DNA of 64,000 nucleotides from Anaerolineae bacterium (lineage in GTDB: Bacteria > Chloroflexota > Anaerolineae > Anaerolineales > UBA4823): assembly GCA_003327455.1 (NCBI GenBank), contig QOQU01000004.1, positions 390,042-454,041 of the forward strand, in the 5' to 3' direction. The notes under the pieces are model-generated. The model saw only the letters and a list, made by a program, of their open reading frames with translations, was not told the DNA's origin and ran no database searches. The position numbers were made by a program, and so were the translations under genes. Positions 1-64,000 of the stretch are shown piece after piece. Position 1 is the first letter of the stretch. Every line of letters starts with the position of its first letter.

Positions 1-1842
1 TCGTTCCGCCAGTTTACGCACTTCATCGGCCACGACCGCAAAGCCTTTGCCGTGTTCGCCGGCGCGGGCAGCTTCGATGGCGGCGTTCAAAGCCAGCAGG
101 TTGGTCTGGCTGGCAATGTCTTCGATGGTTTCCAGGATCGTGCCGATTTCTTCGGAGCGTTTGCCCATTTCTTCGACTCGCCCGGCCGTCTCGATCACCC
201 GGGCGCTCATCTGCTGCATGCCGGCCAGTACCTGATTCACCGTCTCAACCCCGCTTTGGGCGCTGTGGGCAGCTACCTCAGCGCTCTGGCTGGCTTGCTC
301 GGCGTTTTGCCTTACTTCTTCGATCGCGGTGCCGATTTCGCCCGTCAGGTTGGAAGCCAGCGCCACAGCCTGTGCCTGTTCCTGAGCACCGCGCGCCACT
401 CCTTCGATGGCACGGTTCATCTGCTCAGCCGAAGCAGCTGTGCGCGTGACCGAGTCCGACTGTTGGGCAATGCCTTTGGCAACCTGTTGCACGGTTTGCG
501 CAATTTGTTCGGTAACCAGATCGCTCTGCTGAGCAGCACTGGCAAGCTGCTCCGAGAACAAGCCCATTGCATTGGCGCTCTCGACGACCTGCTGGATCAC
601 CGAACGCAGGTTGGCGACCATCTGCGCAAAAGCGTTACCCAAGACATCCTGCGCCGAGCGTGGCCGCACCGAAAGCGAGAGGTCATTGGCGGCAATCTTC
701 TCGGCAGCGCCGGCCATCTCCTGCAGGTAATTGACCATTGCGGCAAAGGCGCGGCTCAGATCGCCCATCTCATCCTTGCGCTGCTGGTTGAGGTTTATAT
801 TTACCTGACCTTCCGCAATCAGAGCAGCAGCTTTCTTCAACTCGTTGACCGGATCGAGAATGTTTTGGGTAATCATCCAGCTAACCGCCAGCCCCAGCGC
901 CAGCGCCAGCACAACGGCGATGACCGAGAAGCGGGTGGTTGTCTGCTGGGCAGCCTCGATTTGCCGGGTTGCCAGATCACTCAAAGCATCCGTTTTTTCC
1001 TCCACCTGGCGGGCAACGGGCACCATCTCCGACTCGATCTGTTGCATGTCAACGGCAGCCTGATAAAACTCCTCCCCCGCCGCTAGATAACTGTTGAGCA
1101 GTTCTTCAAAACGATTGCTGGCTTCGACGGCGCGGCTGTTCCCCGCTGCCAGGCTGCGATAGCGGAACAGACCACCTTTGGTTTTGGTCAGTTGGAGTTG
1201 AAACAGGCGCCAGTCTTCAGAGGGATTTCTGCTCTCGATTAATAAACGCGCCTGATCTCTCAAGAGATAAAAGTTTTGCACCAATTCGGCGTTAAAGCTG
1301 TTGGAGATGGCATACCACTTGCTCAACGCCTCCAGGTCTTGCTGGGAGCGCGCTGCTTCTACCTCACGATCGAGAACCTCGGTTTGCAAGTTCTGTACTT
1401 CCTGGGTGAACTGCTTAGCAATGTTTGTCCAGCTCTGGACAGCGTTCTCTTTGCGCTGTTGAGCGGCAACCATTTCGCCAAACTTCGCTTCGTAAGTGGC
1501 AACTGTCTGCTCAAGTTCGTCCAGAATTTGCACACTTTCCCCGCCGAGCTTCGGGCGAAGTTCGGCAATTTGTTGCTTGAGATCTGACATCAACGTAGCA
1601 TGTTTTTCGACCGCGTTTTGGGTGTCTCCCTGCCAGACTTCATTCCCTCGGATTTGAAAGTTCTTCTCCTGGCGACGGGCTTCCTCGAAGGTTAATCCTA
1701 TCTGATTGACCGCATAGCGCACCGCAGCCGATCTCTGAATCTGATTAACCCCCCAAAACCCCACCGCGGCAACGCCGATGGTTAAGAGTAAAACAATCCC
1801 AAAACCCAAAGCCAACTTAACACCCAGACGAAGATTATTCAT
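1..1842 (-). CDS. Methyl-accepting chemotaxis protein (N-terminal 614 codons; C-terminus cut by window edge)
   Basis: It is absent from the ORF track because it runs off the window. The reverse complement of nt 1-60 reads [20 protein letters not shown], the MCP signalling-domain hallmark. The ATG at 1842 is preceded by GGAGG. The N-terminus [31 protein letters not shown] is a TM helix. 1842 nt is 614 codons in frame to nt 1. The listed + ORF 52..1086 is its antisense shadow. Confidence 0.85.
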
Positions 1843-2198
1843 ATAACGAACCTCCTGAATTGCTTACCCTCTTTTCGCTGAGCGAGAGAATCGATCCAGC
1901 ACCTCTCTCGCCACCGACGCGAATCGAGATACCAAAATAGTTTTCGTTTTGTCTGTATTTTCTCAGCTTTGGGGGAATCTGACAGTAAAAAGAGGATAAA
2001 AAAGTCCTTGCAGCGGCGTAAATTTCGGTTGGGATTCGACCTTGCTGCAAGGAGAAGTGAGGTATTGCTATGGGCAGAGCAGATTGTCAACGCTGGTCGG
2101 TTGTGCCGGTCAAAACCGGGCACCCGGCTCAACCGACGCCCCAATCAACCGCCGGGCTGCTGCAGGTCAAAGGCTGACACAAACTGCAGCCATCAATA

Positions 2199-3335
2199 TT
2201 AAGTTACAAAGTCGCGAAAGTTATCGGGATGAATGACGCTGAGCGAGGCCTGGGGGTAAGCACGCAAGAATTCAGTGCGGACGGAGCGGCGCAACGGCGT
2301 TTCCTGCCATTTGAATTCGTAGCCGCTCAGTAACCCGCCGCTCTCCTCGAGATAGTCTATTTCCTTCTGGTCATAGGTGCGCCAGAAATAGGTGTTGACC
2401 ACCCGCCCCGCCAATTGATTGGCTTTACGCCGTTCGGTGATAAGGAAATTCTCCCATAATTGACCGACATCATTGCGCAAATGGAGAGGATTAAAGTTCT
2501 GAATCAGGCTGTTGCGCACGCCATTGTCATAGAAGTAATAGCGGGCGTTTTTGGTCACTTCTTTGCGCAGATTGCGCGAAAAGCCACCCACGCGAAAGAT
2601 GACGAAGACTTTTTCCAACAGATCGAGGTAACGCTCAACGGTCTGACGGTTGAGGGCAAGCGCAGCCGCCAGTTCTGCCACAGAGACTTCCTGTCCGATT
2701 TGGAAAGCCAGCAGGCGTAGCAAATCGGCGATCTTAGCGGCGCGGCGCAAGCCATCCAGTTCAAACAGGTCGCGGTAGAGATAGGCGCCGGTCAGTTCAT
2801 TGAGCAAACGTTGACGCAGTTGAGGCGACTCAGCGGTAACGATGGCAGGATAACCGCCCCACACCAGCCAGCGTTCCAGTTGCGAACGGGTTTCTAACGC
2901 GCCAAAGGCAGCGCTCAATTCGGCGTAACTGAGCGGGTAGAGATGAAAGGTCAACTGTCGCCCGGTAAGCGGTTCGCTGATTTTGCTGGCGAGGTCAAAA
3001 GACGCCGAGCCGGTGACCAGGATGCGCGCCTGGGGAAAGGAATCGACCAGAATTTTGAGATTCAAGCCAATTTCCGGGACGCGCTGGGCTTCGTCAATGA
3101 CCAGGAGTTCGGCGTCGCCGAGCAACTCGCCAAGCGTCTGGCGGCTTTGACTGGCGAGGGCTTCGCGGTAAAGGAGCTCATCGGCGCTGATGTACTTTGC
3201 CCGATAGGGCAGGCTTTGCATCAGGTCGATGGCAAGGGTGGTTTTGCCAACCTGGCGAGGTCCGTAGAGGACGACGACTTTGCCGGGCAGCAAAGATTCC
3301 TGCAATAGAGGTTGGATCAGGCGCGGTATTTTCAC
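2199..3335 (-). CDS. AAA+ ATPase of the DUF4143/COG1373 type
   Basis: 378-aa ORF with Walker A GPRQVGKTT near the N-terminus and Walker B LLVIDEAQ. Length and C-terminal region are typical of the AAA_14 + DUF4143 family. Confidence 0.8.
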   Translation of the reverse strand: MKIPRLIQPLLQESLLPGKVVVLYGPRQVGKTTLAIDLMQSLPYRAKYISADELLYREALASQSRQTLGELLGDAELLVIDEAQRVPEIGLNLKILVDSFPQARILVTGSASFDLASKISEPLTGRQLTFHLYPLSYAELSAAFGALETRSQLERWLVWGGYPAIVTAESPQLRQRLLNELTGAYLYRDLFELDGLRRAAKIADLLRLLAFQIGQEVSVAELAAALALNRQTVERYLDLLEKVFVIFRVGGFSRNLRKEVTKNARYYFYDNGVRNSLIQNFNPLHLRNDVGQLWENFLITERRKANQLAGRVVNTYFWRTYDQKEIDYLEESGGLLSGYEFKWQETPLRRSVRTEFLRAYPQASLSVIHPDNFRDFVT

Positions 3336-3444
3336 AAAATAATTATATCATAATATCTATATTTTCAAAAATACAATCGTTTTATCGATCAAAGGTCTGC
3401 TCTGCCGGCGGTGTTTGCCAGCGGCAGAGTCCATTTTTACCCTC

Positions 3445-3612
3445 CTATTCTTCTTTTTCTCTTCCAGGCCATAAATTCCTGGCAATGAAAAACATCACCA
3501 ATGCCACCACCAGGGAGAGCACATCCCCCTCGGCAGCCCGGATGGATAAGACAATCGCCATCACCACCAACAAGATCATGCCGATCCCAACCGCCACGAA
3601 TGACCAGCGCAA
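3445..3612 (-). CDS. Possible small membrane protein (55 aa, TTG start)
   Basis: Read by hand: GGAGGG, then 5 nt, then a TTG at 3612. Translation is LRWSFVAVGIGMILLVVMAIVLSIRAAEGDVLSLVVALVMFFIARNLWPGREKEE, two hydrophobic helices. It is too short for the ORF track and I recognise no homology. Confidence 0.3.
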   Translation of the reverse strand: MRWSFVAVGIGMILLVVMAIVLSIRAAEGDVLSLVVALVMFFIARNLWPGREKEE

Positions 3613-3776
3613 CGCTACCCTCCTGCTCCTGTTTTTAATCTCAATTTTCCTTAATCCTAATCCCTGCCCAGGTTTTGGTCATGCGTATTTTCCCCTAATT
3701 TCCGAAAGAGTGTTTCCGGATGGCGCGTGTCCGGCTATCGACGACTCGCACGGAGCGTTGCTTTCCAATTTCCTGG

Positions 3777-4027
3777 GCTATCGGGCGTCTCACCCGCTGG
3801 TTTGAGGGCGTTTCGCGCCCTGACGGGCACAGAAGCCTTCGGTGTATTTCGGGCGAGAGGGATGTTCTCCACTCACCTTTGCTATCGGGCGTCTCGCCCG
3901 ATAGTTCGAAGGATGGCGAAAGGAAGTTTTATATCCTGACAGGCAGAGAAGCTTTTGGTGTTTAGCAGACGAGATACTCTCAGGCGAGACGCCTGAGTCC
4001 CCAGAGGAGGGTTTCGTAGGACGAAAC
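3777..4027. repeat. Hairpin-dense imperfect direct repeat downstream of uvrA
   Basis: GCTATCGGGCGTCTC(A/G)CCCG occurs at 3777-3796 and 3881-3900, each followed about 60 nt later by CCTGAC(G/A)GGCA(C/G)AGAAGC(C/T)TT(C/T)GGTGT. Perfect hairpins: TATCGGGCG-tct-CGCCCGATA at 3883-3903, CTCAGGCG-aga-CGCCTGAG at 3979-3997 (the same GGCG-N3-CGCC core inverted), GTTTCGT-agg-ACGAAAC at 4011-4027, and GGGCG-tttcg-CGCCC at 3806-3820. Confidence 0.7.
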
Positions 4028-4088
4028 GAATTTCGCCCAACCTGCAGAGGCGGGAACGATGCCCAGAAATGTTATTGCTCGGCAATCC

Positions 4089-7016
4089 TTACCCGCAGAC
4101 AATGCGGCGCAGGAACTGACCGGTGAAGGATTGGGGGTTGGCACAAATCTCCTCCGGTGTGCCTACGGCGACCACCTCGCCGCCTCGATCGCCTCCCTCC
4201 GGACCCAGGTCGATGATATAGTCGGCAACCTTTATAATGTCCAGGTTGTGTTCGATAATCAAAACCGTGTTGCCTCCTTCCACCAGGCGTTGCAAGACCT
4301 CGATGAGTTTATGCACATCGGCGGCATGTAAGCCCACCGAGGGTTCATCCAGAACATACAGGGTGCGCCCGGTCGAGCGGCGGGAGAGTTCTTTCGCCAG
4401 TTTCACCCGTTGGGCTTCGCCGCCCGATAACGTGGGCGCCGGCTGACCGATGCGGATGTAGCCCAGCCCGACATCCTGCAGGGTCTTCAGCCGATTGATC
4501 ATGTTCGGAAAGGCAGCAAAGACTTCCATCGCCTTATCCACGGTCAGGTCCAGGACATCGGCAATGTTGTATTCCTTGAAGCGCACCTGCAGGGTTTCGC
4601 GATTGAAGCGCGCCCCATGACAGACATCACACGGCACGTAAACATCGGGCAGGAACTGCATTTCGATTCGCAGTTGCCCCTGTCCCTGACAGGCTTCACA
4701 GCGACCACCATGTACATTGAAAGAAAAGCGTCCCGGTTTATAGCCGCGCATTTTGCTCTCCGGCAGTTCGGCGAAAAGGGCGCGAATCAGGTCGAACAGG
4801 CCGGTATAGGTGCCGGGGTTGGAGCGCGGCGTACGCCCGATGGGCGACTGATCGATATTAATCACCTTATCGATATGTTCCAGCCCTTCGATGCGATCGT
4901 GCGCGCCGGGCTGGGTATGCGTGTGATAAAGATGCTGCGCCAGGGCTTTGTAGAGGATTTCCACCATCAGGGTAGATTTCCCCGAGCCCGAAACGCCGGT
5001 GATGCACACCAGGCGCCCGAGTGGAATCTCGACATTGATGTTCTTCAAGTTGTTTTCGCGCGCTCCAATAATGCGCAAGACTTTACCGTTGCCGTTGCGC
5101 CGCACGCCTGGGATGGGCACCTGCAAACGGCGCGAGAGATAGGCGCCGGTCAGGGAGCGCGGATTGCTCAAAATGTCTTCCAGTCTGCCCTGGGCGACAA
5201 TTTCCCCGCCGTTTTCGCCTGCCCCGGGACCCAAATCCACAATCCAGTCGGCGGCGCGGATGGTCTCTTCATCGTGTTCCACCACCAGGACGGTGTTGCC
5301 CAGATCGCGCAAACCTTCCAGGGTGCGCAACAGGCGGGCATTGTCGCGAGGATGCAAACCAATCGAAGGCTCATCCAGGACATACAGCACCCCCATCAGG
5401 CGCGAGCCGATCTGGGTTGCCAGGCGGATGCGCTGTGCTTCTCCGCCGGAGAGCGAAGCCGCCGTGCGTTTGAGAGTCAGGTAATCCAGCCCCACATCCA
5501 CCAGAAAGCCCAGGCGCGCCTTGATTTCCTTCAGGATGCGCTCGGCAATCATCTTTTGGCGGACGGTCAGAGGTGAATTTTCGCCGCTCAGGTGTTCCAC
5601 CCACTGCAAGGTGCGCAGGACGGGCCATTCGGTGACCTGGATGATGTTATAGCCATCCACGGTCACCGCCAGGGCTTCCTCGCGCAGGCGTTGCCCGTGG
5701 CAGCGCGGGCAAACCACCTCGCTCATCACTTCGGCGATCTTCTCGCGAATATATTCCGAGTTGGTTTCCTGATAACGGCGGTGCAGGTTATTGATCACCC
5801 CTTCAAAGGGGGCGCGAAAGGTTGCCTCGCGCCCTTCGCGGTTATAGCGAACGGTGACCTCGCGCCCGCCGGTTCCATATAAAATGATGTCCAATTTTTC
5901 CGGCGGCAGGCTGCTGACCGGGGCGTTCAGGTCGATCTGATATTCACGGGCAACCGCCTGCAGGGCTTGCCAGTAATAGCCGCCTTCTTCGCGCGGCCCG
6001 TGCCATTCCGAGACGATGATTGCCCCTTCGTTGAGGGATAATTCCTTGTTGGGGATGAGCAGATCGGGATCGATGACCAGTTTTCCTCCCAACCCCTGAC
6101 ATTCCGGGCAGGCGCCGTGCGGCGTATTGAACGAAAAGGTGCGCGGCTCGATCTCGGGCAGGCTAACGCCATGCTCCGGGCAAGCCAGATGTTCCGAAAA
6201 GTGCCAGTCGTACGGCTCTGGCTGCCCCTCTAAAGCTGCGGAGGCGTCAGGCGAATGCAGTGCGACAGCAGAGGGCAGCACCTGCACAGTGAGATAGCCC
6301 TCGCCAAATTTCAAAGCCGTCTCGACCGAATCGGTCAGGCGGCTGCGGAAGGTCTCCCGCTCTTCAGCCTCCTCTTCCCGCGGGATGATCAGCCGATCCA
6401 CCACGGCCTCGATGGTGTGCAGTTTATAGCGGTCTAAAGGAATCTCTTCCACGAGAGGATAGACCGTCCCATCCACGCGGGCGCGGGTGAAACCGGCTTT
6501 GCGGATCTCCTCGAAGACTGCCTGATGGGTGCCCTTGCGCCCACGGATGAGCGGCGCCAGAATCAGGAAGCGCGTGCCCGGCGGCAGGGTTTCGATGGCA
6601 TCCACAATCTCCTGCGCCGATTGTTTGCTCACCTCACGCCCACAGACCGGGCAGTGGGGGATGCCGATGCGGGCATAGAGCAGGCGCAGATAGTCGTAAA
6701 TTTCCGTCACCGTCCCTACCGTCGAGCGCGGATTGTGCGAAACGCCTTTCTGGTCAATCGAAACGGCTGGCGAAAGCCCTTCGATATAATCAACATCCGG
6801 CTTTTCCATCTGCCCCAAAAACTGCCGCGCATAGGCAGAAAGCGATTCGACATAGCGGCGTTGCCCTTCGGCGAAGATGGTATCGAAGGCTAAAGAGGAT
6901 TTTCCCGAACCGGAAAGCCCGGTGATGACCACCAGCTTATCGCGCGGGATATCAACACTGATATTTTTCAGGTTATGGACGCGCGCACCAACCACACGCA
7001 GGACATTTTGCGACAT
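4089..7016 (-). CDS. uvrA: Excinuclease ABC subunit A
   Basis: 975-aa ORF with two ABC ATPase modules ([18 protein letters not shown]), LSGGEAQR signatures and zinc-finger Cys clusters ([19 protein letters not shown]). Length is canonical for UvrA. Confidence 0.97.
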
Positions 7017-7164
7017 AAGAGACCCTCATCCGAAAGAGGATTTTTCAGACCTTTCATTATACCAACTGGAATGCAGAAAGAACGTTGGCTGGAAAAATCG
7101 CCCGAAAATCACCCCTGCTCAGGGTTGTTTTACAGAACAGGAACCTTGCTCCTTAAAGCCAGGT

Positions 7165-8361
7165 CTAAAATAGAACCGGTAAAGCCTTCAAGCCACGAAT
7201 GACAAAATTGGGGCGATATTCCACCGTCTGAACTGCCAGGCGCAGGTCTGGCAGCCTTTCCATCAAAACCTGAAAGGCAACCTGCATTTCCAGACGCGCC
7301 AGCGGTGCGCCAACGCAATAATGGATGCCAGCGCCAAAACCCAAATGAGGATTGTCCTGGCGGGTAATGTCAAAGGCGTGTGGGTTCGGGAAGCGGGCCG
7401 GATCACGGTTGCCGGCTGCATAGAGCAGGGCAAGCTGCTCGCCCCTGGTGAAGTGAAAGCCTTGATAGTCCAGGTCTTCTCTCACCCAACGGCGGAACAG
7501 TTGCAAGGGGGTATCATACCGTAAAACCTCTTCGACAGCCGTCTTGATCAACTCTGGAGACCTTTTCAAACGATGGTATTGCTGCGGATGACGAAAGAAT
7601 GCCAGCATCCCGTTGGCAATGGCATTGACGGTTGCTTCATGCCCGGCGTTGAGCATCAGGATACAGGTTGCAACCAGTTCAGCTTCGCTCAGGCGATTGC
7701 CTTCCTCCTCTGCTTCGACCAGTGCGCTGATCAAATCCTCCCGTGGGGCAAGTCGGCGCTCCTTGATCAAGCCCTGAAGAAAGGCAGAAAATTCGCTCAC
7801 TGCCTGGTTGGCTCTGCGGGCATCCTCGGCGTTGGGCGAAAGTTCATACATTGCCACAATTGCCTGAGACCAGGGGCGCAGGAAAGCGCGTCCCTGCGGC
7901 GGCACGCCCAATAATTCGGCAATCACCATGACCGGCAGTGGTTCAGCAAAATCGGCTAAGAGGTCCATGGCGCGGCGCGGCAACACGGCATCCAGCAAAC
8001 GGTGAGCAATTTCGGTCACGCGCGGGCGCAGGGCTTCGACCCGCGCCGGGGTAAAAGCCTTGTTGACCAGACCTCGCAGGCGGGTATGGTCGGGAGGTTC
8101 TTTTTCCATCAAGGAGTTGTGGTGCAGTTGACCGAAAGGAGTCTGAGGGTCGGGTTTGGGGGCGCCTTCCATATCCCTGCCCAGGCGACGATCGCGCAGC
8201 AAGGTGTTGATATCCTCATAAGCGCTCACAAACCACAACTTCCAATCGGGATCGTAGAGAATCGGGCTTTCGCTCCGCAGCCGATCATAGTAAGGGTATG
8301 GATCGGCAATAAACTCAGCAGATTGCAAATCGATCCCCAAACGGCTCAAGCCTGTGCGCAT
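7165..8361 (-). CDS. Cytochrome P450
   Basis: 398-aa ORF with heme-thiolate loop [14 protein letters not shown] (FxxGxxxCxG), I-helix AGHEAT and an EEVLR (ExxR) motif. Confidence 0.92.
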
Positions 8362-8549
8362 CGCTTCTCTCCCGGGTTTGATGAATGTTCCGACGGGCCA
8401 TTATACTCCAAAGACGCTCCGATTTGTCCAATACTTGACGCGCCCCTCGTGAACGGGATGGCGAAAACGAATCTGCCGCCCACAAGTTCACGCGTTAACC
8501 GCCGCGCGGCAAAGTGCAGGAAAACAACAGCAATAGATGGAGCGAACCG

Positions 8550-8840
8550 TCAGATTGCTTTTTGAGTTGGAGCGGGCTTTACTTCCCGACAGCGCGGATA
8601 ATTAACGCAACCATAGAATTGTTTGCCCTGATGCTCTCCCTGGGTTACGGTTCTCAACACCATGGGGAGACCGCACTTTGGACAAACGGGAAGAGGATTG
8701 CTGCGAACCACGTTGTTTGACACATTAGTGGATGCTGGCTGGGGGACATCGGAGAGAGGAACTCTGTCCCTTAAGAAGGGTGCAACTTGCGCAGCAATCT
8801 CCCTCGAATTATATTCCCGCTGAACAGAAAAACGCAACAA
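8550..8840 (-). CDS. Small protein with a topoisomerase-type C4 zinc finger
   Basis: 96 aa. The C-terminal CPKCGLPMVLR...GKQFYGCVNYPRC matches the zf-C4_Topoisom pattern. Confidence 0.6.
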   Translation of the reverse strand: MLRFSVQREYNSREIAAQVAPFLRDRVPLSDVPQPASTNVSNNVVRSNPLPVCPKCGLPMVLRTVTQGEHQGKQFYGCVNYPRCREVKPAPTQKAI

Positions 8841-8910
8841 AGGTAGCTCCTTCTATTGTCGCAAAGGCTTATAATACAAGGGTAAATTGAACTTTCCCGG
8901 AGTTGCCCTG

Positions 8911-10068
8911 ATGACCCAATCCCTTCACCTTCTCCATGTGGACGCCTTTACTCCCCAGGGCTGGGTGAGAGACGCCTGTATTTCAATTGCAGCCGGAAAG
9001 ATCACCGACATCTTTCCCTATAAAAACGGCATGCCCATGCCAGAAGGGAAGTGCCTGGAGCGAAAAGGTTGGATCGCTTCACCCGGCTGGATTGAATTGC
9101 AGATCAACGGTGCGTTTGGCGTGGATTTTGCCGAAGAACCACAGCGCATGTGGGAGATCGCCGCTCGTCTGCCCGAATTTGGCTTTACCGCCTTTTTACC
9201 CACCATCGTCACCTCGCCACCGGCGGTTTTCCAACAGGCAATCGAGGTCTGGAAAGGCGGCCCACCCACAGGCTGGCAGGGGGCGATTCCTCTAGGCCTG
9301 CACTTCGAGGGCCCCTTCCTGAATCCCAAGAAAAAAGGCGCCCACAACCCTCAGCTTTTGCAACCGCCCAATCCAAATCTGGTTGCAGATTGGGACGCCG
9401 CCAATGGCGTTCGGCTGGTTACGCTGGCGCCCGAACTGCCCGGCGCCTATGAACTTGCCCAAACCCTGCGCGAACGCGGCATTGTCCTTTCCATCGGGCA
9501 TTCCTATGCCACGTATGAAGAAGCCCTAACGGCTTTTGAGCAGGGCTTTCGCTATGTGACCCATCTATATAATGCCATGACCCCCCTCGAATATCGTGCC
9601 CCTGGTCTGGTGGGGGCAGTCCTCACCCATCCAGAAATCACCGTCAGCCTGATCGCCGATGGAATTCATGTCCACCCGGCGATGCTGAAGCTTGCCTACC
9701 AGACTCGCAGCCCCGACCATGTGGTGCTGGTGACCGATGCCATGAGCGCCCTGGGCATGCCGCCGGGTCGTTATCCCCTCGGCGGAAAACAGGAAGTGTT
9801 TGTCGATGGACACAGCGCCCGCCTTGCCGATGGTACGCTGGCAGGCAGCCTCTTGAAACCCGCCGATGCCCTGCGCAACATGATGACGTTTTGTGACGCC
9901 CCAATGGAGAAAATCCTCCCCTGCCTGACCAGCACCCCAGCCGCGGTCTTAGGTCTGTCCAATAAGGGAACCTTACAAGTCGGAGCGGATGCCGATCTGA
10001 CCCTTCTCGACCCCGAAGGCAACCTCGCCATGACCCTCGTTGGAGGAGAAATTGTTTATGAAGCCTGA
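8911..10068 (+). CDS. nagA: N-acetylglucosamine-6-phosphate deacetylase
   Basis: Amidohydrolase motifs are present: LHFEGPFLNPKKKGAH, GHSYATYEE, THLYNAM and TDAMSA. I place the start at the ATG at 8911 (MTQSL), 8 nt after a GGAG, rather than the TTG at 8887. Confidence 0.88.
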   Translation: MTQSLHLLHVDAFTPQGWVRDACISIAAGKITDIFPYKNGMPMPEGKCLERKGWIASPGWIELQINGAFGVDFAEEPQRMWEIAARLPEFGFTAFLPTIVTSPPAVFQQAIEVWKGGPPTGWQGAIPLGLHFEGPFLNPKKKGAHNPQLLQPPNPNLVADWDAANGVRLVTLAPELPGAYELAQTLRERGIVLSIGHSYATYEEALTAFEQGFRYVTHLYNAMTPLEYRAPGLVGAVLTHPEITVSLIADGIHVHPAMLKLAYQTRSPDHVVLVTDAMSALGMPPGRYPLGGKQEVFVDGHSARLADGTLAGSLLKPADALRNMMTFCDAPMEKILPCLTSTPAAVLGLSNKGTLQVGADADLTLLDPEGNLAMTLVGGEIVYEA

Positions 10069-10076
10069 AAGTTAAG

Positions 10077-11492
10077 ATGTCTCTCCCTCCAGGATTTACC
10101 CCCCGCAAGGCATTCGATGAACCGTTCTATCGAAGAACTTTAAATGCCGGCATTGCAGCCGTCAAAGGCGGCGATTTTGCTGAAGCAAACCTCTTACTGC
10201 GCAAAGCCGCCGAAATGAAGCCGACCGACCCCCTGCCCTGGCTCTGGCTCTCCGCCGCAACCCAGGACCCCCAGGAACAAAAAGAATACCTGGAATATGC
10301 GCTGGCTGCCGACCCTAACAACGGCGCTGCCCGCCGGGGCTTGGCCATCCTGTCGGGCAAGGTCGACCGCAAGCGGCTGCTCGCCGAAGGTCAGGAAGTG
10401 CAAGCCCGACGACCCGAAGCGCCCATCGAAGCGCAAGCCGGGCAGGTCTTTCGCTGTGACAATTGCGGCGGCAGAATGCATTATGAGGTCTCGAAGCAAG
10501 AGCTGATTTGCGAAAACTGTGGCACTCGCCAGCCTGTCCCTTCACCTTCTGCGGCAGATGAATCAGAACAAGTGTTGGATTTTGCATTACTGACCTCGCG
10601 CGGTCACACCTGGGCAGAAGCTCAGCACCGGCTTGCCTGCAATCAATGTGGCGCAGTGACCATCCTGGATATTGGAGAACGGGCAGTTACCTGTCCGCAT
10701 TGTGGCTCATCGCAACTGATCGTGTCGGAGGAAAGCGCCGAACTCCTTCAACCCAATGCCATTGCTCCCCCCAAAATCTCGCCCGAACAAGCCACAGAAC
10801 TGGTCAGCCGCTGGCTTGGAAAGGGCCTCTTTATCTCCGACGATTTGAAGAAACTGGCAAAACCTTCTACCCTGCGGGCGGTCTATTATCCTTTTTGGAC
10901 TTTCGATGGCTTTCTCAAGCTGAATTGGGTCTGTGAAGTCAACCACGGTTCATCCCGCAACCCAATCTGGGTTGTTGAGCGCGGGGAGGAGTTTGAAATC
11001 TTCGACGATGAGTGGATCCCGGGGCTGACTTCGCTTTCTGAAGAAGACCTTCAGGGACTTGCGCCGCTTGATTTCAAAACGGTGGTCGCCTACGAACCGA
11101 CGGTTCTGGTCGATTGGAACGTCCTGGCATACGACCATTCCTTAGCCGAAGCTTCTCTCGATGCGCGGGAGCGCATCGCCAAACGGCTTCGCCAGAATCT
11201 GCGTCACAAAGTGCTTCCCGGCAGGGAAAAACGCAATTTTCAAAGCGGCGCGCCGGAATGGAGCGGGATGACCTACAAACTGGTTCTATTTCCCTTTTAT
11301 GTAGGGAACTATACTTATCGTGGTAAAGCCTATCACCTCTTCGTCAATGCCCAAAATGGCAAGGTCAGCGGCGCAAAACCCGTCGATCGGGTCAAACAGG
11401 TTGCCTTTTTCCTTCTGGTTGTCCTGAGCGCCACAGTCCTGCTGTTGGCGCTTTACCTGCTGGGGTTGAGCTTCGGTTGGTTCGGATTCTAA
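10077..11492 (+). CDS. TPR plus double zinc-ribbon membrane-anchored protein (function unknown)
   Basis: 471 aa. The N-terminus has TPR-like repeats (GDFAEANLLLRKAAEMKP..., YLEYALAADPNN). CxxC pairs are CDNCGG..CENCG and CNQCG..CPHCG. The C-terminus has a TM helix, VAFFLLVVLSATVLLLALYLLGL. Confidence 0.6.
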   Translation: MSLPPGFTPRKAFDEPFYRRTLNAGIAAVKGGDFAEANLLLRKAAEMKPTDPLPWLWLSAATQDPQEQKEYLEYALAADPNNGAARRGLAILSGKVDRKRLLAEGQEVQARRPEAPIEAQAGQVFRCDNCGGRMHYEVSKQELICENCGTRQPVPSPSAADESEQVLDFALLTSRGHTWAEAQHRLACNQCGAVTILDIGERAVTCPHCGSSQLIVSEESAELLQPNAIAPPKISPEQATELVSRWLGKGLFISDDLKKLAKPSTLRAVYYPFWTFDGFLKLNWVCEVNHGSSRNPIWVVERGEEFEIFDDEWIPGLTSLSEEDLQGLAPLDFKTVVAYEPTVLVDWNVLAYDHSLAEASLDARERIAKRLRQNLRHKVLPGREKRNFQSGAPEWSGMTYKLVLFPFYVGNYTYRGKAYHLFVNAQNGKVSGAKPVDRVKQVAFFLLVVLSATVLLLALYLLGLSFGWFGF

Positions 11493-11602
11493 ACCCAATT
11501 ATCGATTAAAATAACGCCACAGTTGGACAAACCAGGCAGGCACTGGGCGCGTTGTTGCCCGGTTGCGCGCCTTTCAATCTGAAAATTCAGGAATTTTCGA
11601 CG

Positions 11603-14600
11603 ATGGTGAAACAAGATTTCTCTTTTCAATCCATTATCATGACTTTACAGGACTTCTGGGCAAAGGAAGGCTGTTTGATCTGGCAACCGTACTACACCCA
11701 GGTCGGCGCCGGAACGATGAACCCGGCCACTGCGCTGCGCGTTTTGGGTCCTGAACCCTGGAACGTGGCTTATGTCGAACCTTCGATCCGCCCCGACGAT
11801 GGACGCTATGGCGAAAACCCCAATCGCTTGCAGATGCACTATCAATTTCAAGTGATTCTCAAGCCAGATCCCGGCAACCCACAAGAAATCTATCTGCGTT
11901 CGCTGGAGGCTCTAGGCATTGATCCACGGCAACACGACATCCGTTTTGTCGAAGATAACTGGGAATCGCCAGCCCTGGGCGCCTGGGGACTGGGTTGGGA
12001 AGTCTGGCTGGATGGTCAGGAGATCACGCAATTTACCTACTTCCAGCAAGCCGGCGGACAGGTTTTAGAGCCGGTCTCGGTTGAAATCACTTATGGGCTG
12101 GAGCGCATTGCGATTGCCCTGCAGCGGGTGAGCAGTTTTCGCGAAATTCAATGGAATCAGGCTTTTACCGACGGCGATGTGAACCTGCAAGCGGAACAGG
12201 AACATAGCAAATATTACTTTGAAATCGCCGACGTGGAACGGCTGCGTCAGATGTATGATCTCTTCGAAGCCGAAGCACGCGCCTGTCTGGAACAAGGGCT
12301 GGTCTTGCCCGCCCACGATTATGTCTTGAAGTGCTCGCACACCTTTAACGTTCTGGATACGCGCGGCGCCATTGGCGTCACCGAACGACAGGCCTTTTTT
12401 GGACGCATGCGCGAACTCTCGCGCCGGGTTGCTGAGGCTTACCTTGCCCAACGGCAGGCTTTGGGCTTTCCCTGGCTGGAGCGCGAGGTCCGCCTGGCAT
12501 CTGCTGTCTCCTCTGCTTCTCCTGCCGTGCCGAAAAGCAGCAACCCGCCAATCTCTGCCGCCAGGCCTGCTACAGGAAATGGCGCCCGGCCTTTTGTGTT
12601 CGAAATTGGCAGTGAAGAATTGCCTCCTCAAGACCTTGCCGATGCCCTGGAACAATTGCGTTCGCGTGTGCCTGTCTGGCTGGACGAGTTGCGCTTAGCC
12701 TACGAATCGATCCGGGTGATGGGCACCCCTCGTCGTCTGGTTGTGGTTATTAACGGGCTTGCCGAACGACAAAGCGATCACGAGAGCCTGGTCAAGGGTC
12801 CCCCCGCAGCAAGGGCATTCAACCCGGATGGCAGCCCCACCCCGGCTGCCGAGGGCTTTGCCCGCAGCAAGGGTATAAAAGTCAGCGATTTACAGGTTCA
12901 GGAAATCGATGGTGGGCAGTATGCGGTGGCTGTGCTGCGGGAAGAGGGTCAGCCTGCTGTGACCGTCCTGGCTCAAGCCCTGCCTGAGTGGATTGCCTCC
13001 CTGCGTTTTGAGAAATCGATGCGCTGGAATCAGAGCAACATTGCTTTTTCGCGCCCAATCCGCTGGCTGATGGCAATCTTTGGCAGCACTCCCATCACCT
13101 TCGAGTATGGCGGTCTGACGGCTCAACCGCGCACGCGCGGCCTGCGCTTCCTTGAACCCACCGAAAGGGCGCTCCAATCGGTGGAGGAATATTTCCAATT
13201 CCTGCAAGAGCAGGGAATCGTCCTTGACCCGCCAGAACGTCAGGCGCGCATCACTGCCAGAGTGCAGGAACTTGCCCGGGAAGTCGGCGGGATTTGCCAG
13301 CTGGACACCGACCTGCTCAACGAAGTGACCCATCTGGTCGAAGCCCCAGCCGTCCTGCGCGGCAGCTTTGAAGTTGCCCACCTGGAACTGCCCCGTGAAG
13401 TCCTGATTTCGGTGATGAAAAAGCATCAACGCTATTTCCCCGTCCAGAAGGAGGATGGCACGCTCTTGCCCTACTTCATCACCGTTGCCAATAAACCGGC
13501 TGCCAACGGAAGCTGTGAAGGCGCAGAAGTCATCATCGAGGGGAACGAGCATGTGATTCGCGCCCGCTTTGCCGATGCGGCCTATTTTGTGCGCGAGGAT
13601 CTCAAACAACCTCTGGAGAGCTTCCTGCCGCGCCTGCACACGCTCACTTTTCAGTACAAACTCGGTTCGATGTTAGATAAAGTGCACCGCATCGAGCAAC
13701 TGGTCACCGCCGTTGGGCAGATGTGCGGATTGGCGGATGATGAAATGGCAATTGCCAGGCGCGCCGCCCACCTCTGCAAAGCCGACCTGGCAACCCAAAT
13801 GGTGGTCGAAATGACCTCCTTGCAAGGCACAATGGGACGTTACTACGCCTTAAAGAGTGGGGAAAGCGCGGCGGTTGCCGAAGCCATCTTTGAACACTAT
13901 TTACCGCGCTTTGCCGGGGACTTGCTCCCCAAAACCAGAGCGGGTCTGGTAGTTGGCATCGCCGACCGCCTGGATACCCTGGCCGGCTTATTTGCAGCCG
14001 GTTTAGCCCCCTCCGGAAACAAAGATCCTTTCGCCCAACGGCGCGCCGCCCTGGGTCTGGTGCAAAATCTGCTCGCCTGGAAACTCGATTTCTCGCTCGA
14101 AAAAGCCCTACAGGAAGCTGCCCGGCTCTTGCCCATTGAGGCTTCCGGCGAGAGTCTGGCAACCTGTCAGAATTTCATCGTCGAACGACTGCGCAACTGG
14201 CTGCTCGAGCAGGGCTATCGCTATGATGTCGTGGAAGCGGTGCTGGCGGTGCAGGGAGATAATCCCTTTGCGGCGGAACGAGCCATTCGAGCGTTGAGCC
14301 AGTGGGTAACGCGAGCAGACTGGCACACCATCCTCCCAGCCTATGCCCGCTGTGTGCGCATCAGCCGCGAATTTCAACAACGCTTTGGCGTGGACGAAGC
14401 CCTTTTGCAAGAAGCGGCTGAGCGGGCTCTATATGAAGCGCTCAAGCACGCGGAGAGCATCGCCCGACAGCCGGGTTCGGTGGATGACTTCTTGAACGCC
14501 TTTCTGCCGCTTATTCCGCCGATCAACCGCTTTTTTGACGAAGTGCTGGTGATGTGCGAGGATGTAAGCCTGCGCCAAAACCGCCTCGGCTTGCTGCAGC

Positions 14601-14656
14601 GGATTGTCGCCCTGGCTGACGGGGTTGCCGATCTCTCGCGCCTGGAAGGATTCTAA
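11603..14656 (+). CDS. glyQS: Glycine--tRNA ligase, fused alpha and beta subunits
   Basis: The alpha part reads [17 protein letters not shown]...[21 protein letters not shown]. An S/P/A-rich linker follows, then the beta part ([10 protein letters not shown]...). I place the start at the ATG at 11603 (MVKQDF), not the upstream alternative start at 11552. Confidence 0.93.
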
Positions 14657-14834
14657 GAAAGCCCCCGCCGGGCTTCAATTCCGATTTCGTGAGAGCTTGT
14701 AAGAGAGTTGGGCAGAAAGTGCGCCAGAATATAAGGATGGTGCAGTAGCCAGAGAGCGACCGCAGAGGGCAAATGACAGATATTGAAGCCGGGTTGGGCA
14801 GGCGGGGCGTTAAAGTTTTGCGCCTAAAAAGTCC

Positions 14835-14863
14835 TTACAGGGGCGTTGTTTTCGTCTTATAAT
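14835..14863 (+). promoter_or_regulatory. Sigma70-like promoter candidate (TTACAG-17-TATAAT)
   Basis: Hexamers at 14835-14840 and 14858-14863 with a 17-nt spacer, about 40 nt upstream of the GGAGGA RBS and the ATG at 14903. Confidence 0.45.
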
Positions 14864-14902
14864 TGCACAACGCGTAACTTTGCATTTTGGAGGAAATATT
14901 CA

Positions 14903-15844
14903 ATGACAGTCTGGTCGGTTCTCATCACGGATGGCTTGGAAGAAAGCGGCAAAGCCATTTTACGTTCTGCTTGTGAAGTGGATGACCGCAAGGGAATTTC
15001 CGGCGAAGAATTGGCGCAAGTGATTGCCGGTTACGATGCCCTGATCGTGCGCAGTCGCACGAAGGTTACCGCCGATTTACTGGCTCAGGCTTCAAAATTG
15101 AAGGTGATCGGTCGCGCCGGGGTGGGTGTGGATAACATCGATCTGGCAGCGGCTTCGGCGCGTCAGATTACAGTCGTCAATGCGCCTCAGTCAACCACGA
15201 TTGCCGTTGCTGAACATACCATCGCCATGATGGTTGCCCTGGCGCGCAACCTGACCCAGGCGGATGCCAGTATGAAAAACGGACAATGGTTGAAGTCGCA
15301 GTTAATGGGCAGTGAGCTCTACGGCAAGACATTTGGATTGATCGGGGTGGGCAATATCGGCACGCAAGTCGCCCAGCGGGCGGCAGCCTTTGGGATGACT
15401 GTCCTCGGCTACGACCCCTACTTAAACGAGGAACAAATCCAAAAGCGCGGCGCTCAGCCGGTTTCGCTGAACGATCTCTTTGCGCAGTCGGATTACATCA
15501 GTGTGCATGTGCCGCTCAACCCAGAGACACGCAACATGCTGGATGGACAGGCATTTTCCGCCATGAAGCGCGGCGTGCGCATCATCTGCACCGCCCGCGG
15601 GGGCGTCATTGATGAGACCGCCTTGCTCCAGGCAATCGAAGCCGGACAGGTAGCCGGGGCAGCCCTGGATGTATTTGCCGTCGAACCGCCCGGTTTGACT
15701 GCGCTGGTGGCTCATCCCAAGGTGATTGCCACTCCTCATATTGCTGCCCAAACCATCGAGGCACAAGGGCGCGCTGCGGTTGACATAGCTGAAGAAATCC
15801 TGGCTGCCTTAGAAGGCAAACCTCTGCGCTGGAAAGTGGTATAA
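14903..15844 (+). CDS. D-isomer-specific 2-hydroxyacid dehydrogenase (short phosphoglycerate dehydrogenase-like)
   Basis: NAD-binding loop GLIGVGNIG, catalytic region TARGGVIDE...ALDVF and a HIAAQT histidine. The start is moved to the ATG at 14903 behind GGAGGA; the track start at 14846 lies inside the predicted promoter. Confidence 0.85.
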   Translation: MTVWSVLITDGLEESGKAILRSACEVDDRKGISGEELAQVIAGYDALIVRSRTKVTADLLAQASKLKVIGRAGVGVDNIDLAAASARQITVVNAPQSTTIAVAEHTIAMMVALARNLTQADASMKNGQWLKSQLMGSELYGKTFGLIGVGNIGTQVAQRAAAFGMTVLGYDPYLNEEQIQKRGAQPVSLNDLFAQSDYISVHVPLNPETRNMLDGQAFSAMKRGVRIICTARGGVIDETALLQAIEAGQVAGAALDVFAVEPPGLTALVAHPKVIATPHIAAQTIEAQGRAAVDIAEEILAALEGKPLRWKVV

Positions 15845-15883
15845 ATCCACCAGCGTACAAAAATCCCCAAATTCAGGTGTAGA

Positions 15884-17389
15884 ATGACAACCAAAGTCGA
15901 ACAACTCAAAACTCATCTGGCTGAGATCGTTGACCTGGGTTACATCGGCAACCTGCTCGGCTGGGATCAAGAGACCAATATGCCGCCCGCCGGGGTCAAA
16001 GAGCGCGGCGAACAAATGGCAACCCTGGCTCGCCTGGTACAACAACGCATGACCTCGGACGAGTTTCTGCGCGCTTTAGAGGAAGCTGAGGCAGAAGTTG
16101 CCGGCTTCGATCCCGACTCCGATGAAGCCCGTCTGGTCAGGGTTACCCGTCGGGAGGTAGATAAGCGCATCAAAGTGCCCAGCCGCTATTACGAAGAGCT
16201 TTCCCAACTGGCTGTCGAGTCGTATGCAGCCTGGAAACAAGCCCGTGAGCAGGATCACTTCGAGCATTTCCGCCCTTACCTGGAACGGATGGTTGAACTG
16301 CGCCGCGAGTTCGCCTCCTACTTCAGCCCCTATGAGCATGTCTATGATCCTTTGCTCAACGAGTTTGAGCCGGGCTTGAAGACCAGAGAGGTGCAAAAGA
16401 TCTTCGATGAGCTTCGCCCGCAACAGGTCGCCCTGATTCAGGAGATCACCTCCCGACCTCAGGTGGATGACTCCCCTCTCCATCAGCATTTCGATCCCCA
16501 GAAACAATGGGACTTCGGCGTTGAGGTGATCACCAGGTTTGGCTACGATTGGGAGCGCGGCCGTCAGGATAAAGCTGCCCATCCTTTTACCACCAGCTTT
16601 GGCTTGAATGACGTGCGGATCACGACCCGCATTCTGGAGGATACCGTTGGCTCGGCGTTGTTCAGCACCATGCACGAATGCGGGCATGCTCTCTATGACC
16701 TTGGTTCGGATGCCGCCCTGGCACGCACCCCCTTAGCCGGCGGAAGCTCGCTCGCCCTGCACGAATCGCAATCTCGTCTGTGGGAAAATCTGGTCGGTCG
16801 TTCCCGACCCTTCTGGGAGCATTTCTACCCTCGCCTGCAAGCCTATTTCCCCGAGCAATTGGGAAACGTCCCCCTGGACGCTTTTTACAAGGGAATCAAC
16901 AAAGTGCAACCCTCCCTCATTCGCGTCGAAGCGGACGAGGCGACCTATAACCTGCACGTCATGTTGCGTTTAGACCTTGAAATCCAGTTAATGAGCGGTG
17001 AGTTAGAGACCAGGCATCTGCCCGAAGCCTGGAACAGTCACATGCAGGAGTATTTGGGGCTAACGCCTCACAATAACGCCGATGGCGTGTTGCAGGACGT
17101 TCACTGGTCGCATGGTTATATTGGCTACTTCCCCACCTACGCCCTGGGCAATCTCATCTCGGTGCAATTGTGGGAAGCGATTCACAAGGATATCCCCGAC
17201 TTAGAAGATCAAATCCGCCGCGGTGAGTTTGGCGAATTATTAAGCTGGCTGCGAGAGAAAATCCACCGCCATGGAGGTAAATTCGAAGCGCCGGAACTCG
17301 TGCAACGCATCACCGGTCAGGCGATCACTCCTCAGCCCTATATTCGTTATTTACGCCAGAAATACGGCGAAATCTACGGTTTTTCCTGA
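15884..17389 (+). CDS. Carboxypeptidase Taq-type M32 metallopeptidase
   Basis: 501 aa with the HECGHALY zinc motif (HExxH), a downstream HESQSRLWEN and a DVHWS...GYFPTYALG tail, all typical of M32. Confidence 0.92.
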   Translation: MTTKVEQLKTHLAEIVDLGYIGNLLGWDQETNMPPAGVKERGEQMATLARLVQQRMTSDEFLRALEEAEAEVAGFDPDSDEARLVRVTRREVDKRIKVPSRYYEELSQLAVESYAAWKQAREQDHFEHFRPYLERMVELRREFASYFSPYEHVYDPLLNEFEPGLKTREVQKIFDELRPQQVALIQEITSRPQVDDSPLHQHFDPQKQWDFGVEVITRFGYDWERGRQDKAAHPFTTSFGLNDVRITTRILEDTVGSALFSTMHECGHALYDLGSDAALARTPLAGGSSLALHESQSRLWENLVGRSRPFWEHFYPRLQAYFPEQLGNVPLDAFYKGINKVQPSLIRVEADEATYNLHVMLRLDLEIQLMSGELETRHLPEAWNSHMQEYLGLTPHNNADGVLQDVHWSHGYIGYFPTYALGNLISVQLWEAIHKDIPDLEDQIRRGEFGELLSWLREKIHRHGGKFEAPELVQRITGQAITPQPYIRYLRQKYGEIYGFS

Positions 17390-17412
17390 GAATTGTCTTT
17401 TCGGGAGGCTGT

Positions 17413-17778
17413 ATGGCGCGCATTCTCTTTATTGACGACGATCCCATGACCCTCGAAACGCTTTCCAAAGCGGTTGAGGTTTTCGGTCACCAGGCGCTTC
17501 ACGCCCATAACGGCAAAGAAGGTCTGGAGTTAGCCCGCCAGCAGTCTCCCGATCTGATCTTCACCGATTTGCGTTTACCCGATATGGAGGGTTTGGTGCT
17601 GGTCGAACGCTTGCACAACGACCCTTTGACTGCGCCAATTCCGGTTTTGGTTTTATCTGCCAGCCCAGCCCTGGACGAAACCGAGCGCGCTCAAGCGGTA
17701 GGCGCCCAGGGATTTATCAGCAAGCCGATCCGTTTGCAGGCGTTACTGGAACTGATCCAAAAACATTGCGCTTCATGA
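17413..17778 (+). CDS. Stand-alone response-regulator receiver domain (CheY-like)
   Basis: 121 aa with ILFIDDD, a phosphoacceptor context DLIFTDLRLPDMEG, and a FISKP lysine. Confidence 0.9.
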   Translation: MARILFIDDDPMTLETLSKAVEVFGHQALHAHNGKEGLELARQQSPDLIFTDLRLPDMEGLVLVERLHNDPLTAPIPVLVLSASPALDETERAQAVGAQGFISKPIRLQALLELIQKHCAS

Positions 17779-17813
17779 GTGGCTTTGCCCTTTTACAAGC
17801 AAAGCGATATTGG

Positions 17814-18809
17814 ATGGATATCCTGATTCGCTTCCTGGGACGGCTTTGGGTCGTAGCCCTGGTGGTAAACCTTTCAGGGTGTGCTTTGAGCAACCCGGCA
17901 AACGTCCCTACCCCCTATCCCAGCGAAGTCTTGCCCACGGTGATCGCCCAAACCGTTCAAGCCCAACGCACCGAACAAGCCCGTTCGCTAACCAACGGCG
18001 TTCTCCAGCAAGCTACCCTAACCTCCTCGACTTTAGAATCTCCCCTTGCTTCACCTTCCCCCAGCCACACACCTGCTCTAACCCATACCCCACGTCCAGA
18101 GCAACTTGTCCCTCTGGCAGTTACCCCTCCTTCGCAGGCAACGGTGCCCAATGCCATCATCCAGATCAGGCGCCCAGGTCCCTATTCCAAAGTTGCCTCG
18201 CCGATCGCCCTGCAAGCCTATCTCAAGCCCGGCAAGGGCAGGCAGGTGCAAATTGAACTATTCGGCGAAGATCGCCGGGTGCTGGTGCGCCTGATCCAAC
18301 CCATCCTCTGGATCGATCGCTCTGGTTTTGCCCGGTTGTATAAAGATATCCCCTTTGAGATTCCGGGCGTAGCGGAAGCCGCCTGGCTGACGCTTTCGGT
18401 CACCGATGACCTGGGGCGGGTCACGGCGGTGAACTCCACGCCCCTGATCCTGCTCTCGATCGGCGACTCGGATATTATCCCGGCGGTGGACTTGCGCACG
18501 CCGATTGTAATTCAAGAACCCCAACCCAATGCGTTGGTTCAAGGGAAAAAAGTCGTTGTCAGCGGGTTGGTGCGCAGCGGCGGTGACACCTATTTGATGA
18601 TTCAACTCTGGGATGCGCAGGGCAAAGTGTTGGGACAGCGGGTGACCAACGTTCAACCTGCAAAAGAACTGGGCTTCGGCTCTTTTAATACCGAGGTAAC
18701 CTATACCGTAACAGAACCCACCCCGGCTTTACTGGTGGTATGGCAGGGAGTTGGCAGCCTGAGCAATATCCTTTATCTTGAAAGCGTCGAAGTGCTGCTC
18801 AGCCCGTGA
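17814..18809 (+). CDS. Secreted lipoprotein, possibly with Ig-like (Gmad2-type) domains
   Basis: Lipobox VVNLSGCAL after a hydrophobic segment, then an S/T/P-rich linker and two beta-rich modules. The start could equally be 17766 or 17775. The domain call is pattern recognition only. Confidence 0.45.
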   Translation: MDILIRFLGRLWVVALVVNLSGCALSNPANVPTPYPSEVLPTVIAQTVQAQRTEQARSLTNGVLQQATLTSSTLESPLASPSPSHTPALTHTPRPEQLVPLAVTPPSQATVPNAIIQIRRPGPYSKVASPIALQAYLKPGKGRQVQIELFGEDRRVLVRLIQPILWIDRSGFARLYKDIPFEIPGVAEAAWLTLSVTDDLGRVTAVNSTPLILLSIGDSDIIPAVDLRTPIVIQEPQPNALVQGKKVVVSGLVRSGGDTYLMIQLWDAQGKVLGQRVTNVQPAKELGFGSFNTEVTYTVTEPTPALLVVWQGVGSLSNILYLESVEVLLSP

Positions 18810-18854
18810 GGATGAACAAGAAAAGGGGCTGAACAGCACTTCCAGAACTCTGAG

Positions 18855-18872
18855 ACCACCCCAGTGGGTGGT
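18855..18872. terminator. Hairpin between convergent genes
   Basis: ACCACCC-cagt-GGGTGGT, followed by TT, lies between the + gene ending at 18809 and the - gene ending at 18910. There is no long T tract. Confidence 0.35.
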
Positions 18873-18909
18873 TTAACCTGCCTGCCAGGAAGATGGGTTC
18901 ATGAAATGC

Positions 18910-20271
18910 TCAGGGTGTGGCGGTAGGCAGGGGGATCACCGTTGGAATGCCGGTTTGTGTGGCGGTGGGTGTCGGGCTTGCGGCCACCGTCGGACTTGCC
19001 ACGCTGGTTGCAGTGGGTGTGTTGGTTGGCGCGCCGGTTGCCGTTGGGGTTGGCGTTTTGGTAGGCAAGACCCCGCCACTGCGCACCGATGGCACGAACC
19101 AAAAGGCATTCGGATTGCCATCTTTGGCGTTGTTCGTCACCGTCAGGATAAACTTAACCTGCTTATCCGCCAGAAAGCTGAGATCAATATCGATCAGGGT
19201 CGTCTTGCCATCGTTGGTTTCAACCCACTCACCCAGTGTTTGGGCTTTGTTGCCGGGCACCTGATACTGGAGGTTAAAGGTGACTTTACAACTCGGGCTC
19301 TGGTCAAGACAGCCGATTTCAGCGATAAAGTGATCGCCGTTTTTCACCTTGAAAGCCGGATAAATCCCCTGAATCCAGCTCCCCTTGCTCTTCGGAGGGC
19401 GCGTCCACAGGGTGGGCTCATTCTCTTGCCGATTGCCCTCTAATTTGGGGTTGCCCAGGAAAATGACCGAACCGTTGGCGCTCTTGCTGTTGCCCGGACA
19501 GGGTAACTCACCGGCGTTGCTCTTCCAGCTCGCCAGGCACATTGCCGTAGCGAGGTCATAGCGATAGTCGGCGATCGGCTTTAGCACGCTAATCTTAACC
19601 GAGAGGGCAGTTTTGCCTCCTGCTCCCACGCCGAAGAGTTTGTCGTTTTCATTGGCTAACATCCAGTAACTCTGGTAATTGCCAGCCTTGCTGGGGGCAG
19701 TCAGTTCGACGGCGATATCCACGACCTCACCGGGGGATACTCGCCCATCAAAGGGATAGATTTTCTTGACGCCCATCTCTGTGCCGTCCACAAAGCGCAA
19801 GGCGTAGTTTTTCGTCCAGGGACAAGAGCCGATGTTCTTCACGCGCCAGATTTTGGTAAAGGAACTTTCAGACGGCAAAAGGGTGCCATCGGTAATGGTG
19901 ATATCGGCAATGAACTGTGCCAGGTCACAGGGCACGCTGGGTGGAGCCACTGTAGGAGCAGGCGAAGTGGCGACAATCGGCGGAATGGGAGTGGGGCTGG
20001 GCAGAGGAGTAAACGTGGCAATTTCCGGCGTAGGAAAGATCGGCGTTGGGGTAGCCGGGAGAGGCTGTGCCATTTCGGTCAGCATCGCCACCGCCGTCTG
20101 CCCGGCAAGCTCGGTAATCATTGCCTGCACCGTGGCAGCCGCCTGGGTATAGATGGCGCCAGGGTCTTCGGTGACCACCGCGCGGCTTGGAATGCGGCAC
20201 GCCAAGGCGCTCAAAAGCAACAGGAAAAGAAGGAGAGGAATACGAATCGTTTTCATAGGCTTCTTTCTCAC
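18910..20271 (-). CDS. Secreted protein with an NBR1-type Ig-like (N_BRCA1_IG) domain and P/T-rich linkers
   Basis: Signal peptide MKTIRIPLLLFLLLLSALA. The domain signature reads CDLAQFIADITITDGTLLPSESSFTKIWRVKNIGSCPW. The C-terminal tail is PT-rich (PTKTPTPTATGAPTNTPTAT...). Confidence 0.7.
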   Translation of the reverse strand: MRKKPMKTIRIPLLLFLLLLSALACRIPSRAVVTEDPGAIYTQAAATVQAMITELAGQTAVAMLTEMAQPLPATPTPIFPTPEIATFTPLPSPTPIPPIVATSPAPTVAPPSVPCDLAQFIADITITDGTLLPSESSFTKIWRVKNIGSCPWTKNYALRFVDGTEMGVKKIYPFDGRVSPGEVVDIAVELTAPSKAGNYQSYWMLANENDKLFGVGAGGKTALSVKISVLKPIADYRYDLATAMCLASWKSNAGELPCPGNSKSANGSVIFLGNPKLEGNRQENEPTLWTRPPKSKGSWIQGIYPAFKVKNGDHFIAEIGCLDQSPSCKVTFNLQYQVPGNKAQTLGEWVETNDGKTTLIDIDLSFLADKQVKFILTVTNNAKDGNPNAFWFVPSVRSGGVLPTKTPTPTATGAPTNTPTATSVASPTVAASPTPTATQTGIPTVIPLPTATP

Positions 20272-20279
20272 AGAATCAA

Positions 20280-21494
20280 CTATTCCAATAACCAGTAGGC
20301 AATCTCTTGCACAAATACTTTGAACGGATCCGATTCGGCCGCCGCAATGAACAGGCCAAAACGCCCTTTGAGATAGGCACTATCCCGCACTTCGGCAAGC
20401 AAGATGTTGTTGGCATACAGCTTCAGGGTCGAGCCGTTTGCCCAAACGCCCAGGCGGTTGGTCTGGTTGGCGCCGCTCAGGATTGCCTGGGAAGCGGTCC
20501 ATTCTTGCAAGGGGGTATAGTTGCTCCCATCCCACTTGTAGATGCGGAAGCGGCCCTCACAGGAAAAGCCATAGACATAACCGGCGTTGGGATTGGGTGC
20601 CCGAAAGAGCAAACCGTAACGGTCTTTGCCGCTGCATTGCTCGCCCGTGCGAAATTCGACCTGCATGTAGAAATCCTGAATGGCAGCGTGGGTGGCTAAG
20701 CCCCATTCCTCCCTGCCACCTGGGGTGGCTTCCATGATCAAGGCGCCATCTTTGACCTTAAATTCGGTGGTATTGGTTTCCAAAAGGTACCAGTTGGCAG
20801 CATTCTTAAAGGTATCCCGCCAGGTCGGCGACCCCAGGTTCAAATCGCTGACTGTCTCAGAAACCACAATGCGCACCCAAAATGGTTTATCGGCTTTTTC
20901 GCCAAGCCCAAAGCGGCTGCCATCGGCGCTTTTCAACATCCATTGCCCCTGATATTGACCGCTTTCCAGAGGTGCCGTCATTTCTACAGAAAGATCAACG
21001 GTCTCCTGCGGTTGTACATAGCCGGTCAGAGGAATTTCAAGCGCAGCTTCCAGACGATCCCCTTCAACGAAGACCAGGGCATATTGCGGCGACCAGGTGC
21101 AATCACCGCTGTTGCGCAGACGCCAGGTTTTGTTAAATCGCTCGCCGGGTTTGAAGGAGGTATTATCGGGTACACTGACATCCTTGACAAATTCCGCTCG
21201 ATCGGTGCAGAGATCGCTGCGCGGCGTTGGCAGGGTAGCGGTGGGCGTGTTTGTGGGTCGGGTCGGCAGGGTTGGCGAAGGCGCCGGCGGGACGGTGGCA
21301 GTCGGAGGCGCCAGGGTGCCAGCCATCTGGGTCATGAGCAGGATTTGCACCGCCTCGGAGGTCATGGTAGGGGCTGCTGATTCCGGAGGTGGGGTTTGGA
21401 GCTGGGAAGCAGGAAAATTACAACTCACCAGAAACACCATAATCAAGGCAAGGGTCACCCACGCAAAAATTCGATTTTTCCACAAACGCTTCAT
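20280..21494 (-). CDS. Secreted lipoprotein: NBR1-type Ig-like domain plus a LamG/DUF1080-like beta-sandwich
   Basis: Lipobox LVSCNF. The NBR1 signature reads CTDRAEFVKDVSVPDNTSFKPGERFNKTWRLRNSGDCTW. The C-terminal 190 aa (FYMQVEFR...YGLLFR...FRIYKW...LYANN) looks like a concanavalin-type fold. Confidence 0.65.
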   Translation of the reverse strand: MKRLWKNRIFAWVTLALIMVFLVSCNFPASQLQTPPPESAAPTMTSEAVQILLMTQMAGTLAPPTATVPPAPSPTLPTRPTNTPTATLPTPRSDLCTDRAEFVKDVSVPDNTSFKPGERFNKTWRLRNSGDCTWSPQYALVFVEGDRLEAALEIPLTGYVQPQETVDLSVEMTAPLESGQYQGQWMLKSADGSRFGLGEKADKPFWVRIVVSETVSDLNLGSPTWRDTFKNAANWYLLETNTTEFKVKDGALIMEATPGGREEWGLATHAAIQDFYMQVEFRTGEQCSGKDRYGLLFRAPNPNAGYVYGFSCEGRFRIYKWDGSNYTPLQEWTASQAILSGANQTNRLGVWANGSTLKLYANNILLAEVRDSAYLKGRFGLFIAAAESDPFKVFVQEIAYWLLE

Positions 21495-21941
21495 CTTCTT
21501 TCTCTCTCCTTATCGCCAAACCAGCCTCACGAATGGATTGTTAATCCTGTGCTAAGGGTATTATATCTTGTGTCCGCGAGACGAACTTTCTGCGTTAGCA
21601 GGTTCTGGTCGTCTGAGAAACAGGATTGGATAGCCAGCCTTACCCATCGGAAAAGCAGATCCATGTCAATAGGCTCTCTTCATCTCATGGACGCAAACCC
21701 AAGGTCTTTTGTTCTCCTAATGGATTAAGCGTACCCATCCTTCGTCAAAAAGGCGGCTGTTTGCAATGCTCACGCTTGCTCTCTCCTCAAGGGTGAAAAG
21801 TGAAACAACGTTTTTACCGAGTCGTGGCAAAAATCTTCTTTTCATCAGCATCGCTTCTCTCAACAATTTCCTGCATGGATAGTCCTGCTGAAAAAACCAG
21901 TTTCAGTTGCTCTCCACGAACAGAGGTTATATAATAAAATC

Positions 21942-22307
21942 ATGAGTGTCATCCCTTTACCGCCCCCTGTTTCGGTTCGAAAACGCATTCCCATGCGCGT
22001 CATTCGCGCGGTCGTTGATCATATTGCCAAAACATTTCAACCGGAAAAAATCATCCTTTTTGGTTCTTACGCCTATGGCAAGCCAACACCAGGGAGTGAC
22101 ATTGATCTTCTTGTCATCATGGACTCTCCAAGAGACGACCTTGAAACCGCTTTGGAGATTCGCCGTTCGTTTCCTTTACTCAATTTTGGTCTCGATATCA
22201 TTGTGCGTTCTTCCGAAACCATCGAACTGCGCAAACAGCTTGGAGATTGGTTTTTGATTGAAGTTACCGAGAGAGGCAAAATTCTCTATGAACGACCTGA
22301 CCGATGA
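21942..22307 (+). CDS. Nucleotidyltransferase (MNT) antitoxin-type protein
   Basis: The GSYAYGKPTPGSDIDLLV motif (GSxxxGxxxxxSDxDL) of the pol-beta superfamily is present. Size is 121 aa. Confidence 0.85.
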   Translation: MSVIPLPPPVSVRKRIPMRVIRAVVDHIAKTFQPEKIILFGSYAYGKPTPGSDIDLLVIMDSPRDDLETALEIRRSFPLLNFGLDIIVRSSETIELRKQLGDWFLIEVTERGKILYERPDR

Positions 22308-22683
22308 ATGGGTCAACAAGGCCGAGAATGATTTTGCTGCTGCCGAGGTCACGCTTTACGCGCAAAAGGGACCCATTACCGATGCAGTATGTTTTCACTC
22401 TCAACAATGTGCTGAAAAATATCTAAAAGCCTTTCTCCAGGAAAACCGTATTCGTTTTGAAAAAACTCATGTTCTTGCCTATTTGCTTGACTTGTGTCTA
22501 ACCCTTGATGAGGATTTCAAAATTATTGCGACCGATCTGGCTGAATTGGATAGTTACGGGGTTGCAATTCGCTATCCAGGCACTAATTTGACGCCAGATT
22601 ATGCTTTTCGAGCATTTGAAACTGCCCGGAGGGTACGTGCTTTTATCAGGGGGAAGTTAAATCTTGCAGAAAAGAGTGGATAG
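22288..22683 (+). CDS. HEPN-domain protein (toxin partner of MNT)
   Basis: About 131 aa from the ATG at 22288 (MNDLTDEW), overlapping the MNT gene by 20 nt. It carries an RFEKTH (Rx4H) motif and an AEKYLKAFL helix typical of PF05168-type HEPN. Confidence 0.8.
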   Translation: MNDLTDEWVNKAENDFAAAEVTLYAQKGPITDAVCFHSQQCAEKYLKAFLQENRIRFEKTHVLAYLLDLCLTLDEDFKIIATDLAELDSYGVAIRYPGTNLTPDYAFRAFETARRVRAFIRGKLNLAEKSG

Positions 22684-22722
22684 CAATTCGATAGTGTGTT
22701 CTTCATCACAAAGGATGAAACA

Positions 22723-22755
22723 GGAAACGCCGCTCATCGCTATTGTGGCGTTTCC
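22723..22755. terminator. Hairpin between the convergent HEPN and ptsI genes
   Basis: GGAAACGCC-15 nt-GGCGTTTCC, a 9-bp stem, with no clear T tract on either side. Confidence 0.35.
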
Positions 22756-22809
22756 CCTTGCACAGGGGAGATCGTTAGTCCCCAGCCAATGGCAACTGAT
22801 GCGGGAGTT

Positions 22810-24552
22810 TTAGCGGGGCGTTTGACTTTTCAGATACTCGATCACCTCTGCTGCCAGAGAGAATTGTAAACACCGCTGCGCCACTTCCTCACACGCTGAC
22901 AGTGTCCATTGCCGAATCAATTGTTTGATGGTGGGGATAGAAGAAGGTGCCATGCTGAATTCATCCAAATGCAAACCGACCAGCAGGGGCACTGCCAGGG
23001 GATCACCAGCCAACTCCCCACACAACCCCACCCACTTGCCCTGCGTATGGGCAGCCCGAATGGTCATCTCAATCAGCCGCAGCACGGCAGGGTGATAGGG
23101 GCTTGCCAGTGCCGAAACCCGTTCGTTGGTTCGGTCTACTGCCAGGGTGTATTGGGTCAGGTCGTTGGTGCCAATACTGAAGAAGTCCACCCGCGACGCA
23201 AAGTGATCGGCGAGAAGCGCCGCCGAAGGCACCTCCACCATGATGCCGAATTGAACCTGCTGTGGCAGCGGTTTGCCCTCCGCCTGCAAGGCTGCTCTGG
23301 CTTCTTCGTAAATTTCGCGCGCCCGCTCTACCTCCGCCACCGAAGAAACCATCGGCAGCATGATGCGCAAATCACACTTGCCCGCTTCGGCAATGACCTG
23401 CCCGGCTGCCTGCAACAAGGCGGAAAACTGGTTTTGCAGCACATCCGGTCGTTCGCGGATCATGCGAATAGCCCGCCAGCCCAGAAACGGGTTGGGCTCC
23501 TTTTCCATGCCAAGATATGGGACCTCTTTATCGCCGCCAATATCCAGCGTGCGCACCACCAGCGGTCGCCCATCCAGAATCTCAAACACACGCCGATAGG
23601 CGCGCACCTGCTCGACAATGGAGGGCATGGTGCTGCGCTCCAGGTATAAAAATTCAGTACGGAACAACCCTACCCCTTCGCCCCCAAATTGCAACACCTG
23701 TTCGGCATCTTCCACCCCACCAATGTTGGCGACCACTTCTGCCCGAAAGGCGCCATCTCTGGTGATAGCTGGTAGCTCAGCCTCCTTCAGCTCCGCCTGA
23801 CGCCGAGCCTCCCACTCTGTTTTTTCTTTTCGCGCCACTTCCAACTCATGGAGGGTAGGGCCAACGTTAAAAACTCCACTGTTGCCGTTGAGAATTGCCA
23901 GCGTGCCACTGCGGATGTCGTTGAGGTCGAATTGAGCGCTGACCACGGCGGGGACCCCCATCGCCCGCGCCAGAATTGCCGAGTGCGAGGTCGGCCCGCC
24001 CCGCGCCGTGACAATGCCTAGAATCTTCTGCCGGTCAAAACGGATGGTATCCGATGGCGTCAGGTCTTCTGCGACAACGATTACCGCTTCCTTCCATGTC
24101 TCCAGACTATCCTGATCGCTATCCTCTTCCAGGCATCTCATCACCCGCTGGGCAACATCGCGCAAATCCTGAGCCCGCGCCTGGAAATAGGCCTCTTCCA
24201 GCCCCAGCAGGGCTTCGGCATATTGTTCAAACGTGTGATGCACAGCCGCTTTGGCGTTCAAATGTTCATCTAATATCAGTGTTCGTAGTCTGGCAAGCAA
24301 TTCCTCATCAATCAGGAACAAACGATGGGCTTCAAAGATGGCTGCTTCTTCTTCGCCGGCAATTTTCCTAGCCCGCTCTTGCAGAGCCATCAACTGGGTA
24401 TCCGCTTTGTGCAGAGCTTCCTGGAGACGCTGCCACTCGGCGTGAGGGTCTGCAATGCGGTGTTCGGTGAAGGTAATCTTTTGAGGGCGATATGGCAACA
24501 CTTGCCCGATCGCTATGCCGGGCGAGGCGGGTAATCCCTGGTAACGAGGCAT
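22810..24552 (-). CDS. ptsI: Phosphoenolpyruvate-protein phosphotransferase (PTS Enzyme I)
   Basis: 580 aa with phospho-His region GGPTSHSAILARAMGVP and a PEP-utilizer TIM barrel (FFSIGTNDLTQY, VGLCGE). Confidence 0.95.
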   Translation of the reverse strand: MPRYQGLPASPGIAIGQVLPYRPQKITFTEHRIADPHAEWQRLQEALHKADTQLMALQERARKIAGEEEAAIFEAHRLFLIDEELLARLRTLILDEHLNAKAAVHHTFEQYAEALLGLEEAYFQARAQDLRDVAQRVMRCLEEDSDQDSLETWKEAVIVVAEDLTPSDTIRFDRQKILGIVTARGGPTSHSAILARAMGVPAVVSAQFDLNDIRSGTLAILNGNSGVFNVGPTLHELEVARKEKTEWEARRQAELKEAELPAITRDGAFRAEVVANIGGVEDAEQVLQFGGEGVGLFRTEFLYLERSTMPSIVEQVRAYRRVFEILDGRPLVVRTLDIGGDKEVPYLGMEKEPNPFLGWRAIRMIRERPDVLQNQFSALLQAAGQVIAEAGKCDLRIMLPMVSSVAEVERAREIYEEARAALQAEGKPLPQQVQFGIMVEVPSAALLADHFASRVDFFSIGTNDLTQYTLAVDRTNERVSALASPYHPAVLRLIEMTIRAAHTQGKWVGLCGELAGDPLAVPLLVGLHLDEFSMAPSSIPTIKQLIRQWTLSACEEVAQRCLQFSLAAEVIEYLKSQTPR

Positions 24553-24570
24553 TGTCGCTTCCCTCTCGTC

Positions 24571-24870
24571 TCAGGAATGAGGGACAGTGGTTTCGCCGAA
24601 ATTGCTTTCGACCAGTTCCATCAGCGCCTGAATGGCTGCCTGGGCTTCCTCCCCCTCGGCGATGATTTCAACCGTATCGCCCTGGTTGACCCCCAGGGTC
24701 AACACGCTGAGCGGACTTTTGGCGTTGGCGGGCGGTTTTTCCGAGTTGACCTTGCGCACGCTGATCTTGCATGGGAAGCGGGCAGCCGTCTTGACAAACT
24801 GGGCGGCTGGGCGGGCATGCAACCCGGCAGGATGTTCAATGGTGATGGTGGTTGAGATCGTCTGGGTCAT
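24571..24870 (-). CDS. ptsH: Phosphocarrier protein HPr
   Basis: 99 aa with the His-15 context GLHARPAA and a regulatory Ser context AKSPLSVLTLG. Confidence 0.93.
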   Translation of the reverse strand: MTQTISTTITIEHPAGLHARPAAQFVKTAARFPCKISVRKVNSEKPPANAKSPLSVLTLGVNQGDTVEIIAEGEEAQAAIQALMELVESNFGETTVPHS

Positions 24871-24873
24871 TGA

Positions 24874-26178
24874 TTAATATCCTAATATCCTTTCCTGCTC
24901 TTTTCTCAGCCGGTAAATGGTCTGACTTTGGTTCAATTCAATCTCTTCGTAATGAATTGGCTCATGCGCCTTGACCGTCCGGGTTATTGTTCCACCAACA
25001 ACTAGTCCTAACGGAACTTCGCCATGTTGGCGGGCTTTCTCTGCACGCTCGATCATGCCATAAACCGTGTATCCACCGAGTGTATCGATTTTCTCCCCGG
25101 GCTGTAAATCACGCTTGGCATAGGCCACCGTTTCCGCTACCGGCGGACAATGGGTAGCTAACAATTCCTCTTTATCCAACGCAACACGGGCAACCGTGAT
25201 TGGCGCTTCCAGATTGGCAAGATGATATGGCCGATATAGCGCCCAATAGTTATGATCCGGATTGCCCAGCAGCCGTAAGTAGCGCAGGTCACGGATAATT
25301 TTCGGCTGATCAGTAGTAATGATGACAAACACACCTGGCGCAACATCGCCAACAGCAAAGTCCACTGCCCTAATGCTATTGAAGATGCCGCCAGCTTCTT
25401 TGGGGACAAAGATATTTGGTAAATCCTTGACTGTACAGTTTGGGCCATAACATCCAGTCACTTCTGGCGAATATCCCAAGGCGTTACCAATTGATGTCAT
25501 TTCCACCATTGTTTTTGTCCCATCTACAAAGGAAGTTAGCATCTTCGGGTTCATTAACTGTTTTTTCGCCGCTGCCTGCAATTGATCCGGCGTTGCCGAA
25601 CGGTCAAGTGGATTATTCTTGCCCTTGCCAATATAGACGATTTCAAAACCCAGTGCATCGGCAAAATCATATAATTCTTTAATTGAACCAGGCTCATCAC
25701 CAGCCGCAAGGGTGTAAACGACGCCTTTATCTTCCGCCATTTTAGTCAGCATGTAACCAATGGTGGCATCCGCTTCTACGTTCATATTGATCACACTTTT
25801 AACGTTTTGAATGGCGGTATAACAAACTTGCGCTCCCACTTCTGGCACCCCCGTACATTCCAAAATGACATCCAGCGCGCCAATTTCAACCAGAAAATTG
25901 GCATCGGTTGTCGCAATCCGTTTACCAGCCGCAATCAGTTCGGAGGCCTTCTGGGGATTTTCATCAAGGTGAACCACCGTATCTGCCGGCACACCACTTT
26001 CTAGATATCCCTTTTCAGCTTGGCCGGGGATGATATCGGCAGTGGCAACCACTCGCAAACCATCCATTTTTTCAGTCTGGCTTATAAAGCCAATTCCCAT
26101 TTGACCGGCGCCAATCAGCCCTACCCTTACCGCCCCGTTCTGTTGTGCATATTTTTTAAGACGATCCCGCAGTGACAT
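24874..26178 (-). CDS. NAD(P)-binding dehydrogenase with a C-terminal SAF domain (COG4091-like, homoserine-dehydrogenase-like fold)
   Basis: Rossmann loop VGLIGAGQMGIGF near the N-terminus. Length of about 434 aa and the C-terminal beta-clip-like region fit the SAF-oxidoreductase family. I prefer the start at the ATG at 26178 (MSLRDR). Confidence 0.6.
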   Translation of the reverse strand: MSLRDRLKKYAQQNGAVRVGLIGAGQMGIGFISQTEKMDGLRVVATADIIPGQAEKGYLESGVPADTVVHLDENPQKASELIAAGKRIATTDANFLVEIGALDVILECTGVPEVGAQVCYTAIQNVKSVINMNVEADATIGYMLTKMAEDKGVVYTLAAGDEPGSIKELYDFADALGFEIVYIGKGKNNPLDRSATPDQLQAAAKKQLMNPKMLTSFVDGTKTMVEMTSIGNALGYSPEVTGCYGPNCTVKDLPNIFVPKEAGGIFNSIRAVDFAVGDVAPGVFVIITTDQPKIIRDLRYLRLLGNPDHNYWALYRPYHLANLEAPITVARVALDKEELLATHCPPVAETVAYAKRDLQPGEKIDTLGGYTVYGMIERAEKARQHGEVPLGLVVGGTITRTVKAHEPIHYEEIELNQSQTIYRLRKEQERILGY

Positions 26179-26238
26179 TTTAATAAAGCCTTTCCAGGTA
26201 AAAAATAATTGCAAAATATACTCTGCCCCAAAGATTTA

Positions 26239-26616
26239 TCAAGAACAGTTTGTAAACGAAAAGTAATCTCCCACCCGAATCGGGGGGAGGGGGCGAACCT
26301 CCGCGCAAATATCACCAGGCATCTCAGGCTTATGTTCGCCATTAAACTTGATAATAAAATGCCCAAGCGCCTTTAAGTTTTGGTTTGCCACCTCCCCAAC
26401 AGCAAGGATAGTAAAACACTCGTCCTCAAGACAGAATTGATCTCCAACGGTAATATCTTCGACCAATGTTCCACCATCATGTAAGATGGAAAATTCTCTT
26501 AATTCATCTGGAGCATTTTGCCCAAAGAAAACTAGGACACCCGCAGATATAAATTCATCTACCAGCGGACCAATTTCTGAAATTCTCGCCGCATACTTGA
26601 TGATGTGCTTGTCCAT
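26239..26616 (-). CDS. srlB: PTS glucitol/sorbitol-family EIIA
   Basis: 125 aa that aligns by eye to E. coli SrlB across its length (EIGPLV..F...G.LVFFG.NAP.EL..F...H, GD...L....F.I.AVGE.AN.NL..LGH). Confidence 0.88.
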   Translation of the reverse strand: MDKHIIKYAARISEIGPLVDEFISAGVLVFFGQNAPDELREFSILHDGGTLVEDITVGDQFCLEDECFTILAVGEVANQNLKALGHFIIKFNGEHKPEMPGDICAEVRPLPPIRVGDYFSFTNCS

Positions 26617-26625
26617 TGGGATGCC

Positions 26626-27012
26626 CTATTCTTCAATTAGTTCAATGTCCTCGGGGCGAACACCTGATACAAAATATTCTTCGGTGATAAAACGCATTAG
26701 TGGCCCGGAAGGCGAGGTTGGATAGATATCCACTGTTGGCACTTTCTTCATAGGGTAAACTCCAACTCGAGCAGTACCGCCACAGTCAATTACTGCGACT
26801 GCAATTTCACTAAAATCAGCTTTGGATTTGAATCCATCAAATGGTCGCCCACCTGTAAGGTCAGCTATAAGCTGAGCCAGTGGATGAATTCCACCGCCAG
26901 TGACCGAGTATATAAGATCGCGTCCCGGTTTGGGCTCTATAATAAGCGGTCCGCCCCAGCCTTTAGGACCTTTTTTAATACGAACTTTGCGATATTTTTT
27001 TTCCTCAGTCAT
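26626..27012 (-). CDS. srlE: PTS glucitol/sorbitol-family EIIB domain (equivalent to the N-terminal third of E. coli SrlE)
   Basis: KGPKGWGGPLIIEPKPG matches EKGTGGWGGPLELKATPG, and AVIDCGGTARVGVYP matches AVIDCGGTLRCGIYP (active Cys). Confidence 0.88.
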   Translation of the reverse strand: MTEEKKYRKVRIKKGPKGWGGPLIIEPKPGRDLIYSVTGGGIHPLAQLIADLTGGRPFDGFKSKADFSEIAVAVIDCGGTARVGVYPMKKVPTVDIYPTSPSGPLMRFITEEYFVSGVRPEDIELIEE

Positions 27013-27095
27013 CGTATCAACCTCCGTGATGTATTAAATATTGTTATAGGGTGTGAAGTTTGCAATTTGATGCTCACTCCACACCCCTTTATTTT

Positions 27096-27629
27096 TTAGA
27101 GACCCACGCTGAATATCCAGGCTATGATCACAGCAATAGGACCGGTAATCAAGCGAGAGAATAATACAGCGGGTACACCAACCTCTACTGTCTCAGGTTC
27201 AGCTTCACCCAGCGCGAGACCTACCGGGATAAAGTCGCATCCGACTTGCGGGTTGATGGCAAAGAGCGCTGGGAGTGCAATGTAGGCAGGGAGAGCTTTT
27301 ATGGCAAATTGCGTACCAAGCAACGTCCCAATGATCTGGGCAATCACAGCACCAGGGCCGAGCAATGGGGACAAAACTGGCAGACCTATGATAAGTGACA
27401 TAATGATCAAACCAATCGGACTATTTGCTAAAGGTTGGAGCGCTTTTGCCAGTAAATCACCAACGCCGGTAGCCAAAATGATACCGATGATGAAGGCAAT
27501 GAATGCCATGAAGGGGAGAATGTTCTTGACGACTTGGTCAATGGATTCACGCCCTGCCTGATACAAAACACCTACAACCTTACCGGCACCGCGTCCAATT
27601 CGTTCAAGTAAAGAGGTTATCGCTTGCAT
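27096..27629 (-). CDS. PTS glucitol/sorbitol-family EIIC segment (equivalent to the C-terminal membrane part of E. coli SrlE)
   Basis: [30 protein letters not shown] matches [30 protein letters not shown], and [20 protein letters not shown] matches [20 protein letters not shown]. Confidence 0.88.
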   Translation of the reverse strand: [177 protein letters not shown]

Positions 27630-27641
27630 TTCATCATCTCC

Positions 27642-28181
27642 TTATGCTGTCCGTCTTGCCCATAGAAAAGCAGTTATACGCTCTGTAACGATACCGCGTA
27701 TGAAAATGACAATTAGCCCTACTATGAGGTAGCGCACCGCTAGCGCAGCCGTTTCGGCTTCACCATAACCGGTAGTTACGCCCTGTGCAATGCCTGCCCA
27801 AACAAACAATTCACCGGGATTGACGTGCGGGAAGATGCCCAAAGGTGGATGAACAAACGATACCGCAGCATCATAAAAAGCCGGTTTGTACTTTTCGGGC
27901 AGGAAGCGCCCCATAGTATAGGCCATCGGGTTGGTCAAAACGAAGACTGCAACTACTGGAAGGATCAAGTATCGTAGAGGCATGTACTTGAATCCCTCTT
28001 TACCAGCAGCTTCACCAATTTTGTCAATTCTCTCTTGACCGATCAATGCAATCAAGGCATTGAAAGCCGTTAACAGCACAATCACCAGCGGGATGATGCC
28101 GGTTACCAATCCAACGAAGACCTCTGATCCTTTTTGAAATAACCCAATAAACCATACGGCAGCTTGAACTAAAATATCCAT
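27642..28181 (-). CDS. srlA: PTS glucitol/sorbitol-family EIIC2 (SrlA)
   Basis: WFIGLFQKGSEVFVGLVTGIIP, GRFLPEKYKPAFY and PHVNPGELFVWAGIA match E. coli SrlA. I place the start at the ATG at 28181, 8 nt after AAGGAG; the track start at 28202 is a TTG upstream of that RBS. Confidence 0.9.
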   Translation of the reverse strand: MDILVQAAVWFIGLFQKGSEVFVGLVTGIIPLVIVLLTAFNALIALIGQERIDKIGEAAGKEGFKYMPLRYLILPVVAVFVLTNPMAYTMGRFLPEKYKPAFYDAAVSFVHPPLGIFPHVNPGELFVWAGIAQGVTTGYGEAETAALAVRYLIVGLIVIFIRGIVTERITAFLWARRTA

Positions 28182-28293
28182 TGTTATTTCTCCTTCTATC
28201 AAATATCAAAGTGCAGAGGTAAAACAGATAGTAACCATTTTATTGATATTAGATTTTCTTGCTCTTACACCTCCTAAAACGTTTTTGATAGAA

Positions 28294-28752
28294 TCAGGTG
28301 GAAGCGGTTTCGGTAAAACTGATCGACTTTTCTATTTCTTCCTCCTTTCTGCGAGCTTGAAACTCTAAAATATGTTTTGCTGCATCGCGCAAAGCTAGCG
28401 CCAGTTTGCCGCTGATGTGTTTAGGTAGGGGGGTTTCATCATTGAGCAAATCCTTTATTGTCATCCCTTCAAGACCGTGCACGGGCTTGAGACTAGCTAA
28501 AACAGTCCAGCCCGAAAGTTGCTCGCTCTGGTGAATAATCTCCGTCTTTGGGTCAACAACTAGAATGGCATACTGGCGTCGTTTCCATGTCGAACCTGCA
28601 ACGCCAATCGAGACAATATTGCCCGTCTTACGGAACTGACTGACCCGCCCATAAAATCGACGTAATTGAAAATAAGAAAGGAGCAATTGAAGCAACCACG
28701 CGCCTGCTAACCCAAGAATAATCATGGTTGCGGTAATATCCATTGGATGCAT
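28294..28752 (-). CDS. gutM: Glucitol operon activator GutM-like membrane protein
   Basis: 152 aa with an N-terminal TM helix then QLRRFY...GNIVSIG...G, a GutM/SrlM-like layout. It sits immediately upstream of srlA. Confidence 0.7.
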   Translation of the reverse strand: MHPMDITATMIILGLAGAWLLQLLLSYFQLRRFYGRVSQFRKTGNIVSIGVAGSTWKRRQYAILVVDPKTEIIHQSEQLSGWTVLASLKPVHGLEGMTIKDLLNDETPLPKHISGKLALALRDAAKHILEFQARRKEEEIEKSISFTETAST

Positions 28753-28767
28753 TCCACAAACCTCCTC

Positions 28768-30183
28768 TCACAGTATCATCAATTGCGGGTCTTCCAACGC
28801 GGTTTTCAAATCGCGCAGGAACGCGGCTGCCACTGCACCGTCCACAACGCGGTGATCGGCGCACAGGGTCAGATTTATCATCGGGCGAACCGCCACCTGA
28901 TCGTTTTCATCCGCAACGACCTCCTTGCGCACCGTACCCACTGCCAGAATGGCTACCTGCGGCGGGTTGATGATCGCCGTAAAACGCTCGACCCCAAACA
29001 TGCCCAGGTTGCTGATCGTAAACGTGCCATCGGCCACATCCTCAGGGCGCAGGCGATTTTCCCGGGCCCGGGCGGTCAGTTCATCCATCTCCTGTGCCAG
29101 TTGCAGCAGACCTTTGCTTTCGGACTGTTGAACCACCGGCACAATCAGCCCTTCTTTGAGCGCCACGGCAATCCCCAAATTGACCTGTTCGATGAGTACA
29201 ATCTGCTCACCCTGCGGGGTGGATTGCAGCCAAGCGTTTATATAGGGGTTGCGTTTGAGCGCCCAGGCACACGCCTTGGCCAGCACCGCAGTCAGACTGA
29301 CTTTGGGCTGTCCCTCGCTGCGTTGTTGGTTGGCTCTGGCGCGCAAGGCCTCAGCCTGGGTTACATCCACGCGAATTTCAAGGTTGATGTGCGGGGCTTC
29401 CTGCGCGCTCTTTTGCAAGCGCTGGGCTATCGTGCGGCGCATACCTGCCAGTGGCAGAACCTGAAAAGCCAGTTGCGTGGGGCGTTCAAGCTCAGCAGGT
29501 GCAGCCGGCAGCGGCTGAGGTATCTCAAGATGCGCTGGCTGCACCGCTTCGACGGCAGCGGACGACCGCCCGGCCAGAAAGCGCTGCACATCGGCAGACT
29601 GCACTCGCCCACTGGGCCCGCTGCCAGCCACTTCTGCCAGTTCCACACCCGCTTCACGTGCCAGCCGGCGCGCAGCCGGGACAGCGCGCACTTTTCCCCC
29701 CGCCTGGCGGTTGAGCGCAGCCTCTACATCACGGCGGGTAATCTTCCCGCTCGGACCGCTGCCCTGTATACCCTGCAGTTCCAGCCCGGCTTCGCGGGCA
29801 ATGCGCTCGGCCAGCGGCGTGGCTTTGACCAGCGGCATACTCTGCGGTGCTGCGGCAGGGGGTGCTTCAACCGCTGCGGAAGGCGCGGTTGGCGGCTGTG
29901 TGGCTGACCCGGCAGTTGCGGGCAGCGCTTCACCCGGCGCCAGAATGTAGGCAATAACTTCGGTCACCGGCACAATATCACCCTCTTTGTAACGCAGATC
30001 GGTAAGGATACCACTGGCTGGGGCTTCCACTTCCATGTTGACCTTGTCGGTGGTCACTTCGGCAATCGGGTCGCCTGCTTCTACCGCATCACCGGCTTTC
30101 TTCAGCCAGTGAACGATTTCAGCCGTTTCCTGCGTGAAACCGAATTTGGGCATAATCACTTCGCGCGCCATTGTCCGCCTCAC
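28768..30183 (-). CDS. Dihydrolipoamide acyltransferase (E2) of a 2-oxoacid/acetoin-type dehydrogenase complex
   Basis: Lipoyl domain [14 protein letters not shown], two peripheral-subunit-binding domains ([23 protein letters not shown] and [22 protein letters not shown]), and catalytic [13 protein letters not shown]. Confidence 0.93.
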
Positions 30184-31166
30184 ACCTTTAACGCCACCAG
30201 ATTGCGGGCTTCTTCGAGGATGTTTTCCACCTGAGGTACGGCGTGGTATTCCAGATTGCGGTTGTAGGGAATGGGAATATCCAATCCGCCCAGCCGGCGG
30301 ATGGGCGCTTCCAGATAGTCGAAGGCGGAACTTTCGGCAATGCGCGCGGCAATTTCACCGCCGAAACCGGCCATCTTGACCGCTTCGTGCACAATCAGCA
30401 CTTTACCAGTCTTGACCACAGATTCCAGAATGGGTTCTTCATCCAGCGGGCGCAGGGTGCGCGGGTCAATGATTTCGACTTCGATGCCCTCCTGTGCCAG
30501 TTTTTCTGCTGCTTGCAGGGCACGCTGAACCATGATAGAAGTTGCCACAATGGTCAGGTCCTTCCCGGAGCGCACCACATGACTTTTACTGAGCGGCACA
30601 CGGTACATCTCTTCCGGTACTGGTCCTTTGATTTTGTACAGCAGTTTGTGTTCGACAAAGATGACTGGGTTATCATCTTCAATCGAGGCAATCAGCAGCC
30701 CTTTGGCGTCGTAGGGCGTGCTGGGCATGACCACCTTCAGCCCCGGGACGTGCACAAACCAGTTTTCCAGACTTTCGGAATGCTGTGCCGCCGCACCGGT
30801 GCCGGAGCCGCCTGGCATGCGTAGCACGAACGGAACTTTGGCCTTTCCGCCGAACATAAAGCGGATTTTGGCCGCCTGCAGAACCAGTTGCTCCATGCTG
30901 AGGGTGACGAAGTCCATGAATTGAATCTCACCTACCGGGCGAAAACCGGTCAGGGCGGCCCCGATACACGCCCCGGCAATCCCCGCTTCCGAAATGGGCG
31001 TATCTATCACACGTTCTTCACCAAATTGCTGAATTAGCCCAGCAGTGGCGCCAAATGCGCCACCGTACACACCAATGTCCTCGCCAATGAGGAAGACAGT
31101 CTCATCCTCGCTCATTTTTTGATGGAGGGCTTCGCGGATGGCTTCAACGTAGGTGATTTCACGCAT
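30180..31166 (-). CDS. 2-oxoacid dehydrogenase E1 beta subunit
   Basis: [14 protein letters not shown]...GEDIG.YGG.F..T.GL...FG..RV.DTPISE is the classic E1beta/AcoB N-terminus. The start at 31166 overlaps the E1alpha stop by 8 nt. The longer track ORF to 31268 runs through E1alpha. Confidence 0.92.
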
Positions 31167-32166
31167 AGACTCCCTCGAGAATGGTGCTGAGATCGGGCTC
31201 TGGGCTGGCGTTGGCAAATTCCACCGCCTCATCAATGATGGCTTGTGCCTTATTGACAATTTCCTCATAATCGGCTTCGCTCATATCCAGCAGATGGGCA
31301 AGGCGATGAATCGGATCACGAGCTTGCCATTCTTTGACTTCATCGCGGGTTCGATAGGCCTGTCGATCACTCTTGGAATGCCCCTTCCAGCGGTAGGTCA
31401 GTGCTTCCACCAAGGTAGGCCCCTCTCCGTTGCGCGCCCGTTCACCAGCGGTGCGTATAGCGTCGTATACTGCCAGTACATCGTTGCCGTCCACTGACAC
31501 GCCAGGGATGCCATAGGAACAAGCACGCTGGCTGATAAACCGGATATTGAAGGCTTTTTGCACCGGCATGGACATGGCGTACTGATTATTTTCGCACAGA
31601 TAAATGACCGGCAAATTCCAAATACTGGCCATATTCAGCGATTCGTGAAAAGCACCTTCATTGGCAGCCCCATCCCCAAAGATAGTCAGGCAGACCTGTT
31701 GGGTTTTGCGTTTTTTGATGCTCAAACCGACGCCTATCGAAATGGGAATGCCGCCGCCGACAATGCCGTTGGCGCCCAGATTGTTCTTCTCAACATTTGC
31801 AATGTGCATCGACCCCCCTCGGCCGCGGCAGTAGCCGGTTTCCTTACCCAAAAACTCGGCCATCATCAGCCGCACATCACTGCCCCATGCCAGACAATGC
31901 CCATGTCCGCGGTGATGGTTGAGCAGATAATCACCGTCCTGCATGGCTGCGGATGCGCCTACAGCAACTGCTTCCTGCCCTATGGAAAGGTGCATGGTAC
32001 CGTGAACCAGCCCGCGTGAAAACAAGTCCTCGGCTTTATCTTCAAAGGCGCGGATAATATTCATTTTCAGAACCCACTCCCGCAGACGGGGTTCTCCTAA
32101 TTCTTCTATCAGCCTCTGATGGTTTGGCTGATATATTTCTGTTTCCAAAAGAGAAGTCCATTCCAT
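31159..32166 (-). CDS. 2-oxoacid dehydrogenase E1 alpha subunit (TPP-binding)
   Basis: [11 protein letters not shown] and the TPP motif [36 protein letters not shown] (GDG..N). Confidence 0.92.
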
Positions 32167-32169
32167 AAA

Positions 32170-33135
32170 TTATTTTGTCTTTTCTCCTTCAATGTATTTC
32201 TGAATGCGTAATGCAGCAATTTCATCAGTTACCAAGTGATTAATGAAGCCTGCCCGGCTGGCTGCCAGAATGGGCAGCGCCTTCGACTGACCTCCTGCCA
32301 CCCCAATCCGAATCGGGATAGCACGCAGCGTTTGGGCATCCACGCCGACAATGCAGCGGGTCAAGGGGGTGTCAATCAGGTTGCCACGAATGTCAATGTG
32401 AATGGCGCAAACATCCCCCACCGCCCCAGCCTCACGCAGCGACTCAAGCTGTTCGAAATCGAGATAACCAGCGCGTAGTAAGCTACAGTATTCAAAATCC
32501 ACTGTGCCAACCCCTACCAGCGCTAAGTCAATCTGCGAAAATTGGTGAATCACCCGCTGAATATGAGGGGCTTTCAACAACGCTGTTCGAGTCTCGGGAC
32601 TATCCACGATCAGCGGTAAGGGCATTGTCGCATATTGGCCGCCAAGTAGACGAGCCAGACGGCGCGTCAGTTCCGGTCCATCAATATCCGGATTAGGAGT
32701 GCCCAGCGAACCGATCATTTGCACGACCCGAAGCCCTTCCCATGTTTGGGGGCGCACCGCATTGACCGTTTCGAACAATGCTGTCCCCCACGAGGTGCCA
32801 ATGGTGATGTGTTCGTGCAAGTGTTCTTCCAGCAATAGTGCAGCTATGGCACCCAGGCGACGCAGCATTTCGGTATGGGTCAACGCTCCGCGCTGCAGAA
32901 CGCGCACTTCGTCAAGGACCAAGACATCGCGCAAATACTCTTCCAATGGGTGCAAACGCTGAAGGGGGTAATGGATGCGAATCTCAACGATGTTGTTTTC
33001 GCGCGCTTCAGTAATCATGCGCGAAATCATCGAACGCGAATACCCTACCTGTTGAGCAATCTGGCTCTGGGTCAAATTCTGCTCGTAGTACATTTCGACA
33101 ATGCGGGCAAGCAATTCCATTCGCTGCATATCCAT
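32170..33135 (-). CDS. SorC-family sugar-binding transcriptional regulator
   Basis: N-terminal HTH LLARIVEMYYEQNLTQSQIAQQVGYSRSMISRMI followed by a sugar-phosphate-binding domain (GVAGG..K...I.A). Confidence 0.88.
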   Translation of the reverse strand: MDMQRMELLARIVEMYYEQNLTQSQIAQQVGYSRSMISRMITEARENNIVEIRIHYPLQRLHPLEEYLRDVLVLDEVRVLQRGALTHTEMLRRLGAIAALLLEEHLHEHITIGTSWGTALFETVNAVRPQTWEGLRVVQMIGSLGTPNPDIDGPELTRRLARLLGGQYATMPLPLIVDSPETRTALLKAPHIQRVIHQFSQIDLALVGVGTVDFEYCSLLRAGYLDFEQLESLREAGAVGDVCAIHIDIRGNLIDTPLTRCIVGVDAQTLRAIPIRIGVAGGQSKALPILAASRAGFINHLVTDEIAALRIQKYIEGEKTK

Positions 33136-33195
33136 GGCGGAGGTTGTAGGAAAACGGATTTTTAATAAGTTACAGTATTACAAGAAAAAGTCAAG

Positions 33196-33224
33196 ACATA
33201 TGTGCAAAACAATTCACATATGTG
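33196..33224. promoter_or_regulatory. Two palindromic ACATATGT boxes 20 bp apart (candidate operator upstream of the SorC-led array)
   Basis: ACATATGT at 33196-33203 and CACATATGTG at 33215-33224, with centres 20 bp apart, sit 60-90 bp upstream of the sorC start (33135) in an AT-rich region. Confidence 0.35.
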
Positions 33225-33820
33225 AACTCGATAAAGCGCAGGTAAAATTGTAAAGACAAAAAAGTGACTGTTCTTAAGTTGAAAAAAATTATCAAGAGGC
33301 TATGCAAGAATCCTTCCATCCCCTCTAAGACCGTCGAAAAACTCTTTTATAGAAAAGTCGGAAAAAAACATCCCCCTTTAGGCTAAAAATGACTAAAAGT
33401 GGCACGATAAAGTCAATAAAATGGCAATTTTAGTGAAAGGGAGCGACGAATAGGGGAAACAAAAATGCGTTTCCAGATGCAAGAAGCGGAAGATGTGGTG
33501 ATCAAGCGTGAATATTCGATGTATCCAAACGATGGGGCAACGATTTCGCCTCAGGCGAAAGGGCACAAACTTCAGGAGGGAGATTCGACTACGTGAAAAT
33601 TCGATTGCCTGGTGCGCTTTGTCCCCCAACAACCATTAAACACCGGATTCGCTATATTCAAAAGCCGAGGCAGGCGTGACGAATCCTGGCGTTTGCCCTC
33701 CCTTCGCATCCTGCACCTCATCCTATAGATTAACGCCAAAGGCGGATCACCCTGACTACAGTACCTGATAGGACAACCCCCAAAGAAGATCTCTCTCGGG
33801 CGCCTGCCTCAACCTCATCC

Positions 33821-34609
33821 CTACTTATCAACCAGAGTAAAAGACCGCTGAGCTTCGATACGGATCAGCTCCAATATCTGGTGTCGCAGTTCCACAAAGC
33901 GCAACGAGTTTTCGGTTTCTGGAGAACGCGGCCGCGGAAGATCAATCTCGATTTCTGATTTGATTGTTCCGGGGCGGCTGGTCATCACATAAACTCGATC
34001 TGAAAGCAAAATTGCTTCTTCCACGTCGTGGGTAACAAACAAAACGGTAGTACGCTCGATCTCCCAGACACGCAACAGCAACTCCTGCATCAGCAAGCGC
34101 GTTTGGGCATCTAAGGCCCCAAAGGGTTCGTCCATCATCAGCATCTGTGGGCGATAGACCAGCGCCCGAGCAATCGCGACCCGCTGGCGCATACCGCCCG
34201 AAAGATGCGCCGGATAAGCTTTTTCAAAACCTTCCAACCCCACGCGCCGAATGTAATCTATAACAAGCTCATCTTGCTGCTCACGTGGCAGGTTTCGATT
34301 CTGCAGTGCAAAGCGGATGTTCTCATAAACACTCAGCCAGGGGAAGAGGGTGTAACTTTGAAAGACCATGCCGCGTTCAATCGAGGGACCATTGATTTCC
34401 TCGCCGTTGAACAACACACGCCCTTCAGTGGGAAAATCCAACCCTGCTGCAATCACCAGGAAGGTCGACTTACCGCATCCCGAAGGTCCGATCAGGGAAA
34501 CGAACTCGTTTTCAGCCACTCGCAGGTTCAGATCAGCAATCGCCGTGACCAGACGGCCGCGTTGCACGAAGGTTTTCCCCACGTTTTCGGCGACCAACTT
34601 ATCGGCCAT
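33821..34609 (-). CDS. ABC transporter ATP-binding protein (NitT/TauT nitrate/sulfonate/taurine family)
   Basis: Walker A GPSGCGKST, signature LSGGMRQRVAIARAL and Walker B LMMDEPFGALD. Size is 262 aa. Confidence 0.9.
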   Translation of the reverse strand: MADKLVAENVGKTFVQRGRLVTAIADLNLRVAENEFVSLIGPSGCGKSTFLVIAAGLDFPTEGRVLFNGEEINGPSIERGMVFQSYTLFPWLSVYENIRFALQNRNLPREQQDELVIDYIRRVGLEGFEKAYPAHLSGGMRQRVAIARALVYRPQMLMMDEPFGALDAQTRLLMQELLLRVWEIERTTVLFVTHDVEEAILLSDRVYVMTSRPGTIKSEIEIDLPRPRSPETENSLRFVELRHQILELIRIEAQRSFTLVDK

Positions 34610-35444
34610 TGAGGCTGCGCTCCACCCAGGGGAATAAAAAGCGATGCGTTACTTTGAACAGGTAATCAGTCACCAGCCCCAGTAACCCGATGACCAGAAT
34701 GCCAAGGATAATCGACTCGGTTTGCAAAAAGCGCTGGGCACGCATGATGCGATACCCCAAACCGATATTTGCCGCTACCAGTTCGGCGACCACCAAATAT
34801 GTCCACGCCCATCCCAACGTGAGGCGGAAGGTATCCCAAATCCCGGGCAGAGAGGCGGGCAGGACTACCCGAGTCAGGACTTTCCATTTGCTTAAGCCAA
34901 AGGTATAACTCACCTGAATCATGCCGTATGGGACGGTCTTGACATTGTCCATGATCATCAGCACTTCTTGAAAAAACGTGCCGATAAAGAGGATGGCAAA
35001 TTTTTGATTGTCTCCCACGCCCAGCCATAGAATGGTCAACGGCACAAATGCCACCGCCGGCATGTAGCGAACCAGATCAATTAACGGTTCAAACAAGCCC
35101 TCGAAGAAACGAAAGTTCCCCATCAGGATTCCAATGGGAACAGCAAAAACTGTAGAAAGAAGCCAGCCGATGGTGATCCGGTAAATGCTGGCGCGCATGT
35201 CCTCCCAGAGAATGCCATCGCTCACCTGGCGAAGCAGTTCATTCCAAACCGCTGTCGGCGAAGGCAGGAAGATCGGCGAAATCCATCCCTGGCTGGTAAG
35301 CAGCCACCAGGCAATGAAAATCAACAATGGTAGCGAGATACCAGCCAGGAGGTAAAGGCGCGTTGGAATCTCAGCGCGCAACTCAAAGTAAGAGAAGCGG
35401 CGGGAGATGGATGAGCGAGGCACGGCTTGTTTGCTGTCTGGCAA
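34599..35444 (-). CDS. ABC transporter permease (NitT/TauT family)
   Basis: 281 aa with about 6 TM segments and an EAA-like loop (MRAQRFLQTESIILGILVIGLLG). It overlaps the ATPase gene by 11 nt. Confidence 0.85.
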   Translation of the reverse strand: MPDSKQAVPRSSISRRFSYFELRAEIPTRLYLLAGISLPLLIFIAWWLLTSQGWISPIFLPSPTAVWNELLRQVSDGILWEDMRASIYRITIGWLLSTVFAVPIGILMGNFRFFEGLFEPLIDLVRYMPAVAFVPLTILWLGVGDNQKFAILFIGTFFQEVLMIMDNVKTVPYGMIQVSYTFGLSKWKVLTRVVLPASLPGIWDTFRLTLGWAWTYLVVAELVAANIGLGYRIMRAQRFLQTESIILGILVIGLLGLVTDYLFKVTHRFLFPWVERSLNGR

Positions 35445-35450
35445 GTTATC

Positions 35451-36407
35451 TCACTTATAAGCCGAAGTGTCCACGACTGCGTTCAAATCCGGGATTTTCT
35501 CCAGCAAGCCAATCGCCATAGACACCTGCCCCACGTCTTGCAGGATAGCGAGGAATTCACCCTTCAATGCTGTTTTGTTCTCAGTAAGATTATAGAACTT
35601 AATCCCATCAAAAGCAGTGACAAGCTCCTCCGGGACACTGCCAACCGCCTTAGCAATGATTGCCTTTGCTTCATCTGGATTGGCGGTGTAGAAAGCCAGC
35701 GCCTCATCCCAAACTTTAAGCAACTTTTCCGTGATCGCAGTATCAAGGTTGGCGCGGATCGCCAAAACATCGGAAATCAAGCCGGGGCGTTCGGCAGCGC
35801 TATAGAGCAAACGTAAGTCCTGATTCTCGGCTAGAGCGGCAGAAATGTACGGTTCGTACGTCACTGCCACATCCACCTGTCCGGCAATTAAAGCTGCGCC
35901 AGCGTCGGAAGCCGGCATAAAAATCGGTTCAATATCGCTTAATGTAAGATTGTTTTGGGAAAGCGCATAATTCAACAAGAGATCACTGGTCGTACCCTCC
36001 TCGTAAGCCACCTTCTTCCCCTTCAAATCGGCAACTGAAGTGATTGCAGAGGGAGCCAGAATAGCATCGGCTTCATAAGAGGCATCCTCCAGCAGGACAA
36101 TACGCAAATCAAGACCGCTGGCGTAGAGTTTGAGGGCTGTGTGAGTTGCCAGATTTGCAGCATCCATCTCCCCTGAAGCGAAGGCAGCATTCACTTCTTT
36201 ATCTTCTACAAAGTCTACCAATTCAACTTTCAACCCATGCTTCTCGAAGATACCCTTCTCCTGGGCAATCCACCAGGGTCCGTAACCGATCCAGGGTTGA
36301 GTGCCTATACGGACGACTGTCGGCGTCTCAGGTTTCCCACCACAAGCGCTGAGCACGAAAACAACAATAAGCAAGCCGCTCAACCAGAGAGATAATTTAG
36401 AGAACAT
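35451..36407 (-). CDS. ABC substrate-binding lipoprotein (NMT1/SsuA-like)
   Basis: Lipobox VLSACGG, then IGTQPWIGYGPWWIAQEKGIFEKHGL, typical of NitT/TauT binding proteins. Confidence 0.8.
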   Translation of the reverse strand: MFSKLSLWLSGLLIVVFVLSACGGKPETPTVVRIGTQPWIGYGPWWIAQEKGIFEKHGLKVELVDFVEDKEVNAAFASGEMDAANLATHTALKLYASGLDLRIVLLEDASYEADAILAPSAITSVADLKGKKVAYEEGTTSDLLLNYALSQNNLTLSDIEPIFMPASDAGAALIAGQVDVAVTYEPYISAALAENQDLRLLYSAAERPGLISDVLAIRANLDTAITEKLLKVWDEALAFYTANPDEAKAIIAKAVGSVPEELVTAFDGIKFYNLTENKTALKGEFLAILQDVGQVSMAIGLLEKIPDLNAVVDTSAYK

Positions 36408-36445
36408 CGGGGATCCTCCTTAGTTTTTTCTACCCAACAGCCTGA

Positions 36446-36473
36446 ATTTTATCAAAAAAGAAAGGGTTGTCAA
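36446..36473 (-). promoter_or_regulatory. Near-consensus sigma70-like promoter (TTGACA-16-TAAAAT) for the ABC operon
   Basis: On the minus strand the -35 TTGACA is at 36468-36473 and the -10 TAAAAT at 36446-36451. The AAGGAGG RBS and the ATG at 36407 follow. Confidence 0.5.
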
Positions 36474-36565
36474 CACGCCCACACATAGCGTGAGCACACC
36501 TTTAATCGAACTCATCGACATTTTTATCAAATTCGGATAACATTGGAATAAAAACTGAGGCAAAC

Positions 36566-36811
36566 ATGATCAACCAGGAAGATCAGGAAAAATTAGCGAA
36601 CGAGGTAGCAAAGGGGCTGCGCGAATGGATGGAACAGCATCCTGAAACAACCTTTGCAGAGATTGAACAAGAACTCTGGAAGCGTGTCTCCCAAATCCAG
36701 GCAGAGGTGGTGAAGGCGATCATGAAGCGCATAGAAGCGGCACAGAATGAAGGGATGGCGTTGAAGAAACTGATGGAGGACGGGGAAGGGAACGCAGAAT
36801 CGGGCAAATAA
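36566..36811 (+). CDS. Hypothetical 81-aa acidic helical protein
   Basis: ORF with a GAGG RBS and no motif I can name. The HPETTFAEIEQELW segment faintly resembles N-termini of some IS-family transposases, which is unsupported speculation. Confidence 0.35.
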   Translation: MINQEDQEKLANEVAKGLREWMEQHPETTFAEIEQELWKRVSQIQAEVVKAIMKRIEAAQNEGMALKKLMEDGEGNAESGK

Positions 36812-36854
36812 AAAGCCCTTGCAGATGCAAGCGGCGCAAGAGGGATTCATGGCA

Positions 36855-36892
36855 TAAAAAAACCTCCCGCAGATTTCGTTTCCTGCGGGAGG
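36855..36892 (-). terminator. Rho-independent terminator of the cytochrome/NrfC/NrfD operon
   Basis: Minus strand: CCTCCCGCAG-10 nt-CTGCGGGAGG (36863-36892), followed by a T8 tract (+ strand A8 at 36855-36862), 15 nt after the stop at 36907. Confidence 0.8.
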
Positions 36893-36906
36893 AAGTCAAT
36901 CGAAAA

Positions 36907-38127
36907 CTAACTGTGTTTTGGGGATTTGTAAAGGGATAAATAGCGCACGCCAAGCGTGAAGGCTAGCAACCAGTAGGCGACAATTCCCACTGCCACCAGA
37001 ATTTCCGTCAGGGTGGGGAAGTAGGTGGCGGCGACAACATTGCCCAGTACGCCCGGCGACCACTCCGGCGGAGCCACCAGCCCAGACAGGGTGACATTCC
37101 AGCGGTTAAAGACCACCCCCACGCAGATCAATCCCAGCGCGACCATGAGAGCCCGATCGTTGCGTCGTAACGGCTGGTAGAGCAAGATCACTGCCGGGAC
37201 AATCCCAGCCAGGATGATTTCTACGCCCCAGAAAGTCGTCGTGTAGGGCGTGGTCGCCTGCAAGCGTTGCAAGGCATTTGCCGTCCCGGGAGCATGGCTG
37301 TAATACGACGTTGCTGCCCAATCCCAAAGTTTAATGTAAAGGTAAGCAAGGGTTGTGTAGCCGATCACGCGGGCTACTTCGCGTTTGATGTCTGCTTTGA
37401 TCAATTCCCTATGCAGCAACTTAGACGAGAGGACGGTCGAGAGCAAGGTCAGCGACATCCCACCTGCCACGGCGGAAATGATAAACATGATTGGCAAGGA
37501 GGGTTTGAACCAGATGGCGCGGCCACTCAAGACACCATAGGTTGCGCCGAGCGAAGATTGATGCAACAGCGATAATCCCATCCCGATGACGGCCAAAACA
37601 GGGGTGAGACGGTGAATCTGATGAGCAAGGTGGCGCACTTTTGGCCAACGATCGAAGAATTTGCTTTCTGCCAACACCGGGAAGACCTCGAGAAACAACA
37701 CCGATGAATAGAGCACCACGCACCAGGTAATTTCCCACAGCACCGAGTGGACATTCCAGTAGATCAGGGGGTGGTAGAAGCGGTCCGGGCGACCGATGTC
37801 CATCGCCAGTGCCAGCATGGCAGAGGTATAGCCGAGAAAGCCCACAAAGACGGCCGGGCGGGCAAGCGGCTCAAGGCGATGAATGCGAAAGAGGTACACG
37901 GCAGCTGAAAAAGTGAACGCCCCTGCTCCCAAAGCAATCGCCGAGAGATCGATGGTGATCCACAACCCCCATGGGACGGTATTGCTCAAACCGGTAACCT
38001 GCAACCCTTTGAGCAATACCTGAATCATTGCAAACACACCGACCAGAAAAGCGATCACCAAACCAGCCACCCAAAGGGTAAAAGGCGTCAGACGCGGTGA
38101 AATTCTGGCACTTGCAGTCGTTGCCAT
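36907..38127 (-). CDS. NrfD/PsrC-family integral membrane quinol-interacting subunit
   Basis: 406 aa with about 10 TM helices. It lies directly after the NrfC-like FeS gene (1-nt gap). The family call rests on context and topology. Confidence 0.7.
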   Translation of the reverse strand: MATTASARISPRLTPFTLWVAGLVIAFLVGVFAMIQVLLKGLQVTGLSNTVPWGLWITIDLSAIALGAGAFTFSAAVYLFRIHRLEPLARPAVFVGFLGYTSAMLALAMDIGRPDRFYHPLIYWNVHSVLWEITWCVVLYSSVLFLEVFPVLAESKFFDRWPKVRHLAHQIHRLTPVLAVIGMGLSLLHQSSLGATYGVLSGRAIWFKPSLPIMFIISAVAGGMSLTLLSTVLSSKLLHRELIKADIKREVARVIGYTTLAYLYIKLWDWAATSYYSHAPGTANALQRLQATTPYTTTFWGVEIILAGIVPAVILLYQPLRRNDRALMVALGLICVGVVFNRWNVTLSGLVAPPEWSPGVLGNVVAATYFPTLTEILVAVGIVAYWLLAFTLGVRYLSLYKSPKHS

Positions 38128-38128
38128 G

Positions 38129-38971
38129 TCAGGCCTCCTTCTTCGTCGGGCGTACGTAGTGAACTTTCGGTTCGGTGCCCCAATCTTCGCGCAGACGGAA
38201 GGTGGTATTTTCGGCTAAGAACTTCGTAATGGGGCTTTCGGGGTCACGGATATCCCCAAAAATGCGCGCTCCCACCGGGCAGGCGACCACGCAGGCCGGG
38301 GTGGCGGCGCGATCTACACCAGGCTTCAAGCCCTGTTCGACGCCGCGGTCGATGCGATGCACGCAAAAGGTGCATTTCTCGACCACGCCGCGTGGGCGGC
38401 GGGGAACCTCGGCAACTCCCCAGGCGGGTTGATAGGGGTTGGGGGCATCGGGTGTTTTCCAGTTAAAGCGCCGCACGTCGTAGGGGCAGGCAACCTGACA
38501 GTAGCGACAACCGATGCAGCGATTGTAGTCCATGGCGACAATGCCATCCGGGCGCACCCAGGTTGCCCCAACCGGGCAGACGCGCACACAGGGAGCCTCC
38601 TGACAGTGCTGGCAGGGACGATTCATATAGAACTCGGTGCCATCTTCTAAGCGCTCGGGAAAAACGACATTCCAGCGCATCTCGTCATCCGGCACGTCGT
38701 TGACTGCCTGGCAAGCCCGCACACAGTACAGACAGCCAATACAGCGATCCAGATCGATTGCCATGTGCCATTGATGTTCAGCGGAGCCCTGATGTGGGTG
38801 TGCCTCTGCACCAATCCCTTGAATCGCTTCCGGAGAGAAGGGCCCGGAAATCACCAACTCAGACAGCACCGCTGCGCCAAGGGTGGCACCGCCGATTTTG
38901 AGAAAATCCGAGCGGCTCAGGATCGACGGGCTCTTTTCTTTCTCCTTCTCCTCAGGAACCTTGCTTGCCAT
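38129..38971 (-). CDS. NrfC/PsrB/DmsB-type 4x[4Fe-4S] ferredoxin subunit with a Tat-like leader
   Basis: Cys clusters CIGCLYCVRAC, CQHCQEAPCVRVCP, CIGCRYCQVACP and CTFC...CVVACP. The leader SRSDFLKIGGATLGAAV is Tat-like but has one Arg. I place the start at the ATG at 38971 after GGAGGA; the longer track ORF to 39043 overlaps the cytochrome. Confidence 0.85.
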   Translation of the reverse strand: MASKVPEEKEKEKSPSILSRSDFLKIGGATLGAAVLSELVISGPFSPEAIQGIGAEAHPHQGSAEHQWHMAIDLDRCIGCLYCVRACQAVNDVPDDEMRWNVVFPERLEDGTEFYMNRPCQHCQEAPCVRVCPVGATWVRPDGIVAMDYNRCIGCRYCQVACPYDVRRFNWKTPDAPNPYQPAWGVAEVPRRPRGVVEKCTFCVHRIDRGVEQGLKPGVDRAATPACVVACPVGARIFGDIRDPESPITKFLAENTTFRLREDWGTEPKVHYVRPTKKEA

Positions 38972-40010
38972 CTTGGTCCTCCGCCTCCTCAGCCTTCGTT
39001 TCCGCTTCATTTTCGCCATAGGTGCGACGTACATTGCGGGCAACGAACCAGGCTGTTGAACCTCCTAAAACCAAACCGATAATACCGCCCTGGAACAGGC
39101 GGGCTAATTGCGCGCTGGCAAGGGCAGCTTCCAGCGCCTGCAGGCGTTGCTCCGTTGCAAAGCCATTTTCAGCCATTTGCTTGTTGTTCTGCAGCAAAGT
39201 GCTGGTGGTCACCAGGGTTTCGGTGATTTGCTGGGTGGCTGCTTTGGCGCCATCCTCAAAGCCGGGTAACGAGAAGCCAGCGTGCAGCGCGTCGGTGTGG
39301 CAGGCAACGCAGGTCGCCGGTGTGATGGTGAAAGTGTGGCCGGTGGGGACGATACCGTCATCGGGGATCGGATCCGGCGGGATGACCAGGGCATGACAAT
39401 CCACGCAACCGATGTTCTTGTTGATATGGATGTCTTCCAGGTAGGCTTCCATGTCCTCCTGGTGGCAATTAATGCACAGATCATCTTTGACTTCAAAGAG
39501 GTTTTTCTGGCTGTGGGGGTCGTGGCAGTCCACACACCCAACCCCCGCCTGGGAGTGACCGCTCAGCCGCCATTCATGGATGGTGGTGGTATGACAGGTG
39601 CCACAGAACTCGTTATCGGAACGAATCGGCACGACCGCCGGAGGATGATTGCTCTCTACCTTGCCGTGACAGGCTTCGCAGGAAACCCCTTCATGAGCAT
39701 AACTGCCGTCACTCGCCTGGTAATTGGTGGTATGGCAAACCAGACAGTCACCCGGTTTCCCCAGTCCATTCCACTTTTCCTGAAAGTAGGGATCGTCATA
39801 GGCGTGGGCATGTGCGCTTTCAGACCAGAGATTGGTGATGTTGAGATGACAGCTTTTGCAGTTTTCATCGTTCAACGGCTGAGGCGACGTATCCTGCGCC
39901 AGTGGTGCAGCCGAAGCACCGCTCAGGCTGAGCAACATCGCCAAAACCCCGACAAAAGTACCCGCCATCAGAGGCAGCAGCTTGAAAAAATATGCCTTAA
40001 TTCCTTTCAT
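38952..40010 (-). CDS. Octaheme c-type cytochrome with a signal peptide and C-terminal TM anchor
   Basis: Eight CxxCH motifs: CKSCH, CLVCH, CEACH, CGTCH, CVDCH, CINCH, CVDCH, CVACH. N-terminal signal is FKLLPLMAGTFVGVLAMLLSLSGASA and C-terminal helix is GGIIGLVLGGSTAWFV. I place the start at the ATG at 40010 after GAGGTG; the track ORF to 40238 runs into lysR. Confidence 0.85.
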   Translation of the reverse strand: MKGIKAYFFKLLPLMAGTFVGVLAMLLSLSGASAAPLAQDTSPQPLNDENCKSCHLNITNLWSESAHAHAYDDPYFQEKWNGLGKPGDCLVCHTTNYQASDGSYAHEGVSCEACHGKVESNHPPAVVPIRSDNEFCGTCHTTTIHEWRLSGHSQAGVGCVDCHDPHSQKNLFEVKDDLCINCHQEDMEAYLEDIHINKNIGCVDCHALVIPPDPIPDDGIVPTGHTFTITPATCVACHTDALHAGFSLPGFEDGAKAATQQITETLVTTSTLLQNNKQMAENGFATEQRLQALEAALASAQLARLFQGGIIGLVLGGSTAWFVARNVRRTYGENEAETKAEEAEDQDGKQGS

Positions 40011-40956
40011 AGACACCTCGATCGACTGCAAGATCTTTCGTTCTTTCACATAAACAGAAGGGATTATCTGGACTATAAAGGTAGGACCAGAAGGTCGTTT
40101 GCGGAATGGTGGAGGGTTGACGTTTGTTACGCGAAATGTAAATGTCGCGCTCGATTTCCAGCCCCTTGATCTGGACGATTGCCAGTCCTTCCAGCCCAAA
40201 AGCTTCAACCACTTTTTCCGAAACAAAACCCACCCCAAGACCTTCCCGCACGGTTAAGGCGATCGCCTCAGAGTTGCCCAGCGTTAGAACCGTAGGCAGA
40301 TCGTGAATGGAAATATCCACTTCATTGAGCGCTTTGCGGATCGCCTCATAGCTCCCTGAACCTTCTTCGCGCAGGATAAAGCGACCCTGAACGAGTTGAT
40401 CTGGAGTGATTTCACCGCTTTCTGCCCAGGGATGATGTACGGGAGCAATGAGAATCAGACGGTCACAGATAAAGCGTACGCTTTCCAGTTCGGGGGTGAT
40501 GTTCTCGATCAAACTGGTTAAGGTGAAGTGCAGTTTACCCTCCAGGAGGAGTTTAAGGGCATCTCTTTGATGCAAGACACTACAGGTAACCCGCACCCGA
40601 GGGTAGCGATCATGAAAACTGGTGAGCAGTTTGGGCAAGATGTATTTACCGGGTGTGGTACAACAACCGATGAGTAAATGCCCCACAACACCTTTTTGTA
40701 ATGAAGCCATCTCACTCTCGATGCGGGCAGAAAGCATGACCGCTTCCTGAGCAAGGGCAGCCAGTTTCAAGCCTGCATCGGTGAGTTCGAGATTGCGTCC
40801 ATTGCGCACAAACAACTCACAGCCGAAATAGCGTTCCAGCGACTGAATGTGCTGGCTCACGCTCGGCTGGGTCATATGCAAGCGTTGGGCAGTGCGCGTG
40901 AAACTCAGGGTTTCCGCAGCAGTTAAGAAGATATGCAACTGATGAATATCCAACAT
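39997..40956 (-). CDS. LysR-family transcriptional regulator
   Basis: HTH LHIFLTAAETLSFTRTAQRLHMTQPSVSQHIQSLE plus a LysR substrate-binding domain, 319 aa. The 3' end overlaps the cytochrome start by 14 nt. Confidence 0.92.
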   Translation of the reverse strand: MLDIHQLHIFLTAAETLSFTRTAQRLHMTQPSVSQHIQSLERYFGCELFVRNGRNLELTDAGLKLAALAQEAVMLSARIESEMASLQKGVVGHLLIGCCTTPGKYILPKLLTSFHDRYPRVRVTCSVLHQRDALKLLLEGKLHFTLTSLIENITPELESVRFICDRLILIAPVHHPWAESGEITPDQLVQGRFILREEGSGSYEAIRKALNEVDISIHDLPTVLTLGNSEAIALTVREGLGVGFVSEKVVEAFGLEGLAIVQIKGLEIERDIYISRNKRQPSTIPQTTFWSYLYSPDNPFCLCERTKDLAVDRGVYERN

Positions 40957-41147
40957 TTTTGCAATTGCTCCATCCTAAACTATATCCGATTCGCTATAAC
41001 AAATACAAGTGATAGATGTCACTCTACAATAAGTTTATCTTATGGATTGGATAGCCAAGACTTATAAGAAAAAGTTATATTTGTCACTTGTTGTCATAAG
41101 AATAATTTTTGTAGAATGGGGAAAATATGATCGAAGGGAGCTGTTCG

Positions 41148-41447
41148 ATGCGTAAGATCATAGTGGCGTTTGGTTTACTCTCAGGCATTGTGTTGTTGCT
41201 GCTCGCCTGTAGCACACCTGCCTCGCCTCCACCCTCCCAGGAACAAGACCCGCTCACTGCAGTGGCGACGGCTGTGTTCACGCCTACCTCAACAGCCGCT
41301 ACAAGTGAGCAAATCGTTGAGCTTGAACCCACTCAGGTAGCCGCTGCTCAAGACGCCTGTGTCGCCTGTCATAGCGATAAACAACGCATCACCGACACAG
41401 CCAAACCCGAAGAGGATACAGAAAGCGAATCAAAAGGGGTTGGCTGA
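41148..41447 (+). CDS. Monoheme lipoprotein ORF, possibly the N-terminal part of the following cytochrome
   Basis: Lipobox LLLLACSTP, a P/S/T linker and one CVACH motif. It ends at the TGA at 41445-41447, in the same frame as the next ORF. Confidence 0.55.
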   Translation: MRKIIVAFGLLSGIVLLLLACSTPASPPPSQEQDPLTAVATAVFTPTSTAATSEQIVELEPTQVAAAQDACVACHSDKQRITDTAKPEEDTESESKGVG

Positions 41448-41456
41448 GGGGGCTCG

Positions 41457-42605
41457 GTGGCTCCGTTGGAGCCTTGGGAAAAATACCTGGTCAAGGTCGA
41501 AGAATTCTCCAAAGATGTGCATGGTCAGAAAACCTGCATCGAATGCCACGGTGGAACCCTCTCGGATGATAAAGAAACCGCCCATCAGGGACTGATCCAC
41601 CGCCCGAGCGAGGGAGAGAATTCAGTCTGTGCCGAGTGCCATCCCAATGTGCATGACACCTATGTCAACAGCCTGCACTACACCCAGCAAGGTTATTTCA
41701 CCACCTTCAACGCCCGCAGTGTGCCCGAAAACCACGCTGCCTTTCAAACCGCCTTCGATAATCACTGCGCCCGCTGCCATACCACCTGCGGCGATTGCCA
41801 TGTCAGCACGCCCATCTCGGCGGGCGGTGGTTTGTTCGACGGACATCTCTTCAAACGTACGCCACCGATGACCCGTTCCTGCACCGCCTGCCATGGTAGC
41901 CGCGTGGGCAACGAATACATGGGCAAAAATGAGGGCATTCAAGCGGATGTTCATTTTCGCAAAGCTGGCATGAATTGCGTTGATTGTCATCAATCCACCG
42001 AACTGCACGGCGAAGGCGCACAATGCAGTTCCTGTCATCCTGGCCCGGATACCCCTGAAATGCCCCCTATGGATCATCGCTATTCTGGTCTGCAGGTCCC
42101 GTCGTGCGAATCCTGCCATGCCAACGTCCTGACAGGTCCCGAGGCACCCGAAATGCACCTTCAACACGGCGGCAAACTCTCCTGTCAGGTGTGCCATTCG
42201 ACCACCTACACCAGTTGCGATGGTTGCCATGTCGCCATCAGCCAGAAAACCGGCAACCCGTTCTTCGAGACCCAAAACACGTACCTGACATTCTTCATCG
42301 GGCGCAATCCTTTACGCTCATTTGCTCGCCCTTATGAATATGTCCCCGTGCGCCATATTCCGGTGGCACCCACCACCTATCAATTCTACGGTGAGAACTT
42401 AATGCCCAACTTCGATGCGTTACCAACCTGGGCATATACTACTCCCCATAACATTCAACTGCTGACTCCGCAAGCCCAAAGCTGCAACAGTTGTCATGGC
42501 AATCCGGATATCTTCCTGACGGTAGATAAAGTCAAGCCAGAAGAAGTGCCGGCAAACCTGCCGGTCATTGTAGACTCGGTACCCCCTCCCGTTTCAAGAC
42601 CCTGA
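41457..42605 (+). CDS. Multiheme c-type cytochrome (11 CxxCH) lacking its own signal peptide
   Basis: Motifs are CIECH, CAECH, CARCH, CGDCH, CTACH, CVDCH, CSSCH, CESCH, CQVCH, CDGCH and CNSCH. The GTG start is 9 nt after the upstream TGA. The N-terminus MAPLEPWEKYLVKVEEF is hydrophilic. Confidence 0.75.
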   Translation: MAPLEPWEKYLVKVEEFSKDVHGQKTCIECHGGTLSDDKETAHQGLIHRPSEGENSVCAECHPNVHDTYVNSLHYTQQGYFTTFNARSVPENHAAFQTAFDNHCARCHTTCGDCHVSTPISAGGGLFDGHLFKRTPPMTRSCTACHGSRVGNEYMGKNEGIQADVHFRKAGMNCVDCHQSTELHGEGAQCSSCHPGPDTPEMPPMDHRYSGLQVPSCESCHANVLTGPEAPEMHLQHGGKLSCQVCHSTTYTSCDGCHVAISQKTGNPFFETQNTYLTFFIGRNPLRSFARPYEYVPVRHIPVAPTTYQFYGENLMPNFDALPTWAYTTPHNIQLLTPQAQSCNSCHGNPDIFLTVDKVKPEEVPANLPVIVDSVPPPVSRP

Positions 42606-42651
42606 ATGGGAGTTTTGAGTGGTAAACCTTAAAACTTATTGCAGGAGAAGA

Positions 42652-43758
42652 ATGAAAATGAAAATCCACAAAATTCTAACAATATTGGTTCTAATCAGTT
42701 TCTTGCTCGGAGCCTGCTCGTCTGCCGCTCCTACGGAAGCCCCGCCGGTCGAGACTCAGGCACCTGTGGTCACGGAAGCTCCACCGCCGACCCCAACTCC
42801 CGAACCACCCACACCCACGCCAGAGCCCCCCACTCCAACGCCTGAGCCGGAGGTGGATGAGTTCGCTGTCGTAGCAGCCTATATCAGCGAAAAGTACGCT
42901 AATTGGACGCCGGTCATCACCGCCGATAAGCTCTTCGAGAACCTGACCGACGGCGATGATACCAACAACCCCTTCATCATTGACGTGCGCAAGCCCGAAG
43001 ACTATGCCAAAGGGCATATTCAAGGGGCGGTCAACGTCTTCTGGAATGAGATTATCAAACCCGAAGTGCTGGCAGCTCTGCCGAAAGATCGCCTGATCGT
43101 CACCTATTGCTACACCGGGCATACCGGTGAGGCTGCAGCGACCATCCTCCATCTGCTTGGCTACAACGTCACCAACCTGAAGTACGGCATGATGGGTTGG
43201 ACTGCCAACGAGGAAGTGGTCGGCCAGCCCGGTTTCAAGGGTGGTGCCGGCTATCAGGTGGAAACCGAACCCCACGAACTGCCCGAAGCAGAAGTCACCC
43301 CACCCACCTTCAAGACCGGACAGAAAGAACCTGTTGACATCATCCTGGCTCGTGCTCAGGAACTGCTCGCCAAGTGGACGCCGGTTGTCACGGCTGATAA
43401 ACTGTTCGAAAACCTTGCCGATGGAGACGATGCCAACAATCCCTTTATCATCGATGTTCGCAAGCCCGAAGATTACGCTCGCGGCCACGTGCCCGGTGCG
43501 GTCAATGTCTTCTGGACCGGGATTGCTGCTCCAGAAGTCCTGGCAAAACTGCCCACTGACCGCCAGATTGTGACCTATTGCTACACGGGTCACACCGGGG
43601 AAGCCGCGGCGGTGGCTTTGATGCTGCTCGGCTATGATGTCACCAACCTCAAGTTTGCCATCATGGGTTGGACAGATAATGAGGAGGTGGTCGGGCAACC
43701 GATCTTCACCGGCGCAGCGGATTACGCAGTTGATACCGAACCGGTCGCCTTTCCATAA
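42652..43758 (+). CDS. Lipoprotein with two tandem rhodanese domains
   Basis: Lipobox FLLGACSS and linker (PPTPTPE)x3. Two roughly 75%-identical modules each contain IIDVRKPEDYA.GH..GAVNV and the Cys loop VTYCYTGHTGEAAA. Confidence 0.85.
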   Translation: MKMKIHKILTILVLISFLLGACSSAAPTEAPPVETQAPVVTEAPPPTPTPEPPTPTPEPPTPTPEPEVDEFAVVAAYISEKYANWTPVITADKLFENLTDGDDTNNPFIIDVRKPEDYAKGHIQGAVNVFWNEIIKPEVLAALPKDRLIVTYCYTGHTGEAAATILHLLGYNVTNLKYGMMGWTANEEVVGQPGFKGGAGYQVETEPHELPEAEVTPPTFKTGQKEPVDIILARAQELLAKWTPVVTADKLFENLADGDDANNPFIIDVRKPEDYARGHVPGAVNVFWTGIAAPEVLAKLPTDRQIVTYCYTGHTGEAAAVALMLLGYDVTNLKFAIMGWTDNEEVVGQPIFTGAADYAVDTEPVAFP

Positions 43759-43785
43759 CCCCTGACACCAAATCCTGAAAGACGA

Positions 43786-43819
43786 GCGGGATAGCCCGGG
43801 CGGCTATCCCGCCGTTTTA
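43786..43819 (+). terminator. Rho-independent terminator after the rhodanese gene
   Basis: GCGGGATAGCC-cgggc-GGCTATCCCGC (11-bp stem) followed by CGTTTTAT. Confidence 0.7.
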
Positions 43820-43865
43820 TCCCTATTTCCCCTCGCCCCAAGCCGCATCCCGACGCCTTTGCCTA

Positions 43866-44300
43866 CATCCCTCACCCTAATCCTCTCCCTAAGGGAGAGG
43901 GAATCGAACTCCCCTCGCCCTGTGGGCGAGGGGACGGGGGTGAGGGCTGCTCCCCTCGCCCAAGCCAGCCCGCAGGGCTTCCAGGTAGGGAGGCAGGGTT
44001 TTACCCGCCGAAAAAGTTGCACCGCGCCCGCCGCACCTGGACACCTGCGCCATCATCTCTCACCCTAGCCCTCTCCCCTCGCCCTGTGGGAGAGGGGCCG
44101 GGGGTGAGGGCTACTCCCCTCACCCAAGCCAGCCCGCAGGGCTTCCAGGTAGGGAGGCAGGGTTTTAACCCGCCGAAAAAGTTGCACCGCGCCCGCCGCA
44201 CCTGGACACCTGCGCCATCATCCCTCACCCTAGCCCTCTCCCTAAGGGAGAGGGAATCCGTCTCCCCTCGCCCTGTGGGAGAGGGACGGGGGTGAGGGTT
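43866..44300. repeat. About 2.5 tandem copies of a 165-185-nt unit built from nested GC-rich hairpins
   Basis: Units start at 43866, 44051 and 44216 (CATC(AT)C(C/T)CTCACCCTA...). Each has CCCTCACCC...GGGGTGAGGG arms enclosing CTCCCCTCGCCC-tgtg-GG(C/A)GAGGGGA. Units 1 and 3 add CTCTCCC-taa-GGGAGAG. The shared tail is CCAAGCCAGCCCGCAGGGCTTCCAGGTAGGGAGGCAGGGTTTTA(A)CCCGCCGAAAAAGTTGCACCGCGCCCGCCGCACCTGGACACCTGCGC. Confidence 0.9.
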
Positions 44301-44760
44301 GGAGACGTTGCATACAGAGTTATCCCTTATCCTCAACCCTTCTTCCGGAGGGCGAAGGGAGTTGAACTTCTCTTGCCCAGCGGAAGAAAGCCGGGTGGTG
44401 AGGCTTTGCTGGATTAATCAGCCAGGTGCAACGGCAGAAGGAGGCACCTATACAGGTTGAAGAGCAGTTTGTGAAGTCTAGAAAGAGCAATATATCTGAT
44501 GACGAAATGCAGAGTAGCTAACCCGGCGGAGGTCATTTGTTAAACAGTTGTATCGTGGATATGAGCGTTGCGATTTCCAACGAAGATCCAATCGGTTTGT
44601 TGACGTACTTCAATTTCATCAACTTTCTCTAAACATCATGGTCGGGTTGCCTGTTCGAGATAGCTGTCATCCAATGGGGGATAAAACCCGGCGCTTGTCT
44701 CTTTCTTCTTTCCACTCGGAACACTCTATCGTGGCGAAACCTTGCCCCTCAGATTCAATA

Positions 44761-45762
44761 TCAAGACGGGTTGTCATCTGGTGACAGCGTGCTATCTTTT
44801 TGAAGTTCAGAGATCACCATCTTAGCCGTCTCGGTGTCGGTGATCAGGCAATCGCACAGCTTACCTCTGATCGCTCCTACGATAGCCTCGACTTTATAAG
44901 ATCCAGCAGCAATGATAACAAGATAGGGGATTTTTAGAATATCCTCCCATTCAAGGGATATGATCCGATTTTCCCAAGGAGTTGAGATGTTGTTCCCGTC
45001 AATGTCATAATATCTCATTAAGATCTCTCCAACTGCCCCTTTTTCTCTAAGGTTGTCGATCTCTTGACGGGGTAATAAACCAACCTTGAGAAGGGTTGTA
45101 TCAGGGCCAAGATGTCCCAGCCCGGTATAGGCAATGTCACAATTTTTTGCTTCATTAAGAGCTTGAACAATTCTTGGTTCATGGAGAATAGCATTCCGGG
45201 TAGATTCGCTTTCTACCAAAACCGGAACGGCCAAAGTTTCGAGTTTTGCATGGTACATTTGGGCAACTAACCAACTGATTGTATAAGGATTTGTCTGCCC
45301 AAGCATCGTGCCAGCCAGATCACAGACCGTGAAAGGCACATTTTTTTTATAAGGCCGCAAGTAGTGGGATATTTTCGACACTGTTGTGCTCCATCCCATG
45401 CCTAAACGGATTCCTTTACGAATATTCCTCATTAAATGCTCTGCCCCTGCGTTTCCTACAGCTTCGAGCGTTTCCTCCATTGTTCGACGCGTTTGAACAA
45501 TAATGGCCTCTTTTAATTTTGAGAGCTTACATAATTTATTTTGCAGCTCAAATTCCTCTGGCAAGGGGCGGGTGAGCGTGAATTGAATAATGCCTTCCTT
45601 CCGCGCCTTCTGGATCAATCGGGTCACTTTTACTCTAGATATCCCAAATCTATTTGCGATTTGATCATGGGTTAATCCTTCGTAATAATATAACCATGCG
45701 GCAATTGTTGCCATCTTTTCTTGATCGGAATGCAAGGAAGAATCAGAATATTTCATATCCAT
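44761..45762 (-). CDS. SorC-family sugar-binding transcriptional regulator
   Basis: HTH MATIAAWLYYYEGLTHDQIANRFGISRVKVTRLI plus a SorC sugar-binding domain (IIAAGSYKVEAIVGAI). Confidence 0.88.
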   Translation of the reverse strand: MDMKYSDSSLHSDQEKMATIAAWLYYYEGLTHDQIANRFGISRVKVTRLIQKARKEGIIQFTLTRPLPEEFELQNKLCKLSKLKEAIIVQTRRTMEETLEAVGNAGAEHLMRNIRKGIRLGMGWSTTVSKISHYLRPYKKNVPFTVCDLAGTMLGQTNPYTISWLVAQMYHAKLETLAVPVLVESESTRNAILHEPRIVQALNEAKNCDIAYTGLGHLGPDTTLLKVGLLPRQEIDNLREKGAVGEILMRYYDIDGNNISTPWENRIISLEWEDILKIPYLVIIAAGSYKVEAIVGAIRGKLCDCLITDTETAKMVISELQKDSTLSPDDNPS

Positions 45763-46928
45763 TAGATTATTTGTTCTAAAGCGAGTTGAGCTCCCGATAA
45801 TGCCTTGCGAGGAGAGACTTCGCCAATGAAAGCTGAGTATATCGCGGGATAAAGGACCCCCAAAATTTTACCCAATTTCGGGGTTGATGGTAGAGTACTA
45901 CATCGCTGAAGCATTTTCATTTGAGTCTTCAGCCAGGCATATCGTTTGAAGTTAGTCTCTGTATAGGTGCTATTACGGACCGGACTACCAGCTAACTCGA
46001 GAACCTTTTGATCGATTGCTTGCCAGGCTATGGAGAGCAGGTGTTCTGTGGTTTGAGTTATTAAGGAGGCGGGTTGGTTGGCAGGTATGCCAATTCCCCA
46101 TGTGGCGTTCCATGGGGTGGAATACAAGGCAGTGGAATACCTCATCGCAGCCCCCTCTGCATATATGGGAGCTGCCTGTCCTCCCCATGTCGGGGCGATA
46201 CAGACCAAACTGGCACGCAGAACCGCAGCGATCTCATTGTTTCCAAAGCGATGGGTCTCCGGTGGACAGAATTGGCGGAGGTTACAATATACCTCAAGAG
46301 CAGAAACACTTGCGTCGCTATAGATAATTGGTTTTGATTCATTGTCCAGTACATCTCCCCCAAAATCCCAGAGAAAAGGTAACCAATCCAAAAAAATTTC
46401 ACTGGGTGAAGCCTTCAGGGCCAATCCGTATAAAGAGGGAGGATGGTGTACACTGGCTACAAGTTGCTCGAGGTTCTTGGGAGATATAAATGGAATTTCT
46501 TCTTCCGTCTCGACTTCAAGATGAATTTTATCCTTAAGATAAAAAAGGATATGTCCATCTGTAAAAAAAGGGATTAAGAACCATTCTTCTTCATAGAAAC
46601 ATTCCGAACGCACCTTTGGAAAGACATCATCCAGATTGAACTGGGATAATAATTCGGATGAGACTCTCTGGACAGGTAGAGGAGCAACTTTTTTTTCTTC
46701 AACCAATGTAGATAACCAAACATGACCTGGAATGAAAACAGCTTGAAAGGGAGATTGAGATTGGTTTAGTGCGTCATTCAGAGTGTTTTGATAGTTGTCC
46801 CAGGGAACAATCGTCAGGTGGAGGTTCGCTCCTGGATGTGTCTTTATATATTCGCTTAATGCTTCCAATGCCGGATCATCAGGCCCAAGGATGTGAAAAA
46901 TCATTTCTTGCTCCTTCGAGTGAATCAA
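45762..46928 (-). CDS. MalE-fold (family 1 solute-binding-protein-like) protein without a signal peptide
   Basis: 388 aa. HLTIVPWDNYQNTLNDAL, FFTDGHILFYLKD, LDWLPFLWDFGGDV and TPWNATWGIGIPAN resemble SBP_bac_1/8. The N-terminus MIHSKEQEMIFHILGPDD has no hydrophobic leader or lipobox. Confidence 0.65.
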   Translation of the reverse strand: MIHSKEQEMIFHILGPDDPALEALSEYIKTHPGANLHLTIVPWDNYQNTLNDALNQSQSPFQAVFIPGHVWLSTLVEEKKVAPLPVQRVSSELLSQFNLDDVFPKVRSECFYEEEWFLIPFFTDGHILFYLKDKIHLEVETEEEIPFISPKNLEQLVASVHHPPSLYGLALKASPSEIFLDWLPFLWDFGGDVLDNESKPIIYSDASVSALEVYCNLRQFCPPETHRFGNNEIAAVLRASLVCIAPTWGGQAAPIYAEGAAMRYSTALYSTPWNATWGIGIPANQPASLITQTTEHLLSIAWQAIDQKVLELAGSPVRNSTYTETNFKRYAWLKTQMKMLQRCSTLPSTPKLGKILGVLYPAIYSAFIGEVSPRKALSGAQLALEQII

Positions 46929-48076
46929 TTACACCATGCATATTTACAAACCAGATCGCGAAAGATACGGCTACTTTCGATCAAATCCCGGCCATGACGG
47001 TGGAGATCTCCACCAATTAAAAGCACAACATCCCTCCCATAAAACTCAACCAACTCATGGATGACTTGCAATTTCATACCGCCGGCGGGAGCGGGGAAAA
47101 TGGGCTTAATGTTTGCCATCGGGTCACTGGCACCCTTAATGATCTCCTTACACTCATCCTTTGAAAATGAGAACCGTCCCCCATAATTTGGAAAAATCAC
47201 AATATCTGCACCAGCCAATCGAGCCAATTGTCCAAAGAGGGCGTAGTGCGAGATGCCACTGTTGGGATTGGTTACAAAACTACCCAGAAAAGAGGGATGA
47301 AGTAGAATTGGTAGAGAAAGCTCTGGATCATTGGCCAGTTCTTGTACATGATCAAAACCGACGATCCCGGCTGAGATCAACAACCCTCCAGCACCTGCGT
47401 TCTTAGCGTAATACGCTCTTTCTCGAAGCTCAATTGTTGGAGCAGTGACATTCGGCACATAAATCGCATGTTCACCTGTTTCCCGGTTCGCTTTTTGAAT
47501 CGCTTCAACACAACGAGAAACCCTATCCTTGAAGGGAGAAAAAGGCTGGTTAGCGATGCCGTGATCGTCTTTGATAATATCAATACCTCCTCTAGCAAAC
47601 TGGTAGACGAGGTTGGCTAAATCCTGGTTGGACAATCCCATGGGTTTGACAGCTGTGCAAAGTAACGGACGATTATGAATATTCAATAGCTCCCGAATCC
47701 CGGCAATACCGTAGCGAGGGCCGGTAAACAGGTGATGAAGTTGTGAGGAAAGATTGATTCTTTCTACTCGAATCCCCGGTTTCAGACTAATATTGCCAAA
47801 AATGACATTCAGGAATTGGGTTATTTCATTAGATGCAATTTCCTCCGCAAAACTAATCTCAACTTCATAGCCAAGCGGGGTTTCTGTGAATCTTTCGATC
47901 CTCCCAAAGATGTGTCTTCGGATATCATCGTCAGGAACCAGGTCTGCAGGGAACTCAACGGTTTGTTCGATGCAAATATCTTCGGCTTTTCGATAAGCCT
48001 CGTCACGATCACCACTCAGGGAATAAACTATCGAAAAACGGTTTCCGCTAAGTTGCAACTGTGTCGGTGACAACAT
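46925..48076 (-). CDS. Form IV RuBisCO-like protein (RLP)
   Basis: 383 aa with large-subunit landmarks: TAVKPMGLS (KPK position), GGIDIIKDDHG (carbamyl-Lys/metal site), APAGGM and LLIGGDLH (phosphate-binding Gly pairs). Several RuBP-specific residues are replaced, so it is not a carboxylase. Confidence 0.88.
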   Translation of the reverse strand: MLSPTQLQLSGNRFSIVYSLSGDRDEAYRKAEDICIEQTVEFPADLVPDDDIRRHIFGRIERFTETPLGYEVEISFAEEIASNEITQFLNVIFGNISLKPGIRVERINLSSQLHHLFTGPRYGIAGIRELLNIHNRPLLCTAVKPMGLSNQDLANLVYQFARGGIDIIKDDHGIANQPFSPFKDRVSRCVEAIQKANRETGEHAIYVPNVTAPTIELRERAYYAKNAGAGGLLISAGIVGFDHVQELANDPELSLPILLHPSFLGSFVTNPNSGISHYALFGQLARLAGADIVIFPNYGGRFSFSKDECKEIIKGASDPMANIKPIFPAPAGGMKLQVIHELVEFYGRDVVLLIGGDLHRHGRDLIESSRIFRDLVCKYAWCN

Positions 48077-49083
48077 CAGAGCGCCTCTGCCTTAGATTCG
48101 CTATGAATTGGTTCTATACGTACTTCTTTTAATTCTTCTTCATCAACACCAAGTGAATTCCCAATCAGGCTCTCAATGTGACGGATCAGAGACATTGCAT
48201 CGATTTCATAGTATCTCATTAGATAGGGGCGGCTTCCGCCGTGGGCAAAAGTATCCTTCAGTCCAATGCGGATCAGGCGTTTATTTAGACCGCTTTCGGC
48301 AAGCGCCTCTGCAACTTCGCTCCCAAGTCCACCAATGATGGTGTGATTTTCCATCGTGATGACACCATATTTGACTTGTGAAGCGACTTCCACAATCTCT
48401 TTCTGGTTGAAGGGTTTATGGGTGGAGATATGTAAATGCGAGATTGAAATGCCTCTGGTTTGTAGTACCTGGGTGGCTCGCATTGCTTCCTCCGTGCAAA
48501 TTCCACTGGAAAAAAGAGCAATATCATTGCCGGTCGAAAGTACCCTTGCCTTGCCAATTTTGAGTGGTTCTGAAGGAGGAAAAAGGCGAGGGATCTCACC
48601 TCGTAATTGTCTAACATAAACCGGCCCGGGGATTTCATGGATTGCCTCAAAAATGCTTTCGACTTCTGTTGCATCGCCTGTTTCAAGAACAGTCATATTC
48701 GGGATAGCGCGTAAGATGGCGATATCGTCAATTGCCTGGTGGGTAGCTCCGCCAGGGGTAGTTATGCCCGGTAAAAAGCCAAATATCCTAACCGGTAGAT
48801 TTGGATAGGCTACCGAGATCGTGATCTGATCCAATGCCCTGCGGTAGAGGAACACAGCGAACGTATGAACAAAAGGAGTATAACCCTCCCTCGCCATACC
48901 GCCAGCAACGCTCATCATATTTTGTTCAGTCATACCAAAGGAGAAAAAACGTTCGGGGTAGGCATCTCGGAACAGCTCGATCTCGGTTGAGCTAGTGAGG
49001 TCAGCCGAGAAGACAACAACGTATGGTTTGTCTTTTGCCCATTCGACCAGTTTTCTAGCATGAACTTTTGATTCGATTCGCAT
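48076..49083 (-). CDS. Transketolase, C-terminal (pyrimidine-binding) subunit
   Basis: 335 aa: FSADLTSST...FFSFGMTEQNMMSVAGGMA..G..PFV.TFAVF is the split transketolase B-chain pattern. Confidence 0.9.
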   Translation of the reverse strand: MRIESKVHARKLVEWAKDKPYVVVFSADLTSSTEIELFRDAYPERFFSFGMTEQNMMSVAGGMAREGYTPFVHTFAVFLYRRALDQITISVAYPNLPVRIFGFLPGITTPGGATHQAIDDIAILRAIPNMTVLETGDATEVESIFEAIHEIPGPVYVRQLRGEIPRLFPPSEPLKIGKARVLSTGNDIALFSSGICTEEAMRATQVLQTRGISISHLHISTHKPFNQKEIVEVASQVKYGVITMENHTIIGGLGSEVAEALAESGLNKRLIRIGLKDTFAHGGSRPYLMRYYEIDAMSLIRHIESLIGNSLGVDEEELKEVRIEPIHSESKAEAL

Positions 49084-49085
49084 AT

Positions 49086-50009
49086 TTATCCTTCCTGAAG
49101 CTTATGGAGATAATCTTGGTAACGCTGACGCTCACTCTCATCTCGAAAACGGATGTAATGAAGTTTTGGAGCCCTTTCTTCAAGTAGAGGAATACCTTGA
49201 CAGGGATTTGTCCGAGCAATGACGAATAGCGGACGTCCATCCGGCGTTTCCTCGGCTGGGGCAGCCAGAGCTTCGACGTCATGGCCTTCTACTTCGTATA
49301 CCCGAGCTCCAAAAGCCTTTAATCTTTCTTGTAATGGCTCAACATTCATGACCTTTTGGATCTCCCCATCTGCAGATTGGCCATTTGCATCAATATACAC
49401 TCCTACTGTATCCAACTTATAGAAAGATAAGGTTTCAACAGCTTCCCATGTTTGTCCAATCTGAAATTCTCCATCGGACATAAAAACCCAATTTCTCCCG
49501 GTGTGACCTTTAAGCCGCCTGGCGAGTGCAATACCAACAACCTGACTGAGTGCCTGCCCTAAGGAACCAGCCATGATCTCGTGACCGGGAGAATGTTCAG
49601 CACCGATCATTTCCACTGTACTGCCATCTTTGTTGAACATATCCAAACCTTCTGGAGCCATCCGGCCAAGTTCTACTAAAAGAGCATAGAGAGCCAGAGC
49701 ACAATGAACAGGTGAAATAAAGAACCGATCAAACTCCGGGAGCTTTGGACCGTTATAGGCAGCGCCAGTGAAATAGTTGCGGTTCGTCCTACCAGGAGTA
49801 CCGGGAAATGGCGGGGGAATTAAAGGCGCTTCGCTTCGCCCTAGCTTCATAATCTTTACATATAAAGTGGCTAAGATCTCTGCCGAAGAGCAAGCTTGAC
49901 TGAGGTAACCACCATTATTTCGGATTGTAAAATCCAGGACCCTTTTTCGAATTCCATGTGCTACTCGTTGTGCCTGTTCCTGCCAACTCTCAGTGTTGAT
50001 ATTTGTCAT
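49086..50009 (-). CDS. Transketolase, N-terminal (TPP-binding) subunit
   Basis: 307 aa: GGYLSQACSSAEIL, HSPGHEIMAGSLGQALS, and the TPP motif FMSDGEFQIGQTWEA...IDANGQS. Confidence 0.9.
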   Translation of the reverse strand: MTNINTESWQEQAQRVAHGIRKRVLDFTIRNNGGYLSQACSSAEILATLYVKIMKLGRSEAPLIPPPFPGTPGRTNRNYFTGAAYNGPKLPEFDRFFISPVHCALALYALLVELGRMAPEGLDMFNKDGSTVEMIGAEHSPGHEIMAGSLGQALSQVVGIALARRLKGHTGRNWVFMSDGEFQIGQTWEAVETLSFYKLDTVGVYIDANGQSADGEIQKVMNVEPLQERLKAFGARVYEVEGHDVEALAAPAEETPDGRPLFVIARTNPCQGIPLLEERAPKLHYIRFRDESERQRYQDYLHKLQEG

Positions 50010-51073
50010 TAGATTGCTCCTGATAGTGTTTTTTTCATCAAATGAGCCAGGCTTTCCTCATATGGAGGATACGCAACCCCCACTTCCGTTATGATCGCCG
50101 TAATGTATCTGGCAGGGGTGACATCGAAGGCATAGTTCAGCACAGGAGAGCCATCAGGGACGATCTGTTCGTCCCCAACATGGGTGATCTCATCAGGGGA
50201 ACGCTCCTCTATCGGAATGGCTTCGCCGTCAGGAATACTCAGATCAATTGTGCTGGTCGGTGCGGCAACATAAAAGGGAACGCCGTGTTCTTTGGCAACA
50301 ATGGCGAGATTATAGGTCCCAATTTTGTTGGCAGTGTCGCCGTTGGCAGCGATTCGGTCGGCGCCAACCACACACAAATCAATCCCTACTTTCTTCATCA
50401 CATAGCCAGATGCGCCATCTACAATAACCGTATGCGGAATACCCAATTGGTTTAACTCCCACGCAGAAAGTCTGGCCCCCTGTAATCTGGGTCGGGTTTC
50501 GTCTAGATAGGCATGAACTCGTTTGCCTTTTTCGTGCGCAATGCGGATAATCCCCAACGCAGTACCGTAATCAACGGTAGCCAGACTGCCGGTATTGCAG
50601 TGATGCAGAATTTTCGCCCCATCGGGGATTAAGGGATCTGCATTGTATCCAATTTGCTTGTTGGCGCGAATATCCTCTTCGGCGATCTCATGTGCCTCAG
50701 ATAGAACAATTTTACGGAGGGCCGGAATATCCTGGGGATTTTCCCGGTTGACCTTTTTTAAGACCCGTTCGATTGCCCAGGCCAGATTCACAGCGGTGGG
50801 ACGTGATTGACGGAGGACTTCGGCGGCTTTCGTCAGGTCTTCCTTGAGTGCCTCTACTCTCGAAGCCGAAGATTGGTTGCAAGCCAGCGCTAAACCATAA
50901 GCTGCAGCAGCGCCGATCGCTGGCGCGCCGCGAACGATCATGCTTTTGATGGCTTCGGCGACTTGATGGTAATCAGTTAGCTCCAGGTATGCAACTTCCT
51001 TCGGTAACTTTCTTTGGTCAATCAGCCAGAGTGCGTCATTCTTCCATTCAATGCTTCTAAAGGTAGTTGTCAT
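50009..51073 (-). CDS. mtnA: S-methyl-5-thioribose-1-phosphate isomerase family (eIF-2B alpha/beta/delta-like)
   Basis: 354 aa: VRGAPAIGAAAAYG, HCNTGSLATVDYGTALG, and VGADRIAANGDTANKIGTY, the family signature. Confidence 0.9.
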   Translation of the reverse strand: MTTTFRSIEWKNDALWLIDQRKLPKEVAYLELTDYHQVAEAIKSMIVRGAPAIGAAAAYGLALACNQSSASRVEALKEDLTKAAEVLRQSRPTAVNLAWAIERVLKKVNRENPQDIPALRKIVLSEAHEIAEEDIRANKQIGYNADPLIPDGAKILHHCNTGSLATVDYGTALGIIRIAHEKGKRVHAYLDETRPRLQGARLSAWELNQLGIPHTVIVDGASGYVMKKVGIDLCVVGADRIAANGDTANKIGTYNLAIVAKEHGVPFYVAAPTSTIDLSIPDGEAIPIEERSPDEITHVGDEQIVPDGSPVLNYAFDVTPARYITAIITEVGVAYPPYEESLAHLMKKTLSGAI

Positions 51074-51111
51074 GGGAAACCTCCAAATAAAGCAATTGAC
51101 AAGGGCTGTAG

Positions 51112-52341
51112 TTATATAAATGGATAACTGGACTTTGATTCCAGCATCATCTCAACAGCCTCATCGATCGAGAATACTTTCCGACGATTCTTAAGCCAAT
51201 TCACCGCTATATTGATGCCAATGCTTTCACTGATTGCGCGGATTTCCTCATTATCAATAGTCCAAAAATCGTGAACATGTGCCATGCCGATTAATCTTCG
51301 TAACATTTCGGCAGCTCCAAACCCAAGCGTTTCCTGGAGTAGTTGTTGAATGTATTTCTTGCGGAATGAGGGAGAAGGCCAGTCATCGTTCCCCTCATTC
51401 TCCCATAAGGTTAGAAATTCGTTTTCGAACACACGCCACGTATCTTTGACTAATTGAGCGAGCCAAAGGCGATACTCCTTACGCACCGTTTCATCCCTGG
51501 CATGAAATTCCTGCGAAGCATAAGAGAGGGCAAGATTAGCAATATAAGAACCTATATCATGGGCAATCGGGCCGAAGAATGCAAATTCTGGATCGACTAC
51601 TTTTGTTTCGTGCTCATTGAGCATAATCGAACCCGTGTGGAGATCGTTATGGATTAATGCTTGAGCATGGGTCATATAAAGTTCTTTCAACTCAAAGATT
51701 TCACTGCGTAAATCGTCATCTTGATGAATCTGGCGCACTTGCGGTTCTAATAATTTGCTCCAGCGATTGTTGGGGTGATCCATATATGGTTGAGTGAAGA
51801 CAAGGTCTTCTTGAACCTTACACAGGACAGGATTGATAAACTTTGGAACCATCGCCTTTTTTTCGCCAGAACTCAAATACAAATCGCTGGTATAGAATAA
51901 TGTTCGAGCCATAAACGTCCCGATATGGTTGGCTACCAGCGGATAACGAATTTGCTTCATCAAACCTTCGCGCATAACTAAATGCTGGTTCAAATCTTCG
52001 ATGATTAAGATGTGTTTTTCTTCGTCAAAGTGGTAGATTTCCGGCACTTGTTGAGGACAGTAACGGCCTTCGATCGTCAGGACCTCATACTCAATCCGAG
52101 AACGATCGAGGGGCATTTTAAAATCAGGATAACGCCATGCATAAGGTAAAGCCTGCTTAACAATCACCGATTTATGGATGGGATCATGCTCAGAACTTAC
52201 TCGAAAAAGAAGATTAACATTTCCCTCGGCAATCTGCTGACTTTTCAAGTCGTCGTTCCCATCAAAAATATGGCTAAAGACCGAGGTTTGCTTGATATAG
52301 TCAATAACAGTTTGTTCGTTTAGAGCTTGTGAATCAGTCAT
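51112..52341 (-). CDS. mtnK: 5-methylthioribose kinase family
   Basis: 409 aa: EGNVNLLFRV, VKQALPYAWRYPDFKMPLDRSRIE and the catalytic loop LIHNDLHTGSIM, the MtnK/APH-fold pattern. Confidence 0.88.
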   Translation of the reverse strand: MTDSQALNEQTVIDYIKQTSVFSHIFDGNDDLKSQQIAEGNVNLLFRVSSEHDPIHKSVIVKQALPYAWRYPDFKMPLDRSRIEYEVLTIEGRYCPQQVPEIYHFDEEKHILIIEDLNQHLVMREGLMKQIRYPLVANHIGTFMARTLFYTSDLYLSSGEKKAMVPKFINPVLCKVQEDLVFTQPYMDHPNNRWSKLLEPQVRQIHQDDDLRSEIFELKELYMTHAQALIHNDLHTGSIMLNEHETKVVDPEFAFFGPIAHDIGSYIANLALSYASQEFHARDETVRKEYRLWLAQLVKDTWRVFENEFLTLWENEGNDDWPSPSFRKKYIQQLLQETLGFGAAEMLRRLIGMAHVHDFWTIDNEEIRAISESIGINIAVNWLKNRRKVFSIDEAVEMMLESKSSYPFI

Positions 52342-52370
52342 GGCTAACCATCCTTTTGCTATAAAGTGAT

Positions 52371-53447
52371 TTATCGCCGAGTTGTGTAATAACTTAGTCC
52401 GAGTGAGACAATCAAGACCAGACCTTTAATCACGTCTTGAATGTACCAGGGGATATTCATCATTGTTAATCCGTTCAGCATCACACCCACAAAAATAGCT
52501 CCAAGCACCGTACCAAATACATTCGGGCGACGAGCGTTCAACACAGCAAACCCAAAGTAAGTGGCTGCTACACCATCTAATAGATAAGGGTCACCTGCCT
52601 TAACGGCCCCAGAGCCGATCCTGGCGGCCAGAACTAATCCACCAATCGTAGCCAGAACCGCACTGATAATATAGGCAATCGTTCGGATCAGATTCACATT
52701 GATACCAGCCAGTCTTGCCGCTTCATAATTGCCACCGACAGCATAAAAAATTCTTCCATATCGTGTCAGTTCTAAGAAGATGAATGCCAAGATGGCAACG
52801 ACCAACATGATAATCACCGGGACTGGAATACCGCGGAAATTTTCGGAACTGAAAACAAAACCTTGCCCAAACTTCAAGAAGATCGGTGAAATTACACCAT
52901 CCGCAATTGCTCGTTCCTGGCTCCAGGGATTCGTCATGCCCTTATAGACCGCATCGCCTTTCGTAATGCTCATTTGCAGCCCTTGAACGAGATAGAGCAT
53001 TCCCAAAGTCGCTAACAGATCGGGGATACGGAATTTGACAATTAGAACTGAGTTCAAATAACCAATTACAGCCCCTGCCGAAAGACTGATGAGAACAGCA
53101 AAATACCAGGGGATTTTCCAGATGACCATCAAGGCAGGCGCAAGGATTACAGCTAACCCGGTGACGGCTCCAACGGATACATCGAAACCGTTGACGACAA
53201 CAGAAAAGGTAACACCTAAGGCAACAATCGTCAGAATCGAAACTGCCCGTAGAATGTCAAGTAAGTTATCAATGGATGCAAAGGCTGTAGTTTTGACCGA
53301 AAAGAAGAGTGAAACGATGATCAGGGTAAGAATTAATCCATATCTTAAAAATAAATCTGAGAAAGAGATTAAGTAGCGAGCGTTTGAATCCGACTGTTTG
53401 AATTCTACTTTTGAGTCCTTCTCTACAACTGAATTGGGGGATGACAT
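52371..53447 (-). CDS. CUT2-family sugar ABC permease (RbsC-like)
   Basis: 358 aa with about 10 TM helices and AVGGNYEAARLAGINV, the conserved CUT2 permease loop. Confidence 0.88.
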   Translation of the reverse strand: MSSPNSVVEKDSKVEFKQSDSNARYLISFSDLFLRYGLILTLIIVSLFFSVKTTAFASIDNLLDILRAVSILTIVALGVTFSVVVNGFDVSVGAVTGLAVILAPALMVIWKIPWYFAVLISLSAGAVIGYLNSVLIVKFRIPDLLATLGMLYLVQGLQMSITKGDAVYKGMTNPWSQERAIADGVISPIFLKFGQGFVFSSENFRGIPVPVIIMLVVAILAFIFLELTRYGRIFYAVGGNYEAARLAGINVNLIRTIAYIISAVLATIGGLVLAARIGSGAVKAGDPYLLDGVAATYFGFAVLNARRPNVFGTVLGAIFVGVMLNGLTMMNIPWYIQDVIKGLVLIVSLGLSYYTTRR

Positions 53448-53450
53448 AAA

Positions 53451-54983
53451 CTACACTCCTGATTGTTGGTGATTCAAATTTGCGACTGGGTTAGCTGCGC
53501 CTGTAGTAATTTCCATAACCGTTTGGCGGTTGACTTGATCTGCATTGAATTCAGCCACAATATACCCATCCCTCATTACCAAGACGCGGTCCGCTAAACC
53601 GAGCACCTCATCCACATCGGAGGATGCGAAAATCACGCCGGCTGTTTGAGAAAGATTTCGAGCCATGGCATATATATCTCGTTTTGCTCCGATATCGATT
53701 CCTTGGGTCGCTTCATCAAAGATAATGACTTTCGGTTGTTTTCCCAGCCATTTTCCAACGACGACTTTCTGCTGGTTTCCCCCACTCAGATTTCTGACAG
53801 GCATATTTGGTTTACGAGGAACCAAATTTACTTTATCAATCAACTCCATGACATATTTTTTTTCTTTGCTGAGGGATACAAAACTCAAAGTACTCATAAG
53901 ATTGAGAAACGGTAAAGATATGTTCTTAAGCACGGTATCCTCGATGAAAAGACCGTGGTTCCGGCGATCTTCAGGGATCAGGTAGATGCCTTGCTCGATA
54001 GCGTCCTTGGGTTGATGAAAGATTACTTTTTTGCCGTCGAGGAAGATTTCCCCCGAATCGGGCTTTATCGAACCAAATAAAATGTGTAATAAGTCCGTTT
54101 TGCCTGCCCCCGTTTGACCGGTAATCCCTAAAATTTCCCCTTGATATAATTTGAAAGAAATATCCCATAAACGTCCTTTTTTTGATAATTTGACGACCTC
54201 CATCACGGTTTGATTTGGTAACCCTCCTGGTTTTTCGGGAAAGATTTCTTTTGGTGGAACGCCCAGCATGGCTTCAACTGCTTTACTGAGGTCGAATTCT
54301 CGACGAGTATAATAGGCAACTTTTTCTCCGTTGCGAAGTATCGTGACTTCATCAGCAAGCTCCTGGATTTCTCCCAAACGATGGGAAACGTAGAGAAAAC
54401 TTACCCCTTGTTCTTTCAAGCTTTTGATGATCCTGAATAATTGCTCAGCCTCGATTTGGCTCAGGGATGAGGTTGGTTCGTCTAGAATGACAAAAGATGC
54501 GCTGCGTGTTATGGCTCTGGCGATAACGAGTAATTGTTTTTGGGGGAGGGTTAGATCGGCTACAGGCTTAGACACATTAACATTGAGATTCACCTTCTGA
54601 ATCACCTCTTCTGCTTCTTTGAAAAGCGATTTCTTCTGTACGAATAAACCCATATTCGATGAAGCAATTTTTTCAATGAGGAGATTCTCAGCGACAGTGA
54701 GATATGGGATCAGGGTTGTGTCGACTTCCTGGTGAACCACTTCGATCCCGTAACGAAAAGCATCAGAAGGTTTACGAATGGAGATAACCCGTCCATCTAT
54801 TTCAATCCGACCTTCATAATCTGGATAATAGCCGGTCAGGATTTTAATCAAGGTGCTTTTACCTGCGCCATTTGCCCCAATCAGACCATGAATCTTGCCA
54901 CTCGACAAAGTCAAGTCTACGTTATTAAGGGCAAGAACGCCAGGAAATGTTTTTCGCAATCCAGTTGCAACTAAAGTTACCAT
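53451..54983 (-). CDS. CUT2-family sugar ABC ATPase with duplicated ABC domains (RbsA/MglA-like)
   Basis: 510 aa with Walker A GANGAGKST and GQTGAGKTD, and an LSGGNQQKVVVGKWL signature. Confidence 0.92.
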   Translation of the reverse strand: MVTLVATGLRKTFPGVLALNNVDLTLSSGKIHGLIGANGAGKSTLIKILTGYYPDYEGRIEIDGRVISIRKPSDAFRYGIEVVHQEVDTTLIPYLTVAENLLIEKIASSNMGLFVQKKSLFKEAEEVIQKVNLNVNVSKPVADLTLPQKQLLVIARAITRSASFVILDEPTSSLSQIEAEQLFRIIKSLKEQGVSFLYVSHRLGEIQELADEVTILRNGEKVAYYTRREFDLSKAVEAMLGVPPKEIFPEKPGGLPNQTVMEVVKLSKKGRLWDISFKLYQGEILGITGQTGAGKTDLLHILFGSIKPDSGEIFLDGKKVIFHQPKDAIEQGIYLIPEDRRNHGLFIEDTVLKNISLPFLNLMSTLSFVSLSKEKKYVMELIDKVNLVPRKPNMPVRNLSGGNQQKVVVGKWLGKQPKVIIFDEATQGIDIGAKRDIYAMARNLSQTAGVIFASSDVDEVLGLADRVLVMRDGYIVAEFNADQVNRQTVMEITTGAANPVANLNHQQSGV

Positions 54984-55057
54984 TCTCTCTCCACCATACA
55001 GAAGTCATCAACGAAGGGGTGTGGAGAGAGACACTCCACACCCCTTGTCTGAAACGA

Positions 55058-55369
55058 TTATTGTTGGACTAAGGTACACATCCAGGGGAACCAATTGAGG
55101 GAGGACTCGCCGAGAGCCGGCAGGGCTTTGATCAACTCGTCCATGTTGGTGATGTTGTTCTCAAGGAGGAACTGACGGGTGATCAACTCCGGGCGGACGA
55201 GCAGGTATTTATCCACTTTTTCGCCCGCAACAAGGGCAGCCGCGGTGCGAACAGCCAGACGACCAACGCTATAGGAGTCGGTCGCAACAGTAGCTTCCCA
55301 AGGACTGTCAGGCTGAATCATCAACTGGATATCTTCATTGGTAATGTCAACAGAATAAACCTTCAGTAT
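55058..55369 (-). pseudogene. C-terminal about 100-codon remnant of a CUT2 periplasmic sugar-binding protein (5' end missing)
   Basis: The open frame reads ILKVYSVDITNEDIQLMIQPDSPWEATVATDSYSVGRLAVRTAAALVAGEKV..., an RbsB-like C-terminal lobe. An in-frame TAA at 55370-55372 bounds it upstream. No signal peptide or N-lobe exists upstream, and the sequence changes to AT-rich island DNA. Confidence 0.7.
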
Positions 55370-55436
55370 TTAGGAATCGCTTAAATTTAGATTCGCTACC
55401 GTTCATTCTAATTATTATAATCAAATGAATGCTCGT

Positions 55437-55475
55437 GTAAAAATTAACACTGGGAATTTATAACATCCCAGTGTT
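55437..55475 (-). terminator. Rho-independent terminator ending the island operon
   Basis: Minus strand: AACACTGGGA-10 nt loop (contains the TAA stop)-TCCCAGTGTT (55446-55475), followed by AATTTTTTA. Confidence 0.8.
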
Positions 55476-56357
55476 TTTAAGCTCATCTTCAGACAGTTCC
55501 AGTTTACACACAAAACACCTGCCTACAGTTAAAAATTGCCCGCTCAGGTCGTCTTCCGATTCTGTATAAAGCTTAAGAACGCAAAAAGAAGCATTACCAC
55601 AGGCAGGACATTCCATACTGTCACGTACAATCTCCCTTTCATCATAGGAAGAACGGATGTTTATTTTTTTTCTTTCCTCAATTAATTCAGGATTTAGTTC
55701 GCTATATTCTTCCTTCTTTTCCCTTATTTTTTGGCTTAGGGTATCAGATTGCTGTCTTGTGAGTTCTTCTTCCTTTGCCTTAAGTTTCTCAAAAACAGTC
55801 TCATTAAAAATGTCTTCATATTTGTACGCATCAGATACTTCCTGAATCATTTCCCGAATAAAGGGTAATATTTCATTAAGAATAAACAAACCCTCATCTA
55901 CAGGGTTAAAATAATACTCGAAATAGTGGACAATATTGTTACGCATGTTGCCTAATCGAACTAGGGCCGCTTTTCTTCTGTCCCGCTCTTCGCGAATTCT
56001 TTTCAATTCGTGCTTATCCGTAACAGCCTCGTCCTCTTCAATGTTTAGATTAAACATCGCTTCGTATCGTGAAATAACTTCATTGTACGGAATGGTAAGA
56101 AAGGTCTCGCGCCTTTCTTTACGGGTCATAAGGTTTTGTCTCGACTGGATATTTTTAACTTTATCCTGAAGCTTCTTAAACCTGACCAGATGTTCTACAC
56201 TGTTATTTTTATCCAGCACCAGCACATCGTCAAGCTCACATAAACGCTGTTTCATAAGCCGCTCAACGGCCACAGCAAATAGTACAACCGACAGCTCAAA
56301 ATGCTCGCTGTCAATAAAATATCTCAGCGCTTCGGACAGGATAACCGAGGTGTGCAT
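55458..56357 (-). CDS. HEPN-like (Rx4H) protein with a coiled-coil and a C-terminal zinc ribbon
   Basis: 299 aa. R139-N-N-I-V-H144 (nt 55926-55943, CGTAACAATATTGTCCAC) sits in the context LVRLGNMRNNIVHYFEY. A K/E-rich helix spans residues 190-235. CPACG...CFVC lies at residues 250-284. Its ATG shares one nt with the hsdMS stop (TAATG at 56355-56359). Confidence 0.6.
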   Translation of the reverse strand: MHTSVILSEALRYFIDSEHFELSVVLFAVAVERLMKQRLCELDDVLVLDKNNSVEHLVRFKKLQDKVKNIQSRQNLMTRKERRETFLTIPYNEVISRYEAMFNLNIEEDEAVTDKHELKRIREERDRRKAALVRLGNMRNNIVHYFEYYFNPVDEGLFILNEILPFIREMIQEVSDAYKYEDIFNETVFEKLKAKEEELTRQQSDTLSQKIREKKEEYSELNPELIEERKKINIRSSYDEREIVRDSMECPACGNASFCVLKLYTESEDDLSGQFLTVGRCFVCKLELSEDELKNTGML

Positions 56358-59095
56358 TACTCTCCAAACACCTCCCTGTCCAGAATCATTTTTATGGTCT
56401 GTTTTGCGTTTTCCTTTAGCCTTCTGATATTGGTCAGCGTTTCAAACTGAACGTTAAGGAAATCCACTATTTTCTGCTGTTTTTCAATTGGAGGAAGCGG
56501 AACTTTAATATAACTTAAATCGGTTTGAGTTATTGATGGATATTGAGATTTTTCCATCAACTTAGTTAACTCAGATACGAATATATCAGATAGAACATAG
56601 AAGAATAAAAATCTAGGCAGTATTACTTCATTTTTGCTCCTTAATACAGCAAAACCTGTAGAACATATTTGGTTATTAAATCTCTCGTCATCAATTATAC
56701 AAAAACTCTTTAAGTTAGGCCGAACAGTAGAAATTAAAACATCGCCAATTTTTACAACTCGTCTTGCTCTACTTGGTGCATTCTTGCCACTAATAAACTT
56801 ATAATCAGTTATCGTGAAGGTTTTATTATCAACAGAAGAAATATCTATGTAGATAAACTCTTTTTCAGGCTCATTTTCGGGATTCATGCTTTCGGGATTA
56901 ATCTCTACGACATCTGGCAACTCCACCCATTCCCAATCTCCTTCAAAAATACTGTCGTCGATTCCAGCTTCAAGAATGGTCTTTTCCATAGCATTGCACT
57001 GCTCAATAATAGCCTGCTGCTTGTCCAAGCGGGCAACCAGTTCCTGTTGAACGGGAAGAGGTGGGAGAGGGATTTGAATATTGGCTAAATCATCAAATTT
57101 CAAAGTATCCCTAATACTTCCAGAAACTGCTTCATTGATTTTGTTCATCATCCAATCTGTTTTCAATAAATAATACAGAAATCTTGAATCTGTAGTTTTA
57201 CTATCTTTTACTTTAAATACTACATAAGCAGGGCTTACAAGACCTTTAACCACGTTATCAGCAAATCCTATAGAACCTATATTAATTCTGTAAGGATTAT
57301 AAACAAAGTAATCTTTATATATTATCTTATAGCTATTAAGGTTTTTAGCATATACTTCTTCGTTATTTCCATATACGTTTTCTTTAAAATAATCTTCTGC
57401 AGGAATTATCCCGAACTCTTTACTAACACTATAAACTGGCAATTCTTCGGAAAGCACATTTCTATCCGTAATTTGTTCAATGATTTCTCCCAGTCTAACA
57501 ATGTTATGTTTCCTACTTTGGCAGATCAAATTTTTATACAGCCCCGGGTTAAGGTTATAATTTTTTGCTTTGATTTCCTCAATCGTCGCCGCCCAGCAGA
57601 AATCATTATCTATAAAATCAGGCGGTTCCTTTGTTGGGTTATCAATCCAATCTATCCATCTTCTAAACACTTCCACCGCTTTAGGCAGGTTCCCACAAGG
57701 CGGTTCGTAAATGTTCGGGTCATCACCCTGGAAAGCTCCGTTAATTGGCCTTCTCTGGGTTGTTAAGGTAAATCCGTCATCTTTCACATCAACAAACAGC
57801 ACCTGCTTTGTGGTGTAAGCATTTTGTTTCTTTGTCTCGTTCCATTCTTCTTTTGTGGGTTTTTCAAAATACAGCACTGTCGTTTTGACACCGGAATACG
57901 GCTGAAAAATGCCTGCCGGCATGGAAAAGACAGCTTTCAAATCAAATTCGCGCAGGAGCTTCATGCGTATATTCTTGAATACAGAGGAATTGTCAAACAG
58001 AATCTTGTCCAAGATTATAACTACTGCCCTGGAACGTTTTTTACCTGGTTCAGAAGGTCTTAATGCCGCCATAATATGCTGGATGAACAATGCTTCGTAG
58101 CGTTTGGCATGGAACTCAAAAGTACCAACCCGCGACTGAGCAAGTGGACCATACGGTGGGTTAGTTAACACTACATCATACTTTTCTTTATGTTCTAACT
58201 GTGCTCGATTGTCTAAGCTGTCAGCCTCAAAGAGGTTGGATTTGCCGTCATTGTGCAATATCATATTCATGAGGGCAAGCTTGTAAACGTCTGGAGCCTT
58301 CTCCACAGCATAAAGAGACTCTTCCTTCAGTTTTCGGTAAAGCATTTCAGCTTCATCAAATTGAACCCCATTATATGCGGCAGTAGACTCGTTAACTCTC
58401 ATCCCCGCTTTTACAAGATTATCAATTTTACTCTTTACTACTTCGAAGGCACGCAGAATAAAGCCTCCCGTACCAGCCGCAGGGTCATATATTTTTTCCC
58501 CAATTTCCGGGTCAGCAAGTTCCACCATGAAATGAATGATGTGGCGAGGAGTAAAATACTGACCGTACTGTTTTTGTTCGCCAAGCTTTTGAACAACAAA
58601 TTCGTATGCTCTGCCCATAACGTCAAAATTTTGTTCAAGCTCAAGGTCTTTCAGCCGTTTTATCAATTCTTTAATGGTCGGGCTGTACCTTATACGCCAT
58701 ATATGATTTTTAAATAGCCGTCTGAAAAGGCTTAAATCCCTGCCATCGTGGTCCTTAACTTCGGCCAGTTCGGAAAATATGTTTCTAACATAATCGACTA
58801 TAGTAAACTCTCCATCGTCAGTCTTTACGGTTTTTCCGTCACTTGCCAAAATCTTTTCTGCCCATGTGGAAAACCTCAGGTGATTTGGTAAATCAGGCAC
58901 AAATTTAGTTCCATCCAAACGGGCGAGTTCTTCTCTTTGTTTTTCTCTCTCGTCAAAGAGCTTTAGAAACAAAAAATAGCTAAATTCTTCCAGATACTCG
59001 GTGGTTTTGAGAGTATCGTCTCGAAAAATATTGGCAATATCCCAAAGCTCAGAACCAAGCCTGTGAAAATCTACTTTGTTATTGTTTTGCGCCAT
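56357..59095 (-). CDS. Type I-like R-M methyltransferase fused to a two-TRD specificity subunit (HsdM-HsdS fusion)
   Basis: 912 aa. HsdM_N-like N-terminus, SAM motif I DPAAGTGGF and motif IV LTNPPYG. These are followed by two target-recognition domains, each ending in an HsdS conserved helix (IQIPLPPLPVQQELVARLD and IKVPLPPIEKQQKIVDFLN). Confidence 0.85.
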   Translation of the reverse strand: MAQNNNKVDFHRLGSELWDIANIFRDDTLKTTEYLEEFSYFLFLKLFDEREKQREELARLDGTKFVPDLPNHLRFSTWAEKILASDGKTVKTDDGEFTIVDYVRNIFSELAEVKDHDGRDLSLFRRLFKNHIWRIRYSPTIKELIKRLKDLELEQNFDVMGRAYEFVVQKLGEQKQYGQYFTPRHIIHFMVELADPEIGEKIYDPAAGTGGFILRAFEVVKSKIDNLVKAGMRVNESTAAYNGVQFDEAEMLYRKLKEESLYAVEKAPDVYKLALMNMILHNDGKSNLFEADSLDNRAQLEHKEKYDVVLTNPPYGPLAQSRVGTFEFHAKRYEALFIQHIMAALRPSEPGKKRSRAVVIILDKILFDNSSVFKNIRMKLLREFDLKAVFSMPAGIFQPYSGVKTTVLYFEKPTKEEWNETKKQNAYTTKQVLFVDVKDDGFTLTTQRRPINGAFQGDDPNIYEPPCGNLPKAVEVFRRWIDWIDNPTKEPPDFIDNDFCWAATIEEIKAKNYNLNPGLYKNLICQSRKHNIVRLGEIIEQITDRNVLSEELPVYSVSKEFGIIPAEDYFKENVYGNNEEVYAKNLNSYKIIYKDYFVYNPYRINIGSIGFADNVVKGLVSPAYVVFKVKDSKTTDSRFLYYLLKTDWMMNKINEAVSGSIRDTLKFDDLANIQIPLPPLPVQQELVARLDKQQAIIEQCNAMEKTILEAGIDDSIFEGDWEWVELPDVVEINPESMNPENEPEKEFIYIDISSVDNKTFTITDYKFISGKNAPSRARRVVKIGDVLISTVRPNLKSFCIIDDERFNNQICSTGFAVLRSKNEVILPRFLFFYVLSDIFVSELTKLMEKSQYPSITQTDLSYIKVPLPPIEKQQKIVDFLNVQFETLTNIRRLKENAKQTIKMILDREVFGE

Positions 59096-59109
59096 TAATA
59101 TTCCCTCCG

Positions 59110-61335
59110 TTACACATCAAGAAATGATACTGCTTTTATCTCGTCATAAAGCTGAACAAATTTGTCCAGCGAACCGAATAGTCCCTTTATCCGGGCAATT
59201 CCACCCTTTTGTTGAAGAAGCTGGCTGTTAGAAAACTGGGTAAAGGTAAGAGCGGGATTGCGTTTCTTAAAATCGTAGAACATCATAATAAATTCCACTT
59301 GTTCATCGTTCAAATGCTTTTTCTCCTTCAAATGAGCAATAACAGCATCCCTGTTCTTTTCTTCAACAGTCTTAAACCTTGTTTTACCAAGGGCGACATC
59401 AATAAAATCTTTGTAAGTGGCAGTGACTTCGCCGTAAATATCCCTTAAGGTACTGATGTCAAACCCAAAAGCCTCAAGATATTTTTCATCAACCGGAATA
59501 CCAGGATTCAAAGCTTCCCATGATAAAACTGCCTGAACAAATCTTTCTTTTAAAACCGTCTTTTCTTTAATAGCTTTAAGTTGCGGCTCAATTTGCTTTC
59601 TAATATGCTCAAAAGCAGATGAAGTAACAATTTCTGACTTGACTATCCAGACGGGGACATCAGCAATCACCATTTCGATTTTTTCAGTTTCTTTAGGTTC
59701 CTTACCCTCACCATCTTCTTTATCTGAAGGCATCTTTTCACCGTCAGAAGATACCTCTGTTTCTTCAGTGCTCTCTATTATTTCGTCAGTTTCTAAAGTT
59801 TCATCAGTAACAACCTCTTCAATACCTGCAAGGTCAACAAAGTCGATAAGTTTAAAGCTTTCCTTTGTCTTGCCGTGTTCTTGCTCGTTACACTTACGAG
59901 TGGCACGTCCTTTCATTTGAACATAGAGAATTTTTGACTTTGTGGGCCTAGCCATTACAAGAACTTCGATGTCAGGAGCATCAATACCGGTGGATAGCAT
60001 ATCTACGGAAACGGCAATACGAATTTCACTGTCGATTTCCTGAAACTTTCTAATCAGTTCAGAGGCGTTTCTCACCTGATTATGTATTACAACTATAAAG
60101 TCTTCTGCTTCGCTTGAGTCCTTTGGGAGTTTGTTCAGTTCGTTGTATTTTGTTATCAACGCATCGCGCAAATGATTGGCATGCGCTATGCTTGCCGCAA
60201 AAACCAGTGTCTTTGGAATCGTATGCGTCTGCTCATATCCTATTACTTCAAAATATTTTTCGGCTATTAATTCATTCCTTCGCGGGACATCCACACGTCT
60301 GCCAAGGTCTTCCGGCTCAAAGTCAAAACCCATGTCATGAATTCCGCTGAGGTCTACATTGGTCAGGAACTTATATCTCTCGGTAAAAGCCAGTATGCCG
60401 TCTTTAACTCCCTGATAGTAGCTGTATCTGAATACCGGCTCTCCAAAATAATCGTCGGTACTCTGCGTTTCCTTATCAGAAGGAGTTGCTGTTAACCCTA
60501 AAACTTTGGCCTTGCCAGTTCTGAAATGCTCAATAACCGTGTGCCAATCTCCAAAATATGACCGATGGCACTCGTCAAGAATTACCAAGTCAAAAAAATT
60601 ATTCGGGTATGCACGATACTTATCATTTACATACAAAAACTGAATTGTTGAAACAGAAATATCGTTATATTTATCCTCTTTTGTGCCGGTCAAGCGGTTT
60701 ATTTTAAAGGTATCACCTAATACCTTATTGAAAGAACGGACTGTCTGTTCAGCAAGAGAATCCCTATCTACTAAAAATAAGACTCTCCGAACAAGGCCGA
60801 CTTTGTAAAGCTTGCTGATTATTCCCGCCGCTGTTATCGTTTTTCCTGTTCCGGTAGCCATTTCGATATAGGTTCTGTCTCTGCCTAATTGAAATGCGCT
60901 TACCACCTGTGAGACGGCAATTTTTTGATAATTCCTTAAACCCGCCAAAAGAATATCAGTTTCCGGGTTTAGAAAATCTTTTATCTCTGCATAGGTCATT
61001 AGCCTGCTGATTTTTTCTGGTCTGGTATTTGCTTTAAGATTCTGCCGGTAAAATACCTTGCCGTCTGAAGCAAAAATTAAAAAGACTTCCTTGCCACTTT
61101 CATTTAGTTTTTTTGCGTAATTTTTAGCCTGTGCTAAAGCTGCGTTTAAATCCATACCCTGTTTTTTGGCTTCAATAATTGCAACAGGTAAGCTGTTCAC
61201 TAAAATAGCATAGTCTGCTCTTTCTCCGCCCGGTATAGGATACTCCTTAGTTATTTGAGTAAAATCAGCCAAATTCCAATTTAGTGCTCTTAAATGTTCG
61301 TCAATTAAGGACTTTGCATTTTCCTCCGTATTCAC
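59110..61335 (-). CDS. hsdR: Compact HsdR-like restriction subunit (PD-(D/E)xK nuclease plus SF2 helicase)
   Basis: 741 aa with a GTG start after GGAGGG. Nuclease motif ADYAIL...IIEAKK. Helicase motifs MATGTGKT (I), LDECHRS (II), LTATP (III) and QMKGRATR (VI). The acidic C-terminal region has an EcoEI_R_C-like tail. Confidence 0.85.
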   Translation of the reverse strand: MNTEENAKSLIDEHLRALNWNLADFTQITKEYPIPGGERADYAILVNSLPVAIIEAKKQGMDLNAALAQAKNYAKKLNESGKEVFLIFASDGKVFYRQNLKANTRPEKISRLMTYAEIKDFLNPETDILLAGLRNYQKIAVSQVVSAFQLGRDRTYIEMATGTGKTITAAGIISKLYKVGLVRRVLFLVDRDSLAEQTVRSFNKVLGDTFKINRLTGTKEDKYNDISVSTIQFLYVNDKYRAYPNNFFDLVILDECHRSYFGDWHTVIEHFRTGKAKVLGLTATPSDKETQSTDDYFGEPVFRYSYYQGVKDGILAFTERYKFLTNVDLSGIHDMGFDFEPEDLGRRVDVPRRNELIAEKYFEVIGYEQTHTIPKTLVFAASIAHANHLRDALITKYNELNKLPKDSSEAEDFIVVIHNQVRNASELIRKFQEIDSEIRIAVSVDMLSTGIDAPDIEVLVMARPTKSKILYVQMKGRATRKCNEQEHGKTKESFKLIDFVDLAGIEEVVTDETLETDEIIESTEETEVSSDGEKMPSDKEDGEGKEPKETEKIEMVIADVPVWIVKSEIVTSSAFEHIRKQIEPQLKAIKEKTVLKERFVQAVLSWEALNPGIPVDEKYLEAFGFDISTLRDIYGEVTATYKDFIDVALGKTRFKTVEEKNRDAVIAHLKEKKHLNDEQVEFIMMFYDFKKRNPALTFTQFSNSQLLQQKGGIARIKGLFGSLDKFVQLYDEIKAVSFLDV

Positions 61336-61356
61336 TATTTTCCCTCCCCTCGATAA

Positions 61357-61896
61357 TTAGCGGTAATCCAACCCCAAAAATTGCTGGATGTCCTTCATCT
61401 CCATCAGTTCTTCAACTGTCCAGTAGCGGTGGAACCGGTCTTTGTAGCGAAGTTCCCACCACCTGCGGAAAAGCGGCTCAAGTTCATCGAACATCGGCCA
61501 GCGGCTCCACTTCATTTTCTCCCTCAGTTCTTCCAGCGTCCAGACACTGCCGTCTTCTTTTTTGGGTATGTTAATGCGCCCGTCAGGTTGGATAACCACC
61601 TGCGGCTGGGCAATCTCTTTTTGGAGAACAGTCACTTCGCCAACCTCCTTTAGATATTTATCGGAAAGAGTTATCAAACAATCAAGCTCAAAGTTTGGTA
61701 ATAATTCTTGTTTTGGGCTTACTGCCTCAAACCGCCGGGTAAGATTTGCTGAAGCCCTGCCGAGCGTGGAACCGTCGTCTACAACGCGGTCCCGCTTCAG
61801 CGGCTTCAGACGAACCCGTCTTTGACCAAGGTCAAAGCTCAAAAATATATATAGCGGTTTTGACATTTTGACCTTCCGTGCGCGGTAAGTGTTCAT
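61357..61896 (-). CDS. Hypothetical Trp/Arg-rich protein (169-179 aa)
   Basis: The ORF overlaps the upstream primase-helicase stop by 4 nt (ATGA). An alternative ATG at 61866 follows GGAAGG. The C-terminus reads WSRWPMFDELEPLFRRWWELRYKDRFHRYW. I recognise no family. Confidence 0.5.
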   Translation of the reverse strand: MNTYRARKVKMSKPLYIFLSFDLGQRRVRLKPLKRDRVVDDGSTLGRASANLTRRFEAVSPKQELLPNFELDCLITLSDKYLKEVGEVTVLQKEIAQPQVVIQPDGRINIPKKEDGSVWTLEELREKMKWSRWPMFDELEPLFRRWWELRYKDRFHRYWTVEELMEMKDIQQFLGLDYR

Positions 61897-63920
61897 TCAC
61901 CGCTGTCTTCATCGTCCGCTTTCCACCCATCGGGCGTCTTTGTAAGAGTGTAAGTTTTTGGAGACCCTTGATGTCCCCCTTCTTCCTCAATGGTGAAGCC
62001 GCCTGCCCGCAGTTTACTGATGTCGTTTCTCACAGTCTGGTCGCTGACCTTCAGTAAGTCGGTTAGCTCTTTCTGCGTGTAGCTCCGCTGTGTCAACAGC
62101 TTCGCCAGCTTCTGCAGGCGCACTTCGCTGTCTTTCAGCTTTATGTTGATGCGGAAACCATCATCGTAAACCAGATTCCCGTCCTCGAATTTTAAGCTCA
62201 AATTCTCTACAGTCTCAGCGTCGCGGAACTCTCCGGTAACAACTACGCCTACATCTTCGTCTTTCTGGAACTTGCGGATGTCTATCACGCCGTCCATTTC
62301 CGCCCCTTTGACAGAAGACCCCCTGCTGGCATACACAAGAACGTCCGACGGCTTTTTTGCGGTGTGGTCAACGACGACGACCGCCATATGGGGGTACTTG
62401 CGGAGGAGCATATTTAGTGGCGCGAATACCTGCTGCATGACGGAAGAGTCGTTTTCGTCTCCATCGAAGAAGCTCCTCAGTGGGTCAAGTACGAGCAGGT
62501 CAGGCCGGAACTCGTCAATAAATTTGAGCAGGTCTTCAAATTCCGGGTTTTTCGGTAGCAGTTTCACGCCTGTCCTGTGCGGAATGACGATGTTGCTTGT
62601 ACCGGCAAGGCTCTGCTGTACTCTCTGGATTAAAGCGTTGGTCGAGTGTTCTTCCTCCACCATAACGGCTTTGATTCCAGAGACGGTAGTTTTCCAAAAC
62701 GGTACCCCGCAGACGTTTTCTCCGCGGCTGAGCGCTTTTAATAAGCTTAGGACAAACCACGTCTTCATCTGCTTCGGCGGCCCTTGGACAAGAATTTTTT
62801 GCCCTCTCGCTATCATCCCTCTTACCAGCCAGTCAGGTTCCGCAGGCTCTCTCTTCAGCAGTTCTTCCACCCTGTAGTAGCGGGAAAACCGGTCTTGGTG
62901 TTCTTCAAGCGGGATTAGCTCTACCAGTTCCTGGTCGGTATGGTTGTTGCGGGTCAACCACTCACAGATGTCTTTCCCGACATCGCCCCGCTTCCACGGC
63001 AGTTCAACCACTTTACACCGTTCTTCTCCCAGCACCGCTAGGGCAGACCTGACAAAGTTCGCGCTGGCGTCGTCGTCCTGCGGGATGAGGTAGATGGTGC
63101 GTATGCCTTCAAATTCCCGTTTCCACTCCTTGCGGAAATTGTTGCCCGGCACGCTAACTACAGGGATGTCTACACCGCAGGCTTCAAGCGCTTGGATAGT
63201 CCTTAGAGCATCGCTTTCTCCCTCTACTATAACTGCTTGGCTCTTCCCCTCAAGACTGTCGAGATTCCACAATGAAAAACGGGAGTTTTTAACCGCTCCT
63301 TTCCTGCCGTCGTAAGCCCTCCCTCTGATAGCCCTGATTTTGCCCCTCACGCGAAAAGGGACTACCAAGCATTCAACCTGTCCTGCATCTTCGTCATGGG
63401 GGACATAACCCCATTCGAAACGCTCCAGCATTTCATACTTGATTCCTCTGGCGGTAATGTACTCTTGGACAATCGGCAGTTCCGGGCGCAGGCGCGCTTT
63501 TGCTTCTTTGATAAACTCTTCAAATTCCTCTTCCTGTCCGGGTGTGGGGATATAGGTGTGGCTGGGGTCGTAGTGGGGGAACGCTCGGAGGTAGCTTCCT
63601 GTCCGTTCGTCTTTTACGTAAAGCTCGCGGAGGTAGTCGTTTATGAAATAGCTCGCGTCTTCCGGCGCAATGCCTGCAATTTCAACTAAAAAGCGGTACG
63701 GCGAAAAGCTCCCGCATACATGGCAGACGTAAAAGCCCGACTTGACGTTGACCGTCGCGGAAGGCTTCCGGTCGCTGTGGTATAAGCACTTTAAAGATTG
63801 GACGGTAAAGCCGTCTTCCTTTATGTCCATCCTGTCCAGTTCAGGAAAATAGCGGGCGTAAAAATCCCGCCAAGGTTCGGGATGAAGAGACTCGTTAAAA
63901 TCAACCCTCCACTTCTTCAT
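61893..63920 (-). CDS. DnaG-type primase (CHC2 zinc finger plus Toprim) fused to a RecA-like/RepA-type ATPase and a C-terminal HTH
   Basis: 675 aa. zf-CHC2 is CLYHSDRKPSATVNVKSGFYVCHVCG. Toprim is AVIVEGESDALR...IPQDDDAS. The P-loop-like segment is VQGPPKQMKTWF and Walker B is DLLVLDPL. The HTH is YTQKELTDLLKVSDQTVRNDISKL. Confidence 0.8.
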   Translation of the reverse strand: MKKWRVDFNESLHPEPWRDFYARYFPELDRMDIKEDGFTVQSLKCLYHSDRKPSATVNVKSGFYVCHVCGSFSPYRFLVEIAGIAPEDASYFINDYLRELYVKDERTGSYLRAFPHYDPSHTYIPTPGQEEEFEEFIKEAKARLRPELPIVQEYITARGIKYEMLERFEWGYVPHDEDAGQVECLVVPFRVRGKIRAIRGRAYDGRKGAVKNSRFSLWNLDSLEGKSQAVIVEGESDALRTIQALEACGVDIPVVSVPGNNFRKEWKREFEGIRTIYLIPQDDDASANFVRSALAVLGEERCKVVELPWKRGDVGKDICEWLTRNNHTDQELVELIPLEEHQDRFSRYYRVEELLKREPAEPDWLVRGMIARGQKILVQGPPKQMKTWFVLSLLKALSRGENVCGVPFWKTTVSGIKAVMVEEEHSTNALIQRVQQSLAGTSNIVIPHRTGVKLLPKNPEFEDLLKFIDEFRPDLLVLDPLRSFFDGDENDSSVMQQVFAPLNMLLRKYPHMAVVVVDHTAKKPSDVLVYASRGSSVKGAEMDGVIDIRKFQKDEDVGVVVTGEFRDAETVENLSLKFEDGNLVYDDGFRINIKLKDSEVRLQKLAKLLTQRSYTQKELTDLLKVSDQTVRNDISKLRAGGFTIEEEGGHQGSPKTYTLTKTPDGWKADDEDSGE

Positions 63921-63948
63921 AATTAAAACCTCCTCTGCCTATGGTAAT

Positions 63949-63977
63949 ATTATACATTTGACCTCAGCAACTTTCAA
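63949..63977 (-). promoter_or_regulatory. Sigma70-like promoter (TTGAAA-17-TATAAT) upstream of the primase-helicase gene
   Basis: On the minus strand the -35 is at 63972-63977 and the -10 at 63949-63954, with a 17-nt spacer. A GAGGAGG RBS follows at 63930-63936 and the ATG at 63920. Confidence 0.55.
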
Positions 63978-64000
63978 TAAGAAGCTCAAAATTTTTGACC

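Follow-up and report, generated by a model that had tools for sequence, protein, structure and literature searches.

The last gene of a type I restriction-modification (R-M) operon in an Anaerolineae bacterium (contig QOQU01000004.1) encodes a protein with a predicted N-terminal HEPN domain, a charged helical linker and a C-terminal zinc ribbon. The gene lies in the window, the whole stretch of 64,000 nucleotides that was analysed. We consider it fairly probable that the protein is a metal-independent HEPN RNase, which would serve as a second-layer effector triggered by infection and controlled intrinsically, and which is co-mobilised with the R-M operon. As judged from sequence comparison, the protein belongs to an unnamed family, since no curated Pfam, NCBIfam, PADLOC or PHROGs model reaches its threshold. 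The features of the locus are listed in Table 1.

Table 1. Features of the HEPN gene, its product and the surrounding element in the window.
Feature	Position	Strand	Basis or detail
HEPN + coiled-coil + zinc-ribbon gene	55458..56357	(-)	299 aa; ORF list and translation
TAATG stop/start overlap with hsdMS	56355..56359	(-)	GGAGAG just before; minus strand reads GGAGAG-TAATG
Terminator-like hairpin over HEPN stop codon	55437..55475	(-)	10-bp stem, 10-nt loop, then UUAAUUUUU
HEPN domain (predicted), residues 1-175	55833..56357	(-)	AF2 model, Foldseek, sub-threshold Pfam matches
E32-x3-K36 (VERLMKQ), acidic/basic pair in helix 2	56250..56264	(-)	Conservation in 35 distant relatives
R139-N-N-I-V-H144, predicted catalytic Rx4H	55926..55943	(-)	DNA CGT AAC AAT ATT GTC CAC
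Variable insert between HEPN helices 2 and 3, residues 43-114	56016..56231	(-)	Low pLDDT in first model
Charged helical linker, residues 177-240	55638..55829	(-)	In all full-length relatives
C-terminal zinc ribbon, residues 246-290	55488..55622	(-)	C250-P-A-C253 and C281-F-V-C284
hsdMS, type I methyltransferase fused to the specificity subunit	56357..59095	(-)	912 aa; Pfam, PADLOC, NCBIfam
hsdR, EcoAI-like type I restriction subunit	59110..61335	(-)	741 aa; NF046051, 278 bits
Upstream element genes: 179-aa unknown and 675-aa primase/AAA_25 helicase/HTH	61357..63920	(-)	Pfam
Right-hand end of shared mobile element	55362..55367	(.)	BLAST and by-eye comparison

The R-M operon and its mobile element

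The HEPN gene starts in the stop codon of hsdMS, as the sequence-only reading had noted: the first letter of its ATG is also the last A of the TAA that ends the upstream ORF. The same coincidence of start and upstream end was found in all six further intact operons that encode the identical protein. The hairpin over the HEPN stop codon is stable (−16.3 kcal/mol, z = −3.9, RNA fold), and none of 200 shuffles was equally stable. A U-run follows on its 3′ side, and the HEPN gene is the last in the operon. We propose that it is co-transcribed and translationally coupled with hsdR and hsdMS.

The type I partner set is complete, with HsdR (nuclease and SF2 helicase), HsdM (N6-MTase) and HsdS (two TRDs). 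HsdR carries the domains HSDR_N, ResIII, Helicase_C and EcoEI_R_C. The HsdMS fusion carries HsdM_N, N6_Mtase and two Methylase_S domains, and the hsdM-hsdS fusion is kept in all related loci. Comparison of the DNA showed that the two TRD regions of hsdMS (about 57083-57533 and 56510-56918) vary between elements.

The HEPN gene travels with the R-M system in an integrative element. The upstream element genes are co-conserved with the R-M module at 99-100% in other genomes, and the element is nearly identical across several phyla, with the HEPN gene as its terminal gene. BLAST similarity to four independent contigs ends at 55361-55362, and by-eye alignment extended the identity with Tepidanaerobacter contig L012 to about 55367. 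The shared element ends about 91-96 nt past the end of the HEPN gene. A tblastn search of plasmid and phage collections returned no homologue.

A terminal gene in a nearly identical element of several phyla could also be an addiction or stabilisation module, whose RNase toxin kills segregants that lose the element or the R-M operon and has no part in phage defence. Many HEPN proteins act as the toxin in a toxin-antitoxin pair (PMC3710099), and 5yep and 7ae6 occur among the fold matches described below. We nevertheless rate this explanation as improbable. No candidate antitoxin gene adjoins the HEPN gene in the window, no inhibitor was identified either, and a search around the gene for an RNA antitoxin gave neither a tandem-repeat RNA nor an Rfam match. 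The neighbours in relatives are defence genes rather than antitoxins, and solitary copies of the gene were found in chromosomes.

The predicted HEPN domain, insert, linker and zinc ribbon

The word-indexed search found 144 homologues of the HEPN protein, and an exhaustive HMMER search resolved the family into 73 clusters at 50% identity. The sequence-only reading had picked out LGNMR139NNIVH144YFEY, which is present with this numbering in the 299-aa translation. An Rx4-6H string alone means little, because 71% of composition-preserving shuffles contain one. The more specific RNxxxH occurred in 2.5% of the shuffles, and a CxxC-x15-40-CxxC pair in 0.02%. On the alignments, the real evidence for the putative HEPN motif is its conservation and not the occurrence of the string. 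In 35 relatives with ~17–25% identity to the protein, E32, R139, H144, C250, P251, C253, C281 and C284 are invariant and K36 is conserved in at least 90%. In an alignment of 45 family sequences, N140, the polar residue after the R of the HEPN motif, is conserved in at least 90%.

HEPN domains are defined by a conserved acidic residue in helix 2, typically within Ex3[KR], and by the catalytic motif at the end of helix 3 (PMC3710099). The AF2 model of residues 1-180, made with a deeper alignment (pLDDT 89, pTM 0.82), predicts helices at residues 3-14, 17-42, 115-144 and 152-173. RNxxxH is placed at the C-terminal end of helix 3 and E32/K36 inside helix 17-42. The predicted four-helix bundle, with an insert between helices 2 and 3, has the up-down layout of HEPN domains.

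The Foldseek check suggested in the sequence-only reading gave a uniform but weak result. The best 14 PDB matches of the 1-180 model were all HEPN proteins (Csm6, HepT-type toxins and AF_0298), and Csm6, including 6tug, headed them. Their E values were 0.1-1.7 (best E = 0.097) with probabilities up to 0.96. Because no single match is significant, the structural support comes from the ranking, which is uniformly HEPN, and from the placement of the motifs. The full-length model (pLDDT 75) yielded no usable Foldseek result, and the comparison with viral structures gave no informative match.

The sequence profiles point in the same direction. The consistent Pfam matches in the family were to HEPN families only, all of them sub-threshold. 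PF18735 (HEPN_RiboL-PSP) was matched at 16-23 bits by seven of 12 close relatives, below its gathering score of 28.4 (best 23.3 bits, in relative P0112). The alignments run from about profile positions 60-75 through 158-191 of 191 and include the RNxxxH helix. PF12358 (DUF3644) reached at best 18.8 bits against a gathering score of 27.6, and DUF4145 and HEPN_MAE_28990 were further weak matches. The protein of the window itself did not match PF18735, and its Pfam, NCBIfam and PHROGs scans gave no match. Its PADLOC scan, with models of DARNA, ApeA and other HEPN defence proteins, gave only a weak DUF3644 match (E 6e-4 across 31 residues). PDB sequence searches with two family profiles returned only chance TPR and generic zinc-ribbon matches. 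An hhalign comparison with a single Swt1-HEPN sequence lined up the RN...H motifs without significance.

The conservation and the model together support the assignment of the N-terminal half as a HEPN domain with an intact predicted catalytic motif, as had been read from the sequence. Alternatively, the region may be an inactive helical bundle with a fortuitous Rx4H, acting as a structural or DNA-binding accessory. The frequency of such strings in the shuffles and the lack of an individually significant database match would suit this explanation, which we regard as extremely unlikely. Even at about 20% identity R139, H144 and E32 do not vary, although the remainder of the domain has drifted, the motif positions agree with the HEPN definition, and the weak sequence and fold matches all indicate HEPN.

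The region around the helix 2-3 insert is variable. Substitutions among close variants cluster there, and the cassette that varies between elements comprises residues 67-135. In a Tepidanaerobacter variant this cassette is 32% identical, compared with 92-98% for its flanks. A 24-aa stretch of the insert is missing from relatives at about 50% identity.

The strongly charged helix described earlier was recovered as well. The linker contains 13 K/R and 17 D/E (30 of 64 residues charged) and is modelled as one long helix (186-219, pLDDT about 90) plus shorter helices. It is probably a coiled coil. The zinc ribbon that follows also held up, its four invariant cysteines lying on a predicted three-stranded sheet (strands 243-248, 258-265 and 274-281). 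The cysteines of the earlier CPACG-x27-CFVC pattern are correct, and its spacing needs a trivial correction to CPACG-x26-CFVC, with 27 residues between C253 and C281. The ribbon weakly matches the ribbons of Rpb9/RPC10, TFIIE and the MqsA N-terminus, and four of 35 members weakly match the Lar restriction-alleviation family (best E 0.012). The Lar-like and MqsA-like identities were rejected because these matches are non-significant. As the database matches are generic and non-significant, any role given to the ribbon is a guess.

Conserved synteny and the control of the putative RNase

The gene neighbourhoods confirmed the R-M coupling. Linkage was scored in relatives of at least 46% identity with enough upstream sequence, and all of them were linked. 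The order hsdR, hsdMS, HEPN gene was syntenic in eight of eight informative loci (46-81% identity, several phyla), and homologous hsdR and hsdMS precede the HEPN gene throughout this clade. Divergence runs in parallel in the three genes (HsdR 64-72%, HsdMS 52-59%, HEPN 48-54%). In some relatives a Kiwa system, an AAA_13/PDC-S06 protein or an AbiH-like gene stands between hsdMS and the HEPN gene, and these inserts of unrelated defence genes measure one to 3 kb. More distant family members are solitary or lie beside unrelated defence genes: a second type I R-M plus GmrSD, a DUF1156/DUF499 system, Mrr_cat plus Abi_C, and a Schlafen-AlbA_2 protein. Such neighbours support a defence role.

The protein resembles PrrC and RloC in being a predicted HEPN RNase in a type I R-M operon, and hence a plausible second line of defence (PMC3710099). 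The sequence-only reading had accordingly put forward a PrrC-style mechanism, strictly that the RNase is held inactive by HsdR/HsdMS and freed by an Ocr- or Stp-like anti-restriction protein of the phage. The translational coupling to hsdMS and the same operon position throughout the clade of at least 46% identity agree with this, as do the precedent of PrrC with EcoprrI and what has been proposed in general for HEPN genes linked to R-M systems (PMC3710099). This part of the reading was weakened or not supported, and we consider such masking unlikely. In PrrC and RloC a large ABC-ATPase (AAA_13) forms the N-terminal part and the HEPN domain is C-terminal, whereas the protein studied here has its HEPN domain at the N-terminus, no ATPase match, and a coiled coil and zinc ribbon instead. 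There is thus no PrrC/RloC homology outside the HEPN core. One relative (L015) encodes a separate AAA_13/PDC-S06 protein beside the HEPN protein; because they are encoded separately side by side, the ATPase and the HEPN protein are distinct components.

The identical HEPN protein occurs after four different HsdMS variants, so contact with the R-M complex would have to use conserved HsdM/HsdR surfaces. At one locus it persists intact beside a decayed S-subunit remnant without hsdR or hsdM, although this decay may be too recent an event to be informative. The foreign genes between hsdMS and the HEPN gene break the coupling, and distant relatives occur as solitary genes.

We favour a self-regulated RNase co-mobilised with the R-M system, because the PrrC ATPase is absent and the identical protein occurs with varied HsdMS and with the remnant. 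The solitary members, together with this spread of the identical protein, likewise support intrinsic control. R139 and H144 would form the catalytic pair, assisted by E32/K36 and N140, and the enzyme would probably act as a dimer like other HEPN RNases. When a phage evades or disables restriction, the RNase would be turned on as an effector of the abortive-infection type and would cleave RNA of the host or the phage, with mRNA or the anticodon loops of tRNA as the most plausible targets. Control would most likely reside in the helix 2-helix 3 insert, the coiled coil and the zinc ribbon, with no obligatory masking by the R-M complex. The probable coiled coil links the catalytic domain to the ribbon, which would most likely be the sensing or regulatory module.

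One possible extension of this self-regulated RNase is a new type of infection sensor-effector. Its zinc ribbon would read a nucleic-acid signal that comes from the adjacent restriction enzyme itself, such as DNA ends, ssDNA or small breakdown products of HsdR translocation and cleavage, and restriction activity would thereby directly license an RNase burst. The variable cassette would set the specificity for the RNA target or allow escape from phage inhibitors. We regard this as a long shot. If true, it would be a signalling route from R-M to RNase distinct from PrrC masking.

Co-transcription with hsdR/hsdMS, the frequent movement of the element among widely different hosts and the weak resemblance of the ribbon to the Lar family could instead suggest an RNase or RNA-binding factor that regulates the R-M operon itself, for example one that tunes hsd mRNA during establishment in an unmethylated host. 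We judge this very unlikely. The similarities to Lar and MqsA are non-significant, distant family members occur without any R-M system, and control of a type I R-M system by a HEPN protein has no precedent that we know of.

Relation to known HEPN systems and significance

PF18735 HEPN_RiboL-PSP, of the Abi2/AbiD/AbiF-related clade, is the best and most consistent sequence match of the protein family, yet it is sub-threshold. This family was described in fusions with endoribonuclease L-PSP and in operons with ParB (PMC3710099), neither of which was seen with the protein of the window. Fusions of HEPN with a zinc ribbon were reported by Anantharaman et al. in 2013, such as Npun_R5629 in the Abi2/Swt1 assemblage and, from R-M operons, EC042_2821/DUF3644, which combines wHTH, REase and ZnR (PMC3710099). 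By description only, our protein is like both in combining HEPN with a zinc ribbon. It also shares the R-M context and weak DUF3644 matches with EC042_2821, from which it differs in having no wHTH or REase domain and in a DUF3644 score short of the gathering score.

DARNA and ApeA, single-protein HEPN abortive-infection systems, are precedents for the explanation favoured here. DARNA (PD-T7-3) has an N-terminal HEPN domain of ~160 aa, whose closest structures are Csm6 HEPN domains, e.g. 6TUG, followed by a sensor of nucleic acids at the C-terminus. Its active site is regulated by an insert that lies between core helices, and it is ligand-activated to cleave tRNA anticodon loops (bioRxiv 10.64898/2026.02.22.705581). 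ApeA also cleaves tRNA anticodon loops upon activation by a ligand (bioRxiv 10.64898/2026.01.26.701840). The predicted N-terminal HEPN domain and the Csm6 (6tug) match at the head of the fold search are like DARNA. The C-terminal domain of DARNA is a 300-aa helical repeat, in contrast to the coiled coil and 45-aa zinc ribbon found here, and ApeA, unlike this arrangement, forms a large oligomer that has a pocket for its ligand. Pfam HEPN_Apea was not matched by the protein or by the relatives scanned, and the PDB search listed an ApeA chain at E about 1.

The claim of an unrecognised family stands in that no curated model covers the protein. Its novelty is more modest than first stated, as at least 16 R-M-linked HEPN clades and HEPN-zinc-ribbon fusions were catalogued in 2013 (PMC3710099). 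The HEPN, coiled-coil and zinc-ribbon protein is a new family within the known theme of RNase back-ups attached to R-M systems, and it adds a compact architecture (about 300 aa) to these effectors. It offers a predicted catalytic pair (R139/H144), a candidate sensor in the zinc ribbon and natural cassette variants. Because the operon passes with hardly any change from one thermophile to another, distantly related one, its HEPN protein is likely to be thermostable and independent of the host, and would therefore be a convenient model for the triggering of R-M-linked RNases. Since the slot between hsdMS and the HEPN gene collects defence systems, the locus is also an anchor for finding new ones.

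The HEPN gene and its family

The gene closing the R-M operon was confirmed as a minus-strand ORF of 299 aa (see table). As the sequence-only reading had claimed, its start codon ATG overlaps the TAA stop of the 912-aa ORF upstream of it (minus strand GGAGAG-TAATG). That ORF encodes a single polypeptide with HsdM_N, N6_Mtase and two Methylase_S target-recognition domains, which identify it by sequence as a fused HsdM-HsdS, and it is preceded by an EcoAI-like HsdR. The stop codon of the HEPN gene lies within a strong hairpin with a U-run. The motifs R139NNIVH144 and C250PAC/C281FVC lie at the residues previously assigned to them, and the sole correction concerns the ribbon spacing: 26 residues, not 27, separate CPACG from CFVC. 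The Rx4-6H string turned up in 71% of composition-preserving shuffles of the protein, RNxxxH in 2.5% and paired CxxC...CxxC in 0.02%. Since Rx4-6H alone is uninformative, conservation bears the weight of the evidence.

A word-indexed search found 144 homologues, about 100 of them 90–100% identical to the window protein and a second group about 50% identical. The near-identical group included proteins from an Anaerolineae MAG, Fervidobacterium gondwanense (97%), Caldalkalibacillus thermarum (96%) and a Bathyarchaeota MAG (90%). Exhaustive HMMER searching of 1.84 billion cluster representatives with the family profile gave 73 clusters with E no higher than 1e-3, of which about 40 were full-length proteins of ~300 aa. 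Every named member examined was annotated as 'hypothetical protein' or with a generic zinc-ribbon COG name. Across an alignment of 35 members (16–25% identity to the window protein, save one 55% relative), M1, E32, R139, H144, C250, P251, C253, C281 and C284 were invariant, and K36, L39 and R97 were at least 90% conserved. This pattern indicates that the tripartite architecture of helical domain, charged helix and four-Cys ribbon is ancient and under selection.

Variation within the close clade was modular, the divergent segment differing from variant to variant. The insert between helices 2 and 3 (residues 67–135) was 32% identical in a Tepidanaerobacter variant with flanks at 92–98%, the Caldalkalibacillus variant diverged in the zinc ribbon (81%), and another close variant in the coiled coil (83%). 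The replacement of the insert in Tepidanaerobacter is cassette-like.

The window protein had no match in Pfam, NCBIfam or PHROGs, and PADLOC gave a short DUF3644 match only. The sub-threshold profile signal is nevertheless coherent. Seven of 12 close relatives matched PF18735 (HEPN_RiboL-PSP) at 16–23 bits, against a gathering score of 28.4, with alignments running from profile position ~60–75 to 158–191 of 191, most of its C-terminal part. The further recurring weak matches (DUF3644, DUF4145, HEPN_MAE_28990 and HEPN_Cthe2314) were all to HEPN families.

Modelled at full length with AlphaFold2, the protein gave a mediocre structure (pLDDT 75) for which Foldseek returned no usable match. A second model, of residues 1–180 and based on an alignment of 45 sequences, had a pLDDT of 89 and a pTM of 0.82. 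It contains four core helices (3–14, 17–42, 115–144 and 152–173), with Ex3K in helix 2, a long insert of low conservation between helices 2 and 3, and RNxxxH at the C-terminal end of helix 3, entering the loop before helix 4. On each point the predicted topology agrees with HEPN as defined in the literature (PMC3710099). All 14 best Foldseek matches of this model in the PDB were HEPN proteins (probability up to 0.96, E only 0.1–1.7), among them Csm6 from three species, SO_3166 and HepT-type toxins, and AF_0298. Membership of the HEPN superfamily is well supported, and the protein could be placed in no named HEPN family.

For the C-terminal half, the full-length model predicted with confidence a long helix at residues 186–219, within a segment in which 30 of 64 residues are charged. 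It also predicted a three-stranded sheet at residues 243–281 bearing both Cys pairs. The best ribbon matches (Rpb9/RPC10, TFIIE and the MqsA N-terminal domain) were all marginal (E ~0.05 or worse), and a weak, non-significant Lar_restr_allev signal occurred in 4 of the 35 members (best E 0.012).

A mobile element and its defence neighbours

The HEPN gene lies on an element that also carries a primase/AAA_25 helicase/HTH protein, a 179-aa unknown, hsdR and hsdMS. The element DNA was 97–100% identical to contigs of other samples and taxa, except for the two HsdS TRDs. These blocks were replaced between otherwise 99% identical copies, whose HsdMS lengths were 886, 891, 910 and 912 aa, a case of classic TRD shuffling, here within a fused M-S polypeptide. 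The 179-aa ORF was 100% conserved in some copies and 78–88% in others, and matched nothing in Pfam, NCBIfam, PADLOC or PHROGs.

Coordinates of features in the window and in related loci
Feature	Position	Strand	Description
Binding-protein-like ORF	55058–55340	−	C-terminal ~95 codons only
Element end	~55362–55367
Mobile element	~55362 to at least 64000		continues past window end
Sigma-70-like promoter	55414–55441	−	near-consensus (11/12), TTTACA-16-TATAAT
HEPN gene	55458–56357	−	299 aa
Helix 2–helix 3 insert	55953–56159		residues 67–135
hsdMS	56357–59095	−	912 aa
TRD blocks	56510–56918; 57083–57533
hsdR	59110–61335	−	741 aa
179-aa ORF	61357–61896	−	between primase-helicase and hsdR
Tepidanaerobacter variant	L012:8997–9905
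Gap ORF, 93 aa	L002:4339–4620		conserved, weakly like Mrr_cat; also in L003, L013, L014
Gap gene	L015:3251–5632		793-aa AAA_13/PDC-S06 protein
Gap gene	L016:~680–1980		431-aa AbiH-like protein
Gap genes	L018:6909–9834		398-aa unknown, KwaA and KwaB (Kiwa)
Mrr_cat protein	L008:8130–8942		270 aa
HEPN copy behind S-only remnant	L020:8922–10900		remnant of 359 aa
261-aa ORF upstream of P0206	L005:8154–8939; L006:8154–8939
261-aa ORF upstream of P0207	L029:5027–5812

The element proteins were 96–97% identical in isolates of F. gondwanense (Thermotogota) and C. thermarum (Bacillota), 90% in the Bathyarchaeota MAG and 81% in Tepidanaerobacter. Such near-identity implies that the element moved among thermophiles across phylum boundaries very recently; the Bathyarchaeota copy could be a binning artefact. 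Similarity between copies always ends 91–96 nt past the HEPN stop codon. Beyond this junction lies the remnant of a binding-protein-like ORF, which has stops upstream and lacks a start codon, suggesting that insertion of the element took place in the gene for the substrate-binding protein of the ABC transporter operon downstream. Within its final ~90 nt the element carries a sigma-70-like promoter facing outward, toward the truncated gene and the ABC transporter genes.

In the clade at ≥46% identity (Tepidanaerobacter, one MAG each of Syntrophobacterales, Desulfohalobiaceae and Cloacimonadota, and unclassified metagenomic contigs), a homologous hsdMS fusion was present in every locus with sufficient upstream sequence, as was hsdR where the sequence extends far enough. 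The three genes diverged in parallel (HsdR 64–72%, HsdMS 52–59%, HEPN 48–54%), which speaks for their having long been inherited together as one module. Seven further loci encoding an identical protein were examined, and the HEPN start coincided with the hsdMS stop in all six intact operons. The gap between the two genes was variable among the ~50% relatives. Its differing contents (see table) indicate that the HEPN gene is the retained 'bookend' of a defence-cargo slot.

The 93-aa ORF in the gap 5′ of the HEPN gene shows weak similarity to Mrr_cat in its C-terminal half (E 0.015) and also resembles the 270-aa Mrr_cat protein (pairwise E 1e-4) encoded directly upstream of a distant HEPN–zinc-ribbon relative. 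A recurrent Mrr-like partner is possible; the ORF is absent from the window.

The contexts of distant relatives (~20–25% identity) were mixed. One opens a cluster of another type I R-M system and GmrSD, on an element with integrase and primase (L028), and another is the last gene of a DUF1156 methylase/DUF499-HEPN_Swt1 system, whose stop it overlaps (L010). Others lie between Mrr_cat and Abi_C genes (L008), adjoin a Schlafen/AlbA_2 protein (L009), have an integrase nearby (L006), sit at a prophage edge (L030) or have no recognisable neighbour (L007, L029). Directly upstream of each of the distant members P0206 and P0207 is a divergently transcribed 261-aa ORF of unknown function, and an unannotated 260-aa ORF begins 4 nt past the P0206 stop codon. 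These ORFs may be partner genes.

Relation to the R-M complex and to known HEPN systems

HEPN genes linked to R-M systems are a theme known since 2013, when at least 16 such clades were catalogued (PMC3710099). HEPN–zinc-ribbon fusions were also listed then (Npun_R5629 and EC042_2821/DUF3644; PMC3710099), and the present family may coincide with one of them. The DUF3644 model fell below threshold for the present family. Identity with PrrC/RloC was rejected by the absence of an ABC-ATPase, with RiboL-PSP-HEPN by the Pfam gathering score, and with DARNA and ApeA by the Pfam and PADLOC scans.

The sequence-only reading had proposed a PrrC-style effector. At the core of the PrrC model, the R-M complex is needed to keep the RNase harmless (PMC3710099). 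As a strict need this was not borne out here, and PrrC/RloC are regulated by an ABC-ATPase, whereas the window protein has none. Four observations speak against a strict need of the protein for the complex to stay harmless. The identical 299-aa sequence follows HsdMS of all four lengths, and foreign genes can separate the HEPN gene from hsdMS (L018, L015). Solitary family members exist (L007, L029, L030). In L020, the identical protein is encoded behind an S-only remnant, beside a transposase and a Big_2 protein, and no hsdM or hsdR was found nearby; this locus is either a decaying element or a case in which the HEPN gene is tolerated without the complex. Beside the HEPN gene in the window, neither an antitoxin gene nor a repeat RNA or an Rfam element was found.

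Two defence proteins offer precedents. DARNA is a recently described single-protein HEPN defence in which the corresponding insert blocks the active site and bears residues that bind RNA, and the C-terminal domain is an ssDNA sensor (bioRxiv 10.64898/2026.02.22.705581). ApeA is activated by deoxydinucleotides derived from DNA breakdown (bioRxiv 10.64898/2026.01.26.701840). What was shown here is sequence, predicted fold and context, from which we infer, by analogy with both, that the window protein may be a sensor-effector acting autonomously. In this scheme the helix 2–helix 3 insert would gate HEPN dimers, and the coiled coil and zinc ribbon would read a signal of infection. As a second layer, the protein would be expressed and mobilised together with the R-M system. 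The concept of an R-M-linked HEPN protein would not itself surprise a specialist; the family, which is uncharacterised, is compact and modular and travels on a thermophile element that has been widely transferred, next to a defence-cargo slot.
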